A stretch of 64,000 bases of DNA, taken from the IMG/VR virus record IMGVR_UViG_3300043080_000191. The stretch is one strand, 5' to 3'. Positions 1 through 64,000 of this stretch are shown piece after piece. Each line of letters starts with the position of its first letter. The first letter of the stretch is position 1. The position numbers were made by a program, and so were the translations under genes. The stretch is from a virus. The notes under the pieces are model-generated. The model was not told the DNA's origin. It did no database searches and saw only the letters and a list, made by a program, of their open reading frames with translations.

Positions 1-39705: not shown

Positions 39706-40277
39706 GTAGCTGACTGTAACACATCTTGATCTGCGTATGAGGTGGATCCAAAGCCACCAACCCTAAGCCCACCTTCAACATCATCTTCTGTTTTCAGATA
39801 AGGCTTAATAATACCTTGACCAATAGCGTCACCTTTCTTCAATAAAATTGGATAAGGGGAAAGGTTAATCAACTGAAAGAAAATTTCTCCTTCATTATCT
39901 TGATTATTATAGTAATCACCATCAATGATTCCAACTCCATTAGCCAAAAGAAGCCAATATTTTAAAGGAGAAGAACTGCGCACACTAAGTTCAAGATAAG
40001 TGCCCGGCTCAAGCTTGCATTTAATTCCTGTTGGAACTAAAGTCGGTTTTGCTTTATATTTCTTAGTCAATGTTGCAACTTCATCAATAGTTTTAATTTT
40101 TTCTTCACTAATTGGAAGTCTGTCCGCGATTCTTAGAGTATCATATAAAGTTTCATATGGCATAATAACTGTATCTGCGGCAACCGTAAAATCATAACCT
40201 GCGGCTTCCTTAGTTTTTCTTACAGGAAGCTGAATATCAGCATCCGCATATTTACTAACTACTTCAAATTTCGCCAT
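39702..40277 (-). CDS. dut: dUTPase / dCTP deaminase superfamily (trimeric dUTPase-like)
   Basis: 'GVGIIDGDYYNNQDNEGEIFFQLINLS' matches dUTPase motif III (G-x-I-D-x-D-Y-R-G). 191 aa. Confidence 0.65.
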   Translation of the reverse strand: MAKFEVVSKYADADIQLPVRKTKEAAGYDFTVAADTVIMPYETLYDTLRIADRLPISEEKIKTIDEVATLTKKYKAKPTLVPTGIKCKLEPGTYLELSVRSSSPLKYWLLLANGVGIIDGDYYNNQDNEGEIFFQLINLSPYPILLKKGDAIGQGIIKPYLKTEDDVEGGLRVGGFGSTSYADQDVLQSAT

Positions 40278-40279
40278 AT

Positions 40280-40528
40280 TTAAAACCCACTTCCATACTG
40301 AACATCAATATGCTCTTCTGGATCTTTCTCTTCGTTAAAAGTAATTTTTGCTTTAACCACCTGATACTCTTCGATAATTTCGCCTTTAGCTTTAATATAT
40401 TTCGTTGTATAACTAAAGCTAGTAAGCTCGCCGCAATCAATCTGTTCAAGTTCTTTTCTTAATGCCAGAGCGTCTTCTACTGTTGGAACTCTGTAAGTAT
40501 TTACACTATTAATTAAATATTTATCCAT
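40280..40528 (-). CDS. Hypothetical protein (82 aa)
   Basis: ORF in an operon context, no motif. Confidence 0.4.
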   Translation of the reverse strand: MDKYLINSVNTYRVPTVEDALALRKELEQIDCGELTSFSYTTKYIKAKGEIIEEYQVVKAKITFNEEKDPEEHIDVQYGSGF

Positions 40529-40530
40529 AA

Positions 40531-40818
40531 TTAAAATACCTCTACTTTTAATTCATTATTTGAAAATTGTGTTGTTTTATAAAGATTTTCTACTATGTCG
40601 CTTAAATATTCTTTATCTCCTTCAAGTATTATATGTGGAATATTTAAAGCATAACTTAAATCATTTAAATTATCTACTAATTCCCATAATGGAGATTTTG
40701 CTGTTTCTATAATTTTATCATCTTGTACAATAAAAATAGTTTGATCTATCACAAAATAATCTACTGTACATACAAGTTTATTATCCACGGAAAGTAACAA
40801 CTCCTTTATCATACTCAA
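40531..40818 (-). CDS. Hypothetical protein (95 aa)
   Basis: ORF in an operon context. Confidence 0.4.
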   Translation of the reverse strand: MSMIKELLLSVDNKLVCTVDYFVIDQTIFIVQDDKIIETAKSPLWELVDNLNDLSYALNIPHIILEGDKEYLSDIVENLYKTTQFSNNELKVEVF

Positions 40819-41287
40819 ACAAATATAAACAAGTTACATTTTCTTTTTGTTTTACCCAAATTTCAAGTGCATTATCAACTTGATTTTCAGACAATGAGAC
40901 TAACTCTCCTACACTTTGTAAGCAATCAACTACTGCTAATCCTAAATTATCATATTCAAGATTATCGCCAGTCCTTGAGAATAACGTAAAATAACTAATC
41001 TCTTTTCCATAAAGCATAAAATATTTATTATCTGAGGATTCTGCCATCTTGTTGATAGAATCTATCATATCTTTAATTTGTTCTTGATTATATATTGGTA
41101 GCTGAGAAATGATTTGTTTATTCATATCGTATAGATTTAATTCTAAACCATCAGATTTAATATTCATTGCTTTCCAGCCTTTATTCCACACATAAAATTC
41201 TTTTTCATCTTCAATCCAAGCAATTTCGCCAGGCTCAAAATATAAAAGAGGATTATCTAACTCTTTTCTAGTTTGAAAAGTAACCAT
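40781..41287 (-). CDS. Hypothetical protein (168 aa)
   Basis: ORF in an operon context. Confidence 0.4.
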   Translation of the reverse strand: MVTFQTRKELDNPLLYFEPGEIAWIEDEKEFYVWNKGWKAMNIKSDGLELNLYDMNKQIISQLPIYNQEQIKDMIDSINKMAESSDNKYFMLYGKEISYFTLFSRTGDNLEYDNLGLAVVDCLQSVGELVSLSENQVDNALEIWVKQKENVTCLYLFEYDKGVVTFRG

Positions 41288-41334
41288 CTACTATGCTCCT
41301 TTCTTATTTTAAATATATTATATCAAAAAATATG

Positions 41335-41817
41335 TTAAAAGTCAAAAGGTGCATAATAAATGTTCTGATTACTAGAACCTCTTAAAAATAAAGTCGTATC
41401 TCTTAAAGATTCAACATAAGGCCCATCAATTAGAGCATCAATATTATCTAAGATACTTTTTACTTTTGGAAAATTACTTTCTTTTAAATTTTCCAAAGTG
41501 TATCCTGTCCATAGGTAGATCTTCACATTTGGTAATTTTTCTTTGATAGAATTAACTACAAGTAAAGTCAGTAATTGGTTTTCTGGACAGAGAGGCTCTC
41601 CTCCCATAATACATAAATTCCGTTTTATTCCATTTGCCGTTAAAGCATTAACAATCTCTTGAATTGTTTCTGGAGTAAATTCTTTTCCACCATCAAAGTC
41701 CCATGTCTCGGGGTTATGACACCCCGGACATCTATGAGGACAACCTTGAGTAAAGAATGAAACAGAAACTCCAGGAGCAGCGGCAAAATCATTTTTTATA
41801 ATGCCTGCATAATTCAT
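41335..41817 (-). CDS. nrdG: Anaerobic ribonucleotide reductase activating protein (radical SAM)
   Basis: 'FFTQGCPHRCPGCHNPETW' is the NrdG-type Cys cluster. 160 aa. Overlaps the nrdD stop by 4 nt. Confidence 0.8.
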   Translation of the reverse strand: MNYAGIIKNDFAAAPGVSVSFFTQGCPHRCPGCHNPETWDFDGGKEFTPETIQEIVNALTANGIKRNLCIMGGEPLCPENQLLTLLVVNSIKEKLPNVKIYLWTGYTLENLKESNFPKVKSILDNIDALIDGPYVESLRDTTLFLRGSSNQNIYYAPFDF

Positions 41818-44066
41818 TCTAAGTAACCTCCATGCTTAACCCTATGATGCACTTCGTCTTGCTTACCCAAATTAAAAGCTGTTGTATAATTACCAGTTAA
41901 ATAACCGGTTACACGACGTAATTGCTGAATATGATGACTTCCGCAAACTGGGCAAGTATCATTAAATTCATCGCAGTATCCACAATCAAGGCAAGTATCA
42001 TTAGGTACATTGACCGCAAAGTATGGAATATCATGATCCATAGCATAATTAACTACTTGTTCTAATCCTTCAAGATTATTTTTAATTCCACAATCAAGCT
42101 CTACGTAAGTAATACATCCCGCAGAACTGTAGCCAGTAAGCTGTGATTCAATATCAATTTTATCAAAAGGACTTATTTTTTTCCATACTGGAACATGAAT
42201 TGAGTTTGTAAAAAATTCTTTATCTGATACATTAGGAATTTCTCCATATTTATCTTTGAATTTCTTTAAAGAGGTATAACATAAATTCTCAGCCGGAGTA
42301 TAATAAACTCCAAAATTTAATTTATATTCTTCTTTAAATTCAGCACATCTAGTTTTAAATAATTGTTCAATCTGTTTAGCTAACTCCATACCTTCTTTTG
42401 TAGTATGATCTTTACCGATAAGAATTTGGAGAGTTTCAGCTAATCCAATTTGCCCAATAGCTAAAGTACCATGCTTAAGGGCTGATCTAATCCCTTCTTC
42501 TGGAACATATCCTGCCATTACTCCATTCTCATACATAAACTTAGCAGAATCCGCAGACTGAGAACAAATCCAATCAAAACGTTCAATTAGCATATCTTTT
42601 GCTTCATGGATTTTAATATCTAATAAATCCATAAATTCTTCAATTAAATTATATCCAGATTCTTCATCATTAGATAGTTTACTTAAAGTTTTTATTTTTT
42701 CTTTTGTTTCCATAGCTAACGTGGGCATAATAATTGTTACAGGACAAATATTTCCACGTCCATCTTTTCTCTGATCCAGACCATTAACATCCCAACCATT
42801 GGCTGTTCTGCATCCCATCGTTGAGAAATAAGTACATGGATCATTTATATCATATCCTTCATTGCCGCTCCAATCAACATTTGCATAATTTGGATAAAGT
42901 CTCTGCGCTGTTGATTTTAAAGCTAACTGAAATAAGTCATAATTTGGATCTCCTGGCTGTCTATTAACACCTTTCATACACTGGAAAATTCCGCATGGGA
43001 AAATTGAAGTTTTATGAAGTTTACCAATACCTTCAATAGATACTTCCAATAGAGCTTTAGTAATAATTCTTCCTTCTTCTAATGTACAAGTTCCATAGTT
43101 AATAGAAGTAAAAGGTAACTGATTGCCAGAGCGAGATTGTAATGTATTTAGATTGTGATACATCCCTTCAACTGCTTGATAAATTTCTTTAAGAGTCATA
43201 TCCATGGCATATTTATAGGTTTTGGGCCAGTTTAAGTATACTTCATCAGTAATAGAACGATTACTATTATCTGGCATAATACTCCAAGACTGATTTTCAA
43301 GATATGTCATACCGTCTTTGAAATGTTTCCAGAAGCTCTTTCTTACGTAAGGTACCATAGTCCAGTCAAGATGAGTAGCACTAACCCCACCAAATTGCTG
43401 TAAAGATTGCAATTGGAAAATAACAGCCACAAGCTGGAAAGCAGTGTTAACACTATTAGCGGGCCGCACATCTGTCTGTCTTGTATTAAACCCATTCGCC
43501 AACAAATCATCAAAAGGTATAGAGAGACAATTATGCATACCAACAGCGTAACTATCAAGATCATGTATATAGATTTCATTATTTAAGTGATTCTCCCTTG
43601 CTTTTTTAGAGATAATGAAATTTAGCGCATAGTCTTTTGTCATTACGCTATTAGCTTCACCCATACGACCTCCAAAAGAATGTTCATCAACATTAGCATT
43701 TTGATTCTGAACATTACTTGCGGTTAATTTTTCACTAATAGCTTTAATGAATTCATCATTATGATTTCTTGCGGCTTCTCTCTTATAGCGATAACGAATA
43801 TACGCTTTCGCTACATCTCTACGCTCAGAGCGCATTAAGAAGTCTTCAACCATATCTTGAATCTTTTCAACATCAACAGCGGCTAAATCTTTTTTAATTT
43901 TGCTCATATCTTGTAGAGCAATTTGAATATCTTCTGCAATATCTTCAGCAGTGTCAGTCTCATATAAAGTTCCATCAACTTCAATCATAGCACTATTTAC
44001 TGCATTAATAATTTTTTGTTTATCAAAAGGTACTGAAGTACCATCTCTTTTTATAATATTTAACAT
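41814..44066 (-). CDS. nrdD: Anaerobic ribonucleoside-triphosphate reductase (class III)
   Basis: N-terminal ATP-cone 'IKRDGTSVPFDKQKI'. C-terminal Zn ribbon 'CLDCGY...CPVCGS' and glycyl-radical motif 'RRVTGYLTGNY'. 750 aa. Confidence 0.85.
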   Translation of the reverse strand: MLNIIKRDGTSVPFDKQKIINAVNSAMIEVDGTLYETDTAEDIAEDIQIALQDMSKIKKDLAAVDVEKIQDMVEDFLMRSERRDVAKAYIRYRYKREAARNHNDEFIKAISEKLTASNVQNQNANVDEHSFGGRMGEANSVMTKDYALNFIISKKARENHLNNEIYIHDLDSYAVGMHNCLSIPFDDLLANGFNTRQTDVRPANSVNTAFQLVAVIFQLQSLQQFGGVSATHLDWTMVPYVRKSFWKHFKDGMTYLENQSWSIMPDNSNRSITDEVYLNWPKTYKYAMDMTLKEIYQAVEGMYHNLNTLQSRSGNQLPFTSINYGTCTLEEGRIITKALLEVSIEGIGKLHKTSIFPCGIFQCMKGVNRQPGDPNYDLFQLALKSTAQRLYPNYANVDWSGNEGYDINDPCTYFSTMGCRTANGWDVNGLDQRKDGRGNICPVTIIMPTLAMETKEKIKTLSKLSNDEESGYNLIEEFMDLLDIKIHEAKDMLIERFDWICSQSADSAKFMYENGVMAGYVPEEGIRSALKHGTLAIGQIGLAETLQILIGKDHTTKEGMELAKQIEQLFKTRCAEFKEEYKLNFGVYYTPAENLCYTSLKKFKDKYGEIPNVSDKEFFTNSIHVPVWKKISPFDKIDIESQLTGYSSAGCITYVELDCGIKNNLEGLEQVVNYAMDHDIPYFAVNVPNDTCLDCGYCDEFNDTCPVCGSHHIQQLRRVTGYLTGNYTTAFNLGKQDEVHHRVKHGGYLE

Positions 44067-44079
44067 TTAATCCCTCCGT

Positions 44080-44120
44080 CTAAATATAGTATAGTCCATA
44101 GGGGCCTACACTATATTTAG
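44080..44120 (-). promoter_or_regulatory. 15-bp-stem hairpin in the nrdD 5' leader, abutting the RBS; arms resemble degenerate NrdR boxes (ACACTATATTTAG)
   Basis: ctaaatatagtatag-(11 nt)-ctacactatatttag, with one mismatch. No U-run follows on the minus strand, so it is not a classic terminator. Confidence 0.35.
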
Positions 44121-44154
44121 AGTTTGTTATTATTTTATTATCTTATTTTGTCCT

Positions 44155-44712
44155 TTATGCGGTCTCATGGGCAAGTTCAAGAATCTTTTTAATTCCTAAA
44201 CTTAAATCAGATTCAGTTTCATTTATAATATCTTCATATTTAAAATCCAATTCTTCCCCATCAAAGTCAAGCATATCAGCTCTAAAACGTCTAATTATTT
44301 CATTAACATCTGGATCAGATTCTCTATTGAGTTGGCGTAAGAGTCTCGTCTTATCTGAGGCTTGCACATAAAATACATGCACATCAACATTTTTATTATG
44401 TAATAAAGACTCTATTCCAGCTGGATTAAAAACTCCAATATTCCAAATATCTGATCTTAATGATTCAAAACCTGTTCCATAAAACCAATCATTAAAACAT
44501 GTTGCTTCTAACATTTCTCCTTTTAGAACCTTGTCTCCAAAAGTTTCTGGGTCTAAAAAGAAATAATTAATACCATCTATCTCACCTTCTCTTGGTGGTC
44601 TTGTAGTACAGCTAACAATCTCATGCAAAGTACAATCTTTCTCTAATACCTTTTGCAAAATTGTATCTTTACCAGACCCCGCTTTGCCAATTATTGCAAT
44701 AATCTTATACAT
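44155..44712 (-). CDS. Guanylate-kinase-like nucleoside monophosphate kinase (start moved to 'MYKIIAIIGKAGSGKDT' after RBS aaaggagg)
   Basis: P-loop GKAGSGKDT plus 'SCTTRPPREGEIDGINYFFL...YGT', the guanylate kinase signature. Confidence 0.6.
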   Translation of the reverse strand: MYKIIAIIGKAGSGKDTILQKVLEKDCTLHEIVSCTTRPPREGEIDGINYFFLDPETFGDKVLKGEMLEATCFNDWFYGTGFESLRSDIWNIGVFNPAGIESLLHNKNVDVHVFYVQASDKTRLLRQLNRESDPDVNEIIRRFRADMLDFDGEELDFKYEDIINETESDLSLGIKKILELAHETA

Positions 44713-44734
44713 TATACCTCCTTTTGGAAGAGGA

Positions 44735-46064
44735 TTACTCCTCTTCCAAATCACCTTGATATCTATGATCTCTTAATCGGATTCTTCCATCTTCATATAT
44801 TTCATCAATTTTGTATAACTGATGACCACCAGAAGATGCATATTTCTTAGAAATAAAATCATCTCCAGAGCGAATACCCATTACTACAATCATATTACCT
44901 CTATTAAACCAAGATTTTTCAACCACATGTTTTACTCCATCATCGCCTTTAATTGAAATTTGTTTATCAAATAAAGCAAAATATTCTTTTCTAAACTTAA
45001 CATTTACAACTCCAGAAGTGGTTAATAAGGTAACTGTACTCTTTGCTTTATTCTTAGCAATACATGTGCCGCAAATCTTATTTAATTTAAAGATGTTAAT
45101 TGTCTTTCCACCTTTGGTGAAAGTTCTTTCAACTACTGGATTTTCTGGAAGCTTAAAGAAATCACTAAAACCATATAAAGTATTATTTACATGCGCTAAT
45201 TCATGCTCGTGATAATAAAAACATAATGCTTCCATTTCCCATGCAGATATTGTTCCTTTGGCATATTTTTGCCAATCATCCATAAAGATTTTAGAATTAA
45301 GCTCATTTAAAATGGCTTCTTTATCTGCGGCAATCCAAACTCTAAAGACGTCCATCCAACTCTGATAATATTTATCCCATGCTTTTACATCAAGATAATA
45401 TCCTAATCCATCACATGTAATTAAGTCATTCATTTCTATTTCAGATAAGAAATTAAAGGCTCTATCGTCAAGTGTATAATATGTCATAGCTTTATTTGGT
45501 CTACACATTGCTTTTAAGTATCTATTAAATTCATAGATTCTTCTTGCCATAACTCTTTCATCTGTATCTTCTGGAAGAAGATTATGTCGAATCAAACCAG
45601 GAAGATTCTGCAATGTAAGTCTCTTTTTCTTATCACATGTTTCCCAGATATACCATCCCATACACTGACGACGATCCATCATATCATCAAAAGCTCCACC
45701 TTTAATAAGCGAAATCATTGCTTGCTTTCCGGGATGAACTTTATTTAAAAAGTCTCTAGGAGAAACATAAGGTCTATTCTTAATTGTCGCTTCAATTATA
45801 TCATCACCAACATTCAACATAGCTTTCATGCCATAAAGAATCCTATGATTTTCTGCATCTGGCTTAAATCCAAAATCTGAATGATTAATATTTACTAAAC
45901 TAAGATTAATACCAGCATTAATAATTTCACCCATAGCTTTTGCAATTTTACCATAATCAGTTTGTCCTGCATTTTCTGGATCAGTTGCGCCACTATTTAC
46001 AATCAAACAAGCTGTGTTCCAATAAATAGGATCCCAGTTAGTTGCAATAAATAATGTCTGAACA
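44735..46064 (-). CDS. dnaE: DNA polymerase III alpha (DnaE) exon 3 (C-terminal HhH/OB region)
   Basis: '...IGVQTLFIATNWDPIYWNTACLIVNSGATDPEN...SLIKGGAFD' aligns to DnaE '[11 protein letters not shown]...'. The frame is open upstream of the annotated TTG, back to the intron. Confidence 0.7.
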
Positions 46065-47308
46065 CCGATGAAAGAATAAGCTAATGCGTGTATGCATTAT
46101 TATAAAAATAACTGACTATTTTTTACAGTCGTAGTAGTGAAGTTGGTAAGGCTTCTTGACTGCACACTATTTCCCAGAACGTATCAATAGTTCCAGTACT
46201 CCCGGTCTAATCCAGGATAGTCGATACAACATTTCAAGTTTAAAAGGTTTATTTTTTATTTTCTTAAAGGATAAGAAAGATTTTCTTTTTTATGCGCTCG
46301 TCCTGCATTAATATTTTTTACAGTTGAATAACTTTTATTCCATTTTATAGCAATTTTATTAAGAGATAAATCAGTTTCTAAAATATCTTTTATAATTCCA
46401 TTTACCCAAATTTGATTATTTTCCTTTCTACTTCCTTTATTACAAAGTGGATAAGTATCTTCTTCACTATAAAAATATTTTCCAGTATTTATCATTGATA
46501 AAAAACCAGCGCTTTTAATATTAAAATCTTTTTGTATACTAGAATATTTTTCCCCTGATTTAATTCTATTTTTAATTTCTCTAATCTCTTTTTGAGAAAA
46601 TCTGCTTTTAGCATTTTTCTTTAATGGATAATTAAAATCAGGATTATAAAAATTAGCTCCTGTATTAATATTAACTAAAAAAGTTCTTTTTAATTTTGGA
46701 GAATAAATTTTTTCGATATCATCATATTCTTCATCATTTATTAATCTCCTCTGAATATCTTTAATCTCTTCTCCTGTAAATAATTTAGAACGTTGCAATT
46801 TTTCTAAATAAGTTAATGGAGGTTTTGAACATCCATCTCCACCTTTAGTTAAGTTATATCCATTTTCAGTAGTTAAAGAGTGAAAATGTTCAATAAAATA
46901 AATTTCTCTATCATTTATAAAATCTTTTGATTCTCCATCTGCAATTTCTTCTAAAACTTCATATGAAAAATTATTCATTCCATATTTCCTAATTGCGCAA
47001 TGAAAAGGTAAATAATATCCATTACTTTTAATATTAAAAGCTTCACTTTTATGCCCATTAAATCTTTTTTGCAAATCATTTGTTTGTCCAATATAAATCT
47101 TTCCATTTATCTTATTGGTATATTTATAAATATAATACATATTTCTCCCTCCTCTCTGTGGATATTTGAAAATTTTAATACCTCTTTTAAACTGATTTGT
47201 CACGAGATTTTACCCTCGTTAGCAATTAATCATTGATTTTACCAGAATCAATTTTCAATTAATTACCCCGATGATGAATCGGTTAAGTGTGTAAGCGCCA
47301 TTTACACA
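46065..47308 (-). mobile_element. Group I intron (about 1.24 kb) in dnaE carrying a GIY-YIG homing endonuclease; boundaries +/-20 nt
   Basis: dnaE is interrupted between '...KYGAGPQMGYSF' and 'IGVQTLF...' (E. coli DnaE is continuous here: [21 protein letters not shown]). The 3' segment has P7-type elements UAUCGACUAUCC ... AAAAAUAGUCAG. The exon-1 reading frame hits a stop 3 codons into the insert. Confidence 0.6.
46256..47140 (-). CDS. GIY-YIG homing endonuclease (intron-encoded), with C-terminal NUMOD-like HTH repeats
   Basis: 'MYYIYKYTNKINGKIYIGQTNDLQKRFNGHK...GYNLTKGGDG' after RBS GAGGAGGGAG. The ORF-track start at 47203 is an upstream GTG with no RBS. Confidence 0.8.
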   Translation of the reverse strand: MYYIYKYTNKINGKIYIGQTNDLQKRFNGHKSEAFNIKSNGYYLPFHCAIRKYGMNNFSYEVLEEIADGESKDFINDREIYFIEHFHSLTTENGYNLTKGGDGCSKPPLTYLEKLQRSKLFTGEEIKDIQRRLINDEEYDDIEKIYSPKLKRTFLVNINTGANFYNPDFNYPLKKNAKSRFSQKEIREIKNRIKSGEKYSSIQKDFNIKSAGFLSMINTGKYFYSEEDTYPLCNKGSRKENNQIWVNGIIKDILETDLSLNKIAIKWNKSYSTVKNINAGRAHKKENLSYPLRK

Positions 47309-48501
47309 ACGCTGAATGAATAACCCATCTGTGGACCTGCACCATATTTCCAGATATATTCTCCCAATTTTTTGGAAGTCGCCTTAGATAAAACTTTTGC
47401 TTTCAATTCTGGAATCTTTGACATCTGCTTCTTACCAACAATTTTACGAGCCGCATTTGCTTCACCAAGAGAAAAACCGCAAATATCTTTATCCATTAAC
47501 ATTCTCATTAATTGCTCCTGGCTTGGTGGAACTCCATATGATTGTTTAAAATAAGGTTCAATAGTTTTTTGCTCTTCTTTTGTTAGACCAAAATTATCCA
47601 TTTCTTTATACCATAAGCTAATATCTTTCTTATACTTACAGTATTTTACCATTGGGCGTTCCTCACCTTCTTCTCCAGTGAGTCGCATAAGACCATTCGC
47701 ATCTGCCATTTCAAGCACATTCTGCGGTTTAATCATTTTCGCTGCTTGGGCTCCAACCTGTGAATCAAACTGAAATGTATTAATTACAGATACATTACTA
47801 AGAGCATCCCAAATTTTTTGATCCTGTAGAGGAAGAACATTTGGATGAAAATACTTATCATATACTTCACGTAATTTTAACTCTGGATCAATTAAATTAT
47901 CAGCCTGAAGTAATTGAATTGTTTGAACTAATTTATCCTGAACCTCAGTTACAAGAAAATCATATTTTGTTAAGCCCATATACTCAGCATTATGAAGATC
48001 AAACTGAGTAATAACCTCTCCTTTTGGAGTTTTCATAAAGGCGCTATGCTCAAATGGGTCACCATCAAAAAGAATAACTCCAGAAGCATGAGAAGAACGC
48101 TTATTTACAAGACCTTCAATAGACATAATAATATCCAATAAACCTGGATAATTATTTACTTCACGCACAAATACAGAAATTGGTCTTCTATTTTTTTCTG
48201 GATTACCATTAACAACATCTTTAATTGGCCATAAAAATCCACGCTCTTCTGGAATTAAAGATGACATATACTGAGCTTCATCAATATCAATTCCTTCTGG
48301 ATAATCCTCAGATCTATATCCACGACAAGCGGTTAATACAGCAGATTTAGTTCCTTCTGTTCCAAAAGTTGCAATAAGAGTACAACCAAGTGCTTTCTTT
48401 GCCCATTCCGCAATTCCTTCTTTAAGCATTGCGCTTCTTTCTTCTCTAATTCTTTGAAGAATTAAAGGTCTCTTAGATGGACATATATCAATATCAATAT
48501 C
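47309..48501 (-). CDS. dnaE: DNA polymerase III alpha (DnaE) exon 2 (palm/fingers)
   Basis: Begins 'DIDIDICPSKRP...' (E. coli PDFDVDFCMEKRD) and contains 'RSSHASGVILFDGDPFEHSAFMKTPKGEVITQFDLHNAEYMGLTKYDFL' (DnaE 'HAAGVVI...TQFD...GLLKMDFLGL'). Confidence 0.75.
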
Positions 48502-48838
48502 CTTTTATTGGACTATCTCTTTCACAATAATCTACTGAGAGTTATTACTTCGATTATTGCTAGAATGCGCTACGGGACAGTGCATCTCCATCCCTCTCAA
48601 AACTTTTATAAAAAGTTTTATTTAGTCTCTACACTCCAATAAATTTTATTAAAGCACGGTATTGCAAAGTCCAACCATATTTCAGGCCACTCGTTCTCTT
48701 AGTCAGCTGATTCGTGTTTATATTTTTTTTGATAAACCTTATTTTGCTGATACCGTTAGCATAATTTTTTTTTAATTACACACCCTTTAGCAAGGTTCAC
48801 ATTCTTTATTTACAACTCGGCAATATCAATATTAGACT
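48502..48838 (-). mobile_element. ORF-less group I intron (about 337 nt) in dnaE at the PDIDID motif
   Basis: Exon 1 ends ...ERVELG(GGU). Intron nt 18-24 GCCGAGU pair with the exon end ACUCGGU, giving P1 with a U-G wobble at the 5' splice site. R-like GUGUAGAGACUAAAU and S-like AAGAGAUAGUCC (P7 GACUA/UAGUC) are present. The intron ends ...AAUAAAAG (omega-G) before GAUAUUGAU (DIDIDI). The spliced product 'ERVELGDIDIDICPSKR' matches E. coli 'ERVSMPDFDVDFCMEKR'. Confidence 0.7.
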
Positions 48839-50182
48839 ACCGAGTTCGACTCTCTCATCATTAAGATAACGAAAGAACGGAAGATCCCATTCAATAGGAT
48901 CAAGCTGAGTAATACCCATAAGATAATGATTTAATGCGGCACATGAAGAACCACGACCTGCGCCAACCATCGAACCACAATCCCAAATCATATCAATATA
49001 ATGTTGTAAAGTATTCGGATAACGAAACATATTCGTTTCAAGTTTTTCACTAATTACAGTTTTAACTCTAGCTTCTTCTTCAAGTTCTGTGATATATCTA
49101 TTATCTGTAATTAGATTTTTTTCTTCCAAAGATTCAAGACACTGATTTACCCAATATCTATCTTGGTCATCATCAGAGTGCGCCAATCGAGTTAAGTTTG
49201 GACAAGACTCGCTATCAATACTCCATGGAATATTTTTAGGATATTTTTTAACTTCTACTCTTGGAATATCCTGCTTATGAAAAAGAGAATACTGTTCAAT
49301 TTTATCTTGCATTTCAAGAGTATTATCTAAAATTTTATCTACAAAACCATATGGAAAACAAGGGGATAATAATTCTTCAATTTCTTCTGAATCCATTAAA
49401 TGTGCAAATTCATAAAAAGAATCAATTTCACGCTCTCCATTTTTAGAATTAAGATAACCTTTATGTACAGCTCGATCTTCTTTTGTAAGATAATGAGCAT
49501 CAGTACCAACAACCATTTTAATTCCAAACATTTGGGCAATTTGGTATAATTTCATATTGACGGTCATCTGATCTTCAGCAGTTGAAGGCGCGCACTCAAT
49601 ATAAAAATCATCACCAAATAAGTTCAAGCAATATAAAATAAAATCTTGAACTTTATCCATATAGAAATTATAAGAATTAATATCATTAACTTTTTTAGAT
49701 TCCTCAGCTAATAATGTATTGCTTGATAACTCACCGCCAATACAAGCTGTGGTTGCTATGACATGACCTTTATACTGCTGGATAATATCACTTAATTCAT
49801 CTTTTGTAGTTGGAACTCTTTCCATTCCTCTATCAGAGTAAGAATAATACCAAGCTGTAGAGCTTAATTCTTTTAAAGCTCTATATCCAATTTCATCTTT
49901 TGCAATAAGAATGAAATGATAATATTTCTGACCATTTTGTCTTTCATCAACAAGATAGATTTCATTTCCTAAAGCAACTTTAAAATCTTTGTTTTGAATT
50001 TTTTCAAGATGTTGCAGAGCGGAAACATGAGCAGATAAACATTCATGATCTGTAATTGCAATGCCAGAAAGCCCTAATTCAATCGCTTTATCAATTAGGG
50101 CTTCTGGTCTATTAATGCAATCAAGAAGTCTAATGTTAGAATACATTGTATGTGAATGACAATTAAAATAACTTCTTCTCAT
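48839..50182 (-). CDS. dnaE: DNA polymerase III alpha (DnaE) exon 1 (PHP domain and N-terminal palm)
   Basis: 'NCHSHTMYSNIRLLDC...IAITDHE' is a PHP domain. '...GAGRGSSCAALNHYLMGITQLDPIEWDLPFFRYLNDERV' matches DnaE '[37 protein letters not shown]'. Confidence 0.8.
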
Positions 50183-50231
50183 TAATATTTCCTTTCATAT
50201 TTTATTTTCTACATATATTATATCATTTTTA

Positions 50232-50861
50232 TTATAATTTATCAATTAAATCTTCTTTAAGAGAATAAAAAGAATCATAAATATTCGCCCAAGTATAATA
50301 TAAAATTTGATAATCGAAGGGAACCCACTCAAAAGATTTACAAAGAATTACATAATCCGCATCTTCCAATAGTGGAAAATCAAAATCATCAAATAAAATA
50401 TCTCTTGTAATATAGGCTGGATTAGCATCTTCATCTAATGGATTAGAGTCTTTATTGCGAATCCATGTGTATGAATTAATCTTTTTATTATCCCATAAAT
50501 ATTTTACCCAATTACCGCAATCAGGTTTAGTGTATTTAGGAGCTTTCCATCGTTCTCCTTCATATCCAATATCATGATGATGATCTATATTTATTAAATC
50601 AAACGGCTCAAAATCTTTAGTTATCGTAACTAGCTCTTCGTGAGATGTAATAAAAATAATTTTATCCTTGTCTAGTTTTTTAAACATCTGGCAAAGATAT
50701 TGAGTCAAACAATCATACTGATATAAATCTGCTTTAATACCAGATATAAAAGGAAATTTATTAAGATAAGTATCTATGCTATCTTCATCATGTAGTAAAT
50801 CATTATAAAATTCGATAGATGGTGACATGATAATATCAAAATCAATACTAACAACTTTCAT
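50232..50861 (-). CDS. Hypothetical protein (209 aa) with DHHHD motif
   Basis: ORF. 'LINIDHHHDIGYEGERW'. No confident family call. Confidence 0.4.
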   Translation of the reverse strand: MKVVSIDFDIIMSPSIEFYNDLLHDEDSIDTYLNKFPFISGIKADLYQYDCLTQYLCQMFKKLDKDKIIFITSHEELVTITKDFEPFDLINIDHHHDIGYEGERWKAPKYTKPDCGNWVKYLWDNKKINSYTWIRNKDSNPLDEDANPAYITRDILFDDFDFPLLEDADYVILCKSFEWVPFDYQILYYTWANIYDSFYSLKEDLIDKL

Positions 50862-50872
50862 AATATTCTCCT

Positions 50873-51721
50873 TTAATAGCAGTCTGTTTTTCCAGGCTCA
50901 AGACCCATGCAAATTGGTTGACTTCCACATTTATTACATAAATCACCATATCGAGGTTTAAAGATCGGAGTATATAAAGCGCCGTCTTCTAATATATTTA
51001 ATCCAAGAGATCTAGCATAAATACCCTGTTGGGTTTTACTTGATCCAGTATTTACTTTAATTCCATTTTTAAGAAAATTATTTCCAGTTTCTATAAAAGT
51101 AAATTTAGTGCGCGCAGCCGCACATTGCTCGCTAAGACTAGCAACCCACTCGTAATGACAAGGTCTTGCGCCCCCATAATTTTCGCCGCCGCAATTTACA
51201 TTCATAATAAACCCTTCTGCCAGATAATCTTCAATATGAATTTCACTTAATAAAGGAGCACACATAATTCCTTTAAATTGAAAAGGCAGTTCTCGTAATA
51301 TTGGAATTCTTTCATCAGCTCTTTTCTGGTTCTCACAAGTTACATTCATTATTACATTATTTAATGGTCTCTCATTCCACCAAGAAGGCAAACATTCTAT
51401 AACTCGTTCTGGCCTTTTAGTAAGTAAATAGAATAAAACGTCTGGACGCCTTGACATTATATCCCAGCATTCATTTCTAAACTGATCTAATCCTTCAAAG
51501 AAAAAATCTGAATTCATACATACTCGTAGACATATTCCAGAAGGCACTTTATAATTACCCTGTCTATCTTTTTTAACAGGATAATTAAATTGACTAGTTA
51601 ATTTTTTACATTCAAAGAAATCTCTTTTATATCTATCATCTATCGTTTTTGCATAACAATGTTCACAACCTTCACTTTTTCCTTTACAGCCATGAATTGG
51701 ATTCCAAAGATCTAACGCCAT
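50873..51721 (-). CDS. Phage Gp37/Gp68 family (DUF5131) protein
   Basis: N-terminal 'LWNPIHGCKGKSEGCEHCYA' matches the family signature W-N-P-x-x-G-C-x-x-x-S-x-G-C-x-x-C-Y-A. 282 aa. Confidence 0.65.
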   Translation of the reverse strand: MALDLWNPIHGCKGKSEGCEHCYAKTIDDRYKRDFFECKKLTSQFNYPVKKDRQGNYKVPSGICLRVCMNSDFFFEGLDQFRNECWDIMSRRPDVLFYLLTKRPERVIECLPSWWNERPLNNVIMNVTCENQKRADERIPILRELPFQFKGIMCAPLLSEIHIEDYLAEGFIMNVNCGGENYGGARPCHYEWVASLSEQCAAARTKFTFIETGNNFLKNGIKVNTGSSKTQQGIYARSLGLNILEDGALYTPIFKPRYGDLCNKCGSQPICMGLEPGKTDCY

Positions 51722-51735
51722 ATTATACTCTCCTT

Positions 51736-52902
51736 TTATTCTTTTATTCTTGAGTTATAATAATTTTTTTCATTATCCTTTGTTAATAAAAATCTTGTTG
51801 TTTCAAGTTTTAAATCTTCTATTGTATAATCTGCATCATATGGAATACGAATAATAGGAATATTATTATTAAAGCAATATTGATTTTTTATCAAATCATT
51901 TTTTCTAACTCTTTCAAAATGTTCTTTTGTATCCCATCCAGTTCCTTTATAGTAAAAATGTTGAGAACCATCATATTCTATTATATACATTTCATCTACA
52001 TAAAAATCATATTCCATTGGGCGCCCATGAGTGGGATATAGTTCATTTAGCCTTAAATCTTTATATTGTCTAATAAAAGGTAAATTTAATTGTTCTAATA
52101 AATTGGCAATATTTTCTTCTTCATACGAAATTCTTCTTCCACAACCACAACTCTTTATACTTCCATTTACTAATCTTGAACCAACGACTATATGAGACTG
52201 TGTTCCGCATTCACATTTGCATTTATATAGAAATCCTCCACTACTATATTTATTGTCTAACTTAGAAATAACTGTTAATTTTCCAAACTTATCTCCTGGA
52301 CTAATTTGCAGATATTTTCTACATCCACAACTTTTTACTTTATTTGTAGTTAAATCTGATGTTTTAATGTCTTTTTCATTTCCACATTTACATTTACAAT
52401 GCCAATATCTATGTCCATCTTTTTTAAAAGCTAAATTCAATACAGTTAAATCATTGTATATTTTTCCAGTTAAATCCTCTAATTCTTGATTACATTGATG
52501 AGATAAACACCCACAAGATTTAACTTCTCCTGATGTTAAATTTCCATTTGAAACCCAAGTCTCATTCCCACAATCACATTTACATTTTAAATAAGTTTTT
52601 CCATTTTTCCGCTTTCTTTCATTTAAAACAATTAATTTATGGAAACGCATTCCTGTATAATCTTTTTGCATTTGTTTATGTTGACATTCTTCACATTGCT
52701 GAGACCATGACCCAGCTCTTAATTTACCAATATTTCCACATTCGCATTGTCCTATCCACATTGGTCTTCTTGGATCTGTTGTTCTATATAAAATAGTCCA
52801 TTTGTTAATTTTTTGATTAGTAAAATCTTGTGCTTTTCCTACATCTCTTTTTCTCCAAAGAATATATGCTTCTTCTATCGTTTTTACATAAGTATTTTTC
52901 AT
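51736..52902 (-). CDS. Putative free-standing site-specific/homing endonuclease: four tandem Cys4 zinc-ribbon repeats plus a C-terminal DUF559/Vsr-like PD-(D/E)xK nuclease domain
   Basis: Repeats 'G..F..LTV...(10-15)...CKC[DKE]CG.E....S..L.SG..KSCGC' occur four times (the first is degenerate). C-terminus 'LPFIRQYKDL...EYDFYVDEMYIIEYDGSQHF...IIRIPY' matches the DUF559 pattern (F-x-R-Q ... D-F-Y-V ... E-x-D-G-x-x-H). Confidence 0.55.
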   Translation of the reverse strand: MKNTYVKTIEEAYILWRKRDVGKAQDFTNQKINKWTILYRTTDPRRPMWIGQCECGNIGKLRAGSWSQQCEECQHKQMQKDYTGMRFHKLIVLNERKRKNGKTYLKCKCDCGNETWVSNGNLTSGEVKSCGCLSHQCNQELEDLTGKIYNDLTVLNLAFKKDGHRYWHCKCKCGNEKDIKTSDLTTNKVKSCGCRKYLQISPGDKFGKLTVISKLDNKYSSGGFLYKCKCECGTQSHIVVGSRLVNGSIKSCGCGRRISYEEENIANLLEQLNLPFIRQYKDLRLNELYPTHGRPMEYDFYVDEMYIIEYDGSQHFYYKGTGWDTKEHFERVRKNDLIKNQYCFNNNIPIIRIPYDADYTIEDLKLETTRFLLTKDNEKNYYNSRIKE

Positions 52903-52903
52903 A

Positions 52904-54088
52904 TTAACCCCTAACTAATACAAGTTTTTCCGAAGCCCTTGTGCAACAAGTATATAACCATCGAGCGTGTTCGATCTTATTGAATGGAAAATTTTCTTCT
53001 ATAACCAGAACCTTATCAAATTCGCCGCCCTGTGATTTATGTCCAGTTATGGCATACCCATACGTAAATTGTCTAGGTACAATATCTCCAATTTTGTTTT
53101 TTAATTTTCCAAGAGCATAAGATTCCCGGCAATCTAAACAAGGTTCACCAGTTTCAATCATTGCTCTATCCATATCTATTGAATTAAATACTTTATTTTC
53201 ATCAGATATAAAATCTCCGCAAATAACATCCATCTGATGATTTCTCATTTTGATATATCTTGGAGCCATAATATACGTTTTAAAAGGATTTCGTAAAATT
53301 CCAGTTGTACCATTCACTAATACCGCGTTTCCATCCTCTGAAAAATCTTCCCAATAGTTTCTTAAACAGATCATTTTTTCGCCGTCTTGTGGAAGTCCGC
53401 TATAACCAAGCAAATCTCTCATTTGTTTATTTAAAGATAATCTTGTTGCGTTTGTGGCACAAATAATTTGATCTGCCCAAAGCATATGACCAGTAACTAA
53501 ATCTTTTTTAGGAATAACCATTGCCTCATGTCCAGATGAATATTTAAGTTCCTCTCCATTGCGAATTTTCATAGTTAATTGAATAATCTCTGATTCTGTT
53601 GCTTGCCGCATTACTTCATCTAAAAAAATATGTGGATGATCTAAGAAATCATGTGCTTCATTTTTATCAATCTGAGGAAGCTGAAATGGATCTCCAAGGA
53701 AAATGCAATATACATCATGCGTTAAAAGCATTTCTATCATAGATTTAGGCGCCATAGAAATTTCATCTACTACAACAATCTCATAATCTAAATACTTTTT
53801 AGGTTTACGAAAAAATCCTCCACCTGGACGCGGAAAACTATCATATAGTAATTTATGTAATGTCATAGCATTTTTATTACCTTTTTTTCTTAATACCTCA
53901 GCAGCCTTCCCTGTATAACACGCATATGCAACATCTTCTGGATCTACATCAAGAAAGTCAATAATGAAACGTACTAATGTTGACTTCCCTGTTCCTGCAT
54001 ATCCTGATATTACAGTATATTTATCACGATCTCTATATCTAGTTATTGCAATTTTAAGTCCTTCTAATTGTTTTTCAGTAAGAGTCAT
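52904..54088 (-). CDS. Dda/RecD-like SF1 DNA helicase
   Basis: Walker A 'GYAGTGKST', motif II 'VVDEISM', C-terminal 'YAITGHKSQGGEFDKVLV'. 394 aa. Confidence 0.75.
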   Translation of the reverse strand: MTLTEKQLEGLKIAITRYRDRDKYTVISGYAGTGKSTLVRFIIDFLDVDPEDVAYACYTGKAAEVLRKKGNKNAMTLHKLLYDSFPRPGGGFFRKPKKYLDYEIVVVDEISMAPKSMIEMLLTHDVYCIFLGDPFQLPQIDKNEAHDFLDHPHIFLDEVMRQATESEIIQLTMKIRNGEELKYSSGHEAMVIPKKDLVTGHMLWADQIICATNATRLSLNKQMRDLLGYSGLPQDGEKMICLRNYWEDFSEDGNAVLVNGTTGILRNPFKTYIMAPRYIKMRNHQMDVICGDFISDENKVFNSIDMDRAMIETGEPCLDCRESYALGKLKNKIGDIVPRQFTYGYAITGHKSQGGEFDKVLVIEENFPFNKIEHARWLYTCCTRASEKLVLVRG

Positions 54089-54090
54089 TT

Positions 54091-54618
54091 TTACTTCTCC
54101 TCATAGTCACAGTATTCATCCTCATCATCTTCATATTCAGCAGTTGAAAAATCAATATCTAAAAGATTAACATCTCTAAAAATTATTGTTTCATATGGAC
54201 AGCCCCAAATGCATCCTTCAACAAAGAGGGTTTTATCATCTCCATCATATGTAATATCTATTGGACAAAAACCGCATCCAAATTTATACCTTTCCTCATT
54301 AGTAAAATCATAAATTTTTCGTTCTGTTAAATCTAAGACTGTAATACATTGATAATCTCCAGAAGTAATAAGATATTCTTTATTATTAATTTTTGCATAT
54401 TCAAAAGGTGGACAAGTAGAATAATTTCTATTAAAAGAAAGCACTAACTCATTTCTTAAATAAATATCATATGAAGTATAATTCCAATACTTTTCATCTC
54501 CTCTGTGCTCATAAGCATGTTGAACAATTTTAATATCTCTTGGAATATCTTTAAATAACCTCACATCTTTAGTTAATATCTCTCTATATGACTCTGGAAT
54601 TTTCACTTCATGTCTCAT
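54091..54618 (-). CDS. Hypothetical protein (175 aa), acidic C-terminus
   Basis: ORF in an operon. Confidence 0.4.
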   Translation of the reverse strand: MRHEVKIPESYREILTKDVRLFKDIPRDIKIVQHAYEHRGDEKYWNYTSYDIYLRNELVLSFNRNYSTCPPFEYAKINNKEYLITSGDYQCITVLDLTERKIYDFTNEERYKFGCGFCPIDITYDGDDKTLFVEGCIWGCPYETIIFRDVNLLDIDFSTAEYEDDEDEYCDYEEK

Positions 54619-54621
54619 TTT

Positions 54622-54948
54622 TTATTCCTCCGTAAAAATAATTCCATCACAAAATGGATTGTCTTCAAATTCTATAAAATCTATATGCCCAACATTTGGT
54701 TCAAAAATTTCTAAATCCATTTTTTGATTTGGGTTTTCGGTCTTTTCACTTGTCTCCGGCCGGTTCTGTTCTGTGATCTCTTGTTCTAAGTATCCCATCT
54801 TTGAAAAGGTCTTACATAATGTATCTGTAAAGGCTTCTGCCGCAATGGCATTATCTGCAAGCCTTGATATAGCATTTATCATTTCATTAAAAGAAATTCC
54901 ACATGTTAAATATGAATTTAATAATTCACCTACAGTAGTATCTTTCAT
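54622..54948 (-). CDS. Hypothetical protein (108 aa)
   Basis: ORF in an operon. Confidence 0.4.
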   Translation of the reverse strand: MKDTTVGELLNSYLTCGISFNEMINAISRLADNAIAAEAFTDTLCKTFSKMGYLEQEITEQNRPETSEKTENPNQKMDLEIFEPNVGHIDFIEFEDNPFCDGIIFTEE

Positions 54949-55022
54949 ATATATCGCTCCTTTAAATATATCTATTAGGCTAGAGAATCTCTCTAGCCCT
55001 TTAGATATTGGATTAAAATAAA

Positions 55023-55274
55023 TTAATCATTAGATGAAGCATCAGACGTAATAGTTACTTCTGGAGTTTTAGCATAAAAGCCTAAAGCTTCTTTCTTAAA
55101 CTCAATAAAATCTTCATCAATCTGACTATCTGAAGCATGAGATACATCTTCAATAAATAAAGAAAAAGATGCATTAGCTTTAGAAATACTAGCTGAAAAA
55201 TGTGCTAACTGAACTCCATCAGTAGTTCTTGAATCAGCTTCAAAATTGGTGTTTTGAGAATTAATATATAACAT
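55023..55274 (-). CDS. Hypothetical protein (83 aa)
   Basis: ORF in an operon. Confidence 0.35.
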   Translation of the reverse strand: MLYINSQNTNFEADSRTTDGVQLAHFSASISKANASFSLFIEDVSHASDSQIDEDFIEFKKEALGFYAKTPEVTITSDASSND

Positions 55275-55323
55275 TATTCTCCTCCTTATATAATTATTAA
55301 AGACTATAAATAGTCTTTATAAA

Positions 55324-57087
55324 CTAAAAATAATATTTACTTTGCCCATCAATTTCATACTCTTCAATTAGAATTTGCGGAGTTGTTTTTCCTCCCCAAT
55401 AATTCTGTTCGCATTTACCAACTAAAGAAATAGTAGTACAACCATTTCCTTCTGGACAGAGTTTTTGAAATTCTTCTTCTGAAGATTTAAAACTGATTAA
55501 TTCAACCCCATTAGATAAAACAATTTTTAATGTAGGGTTTTTATCTTTAGACATCAAAATAATATTCTGAGAAGTAATATTTACTCCTGTTATAGCAATT
55601 AAAGGCTCTTCAATACCTTGACCCCAAACTGATTTTAAATTAGCTATATCTATAATATCTTTACCATTAAAATTTGATCCATGATAAATCATATCTACAT
55701 TATAGCTTGGAGAAAATTCAAATTCATCTAAATCAAAATCAGAACGATAAACTAATTTATCAAAATTTTGATTAGTAACTCCAACTCCAAAAGCAGAAGC
55801 ATGACCTTCTGCGTACATAACCAAACCAGTTTGATTTAGATATTCTTTAAAATTCTTAAAAGCAGATTTATCATATCCTCTTCCAGAACCTTCCCAAGTT
55901 ATATCTCCATTTTCATTAACAACTTTATTTAATAATAGTACTGGTCTTTGGTATTTAGCCATAAGTTGATTCGCTATTAAACCTGTAAGGTTTTTATCAA
56001 CATGATATTCAGGTTTTATTTTTATAATCAAAAACTTATGATTTAAAAGATTATCTTCTTCAATAATACTTTCGAGAGCGGTTAAACTATTATCTCTTGC
56101 TTTTTGTTGACGATTTTTAATATTCACACAATTTCGACAAGCTTGTTCAACCCTAGTTTCCATTTGCCCTTTACATCCACGCTTTGTAGATGGAATCTGT
56201 TCATATGCTTTAAAATCAAGCATCGATTCAAATAAAGTCATTTTTTCAGCAGAATTACCCATCCTAATAGTTCCATTTACTTGTGGAGCAATGTAGAAAC
56301 TAATTGCGAATGGATCCAAACCGCCATGCTTGTTAATTGAAAAATTCTGAACTTGAATCATCTGTTTAAAAAAAGGATTTCTTATACTTGCAAGACCTTT
56401 ATCAATTAATCGTTTAGTTTCATAGTCTCTTAAATCCATCATATCTGCTATCATTCCAAGAGCAGCCAAATCAAGAAAATTATCAGCTTCTTTAGTTCCT
56501 AATATTTCATCAATATAAGAACAAAATTTGTAAACCATTCCTGCGCCGGATAATGATTTTGTTGGATAATCACAAAGCTGATTATTAACAATACAAGCAT
56601 TTTCTGAAATTTTTTCAGCTTCATGATGATCAATAACTAAAACGTCAATTCCTTTAGCTCTTAAAAGTTTATGTTCTTCATAATCGTTTGAAGAAGAGTC
56701 TGGCGCTATTACTAATTTAACTCCTTCTGGAATTGTATTAGGAATAATACCATGCTGTTTTCCAGTATGAATACGATATAAAATATTATTTTGCGCATAC
56801 CCTGGAAATAAACAATTTAAATAATTAATTAGTATTGCCGATGAAGTAAAACCATCACAATCGCTATCCACTTGAAAGAATATTAAATCTTTTTGTGAAA
56901 TGTGTTTAACTAACATTTGCGCGCCTTGTTGAATATTCATAATCAATTTTGGATCGCAAATATCTTCATCTGTTGTATGTAAATAATGTTCGATATTTTG
57001 AGGATCAATGCCCCTATTTGAAAACACCGTCTCAACCACTGTCATATTTTTATCTGGGAGAACTGGTGATATTAGTTGATAATCCAA
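55324..57087 (-). CDS. recJ: RecJ-like ssDNA exonuclease (DHH family)
   Basis: 'FFQVDSDCDGFTS' (D-x-D-x-D-G), 'VLVIDHHEAE' (DHH), 'AEGHASAFGVG' (GGH..AAG-like). 587 aa. Confidence 0.75.
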   Translation of the reverse strand: MDYQLISPVLPDKNMTVVETVFSNRGIDPQNIEHYLHTTDEDICDPKLIMNIQQGAQMLVKHISQKDLIFFQVDSDCDGFTSSAILINYLNCLFPGYAQNNILYRIHTGKQHGIIPNTIPEGVKLVIAPDSSSNDYEEHKLLRAKGIDVLVIDHHEAEKISENACIVNNQLCDYPTKSLSGAGMVYKFCSYIDEILGTKEADNFLDLAALGMIADMMDLRDYETKRLIDKGLASIRNPFFKQMIQVQNFSINKHGGLDPFAISFYIAPQVNGTIRMGNSAEKMTLFESMLDFKAYEQIPSTKRGCKGQMETRVEQACRNCVNIKNRQQKARDNSLTALESIIEEDNLLNHKFLIIKIKPEYHVDKNLTGLIANQLMAKYQRPVLLLNKVVNENGDITWEGSGRGYDKSAFKNFKEYLNQTGLVMYAEGHASAFGVGVTNQNFDKLVYRSDFDLDEFEFSPSYNVDMIYHGSNFNGKDIIDIANLKSVWGQGIEEPLIAITGVNITSQNIILMSKDKNPTLKIVLSNGVELISFKSSEEEFQKLCPEGNGCTTISLVGKCEQNYWGGKTTPQILIEEYEIDGQSKYYF

Positions 57088-57148
57088 ATGAAATCAACCT
57101 CCTTTCATATCGAACACCTCTTTAAATCTTTAATAAAACCACTCCTTT

Positions 57149-57343
57149 TTAATCTTGTTTTACTTCATAATATTTACAAAATATTGAAGAAAAAATATTG
57201 CTTTCATTAATATGCTTATCTTTTAATTTACAATTTGTAAAAGTATAATAAGTCATTCCAATATCTCTCAAATATTTATTATAATATTTACAAAATTTAC
57301 ATCTTTTATGCTTTTTTCTGTATTGATAAATATTAGTATCCAT
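57149..57343 (-). CDS. Small Cys-rich hypothetical protein (64 aa)
   Basis: 'CKFCKYY...NCKLK...FCKYY'. Confidence 0.35.
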   Translation of the reverse strand: MDTNIYQYRKKHKRCKFCKYYNKYLRDIGMTYYTFTNCKLKDKHINESNIFSSIFCKYYEVKQD

Positions 57344-57351
57344 ATATCTCC

Positions 57352-57654
57352 TTAAAAATAAGTATAAACTTTATATGGGGGAAGTTTTGTACAAGGTTTA
57401 ATAATACAATGAATTAATTCTTCTGGCATATTAAGTTCAATAGCTGATTGATTATAAGCATATCCCCTTGCACTATTTACTGCTTTAATAACCCTCCAAA
57501 TATCACCATTTTCAAATTCCGTATAAGTGTCGTATAATGAAATTTTAGTACGAATTACTTTAATTCTATTTTCATTATATCGTCTTTCAATAAAATGAAG
57601 ATAGTCTATTGCGGCATCTCGATCTTTATCCCACCAAATTCCACCTCTTGTCAT
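57352..57654 (-). CDS. Hypothetical protein (100 aa)
   Basis: ORF in an operon. Confidence 0.4.
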   Translation of the reverse strand: MTRGGIWWDKDRDAAIDYLHFIERRYNENRIKVIRTKISLYDTYTEFENGDIWRVIKAVNSARGYAYNQSAIELNMPEELIHCIIKPCTKLPPYKVYTYF

Positions 57655-58010
57655 AATACAATCCTTTCTTTAAATAGTTGTAAAAATATTTCTTTTCCAC
57701 AATCAACTGGAGAGTCTTTATATCCAGTAATCATATTTTTATCAAAAATAAAAGAAATCGTTACATAATTTTTATATTTATTTCTTAATCTTATCAAATT
57801 ACTTTTTAAATGCTGAAACTCTTTATCTCCAATCTCTTGAAACTGCCTATCAAAAGCAACTATAATTTCAGTTGCGCCAGCCCCAATTAATAATTCAATT
57901 TGATAAGAAGAAACACTTGAACCACAACATGCTACAGATATATCATTTTCTAAACCAAAATAACTTTTATATAGAAGTGTACTTTTTTCCATATGAATCT
58001 TGAATTTCTT
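57651..58010 (-). CDS. dnaG: DNA primase (DnaG-like) exon 2: C-terminal half of the TOPRIM domain
   Basis: 'YFGLENDISVACCGSSVSSYQIELLIGAGATEIIVAFDRQF' matches TOPRIM 'YGINYAVASLGTS...VVLCYDGDRAG'. The frame is open upstream of the annotated TTG into the intron. The exact 3' splice site is ambiguous (58010 or 58016). Confidence 0.6.
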   Translation of the reverse strand, partial: KKFKIHMEKSTLLYKSYFGLENDISVACCGSSVSSYQIELLIGAGATEIIVAFDRQFQEIGDKEFQHLKSNLIRLRNKYKNYVTISFIFDKNMITGYKDSPVDCGKEIFLQLFKERIVL

Positions 58011-59026
58011 CAAGTACTGACTATCTCTTCCAATTATAAATATATAATTGCTGCCGTTTTGAGAATTGTATCAATAAATTCTCTACTTCCTTTACCGGAA
58101 TAGTCGATACAGGCTTATTTGTTTTTCCAATAAACTCTTTTACTTATAGAACGAGATTTTGTTCTTAATGGATATATATATCCTTTTAATCTATAGGCTT
58201 TAGTTTTTCCACGATTAATATCCATTATAGTTGAAGATGAACAATTAAATTGCTTAGAAATTTCAATAAAAGTTTTATCATTCTTTAAAATTTCCTCATG
58301 GATTTTTTTACATTCTTCTTGAGAAAAACGTAATCCTTTTGTACCTTTCATATTTGAAGATCGAATAGGATAAATTAAATTATCTCTTTTCCTTCGTTTA
58401 CCAGTATTTATATTATAAATATGTGTCATTGAAATTCCTGTTTTATTCATTATATCATTGTAAGAATAACTTTCATCTTTCAACATTTCAATAACTATAT
58501 CTATTTTATCTTCAGTAAATACTGGCCTAATTGGATTTGCGCCGCCAGTTGTTTGGTTATATCCATCATAATAAGTGTTATAATATGCAATCCAATATTT
58601 TTCTTTATCATTTAATTCTTCTTTTAAGAGATTTCTTTCTAAAATAATTAATTCGTATTCATCTTCTCCATATTTTCTAATTCCTCTGCTTAAAGGATAA
58701 TTATATTCTTTAAGTGAAATATCGAAAGGGTCATATTGTATATGTCTTTTATGCCTTTCTTTTAAATTTTCTGTTTGACCAACATATACAATTTTATTAT
58801 TTGATTTTTTTCTATAGGCATAAATAACATTGTCAATCATTTATAGTAAGACCTCCTTTTTTCATCTTTACTATGAAAAGAGATCCTTATTGTTTAAACA
58901 AATTTTCCCACGGGACCACCTTATTTTTCAATTTAGGCTCCCCCGTTAGCATATATACCATTTTTTTGGCGTATATATACCCCGCTGATAAACGGAAAAG
59001 CAGACTAGGGCGAAACACTAACTTTT
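58011..59026 (-). mobile_element. Group I intron (about 1.0 kb) in the primase gene carrying a GIY-YIG homing endonuclease
   Basis: Primase exon 1 ends '...AIIFEG' (TOPRIM 'EG') and then hits a stop. A possible P1 pairs exon AGGGU with intron GCCCU. 3' elements UAUCGACUAUUCC ... AGAGAUAGUCAG are near-identical to the dnaE HEG-containing intron. Confidence 0.55.
58115..58840 (-). CDS. GIY-YIG homing endonuclease (intron-encoded), paralog of the dnaE intron HEG
   Basis: 'NVIYAYRKKSNNKIVYVGQTENLKERHKRH...GYNQTTGGAN'. RBS AAGGAGG. C-terminal HTH-like repeats. Confidence 0.8.
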   Translation of the reverse strand: MIDNVIYAYRKKSNNKIVYVGQTENLKERHKRHIQYDPFDISLKEYNYPLSRGIRKYGEDEYELIILERNLLKEELNDKEKYWIAYYNTYYDGYNQTTGGANPIRPVFTEDKIDIVIEMLKDESYSYNDIMNKTGISMTHIYNINTGKRRKRDNLIYPIRSSNMKGTKGLRFSQEECKKIHEEILKNDKTFIEISKQFNCSSSTIMDINRGKTKAYRLKGYIYPLRTKSRSISKRVYWKNK

Positions 59027-59794
59027 ACCCTCAAAAATAATAGCTTTTTTAATTTGATTGATTTGATTTTTACTAAAATTAAAATTATACAGATTCATTC
59101 CAAGAGGATGATTATACATAATTCGATTAACTTTTAACGGGCGATATTTACCAAAAATATCAGCTTCTTCCTTACAAAGTGTTCGACCGCGCAATCCTAC
59201 AAATCTTCCATCTTTATCAAAATGAGGAATTGTTATTTGATCGCCTCCTGGATAAAAACCAATTAAAGCTTGGTTAATGGCTTCCTGAGAAATTCCTTCT
59301 TTTAACCAAGGCTCGATTTTTAAAGAATAATTAAATCTATCTAAGATTTCACTGTTGTATTCTTTTAGAATAACATTATCTTTCTTTTTTAAATCAATAT
59401 CTTGAATTCTTTTATAATTATCTAAATAGCTCCAATCCGCAAGTCCATTGTCATTCATTGAATCAACAACTTCGCCCATGATTCCGAATTTACCGGCAAT
59501 CCATCTGACTGCATCGTTTAAATCAAATTCAATTTCATGCTGAATCTTTGCTATTTTCCTAGTTAATTCAAATATATCAAAATAACTATCACAACCAGTA
59601 TAACATCGAAATAATCCACTATTTTCATAATAATACAATTTTCGACTTCCTTCTCCTGGTTGATTATGACAAATTGTAGATGAAAGGATCCCGAATGATG
59701 TATATTCAGGATCCCCTCCCCACTCTTGTAATAAATCAAAAATATTCTCAATAACTAAACTATCTCGAATTTCTGCTTTATCATAATTTATCAT
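59027..59794 (-). CDS. dnaG: DNA primase (DnaG-like) exon 1: CHC2 zinc finger and the start of TOPRIM
   Basis: 'CHNQPGEGSRKLYYYENSGLFRCYTGCDSYFDIFEL' is a CHC2 Zn finger. It ends '...KAIIFEG' followed by an in-frame stop inside the intron. Confidence 0.65.
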
Positions 59795-59822
59795 TTATTC
59801 ATCCTATCTTTCTTAATAAGAT

Positions 59823-60086
59823 TTATCCGATGATAACTTTAACACATTTCTCTTTTAGACCAAACTGGTCATTTACAATCCAGCAGAGATAAGCCTGTGC
59901 ATCCATTCTTTCTTCAGCACCTTTTCTTCCTTTAAGATAATCTCTTGCGATTGCTTTAGGCATCTTATACTCACAAGCGCCAACCTTTTCACAAGTGTCT
60001 ACTGGAGTAACTACCTGTTTGAAACCTACACCTTTAGTTTTCTTATTTACTTTGTTTGTTTTCTTTTTAGTTGTTTTCTCTGCCAT
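59823..60086 (-). CDS. Hypothetical protein (87 aa) with Lys-rich N-terminus
   Basis: ORF between the primase and dnaB-like genes. 'KKKTNKVNKKTKG'. Confidence 0.4.
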   Translation of the reverse strand: MAEKTTKKKTNKVNKKTKGVGFKQVVTPVDTCEKVGACEYKMPKAIARDYLKGRKGAEERMDAQAYLCWIVNDQFGLKEKCVKVIIG

Positions 60087-60133
60087 AATAATTATCTCCT
60101 CTTAATCTTTTTATTTAAAATTATTTAAGAAAT

Positions 60134-61663
60134 CTAAAATGCAGATTCCTCTTCAACAATAATTTTCACATTATCTATACTTACCATTTCATAAGCATAT
60201 GTTGTACAAAACATTGGAATTATTCTGCAACAGCCTAAATCAGCTTTGCACCATAAAATAACTCCTTTATATCTTCCTCGTCTGTTCTTATAAATAGACA
60301 TTTTAATTGTTGGTCTTTCAAATAAGTTTGTTGACAATATTGGATCAAGCGCTTCAAGATCTTCATCTTTAACATTTAAAAGAATTGAACCATAATCAAC
60401 TTTATCTGCGATAGCTTTTGCGCCTCGAAGTAAATTCTGATCTGGAGTCTTAGCATCTTGATAGTCGCCATTTAACTGCGTTGCTGACATAATAAAAATG
60501 CCATATTTATTACATAAATCTTTCAATCGAGTTGATAACATAAACAAAATATTATCTTCTCTTAATTTGATTCCACCACTTCTTCTTGTGATTTCTTCAA
60601 GAATCTTCAAACTAGTATGAATATAATCGTGAAAAACATATTTAACATCATGGTCACGCAAATTTTTCTTAATTTTATCTTCAACGTCTTTTAAAGAAAA
60701 ATCTGGAAGTTCTTCAATATATAAAGGACTTTCACTTAAAATTTGTGCGGCTTTCATTACGCGATCTTCTTCATCGCCTTCATATTCTCCATTAAGGATA
60801 TGTTCTTCATTAACTGACGATAAAAATGCCAACATCATTGTTTGAATTTCTTCAAGTTCCTGCTCAGTTGTAATAAATAAAACTGGCTCGCAAGTTCCAT
60901 TTTTAATCCAACCAAAATTATCATCATAAATCTGATTACATGCAATATAACATGCATCCGCAATCATTGATCTAGTCTTACCAACTCCAGTAGCCGCAGA
61001 TCTAAGATAAAACTTTTTTAATCTTGCGCCACGAGTAACTGTATTAATAAGAGGTCCATATAATGGAACTCCTACTTCTGGATGCTCTTTAAATTTTGCA
61101 ATTAAATCAAAAATTCCTTCTCCTGCTTGCGCAGCTTCTCCATCAACATCATCTACATATTTTAATCTAATTTCAGCAATTTTATTATCAACTTTATCAG
61201 CTATTTCTTCCAATGTAGAATTATCTAATTGATCCTCTTGGAGTTGCTTCTTTTTTACATCCAAAATATTATCTGGATCATATATATCAGAAACATCAAC
61301 GCCAAAATTATCATATGCTCTTAACAGAGTCATTTTCTTTAAACGATTATAATAATAATCAAATGTTGCTTGAGTCGCTGAATCAGCTACTTTTAATAGC
61401 CATTCTTCTCCTTTTTGAGTCTGATATAAAGCTAAACTCTTTGGTCTTGTTGATAAAAAATCTGAAATTGTTTCAAGATGGATTTCATTTGCGCCTAATT
61501 CATGAATCTTATAAATTGCCCCAAAAACTAATCTATGAAATTCATCTGGAAAATCTTCATCCACTATTGTGTATTTATCTGTAAAATCTAAAAGTTGAGG
61601 TCGATTGAAAACACAACCAATAACTTGCATAATTGATGTAGAATCTACATACTTTGATGCCAT
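60134..61663 (-). CDS. dnaB: DnaB-like replicative DNA helicase
   Basis: N-terminal 'STSIMQVIGCVFNRPQLL' (DnaB N-domain pattern). Walker A 'LRSAATGVGKTRSMIA'. 509 aa. Confidence 0.65.
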   Translation of the reverse strand: MASKYVDSTSIMQVIGCVFNRPQLLDFTDKYTIVDEDFPDEFHRLVFGAIYKIHELGANEIHLETISDFLSTRPKSLALYQTQKGEEWLLKVADSATQATFDYYYNRLKKMTLLRAYDNFGVDVSDIYDPDNILDVKKKQLQEDQLDNSTLEEIADKVDNKIAEIRLKYVDDVDGEAAQAGEGIFDLIAKFKEHPEVGVPLYGPLINTVTRGARLKKFYLRSAATGVGKTRSMIADACYIACNQIYDDNFGWIKNGTCEPVLFITTEQELEEIQTMMLAFLSSVNEEHILNGEYEGDEEDRVMKAAQILSESPLYIEELPDFSLKDVEDKIKKNLRDHDVKYVFHDYIHTSLKILEEITRRSGGIKLREDNILFMLSTRLKDLCNKYGIFIMSATQLNGDYQDAKTPDQNLLRGAKAIADKVDYGSILLNVKDEDLEALDPILSTNLFERPTIKMSIYKNRRGRYKGVILWCKADLGCCRIIPMFCTTYAYEMVSIDNVKIIVEEESAF

Positions 61664-62181
61664 TAAACTTCTTCCTCCTCATCTAAAAAAGAAAATAACT
61701 TTCTTTTTTTTACATTCTTTTGCGGTGAGGGAATAGAAATTACTTTTTCGTGAGGTACATAATCCTCTATCTTTATCTTATCATTCTTTTGTTGAGCTTC
61801 CCAAATAGAATAATAATAATTGAAAGCATCCTTATAAACATAAGGAACAATACCTATACCGCCATTTGATTTTTCAATAGAATTGCCTTTTACCTCATGG
61901 AAATAAATTAAAGCTTTTTTAATACCTGAATATGAATAATGATAAGTTTCAATAAAAGTATTAATCTGTTTTCTTATCCTAGGACTTATATAGTCTTCTT
62001 TAAATAACTGCATTATATAATTCTCTAATTCAAGCTTATCAGCTTCTTCTTTCTTTAATTTTTCTCCTTCAGTTTCAGCACATTCTTTATGTGCATATCG
62101 CATATTTGATACTTTTATAGTTGGATATTTATCCCTATCAAACTTCTTTTTACAATATACACAGGTAACGATATGAGCCAT
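61663..62181 (-). CDS. Hypothetical protein (172 aa) with N-terminal Zn-ribbon-like CxxC...HxxC
   Basis: 'CVYCKKKF...YAHKEC'. First gene after the strong promoter. Confidence 0.45.
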   Translation of the reverse strand: MAHIVTCVYCKKKFDRDKYPTIKVSNMRYAHKECAETEGEKLKKEEADKLELENYIMQLFKEDYISPRIRKQINTFIETYHYSYSGIKKALIYFHEVKGNSIEKSNGGIGIVPYVYKDAFNYYYSIWEAQQKNDKIKIEDYVPHEKVISIPSPQKNVKKRKLFSFLDEEEEV

Positions 62182-62212
62182 TTAAGCACTCCTTTCTTTA
62201 CCTTATATAAAT

Positions 62213-62241
62213 ATTATACCATATTTTTTAATAAAAATCAA
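62213..62241 (-). promoter_or_regulatory. Strong sigma-A-type promoter on the minus strand: TTGATT-17 nt-TGgTATAAT
   Basis: Minus-strand read ...cuucTTTTGATTtttattaaaaaatatgGTATAATattt. The -35 overlaps the U-tract of the upstream terminator. Confidence 0.6.
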
Positions 62242-62265
62242 AAGAAGCGGAATTTCTTCCGCTTC
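62229..62265 (-). terminator. Rho-independent terminator (minus strand): gaagcggaagaaattccgcttc + UUUUGAUUUUUAUU
   Basis: Perfect 7-bp GC-rich stem. The U-run is on the minus strand. Confidence 0.8.
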
Positions 62266-62376
62266 TAGTCTATATGAACCTTAGGCTTTCGGATACATCT
62301 TTTCTCGACCTTCTGAATGACGATACTTGCACAGCGGTTCTCCTACTCACAGCCATTGCTACTTCTAAGGCTTTAA

Positions 62377-63369
62377 TCAAAGTTTCTTAAGGTCAAAGAG
62401 AATCATATCAAGCTGCGCAGCCTGCTCAGCAGTACAATCTCCAACTTTCTTACCTTTTCCCAGATATGTTTCTACAATCTGAGTGATCTTTGTAGAATTA
62501 GACTGATTAGCAGCCATAAGCTTACCAACAAGTGTCTGAAATTCTTCCATCATTGCCGGAAAATCATATTCTGGAGCTTCTGAATGAATTGCTTCATCTC
62601 TAGAGTCTGTAATAAACTGCGCTCCATGATGTTTTTCCTCTTCATCAATCGCATCACTAATTGCTTTTACAAGATTTTCATATGTAAAATCAATTACTGG
62701 CGGAGTATATTTAAAACGAGATCCTGCAACAAATCTTGGAGTTCCTCTCATAAAAAGTTTTGTAGTAGAATTGCCATTTTCATCTTCTACTAAATGAGAA
62801 TAACCAATAATATCACATGTTCTTTCACAAATTGTTCTTGCTTTATTATCAAGAGTTGGAACAATCTGATTATACTCAACACCTTTTTCATCTTTAAAAG
62901 TCTTATCCTGAGAATGACTGATAAGAACTAGACCGTAATCCATTTGAAGGATTCTACGAATACATTCATCAAATTCATTCTGAGTTAATTTATATCCTTT
63001 TCCATAAGGAATATCTGCAATATTCTCATATGAATCTTTTGCAGTAGATTCTCTACTACAAATATATTTTTCACAATATCCATAAGCAATATCAGCAGTA
63101 TCAATTACAACTGTTTGAAAAATTTCTTTTACTGCGGGATCCTTTAATTCAGAAAGAGCTTTCTTAAAATCTCCCCAGTTATTCATTGGTTTTGCCATGA
63201 TGCCAGGAATTGCGCTATATCCTTTTTCAAATGCAAGTACAAGTGCGCCAGGGAATTTACTTGCAATAGTGGTTTTTCCAGATTTTGGCGTTCCATAGAA
63301 CAAAACTGAATATCCACGTAAATCTCGACTGACCTGATGTGGCTTAATATCTAGTAATGAATTTCCCAT
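62377..63369 (-). CDS. AAA_24-family (Sak4-like) phage ATPase
   Basis: 'YSVLFYGTPKSGKTTIASKFPGALVLAFEKGY' and 'VVIDTAD'. 330 aa. Confidence 0.6.
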   Translation of the reverse strand: MGNSLLDIKPHQVSRDLRGYSVLFYGTPKSGKTTIASKFPGALVLAFEKGYSAIPGIMAKPMNNWGDFKKALSELKDPAVKEIFQTVVIDTADIAYGYCEKYICSRESTAKDSYENIADIPYGKGYKLTQNEFDECIRRILQMDYGLVLISHSQDKTFKDEKGVEYNQIVPTLDNKARTICERTCDIIGYSHLVEDENGNSTTKLFMRGTPRFVAGSRFKYTPPVIDFTYENLVKAISDAIDEEEKHHGAQFITDSRDEAIHSEAPEYDFPAMMEEFQTLVGKLMAANQSNSTKITQIVETYLGKGKKVGDCTAEQAAQLDMILFDLKKL

Positions 63370-63464
63370 GTTAAATAATCTCCTTTAATATATCTTTACT
63401 CTTATTTTTTAATTAAATGTTTTATTAGTCAGTCAATCTCCCCTTAATAGGGGAGAATGAATAA

Positions 63465-64000
63465 TTAGAAATTAAAAGCACCCTGTGCCGGAGCTGTCTG
63501 CGCAGTTGCCTGACCCTTAGAAGCTTTATACTCTTCCTGACGCTGTTTCAAAGCCGCAAGCATTGTCTCTCTATTCGCCATAGCTTCTGTTAATTCAGCA
63601 GCCGTAATTGTATCAGCTTCATCCCATAAATATGGAGTCTTTGCCGCACCAGTGATTACAAAATCTCTTCTCGTAGATTTGATCTCACGTACAACGTCAT
63701 CACCAAATGCAGACTCTTCAGTTACTGTTCTTGTTGTAGTTCCAGATACCTGACGACCCCAAATCTTGGTAAATACCGGCTCTTTAGCAGAAGCGCCAAG
63801 TCCTTCAAAATAATCCATCGCGTTAGAATTTACTGCACTAAACTCTACTGGAAGAAGAGATCCTCTAAAATCGAAGATAGCTCCTTTAACTGCACATCTC
63901 TCTGGAATATTTCTTTCTTCATCTGCATCAAGTCTAACTACATTAGTAATTAACATATCAACATCAAAAGTGCTACGATTTTTTTCATCCTGGTCAAGTT
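63465..64000 (-). CDS. Hypothetical replication/recombination-module protein, 5'-partial (frame open to window edge)
   Basis: No in-frame stop between the annotated ATG at 63956 and nt 64000 on the minus strand. C-terminus Q/A-rich. Confidence 0.45.
   Translation of the reverse strand, partial: LDQDEKNRSTFDVDMLITNVVRLDADEERNIPERCAVKGAIFDFRGSLLPVEFSAVNSNAMDYFEGLGASAKEPVFTKIWGRQVSGTTTRTVTEESAFGDDVVREIKSTRRDFVITGAAKTPYLWDEADTITAAELTEAMANRETMLAALKQRQEEYKASKGQATAQTAPAQGAFNF

Follow-up and report, generated by a model that had tools for sequence, protein, structure and literature searches.

What kind of element breaks the finger motif of dnaE in a 64,000-nt stretch of viral DNA (IMG/VR virus record IMGVR_UViG_3300043080_000191, here called the window), and could the polymerase still be made as one protein? 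The exon/intron arrangement of the gene is read on the minus strand, where all the elements listed in a preliminary description of the sequence are found. There, the dnaE frame halts at '…GAGPQMGYSFSVV*' (ORF 48429..47302) and reopens downstream, and the insertion interrupts GYSF-S-V-I-H-A-x-AY, a conserved finger-domain motif of phage DNA polymerase III alpha. That description had proposed a second dnaE group I intron with a GIY-YIG homing endonuclease. Colinear exons, splice-site rules, P1 and P10 pairing, covariation across 13 homologues and endonuclease matches at curated thresholds all speak for it, and we consider it very probable that 47308..46095 is a mobile group I intron of the phage IA2 type (T4 td, Twort) within the finger motif of dnaE.

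Exon junction and extent of the insert

The last codons of exon 2 are CAG AUG GGU UAU UCA UUC AGC GU, ending in U47309, and exon 3 opens at C46094 with C AUA CAC GCA UUA GCU UAU UCU UUC AUC GGU. Only the junction AGC GU/…G/C AUA CAC (slashes marking the intron ends) agrees at once with the length of the homologues, a U at the end of the 5' exon, a G at the end of the intron and the reading frame. The joined protein across it is …GYSFS-V-IHALAYSFIGVQ, the predicted spliced RNA …UUCAGCGU-CAUACACGC…, and the peptide predicted to span the junction after splicing …GYSFSVIHALAY…; an intron-less version of the window's junction is CAGATGGGTTATTCATTCAGCGTCATACACGCATTAGCTTATTCTTTC. This spliced DnaE (…QMGYSFS-V-IHALAYSF…) is gap-free against uninterrupted phage DnaE proteins, and a 291-aa peptide across the junction gives a single gapless alignment to 236 phage records. 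Intron-less alleles read QMGYSFS/ILHTIGY in VRE9_3, QFGYSFS/LLHTLAY in SPbeta YorL and GYSFSIIHALAY in IMG/VR locus L107 (L107-type allele GGATATTCATTTTCAATTATTCATGCTCTTGCATAT). Loci L107 and L112 have a dnaE without any intron, and a homologous insert of 1.16–1.26 kb occupies this site in more than 15 dnaE genes of metagenomic phages. The 291-aa gapless alignments together with homologous inserts at one site mean that the match is not due to chance. Run by megablast against 50,697 phage records, the dnaE region gave no match; the phage itself is absent from that set.

Comparison with intron-less alleles of related phages, a check suggested in the preliminary description, thus returned a gapless junction and fixed the insertion site. 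It also moved the 3' boundary, which had been placed at 46065, 30 nt (10 codons) too far, with the flanking peptide equally off: the residues VIHALAYSF are exon-coded (the frame ahead of 'IGVQ' is …C-I-H-A-L-A-Y-S-F-IGVQ), hence the true end is G46095 and the insert measures 1214 nt instead of about 1.24 kb. The three-exon gene originally suggested holds up, its exons being colinear with intron-less alleles, and the sequence supports a dnaE of three exons and two introns with one predicted product of 1298 aa after splicing. An in-frame stop shortly inside the intron, like the UAA found here, is usual for phage and bacterial group I introns (PMC2504315).

Structure of the intron RNA

The elements of the gene and of the intron RNA are collected in the table. 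Covariation was assessed on 13 homologous introns at the same dnaE site, with the ORF removed, whose host dnaE genes are 34–75% identical. Across them pairing holds in 95.7% of pair cells, with compensatory double changes at 40 of the 74 pairs; none of 500 shuffles matched any of five structure measures, and slid controls were 37–44% paired. Independently of our model, RNAalifold on nine ORF-less relatives returned X, P4, P5, P6, P7, P7.1, P7.2 and P9 with compensatory changes. It also offered a GGUA/UAUC pairing of the splice-site region with J6/7, which is nearly invariant, conflicts with P1 and was not adopted. When the ORF of the window intron is deleted and P6a closed by a tetraloop (304 nt), the minimum free energy fold recovers X, Y, P4, P6/P6a, P7.1 and P7.2 (z = -4.3).

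Features of dnaE and its second intron, in 5' to 3' order on the minus strand (window coordinates)
Feature	Position	Strand	Evidence or partner
dnaE intron 1	48838..48502	-	read directly from sequence
dnaE exon 2	47309..48501	-	Pfam DNA_pol3_alpha and DNA_pol3_finger; gapless vs intron-less DnaE at both junctions (VRE9_3, SPbeta YorL)
P1 5'-exon strand AGCGU, U47309 the wobble U	47309..47313	-	pairs with GCGCU 47298..47294
dnaE intron 2 (probable group I), 1214 nt	46095..47308	-	colinearity; U before 5' splice site; G at 3' end; covarying structure
In-frame UAA ending exon-2 translation, 7 nt inside intron	47302..47304	-	ORF 48429..47302
Internal guide: AUG (P10 strand), then GCGCU (P1 strand)	47294..47301	-
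P3 5' strand CACACU, 2 nt after P1	47286..47291	-	pairs with AGUGUG 46168..46163
Hairpin X (CCGAU UCAUC AUCGG), between P3 and P4	47268..47282	-	covaries; RNAalifold on ORF-less relatives; MFE fold
Hairpin Y, long, two-part, ending …GCU just ahead of AA-P4	47221..47267	-	covariation; MFE fold
P4 hairpin ACGAG-GGUAAAAU-CUCGU, without P5 helix	47202..47219	-	invariant in 13/13 site-847 introns
P6 (GACA) and P6a 5' strand (CAGUUUAAAAGAGG)	47181..47201	-	pairs with 46247..46228 across ORF
Shine-Dalgarno GGAGGGAG of endonuclease ORF	47145..47152	-	direct reading; 4 nt before ATG at 47140
GIY-YIG homing endonuclease ORF (putative), 294 aa and stop, in P6a loop	46256..47140	-	Pfam, TIGR01453, PHROG and I-TevI structure matches
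P6a 3' strand (CCUUUUAAACUUG) and P6 3' strand (UGUU)	46228..46247	-
P7 5' strand GACUAU (R element UGUAUCGACUAUCC)	46217..46222	-	pairs with AUAGUC 46119..46114
P7.1 hairpin CCUGG AUUAGA CCGGG	46201..46216	-	4/5 pairs compensatory; RNAalifold
P7.2 hairpin CUGGAAC UAUUGAUAC GUUCUGG	46174..46196	-	4/7 pairs compensatory; RNAalifold
P3 3' strand AGUGUG, after GAAAU	46163..46168	-
P8 (CAGUC…GACUG)	46126..46162	-	4/5 pairs compensatory
P7 3' strand AUAGUC (S element AAAAAAUAGUCAG)	46114..46119	-
P9 mini-hairpin UUAUU UUUAU AAUAA, then U and terminal G46095	46095..46111	-	5-bp A-U, covaries
dnaE exon 3	44735..46094	-	Pfam HHH_6; alignment to intron-less DnaE

At the 5' splice site, P1 has its U•G pair in 13/13 homologues, and its four further pairs all show compensatory changes that track the exon sequence. 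P10, formed by the guide AUG with CAU of the 3' exon (46094..46092), is 100% paired, with A-U replaced by G-C in five sequences. A terminal G closes the intron in locus L081 and in every one of the 13 homologues. P3 follows P1 directly, P2 being absent, and its pairing is kept through compensatory changes from CACACU/AGUGUG to CAAGCU/AGCUUG and to CAGGCU/AGCCUG; self-pairing of at least 5 bp is seen in each of 25 family introns checked. A layout as in td, with the P3 5' strand on the 3' side of Y beside P4, was discarded: that segment is not complementary to the one after GAAAU, and the post-P1 segment is (25/25). Two conserved hairpins, X and Y, stand between the P3 5' strand and P4, and compensatory changes affect seven of the nine outer pairs of Y.

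P5 is absent and P4 is closed by the 8-nt loop GGUAAAAU, leaving the P4–P5–P6 domain incomplete, and the loop retains the A-rich J4/5 and J5/4 nucleotides (AAAAU). The lineage at dnaE site 847, and one in thyX, have this invariant loop in place of P5; among the 109 family loci listed, 21 have this P4 hairpin without P5, a thyX intron being one of them. Relatives carry a covarying P5 (GCC…GGU) at the tip of P4, in a P5 region of 19–117 nt. The idea that the long hairpin Y makes up for the missing P5 was dropped, as the P5-less introns of L007, L030, L053 and L054 have a short Y. P6 changes from A-U to U-A in four sequences, and the P6a strands, wholly different in sequence between members, are still complementary; in the window this stem closes over the endonuclease ORF.

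The 3' half runs P7–P7.1–AGUA–P7.2–GAAAU–P3'–P8–P7'. The P7-type strands noticed at the outset, UAUCGACUAUCC (~46226..46215) and AAAAAUAGUCAG (~46123..46112), are present, with GACUAU and AUAGUC pairing as P7 (U[C]GACUAU with AUAGUC-A, the C bulged as in Twort); they fit the Twort and Rfam consensus …ACGACUA…/…AUAUAGUC, and P3 crosses P7 as a pseudoknot. The comparison set was fetched with a core sequence pattern that included P7, so that P7 and the P7.2 loop are invariant partly by construction; being invariant, P7 gives no covariation signal in this set. GUAUC in J6/7 is complementary to GAUAC in the L7.2 loop; both belonged to the search pattern. P7.1 and P7.2 sit between P7 and P3', as subgroup IA2 requires, but the IA2 order P1–P2–P3–J3/4–P4 is not seen here, P2 being absent and the covarying X and Y intervening before GCUAA-P4.

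The preliminary description had named a negative covariance-model search as evidence against a group I intron. Indeed, Rfam returned no group I match for the whole window at the gathering threshold, and no RF00028 match in 45900–49000 even at E<=10. ORF-less members of the family also fall below the RF00028 gathering threshold: the best score of an ORF-less relative is 28.2 bits (E 2.8e-5, cut-off 50), with P4–P6 (P4–P5–P6), P7 and P9 aligned and P3 mis-paired. Twort-like introns in L017 and L097 reach 85 bits. RF00028 is blind to the window intron because of the ORF, the absent P2 and P5 and the two hairpins between P3 and P4; as the relatives show why the model fails, we read the null as a limit of the model and do not count it as negative evidence. 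The 5' part of the intron gave chance-level matches only with blastn, and a promoter and terminator scan of the region gave results at or below chance.

The endonuclease and the rival explanations

The ORF found in the preliminary description has, as stated there, its own ribosome-binding site, GGAGGGAG. Its product begins MYYIYKYTNKINGKIYIGQT and matches Pfam PF01541 (31.4 bits, cut-off 22.6), TIGR01453 'group I intron endonuclease' (67.5, cut-off 56.05), PHROG 7168 (E 2e-36) and the I-TevI catalytic domain 1MK0/1LN0 (E 1e-5). I-TevI residues Y6, Y17, R27, H31, E75 and N90 are all conserved (6/6, phmmer alignment to 1LN0/1MK0). The match to I-TevI is confined to the N-terminal 98 aa; where I-TevI ends in a zinc finger and HTH, the window enzyme carries the repeat IN(T/A)G…YPL three times (aa 158–173, 217–232 and 277–292). 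Judged by its sequence, the product is an I-TevI-type GIY-YIG endonuclease with intact catalytic residues.

From these elements a course of events can be proposed. In the folded pre-mRNA, U47309 would form the U•G wobble of P1, opposite the guide GCGCU; P7 would bind an exogenous guanosine, which would attack the bond after U47309; P10 (AUG with CAU) would position the 3' exon, and the freed 3'-OH would attack after G46095, joining …AGCGU to CAUACAC… and yielding one 1298-aa DnaE. The UAA 7 nt into the intron would bar ribosomes from the ribozyme core. By analogy with I-TevI, the endonuclease may cut intron-less dnaE alleles near the site in mixed infections, and repair of the cut allele would copy the intron in (homing).

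Could the gene simply be split without splicing, by a free-standing GIY-YIG gene, with the polymerase assembled from two polypeptides? In some T4-like phages genes are split by mob or seg endonucleases, translation of exon 2 does run into a stop (ORF 48429..47302), gene callers list the parts of the relatives as separate ORFs, and Rfam detects no ribozyme. However, it is the conserved motif GYSFSxxHxxAY that is broken and not a domain border, and exon 3 has neither a start codon nor a Shine-Dalgarno sequence at the junction, its first in-frame start being a TTG 88 nt downstream (46006). Also, the roughly 330 nt of non-coding flank form a covarying group I fold with P1 and P10 paired to both exon edges, which a free-standing gene would not need. 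We therefore regard a split gene as most improbable. An intron in decay or dependent on a cofactor, which without P5 and P2 would splice poorly by itself and would either rely on a protein of host or phage or leave a defective element with an inactive dnaE, is improbable too. P5 and P9 normally join in the L9–P5 tertiary contact of group I introns; here, an 8-nt loop caps P4 where relatives have a P5 region, and P9 is reduced to a 5-bp A-U hairpin. Still, 13 introns from host genes as little as 34% identical share the very same P5-less hairpin, its loop keeps the A-rich junction nucleotides, compensatory changes preserve the pairing of all other helices, and the dnaE exons are open. The invariant hairpin, the compensatory pairing and the open exons argue for selection for function.

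To an intein or a group II intron we give no credence at all. The gene is a classic intein host (PMC4760082, PMC2677866), but the insert is out of frame, with a stop 7 nt in and many after it, and no Hint or LAGLIDADG domain, reverse transcriptase or Rfam group II match is found. A spliced, mobile group I intron remains the explanation that we favor.

Relatives and significance of the intron family

The intron belongs with known phage introns in several respects. Like T4 td with I-TevI, it is an IA2-type phage group I intron in a gene of DNA precursor synthesis or replication, with a GIY-YIG ORF in the P6a loop and its own ribosome-binding site, and the td context of P4, UAA-CGGGG…AAUCCCGUG, is presumably similar; it differs in its host gene (dnaE, not td), in lacking P2 before P3, in the two hairpins between P3 and P4, in lacking P5, and in a minimal P9 without P9.1 or P9.2. 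In element order and spacers, the 3' half closely resembles the orf142-I2 ribozyme of Staphylococcus phage Twort (IA2, crystal structure 1Y0Q): ACGACUAU–P7.1–AGUA–P7.2–GAAAU–P3'–P8–AUAGUC. The Twort ribozyme differs from the window intron by a P2 ahead of P3, a normal P5 and a P9 accompanied by P9.1, and it is found by RF00028. As cited in PMC3984707, the Bacillus phages SPO1, SP82 and Bastille (I-HmuI, I-BasI) carry self-splicing group I introns with homing endonucleases in their replicative DNA polymerase. There too, the replicative polymerase gene of a Firmicutes phage is interrupted, but the polymerase is of family A (Pol I-like) and the enzymes are nicking HNH enzymes, against family C (DnaE) and GIY-YIG here.

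Closer relatives have gone without annotation as introns. Sister introns are found in Enterococcus phage VRE9_3 (L003, ~1618–2630) and in gyrB of Lactococcus phage AM1 (L004, ~1590–2630); like the window intron, both run P1–P3–X–Y–GCUAACG-P4, contain the core GUAUCGACUAUC…AGUA…UAUUGAUAC and carry a GIY-YIG ORF within P6a; they differ from it in host gene, in a normal P5 (GCCUAAGUC…GAUAUGGU) and in a short hairpin Y. In the window itself, the two dnaE introns had been assigned to different subtypes, a view that we abandon: intron 1 has the same unusual topology (P1–P3–hairpin–hairpin–GCUAACGG(P4), plus P7.1), and is set apart from intron 2 chiefly by the lack of an ORF and by a large P5 region. 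The primase gene holds a third intron of the family (blastn with its 5' part found nothing). Close relatives whose endonuclease is 81% identical keep intron 2, have no intron 1, and carry a different intron after about aa 720. Intron content is polymorphic: some related dnaE genes have this intron and others do not, a pattern that gives indirect support to homing. Related introns are inserted at several positions within ~12 nt of the GYSFxxH motif, and phage dnaE genes show about eight insertion regions, with up to four or more inserts per gene. A literature search found no phage dnaE group I intron, 'P3.1' or P5-less intron, which is weak evidence of novelty given its thin coverage of subscription papers.

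An intron with a GIY-YIG endonuclease is an ordinary kind of selfish element; what is unusual here is the missing P5. Our scan of IMG/VR found at least 119 loci of the intron family, and we tentatively propose, as a suggestion that could well fail, that the window intron represents a large phage intron family unrecognised by databases, in which the textbook group I plan is altered in two respects (two conserved hairpins ahead of P4 and no P2 and, in certain lineages, a loop for P5), and whose P5-less members would be natural P5-less ribozymes if they self-splice, as the conservation of the introns in an essential gene implies that they may. If so, current covariance models overlook a minimal P4–P6 domain, and introns would be missing from phage genome annotations in a systematic way. 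For RNA structure, the family would offer a conserved variant that has no P5, has its periphery rearranged and escapes RF00028. For annotation, dnaE would be one 1298-aa gene with two introns, as opposed to the three polymerase fragments and a stray nuclease into which deposited records and gene callers divide its relatives, the gene callers giving PHP/finger, GIY-YIG and HHH_6 as separate ORFs. Phage dnaE emerges as a hot spot for such elements, and as a good natural system in which to follow the target choice of endonucleases and the spread of introns.

Exons and introns of dnaE

The dnaE gene lies on the minus strand, its consecutive domains (Pfam) spread over three long ORFs, and a 294-aa ORF sits between the second and the third. 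The preliminary description had placed an insert at 46065-47308. The insert itself is borne out, but the downstream exon, read back in frame from IGVQ, runs …I-H-A-L-A-Y-S-F-IGVQ; IHALAYSF is exon-coded, and the true 3' boundary therefore lies 30 nt upstream of the proposed one. With U47309 as the last base of the 5' exon (…UUC AGC GU) and C46094 as the first of the 3' exon (C AUA CAC…), the spliced reading is …GYSFS-V-IHALAYSFIGVQ…. Its exons join without a gap in alignments to an uninterrupted DnaE, that of Enterococcus phage VRE9_3 (QMGYSFS/ILHTIGY), to SPbeta YorL (QFGYSFS/LLHTLAY) and to the intron-less metagenomic allele L107 (GYSFSIIHALAY; 80% identical around the site). This is the sole junction that keeps the length, a U at the end of the 5' exon and a G at the end of the insert, and the spliced DnaE is predicted to have 1298 aa.

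Features of the dnaE and primase genes in the window
Feature	Coordinates	Strand	Remarks
dnaE piece 1	50182..48806	-	PHP and start of DNA_pol3_alpha
dnaE intron 1	48838..48502	-	337 nt; junction ERVELG/DIDIDI
dnaE piece 2	48429..47302	-	remainder of DNA_pol3_alpha and finger domain
dnaE intron 2	47308..46095	-	1214 nt
Endonuclease ORF	47140..46256	-	294 aa, GIY-YIG
GUAUC (J6/7)	46223..46227	-	intron 2
GAUAC (P7.2 loop)	46181..46185	-	intron 2
dnaE piece 3	from 46006 down to 44735	-	HHH_6
Primase intron	57990..59026	-	predicted 5' splice site after GAGGGU (U59027); terminal G 57990
Primase intron ORF	58840..58115		241 aa, GIY-YIG

A covarying structure beyond the Rfam model

Rfam returned no group I intron at its gathering threshold, nor with the limit relaxed to E<=10, and we therefore took a comparative route, which nonetheless supports the group I reading. 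A blastn search with the 3' flank matched two phage loci, VRE9_3 and the gyrB of Lactococcus phage AM1, each with a gene split by a GIY-YIG ORF. Their common core, GTATCGACTATC…AGTA…TATTGATAC, was used as a search pattern and matched at least 119 IMG/VR loci. With the spliced DnaE as tblastn query, about 18 of these proved to have dnaE genes (33–75% identity to that of the window) interrupted at the same place by an insert of 1.16–1.26 kb, each insert with a GIY-YIG ORF of ~300 aa. The introns of VRE9_3 (L003, ~1618–2630) and AM1 (L004, ~1590–2630) are unannotated in the deposited genomes: AM1 gyrB appears as a pair of 'DNA gyrase' CDSs, and the GIY-YIG ORF that separates them is called a 'hypothetical protein'. 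Downstream in L003, at 3274–3518 and next to an HNH gene, lies a further, sub-threshold match (31.5 bits) to RF00028, the Rfam group I model.

Thirteen distinct introns from this site were aligned with their ORFs removed, and a structure was read from the sequences and then scored by pair counts. In intron 2 it comprises P1 (AGCGU with GCGCU), P10 (AUG with CAU), P3 (CACACU with AGUGUG), two hairpins, X and Y, P4 (ACGAG with CUCGU), P6 and P6a closing over the ORF, P7 (GACUAU with AUAGUC), P7.1, P7.2, P8 and P9, a 5-bp A-U hairpin. Across the 13 introns 95.7% of cells are paired, as against 37–44% in slid controls, 40 of the 74 pairs change on both sides, and none of 500 shuffles reached any of five measures. 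P1 covaries with exon sequence (AGCAU with GUGCU, or ACAGGU with GCCUGU), and the P6a stems keep their complementarity although the member sequences are wholly unlike. Independently of this model, folding the window's intron without its ORF (MFE, z = -4.3) recovers X, Y, P4, P6/P6a, P7.1 and P7.2, and RNAalifold on nine ORF-less relatives finds X, P4, P5, P6, P7, P7.1, P7.2 and P9 with compensatory changes. The order P7–P7.1–AGUA–P7.2–GAAAU–P3'–P8–P7' is that of the Twort IA2 ribozyme. J6/7 (GUAUC) is perfectly complementary to GAUAC in the P7.2 loop and could form a tertiary pairing with it; conservation is no guide here, as the search pattern included both segments.

The canonical plan is departed from at three points, one of them the short P9 already described. 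The 5' strand of P3 directly follows P1, therefore P2 is absent, and X and Y lie between P3 and the J3/4-like GCUAA preceding P4. In each of 25 family introns an unbroken run of 5 or more pairs links the segment upstream of X to the one that follows GAAAU, and at least 6 pairs were found in 96% of self versus 23% of non-self combinations. The window's lineage lacks P5; its P4 is capped by GGUAAAAU, in an 18-nt hairpin that does not vary among the 13 sequences. Wider sampling gave 83 loci with a P5 region (19–117 nt) and 21 with the 8-nt loop; introns in a thyX gene are among the latter. The P5-less hairpin (ACGAG-GGUAAAAU-CUCGU) was also seen outside dnaE, in L030, L053, L054 and L007 (~4650–5640); the L007 intron lies in a ThyX-like gene, its hairpin Y is short and its ORF is a different one.

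ORF-less family members fall below gathering on RF00028, whereas a score of 85 bits is reached by conventional introns of the Twort type present in the same loci. One ORF-less dnaE relative reaches 28.2 bits (E 2.8e-5), with P4–P6, P7 and P9 aligned, X and Y as an insertion and P3 broken. This relates the family to the curated model, whose reach does not extend to it. A shallow search of the searchable literature found no description of this helix wiring.

Intron 1 has no ORF and, on direct reading, the same unusual helix order: P1 (CUCGGU with GCCGAG), P3 (AGAAUG with CAUUCU) flanking X-like (CCUU with AAGG) and Y-like (GUAAUU with AAUUAU) hairpins, GCUAACGG (P4) and a large P5 region, then P7 (AGACUA with UAGUC(C)) and P7.1. 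It has no Rfam match either (45900–49000, E<=10). An apparent third member lies in a DnaG-type primase gene, with P1 (GAGGGU with GCCCU), X, Y, GCUAACGGGG (P4), a normal P5, the core GUAUCGACUAUUCCGG…GGAAGUAG…UAUUGAUAC, P9 (CUUGAA-GAAA-UUCAAG) and P10 (GAAA with UUUC).

The endonuclease and probable intron mobility

An insert-encoded GIY-YIG endonuclease with its own RBS had been proposed, and this held: the protein scores 31.4 bits against Pfam GIY-YIG (cut-off 22.6), 67.5 against TIGR01453 'group I intron endonuclease' (cut-off 56.05) and E 2e-36 against PHROG 7168, and GGAGGGAG lies 4 nt upstream of its ATG. This ATG, at 47140, is the likely start because all 18 homologues (18/18) begin at the MxYIY motif; a GTG at 47203 is used by one database entry (P0001, 315 aa). 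The alignment with the I-TevI catalytic domain covers the first 98 aa and keeps all of Y6, Y17, R27, H31, E75 and N90, and the C-terminal two thirds hold three IN(T/A)G…YPL repeats, presumably DNA-binding modules. Metagenome assemblies are rich in close homologues (55–85% identity), named generically at most ('GIY-YIG nuclease family protein'). Four introns at the same site (L071, L029, L057, L010) have, in the P6a loop and immediately before the endonuclease RBS, a perfect TTGACA–17 nt–TATAAT, which suggests an internal promoter; in the window's intron there is none comparable, promoter-like sites being at chance level.

Relatives with an 81%-identical endonuclease have the intron at this site (aa 847 of the window's DnaE), lack intron 1 and carry a different endonuclease-bearing insert after ~aa 720. 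Close relatives (L124–L127; ENA, Logan and NCBI MAG GCA_017475375.1) have helicase, dnaE, guanylate kinase and nrdD in the window's order and, with the intron at aa 847 present, none at aa 448; their ~aa 720 insert encodes a 251-aa GIY-YIG protein (a 48-aa fragment in L125), and in the gene calls each dnaE piece is a protein of its own. The source name of endonuclease cluster P0051 is 'MAG: … [Bacilli bacterium]'. In L107 and L112 dnaE is uninterrupted. Related introns occupy shifted positions in the same motif, at -4 nt from the His codon in the window's subfamily, -2 nt in subfamily B and -10 nt in L081 (L017 is 1 nt from the latter), and P1 and P10 pairings match in each. Between subfamily B and the window, endonucleases are 43–54%, ribozymes 67% and host exons 34–37% identical, which hints at lateral spread, and intron 2 would be mobile by homing. 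Inserts in phage dnaE genes (L005–L123, such as L098, L084 and L114; window numbering) were seen near aa 447–449, 578/579, 621/625, 718/719, 805, 841/843, 847/848 and 933/938, with at least 4 in the single dnaE of L098.

Alternative readings

A dnaE that is simply split, and functions unspliced, is unlikely: the break interrupts a conserved motif, a start signal for exon 3 is missing where the junction falls, and the covarying ribozyme built by the non-coding flanks has pairings with the edges of the two exons. The lack of P5 could be read as decay; this too is unlikely, since the P5-less hairpin is invariant, compensatory evolution is found everywhere else and the dnaE exons are open. The sequence rules out both an intein and a group II intron. 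The gapless exons, the covarying structure and the endonuclease family matches support instead the group I intron with a GIY-YIG homing endonuclease of the preliminary description, apparently a phage IA2-type intron with an I-TevI-family enzyme, a well-known kind. It is presumably spliced, and may depend on a protein cofactor for this.

Phage dnaE is a hot spot for multiple introns, which is of moderate interest, as is a widespread ribozyme family unseen by Rfam, of which the window's lineage does without P5.

Follow-up and report, generated by a model that had tools for sequence, protein, structure and literature searches.

Group I introns that interrupt phage DNA-metabolism genes and carry GIY-YIG endonucleases have been known since the T4 td intron, which belongs to subgroup IA2. 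The group I introns of the SPbeta genes bnrdE and bnrdF self-splice, and both genes are annotated as intron-interrupted in the SPbeta record. In the Twort intron, a P2 helix stands before P3. Yutin et al. 2021 (PMC7886860) also reported group I introns in primase genes from crAss-like phages of the Delta group; this was the only mention of a primase intron returned by our literature search, which found no described primase intron in SPbeta-like phages. Here we analyzed an insert that interrupts a DnaG-type primase gene in an SPbeta-like phage, located in a 64,000-nt stretch of viral DNA (IMG/VR record IMGVR_UViG_3300043080_000191, referred to here as the window). Our data make it highly probable that the insert is a mobile IA-type group I intron with td-like P7.1 and P7.2 helices, because its removal precisely restores the reading frame, because P1, P10, a terminal G, and the core helices are present, and because these helices covary. 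The preliminary description had likewise taken the insert for a group I intron. It is a well-supported case, if an ordinary one, of a familiar type of selfish element. At the gene level, the locus is organized as follows.

59027..59794, minus strand: primase exon 1, 256 codons, with the CHC2 zinc finger and the RNA-polymerase core, ending ...AIIFEG (GAG GGT)
57990..59026, minus strand: probable group I intron, 1,037 nt, starting AAAAGUUAG and ending ...AUUCAUAUG, with the terminal G at 57990
58115..58840, minus strand: putative GIY-YIG homing endonuclease gene within the P6 loop (241 aa), preceded by AAGGAGG at 58858-58852
57651..57989, minus strand: primase exon 2, EKSTLLYKSYFGLENDISVACCGSS...AFDRQF..., with the remaining TOPRIM domain and the C-terminus, stop codon counted in

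Every feature named in the preliminary description was found, on the minus strand. The primase gene is a homologue of SPbeta YorJ. Its first part lies in an ORF at 59794..59018 that contains the CHC2 finger (ICHNQPGEGS...RCYTGC) and terminates in ...AIIFEG-KS-stop, while a downstream ORF at 58013..57651 includes YFGLENDISVACCGSS...IIVAFDRQF. The insert is missing from the approximately 96% identical phage contig L001, and the blastn alignment breaks exactly at the insert ends (L001-type intron-less sequence around the site, ...TTTTTGAAGGAGAAAAAAGT...; L001 allele, ...ATTATTTTTGAAGGAGAAAAAAGTACA...). The uninterrupted L001 allele unambiguously sets the 3' boundary at 57990, and exon 2 starts at 57989, reading EKSTLLYKS, ten residues upstream of YFGLEND. 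The preliminary description had placed the 5' boundary at 59026, which is exact, and the 3' boundary at 58011, which is 21 nt off. It was right that the primase is split at the TOPRIM E-G motif, the insert standing directly after an E-G that aligns with the E-G of DnaG, and that the TOPRIM continuation lies in the ORF at 57651..58013, but the TTG annotated as the start of that ORF (58013) falls within helix P9, inside the intron. We also considered splice sites after this TTG (58011) or after ...GUCAG (58017) and rejected both, as they would add seven to nine residues that are found in no homologue.

Excising the insert in silico yields a 368-aa primase of the same length as the uninterrupted homologue P0001, with three residue differences. 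The spliced coding sequence is colinear with the L001 gene without gaps (31 of 1107 nucleotides differ), and the junction reads F-E-[G/S]-E-K-S in all of the 120 best homologues. The predicted ligated-exon junction is ...TTTTTGAGGGT followed directly by GAAAAAAGTACAC... (AAAGCTATTATTTTTGAGGGTGAAAAAAGTACACTTC as a 30-mer), while the unspliced 5' junction sequence is ...TTTGAGGGTAAAAGTTAGTG. Exon 1 matched phrog_47 'DNA primase' at 2e-34, and TIGR01391 dnaG matched residues 185-303 at 9.4e-8 with a score far under its 283.6-bit cut-off; Pfam on the spliced primase gave Toprim only at E = 0.13. Against solved structures, the primase sequence alone gave just a chance reductase match, so a profile search was needed for DnaG to be matched: the profile of the primase family (A4) found DnaG structures 5GUJ (4.9e-6), 1EQN, 1DD9, and 4E2K. 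E255-G256 of the primase aligned with the DnaG E-G in this comparison of family profile and structures, with 'ivfEGeks' opposite 'lfEGfad' and 'vvEGymD'. The spliced primase combines the DnaG-type traits of a zinc finger (its CHC2 pattern from sequence reading), an RNA-polymerase core, and a TOPRIM domain with the invariant Glu. The TOPRIM DxD motif is absent, as the profile alignment places F-D-R-Q at the D-x-D position of DnaG; within A4, D303 never varies and Q305 almost never does.

As had been proposed, the insert encodes a GIY-YIG endonuclease (ORF 58840..58115). The protein scores above the cut-off of Pfam PF01541 (GIY-YIG; 28 bits vs 22.6, 2.7e-6, residues 5-94), matches phrog_7168 'homing endonuclease' at 3.9e-33, and reaches 48.9 bits with TIGR01453 'group I intron endonuclease' (E = 8.3e-13), under the cut-off of 56.05. 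By sequence reading, it contains VIY...VYVG together with Arg, Glu, and Asn candidates. Approximately 310 nt of non-coding insert sequence flank the endonuclease gene, and we assigned the following predicted RNA features to the intron and its exon borders.

59007..59031, minus strand: P1 and internal guide, exon AGGGU (59031-59027) with GCCCU (59011-59007), U·G at the splice site
59015-59012, minus strand: P10 guide UUUC, pairing with exon-2 GAAA (57989-57986)
58999..59003, minus strand: P3 5' strand CUGCU, with its partner GGCAG at 58055-58051, forming a pseudoknot with P7
58949..58995, minus strand: P3.1 (CCG/CGG) and P3.2 (GUAUAUAUAC/GUAUAUAUGC), two hairpins from the P3 5' strand to J3/4, followed by UAA and P4
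58911..58945, minus strand: P4 (CGGGG/UCCCG) enclosing P5 (GCCU/AGGU), P4 from covariation and the minimum-energy fold, P5 from the fold
58112..58124, minus strand: P6/P6a 3' strand (AAACAAAU..CC), with its partner GG...AUUUGUUU at 58910-58896
58019..58105, minus strand: 3' half of the catalytic core, with P7, P7.1, P7.2, the P3 3' strand, and P8
57999..58014, minus strand: P9 hairpin CUUGAA-GAAA-UUCAAG, containing the TTG taken as a start by the list of open reading frames

The 3' half of the core begins with the P7 5' strand GACUAU, P7.1 (UCC/GGA), AGUA, P7.2 (GAGAAUU/AAUUCUC, loop UAUUGAUAC), and AAAAC, and continues with the P3 3' strand GGCAG, P8 (AAUUAUA/UAUAAUU), GGAAGAG, and the P7 3' strand AUAGUC. 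The R and S elements are UAUCGACUAUUCC at 58108..58096 and AGAGAUAGUCAG at 58028..58017. We evaluated the helices in two alignments, one of nine related introns whose helices were registered by hand to the proposed structure (A3) and one of 100 distinct 3' halves fitted to model R1 (A5). Because A3 is hand-registered and A5 model-fitted, the percentage of cells paired (99.6% of 534 cells in A3 and 96.4% in A5) is biased toward the proposed helices, and the compensatory changes and slid controls carry the weight: 49 of 69 pairs changed on both sides in A3 (slid controls, 36-43%), and covariation in A5 was 0.706 compared to 0.18 when shuffled and 0.07-0.13 when slid. The first dnaE intron was excluded from the formal helix count, as MAFFT shifted its register in the padded alignment.

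At the 5' end, compensatory changes occur in four of five P1 pairs, with U·G at the 5' splice site in all nine related introns, and in three of four P10 pairs (e.g., GAGA/UCUC in metagenomic phage L007). P3 pairs in 100% of cells across the nine introns, with a compensatory change in five of six pairs; an alternative P3 (UGCU/GGCA, from the bases just before J3/4 in the style of td) was rejected since L008, a second metagenomic phage, is unable to form it, whereas the pairing farther upstream shows covariation throughout the nine introns. Compensatory changes were also found in four of five pairs of P3.1, which is an optional group I pairing (PMC3873408), and in 8 of 11 pairs of P3.2. No P2 lies between P1 and P3, where the gap is just 2-3 nt in all nine introns of A3. 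P4 pairs in 100% of cells, with two pairs showing compensatory change. Toward the 3' end, the compensatory pairs number four of five in P7.1, seven of seven in P7.2, and, in P9, which aligned to the P9 of RF00028, six of seven in A3 and six of six in A5; P8 covaries as well, as do P3, P4, and P9. P7 (GACUAU/AUAGUC) is invariant in 100 distinct sequences and the same as in td, and since it never varies it gives no covariation evidence. P6/P6a forms the base of the endonuclease-bearing loop and extends into the last codons of the endonuclease gene; it is placed by the minimum-energy fold of the ORF-deleted construct and by one comparison (L008, with AUUUAC/GUAAAU plus AACGG/CCGUU at this position) and stands outside the covariation count. 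The unconstrained minimum-energy fold of the ORF-deleted intron recovered P1, both P3.1 and P3.2, P4, P5, P6, P7, P7.1, P7.2, P8, and P9.

The group I search suggested in the preliminary description returned nothing for the larger regions: Rfam reported no family at the gathering score over the whole window, no RF00028 on 57800-59200 at E <= 10, and no match on the dnaE region. A weak match did appear in a 241-nt search, in which RF00028 scored 23.3 bits (E = 3.7e-4) against its cut-off of 50 bits. Since T4 td with its ORF, a proven ribozyme that served as control, also fell under this cut-off (42.5 bits), the RF00028 gathering score is insensitive for ORF-bearing IA introns. Model R1 gave the primase intron 114.8 bits by construction, the primase intron being in its seed. 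Outside its seed, R1 detected the P7-P9 cores of the SPbeta bnrdE and bnrdF introns (30 bits at 4.3e-5; 23.4 bits at 0.0015), and it gave no match to dnaE intron 1. A pattern representing the family signature matched once in the window and not once in 100 shuffles, so the match is not due to chance. Megablast of 57000-61700 against GenBank phages found no match, nor did blastn of the 3' core against GenBank phages, a collection that contains Enterococcus phage EF1.

We found the same intron at the same primase site in L007, L008, and EF1 (GenBank MF001358), with the insertion point between FE[G/A] and EKS in each. None of the three is described as containing an intron, and the EF1 record, without intron annotation, lists three hypothetical proteins. 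Its distribution is patchy: of 430 IMG/VR relatives, none of the 80 with the best scores has the intron. The sequence GAGGGT precedes the site in three of four intron-bearing alleles compared to 1 of 80 intron-less alleles, and the synonymous changes relative to L001 are clustered at each of the three intron junctions of the window. The intron signature is present in at least 120 IMG/VR stretches; signature and model together recover more than 100 further copies of the intron family, with up to four copies within 14 kb at some loci. As a separate observation, VRE9 phages carry an uninterrupted primase gene.

From the sequence and the predicted fold, we infer how splicing and catalysis would proceed. 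The primase gene would be transcribed as a single pre-mRNA, in which the guide UUUC-GCCCU of the folded intron would hold the exon-1 end AGGGU in P1, with U·G at the splice site, and exon-2 GAAA in P10. A free guanosine bound by P7 would attack the 5' splice site, the freed 3'-OH of exon 1 would attack after the terminal G, and the exons would join as GAG GGU/GAA AAA to encode ...IIFEG-EKSTLL... within the full-length primase, while translation of unspliced RNA would end after 258 aa, with most of the TOPRIM domain missing. Translation of the GIY-YIG endonuclease would begin from a separate ribosome-binding site within the P6 loop. Its activity and target are likewise predicted: the enzyme is expected to cut intron-less primase alleles of co-infecting relatives, and repair from the intron-bearing copy would then insert the intron plus some flanking exon sequence.

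We questioned whether the intron might instead be decayed, with splicing lost, the primase gene a pseudogene, and the phage using another primase. The weak RF00028 score and the unusual peripheral architecture lacking P2 are in line with decay, but every helix of the core is intact, P1 and P10 included, the U·G pair and the terminal G are in place, and the endonuclease ORF has its full length. Furthermore, just 3 of the 31 exon nucleotide differences from L001 change an amino acid (none of the seven in exon 2), and exon 2 is conserved at 31-49% protein identity in the three other intron-bearing lineages L007, L008, and EF1. We consider decay very unlikely. Highly improbable, too, is a genuinely split primase, in which a free-standing endonuclease gene was inserted and the primase halves, each translated on its own, assemble with no RNA splicing. 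Exon 1 indeed stops two codons past the junction, the insert ends in an AUG (57992-57990) that is in frame with exon 2, and 'fractured genes' with a homing endonuclease between the gene halves are known (PMC2677866). However, the AUG has no preceding Shine-Dalgarno sequence and is not conserved, the intron ending ...ACUG in L008 and ...UACG in EF1, while the non-coding flanks, with their compensatory helices and invariant P7, would be needless for a plain gene insertion. The break also falls immediately past the TOPRIM Glu-Gly, and Pfam found no family, intein domains included, in either primase half at E <= 0.01. The locus does not have the form of a 'fractured gene' with a split intein, as exon 1 stops two codons after E-G and eight in-frame codons (from TTG 58013) precede exon 2. 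Finally, a group II intron, an intein, or an insertion sequence/IStron has nothing specific in its favor beyond the fact that such elements are also known to interrupt phage replication genes, and it is scarcely conceivable because ORF content and RNA core argue against it: the sole ORF encodes the GIY-YIG endonuclease, neither a reverse transcriptase nor a transposase or Hint domain is present, the insert is not an in-frame protein insertion given the stop codon two codons past the junction, and the helices fit a group I core.

Returning to the reading of a mobile group I intron, we asked how the primase copy relates to the other introns of the window. The window holds three introns, two in dnaE and one in the primase gene; blastn against L001, whose primase and dnaE genes are uninterrupted, breaks at exactly three inserts, which confirms the dnaE pair and bears out the earlier count of the primase insert as the third. 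The primase endonuclease and that of dnaE intron 2 are homologous (31% identity, E = 2e-22), in agreement with the paralogy previously suggested. Near-identical 3' core elements had also been noted in the endonuclease-bearing dnaE intron (UAUCGACUAUCC and AAAAAUAGUCAG). They are present in both introns, but these R and S elements are shared family-wide, given the number of IMG/VR stretches that carry the signature and the invariance of P7. The spread between dnaE and primase inside this genome that the preliminary description proposed is, as a recent event, not supported by the sequence comparisons: the primase endonuclease is more similar to its primase-site counterparts in other phages (71% identity in L007, 45% in EF1, and 41% in L008; 39-71% overall) than to the dnaE endonuclease.

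We tentatively hypothesize, as a possibility on the less likely side, that these introns form a large, so far unannotated IA-type subfamily, in which two hairpins after P3 replace P2 and the P7.2 loop reads UAUURRYAC, that is missed by RF00028 at its cut-off, is common in large Firmicutes phages, and has GIY-YIG lineages specialized by site. Under this hypothesis, the endonuclease target sites may be catalytic motifs, namely the primase TOPRIM E-G, the topoisomerase TOPRIM DxD, and PolIII alpha. If undescribed, the subfamily would add a new structural variant and would systematically lead to replication genes being mis-annotated as 'split'. In these phages, primase, PolIII alpha, and topoisomerase genes are called as fragments or hypothetical proteins, as in the GenBank entry of EF1, and the Rfam group I model at its cut-off leaves the cause of the fragmented calls unflagged. 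The intron also adds a further instance of homing endonucleases whose predicted targets are the best-conserved codons in essential enzymes of replication. The nearly identical L001 and window genomes constitute a natural pair, intron-less and intron-bearing, for measuring homing and co-conversion. The insert opens no new question, as td-type GIY-YIG introns are long known and crAss-like phages have already been noted to contain introns in primase genes.

Among known systems, the crAss-like phages (PMC7886860) share with this locus an endonuclease-bearing group I intron that interrupts a phage primase gene; they are an unrelated phage lineage, and their introns were found via endonuclease domains. 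SPbeta has the same replication module, with yorF, G, H, I (DnaB), J (the primase homologue), K (RecJ), and L (PolIII alpha). The bnrdE and bnrdF introns resemble the primase intron in the P7-P9 cores that R1 detected, but they have the canonical P1-P2-P3-P4 order and interrupt ribonucleotide reductase genes, and bnrdF carries an HNH endonuclease in place of GIY-YIG. The primase introns of EF1, L007, and L008 share an identical insertion point, the same helix plan, and homologous endonucleases, although they are diverged in sequence, the core of the L007 intron being approximately 74-78% identical to that of the window. The T4 td intron differs in its host gene (thymidylate synthase) and periphery: in td, a P2 separates P1 from P3 and nothing intervenes from P3 to J3/4, whereas the primase intron lacks P2 and has two hairpins after the P3 5' strand; the P7.2 loop is AAGU in td versus UAUUGAUAC; and td has P9.1/P9.2 extensions where the primase intron has one short P9. 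The P2 of td-like IA introns is missing from its place; P7.1/P7.2, the two extra hairpins of such introns, do separate the 5' strand of P7 from the 3' strand of P3. In both td/I-TevI and the primase intron, a GIY-YIG endonuclease is encoded in the P6 loop and the host is a phage DNA-metabolism gene, and the 3' core corresponds element for element: GCCU..CGACUAU, P7.1, AGUA, P7.2, a GAAAC-like joiner, the P3 3' strand, P8, GAGAUAUAGUC, and P9.

Every gene in the primase part of the window is encoded on the minus strand:

59794..59018, minus strand: primase exon-1 ORF, 258 aa, with a CHC2-type zinc finger and the C-terminal end ...KKAIIFEG-KS-stop
58840..58115, minus strand: endonuclease ORF, 241 aa, downstream of the primase exon-1 ORF
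58013..57651, minus strand: exon-2-containing ORF, 120 aa from a TTG, including ...YKSYFGLENDISVACCGSS...IIVAFDRQF...
Downstream of the exon-2-containing ORF, minus strand: RecJ-like gene
Upstream of the primase, minus strand: DnaB-type helicase gene

The order AAA_24, YorH, DnaB, primase, RecJ, ..., PolIII alpha matches the replication module yorG-yorL of the Bacillus phage SPbeta, and the nearest cultured relatives of the primase belong to SPbeta-like phages of Bacillus, Enterococcus, and Clostridioides (approximately 35% identity). We joined exon 1, cut at the T of GAG GGT (59027), in turn to several candidate exon-2 starts and found that only the join to GAA AAA AGT at 57989 yields a protein fitting the family. 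The spliced primase is 368 aa long; its top database match (P0001) is uninterrupted, also 368 aa, and differs at 3 residues, and F-E-[G/S]-E-K-S spans the junction in 120 of the 120 best database matches. The gene for P0001 lies on L001, a contig of 83.5 kb with approximately 96% identity to the window over 19 kb, and blastn between the two is interrupted at exactly three window inserts, one in the primase gene and two in dnaE. The spliced primase coding sequence aligns with the L001 gene without gaps (31 of 1107 nt differ). Since no shifted boundaries reproduce the same spliced product, the intron is 59026..57990 (1,037 nt). The preliminary description had the 5' end exactly right, while its 3' end (58011) lies 21 nt too far upstream, within helix P9. 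Elsewhere in the window, a 388-aa ORF (51736-52902, minus strand) between SF1 helicase and DUF5131 genes has a weak DUF2726 match (E = 8.5e-4); L001 carries a different, shorter segment in this region (676 nt vs 1,677 nt in the window), and the gene is variable and possibly mobile or defence-related.

Searched separately against Pfam, the primase halves gave zero family matches. Matches of the spliced protein are phrog_47 'DNA primase' (2e-34), NCBIfam PRK08624 (8e-72), and TIGR01391 dnaG, the last at 9.4e-8, far under the curated cut-off. A profile of 18 family members finds DnaG catalytic cores of known structure (5GUJ at 4.9e-6, plus 1EQN, 1DD9, and 4E2K), and these alignments place 'aivfEGeksv' over 'avlfEGfadv' and 'llvvEGymdv', that is, on the TOPRIM Glu-Gly. 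The intron therefore lies directly 3' of the Glu-Gly motif, in agreement with the insertion site first proposed from the sequence. The second TOPRIM motif of this YorJ-like primase family is F-D-R-Q (residues 302-305 of the spliced primase; window 57651-57989, minus strand) vs D-x-D in DnaG; in the primase-family alignment its Asp is invariant and its Gln nearly so. YorJ-like primases may bind metal at a site unlike the one in canonical DnaG.

We next consider the RNA. Rfam returned no family at gathering score on the window, and RF00028 was found only in a 241-nt search (23.3 bits, E = 3.7e-4), with P8, the S element, and P9 aligned. As a control, the ORF-containing T4 td intron also scored below the RF00028 cut-off (42.5 vs 50 bits). 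Rfam does not settle the group I question, so the structure was worked out by comparison. Relatives came from an endonuclease search, which gave two metagenomic phages with same-site primase introns (L007, L008) and topoisomerase-gene introns (L012-L020), from the window's dnaE intron 2, from Enterococcus phage EF1, and from a signature-pattern scan of IMG/VR. The proposed elements, all on the minus strand and listed from 5' to 3', are:

P1: AGGGU of the exon pairs with GCCCU of the guide, placing a U·G wobble at the splice site
P10: exon-2 GAAA pairs with UUUC, the guide segment abutting the P1 guide on its 5' side
P3: CUGCU with GGCAG
P3.1 and P3.2 hairpins, then UAA: 3' of the P3 5' strand, ahead of P4
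P4: CGGGG with UCCCG, enclosing P5
P6/P6a: closes the endonuclease-gene loop
P7: GACUAU with AUAGUC, enclosing P7.1, AGUA, P7.2, the P3 3' strand, and P8
P9: GAAA loop, then 9 nt with final G

Four tests bear on this model. In the first, nine introns were written as equal-length, N-padded strings of helix strands and junctions, for which MAFFT output was gap-free. Standard pairs occupied 99.6% of 534 cells over 69 proposed pairs, a percentage partly built in because the register was chosen by hand, and 49 of the 69 showed changes on both sides; sliding partners by 1-3 columns left only 36-43% of cells paired. The real evidence here is compensatory change at positions anchored by conserved flanks, as in P3 (CUGCU/GGCAG, UCUACU/GGUAGA, CACACU/AGUGUG, AACGCU/AGCGUU), P10 (GAAA/UUUC vs GAGA/UCUC), and P1 (CGGAU/GUCCG vs CAGAU/GUCUG). 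Second, R1, a covariance model of the intron 3' half built from alignment A1, gave 103 matches over 84 sources. Among 100 distinct sequences, 96.4% of cells were paired, with a covariation score of 0.706 vs 0.18 after shuffling and 0.07-0.13 when partners were slid, and compensatory changes occurred in 7/7 pairs of P7.2 and 6/6 of P9. Third, an unconstrained minimum-energy fold, with the ORF swapped for a tetraloop, recovered every non-pseudoknot helix. Fourth, R1 matches the SPbeta bnrdE and bnrdF introns (30 and 23.4 bits), both outside its seed, and the GenBank record annotates both genes as intron-interrupted.

The intron ends in AUG (57990-57992, minus strand), in frame with exon 2, as it does in L007. 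Separate translation of the two primase halves is nevertheless unlikely, since this AUG is missing in L008 and EF1, no ribosome-binding site was found ahead of it, and separate translation fails to account for approximately 310 nt of structured, non-coding RNA. A dead intron is also unlikely, because the helices are intact and both exons are under purifying selection. The ORF content and RNA core exclude a group II intron, an intein, and an insertion sequence.

Within the intron, the 241-aa ORF contains a GIY-YIG domain over the Pfam cut-off and matches phrog_7168 'homing endonuclease' (3.9e-33) and, under cut-off, TIGR01453 'group I intron endonuclease'. AAGGAGG lies 11 nt upstream of its ATG, and the gene sits within the P6 loop, its final codons forming the P6a 3' strand. 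A hairpin (UCUUUUCAU-AGUAAAG-AUGAAAA; 58859-58881, minus strand) directly abuts the AAGGAGG, and its stem sequence recurs in L007. Translation of I-TevI, the td endonuclease, is gated by RNA structure; by analogy, this hairpin could gate translation here. An Rfam match to 'UPD-PKc' coincides with the hairpin and was taken as chance.

The dnaE gene (PolIII alpha) contains two further group I introns. Intron 1 (48502-48838, minus strand; 337 nt; junction ERVELG|DIDIDI) has no ORF, while intron 2 (46095-47308, minus strand; 1,214 nt; junction YSFSV|IHALAYS) encodes a 294-aa GIY-YIG endonuclease at 47140..46256. With both introns removed, dnaE is colinear with its uninterrupted counterpart in L001, at 71 differences over 3557 nt. 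R1 matched intron 2, a member of its seed, at 74.7 bits and gave no match on intron 1. The start of intron 1 (AGUCUAAUAUUGAUAUU, 48822-48838, minus strand) resembles that of the following exon (GAUAUUGAUAUUGAU, 48487-48501, minus strand), and therefore blastn extends 16 nt into this intron; the same starting stretch can also pair as a P10 of 9 bp, three of them wobbles.

We found that the primase intron is patchily distributed. It is missing from L001 and from the best 80 of 430 IMG/VR primase relatives, and L007, L008, and EF1 carry it at precisely the same position, with primases only 49, 31, and 37% identical, respectively, to that of the window. Differences between the window and L001 are concentrated at the three junctions, where all are synonymous:

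Primase: L001 GAA GGA, window GAG GGT
dnaE intron 1: L001 GAA CGT GTG GAA CTT, window GAG AGA GTC GAA CTC
dnaE intron 2: L001 AGT GTA ATC CAT, window AGC GTC ATA CAC

GAGGGT precedes the site in 3 of 4 intron-bearing primase alleles vs 1 of 80 intron-less alleles (the best 80 of 430 relatives), a bias consistent with homing-associated co-conversion, with selection favouring P1 pairing, or with the two combined. Spread of the intron between the two replication genes of this genome, as the preliminary description proposed, is not borne out: endonucleases cluster by insertion site rather than by genome (39-71% identity among primase-site and 55-86% among topoisomerase-site enzymes), and the window's primase and dnaE endonucleases are only 31% identical. 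The two introns are thus remote members of one widespread family rather than recent within-genome copies.

Other members of the family were noted. Six IMG/VR loci (L012, L013, L014, L015, L019, and L020; approximately 2225-3330 in each) contain introns with related GIY-YIG endonucleases that interrupt a type IIA topoisomerase gene within its TOPRIM D-x-D-x-D motif (...CVDAD|SDGYHIG...). TOPRIM catalytic motifs are therefore a recurrent target of the family. Its signature occurs widely among viral contigs (at least 120 IMG/VR stretches, loci including L035-L114), and some loci are multi-copy (four R1 matches in 14 kb of L061, three each in L050 and L049; also L008 5148-5278). Several copies within a few kilobases point to a high intron density in signature-bearing phages. 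In EF1, a cultured Enterococcus faecalis phage (MF001358.1), the same-site primase intron (1198-2159) encodes a 223-aa GIY-YIG endonuclease; the GenBank entry lists three 'hypothetical protein' CDSs there and marks no intron. Because the gene is uninterrupted in the related VRE9 phages, EF1 and these phages form a ready experimental system.

Phage DNA-metabolism genes are a classic setting for group I introns that carry GIY-YIG endonucleases, T4 td being the example. The 3' core of the primase intron aligns with td element by element, and its endonuclease is placed in the P6 loop like I-TevI. SPbeta has its own introns in its reductase genes. Both td and SPbeta bnrdE have P2 between P1 and P3, where the primase-intron family has only 2-3 nt; instead, a pair of covarying hairpins separates its P3 5' strand from J3/4. 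Since 'P3.1' is already listed among optional group I pairings (PMC3873408), we name these hairpins P3.1/P3.2, do not regard them as a novel element type, and leave the formal subgroup unassigned. Delta-group crAss-like phages are mentioned as having primase introns (PMC7886860), and in the literature we found no description of this particular one. We infer its catalysis and homing; the intron itself is well supported, useful for annotation, and, next to these known systems, unsurprising to a specialist.
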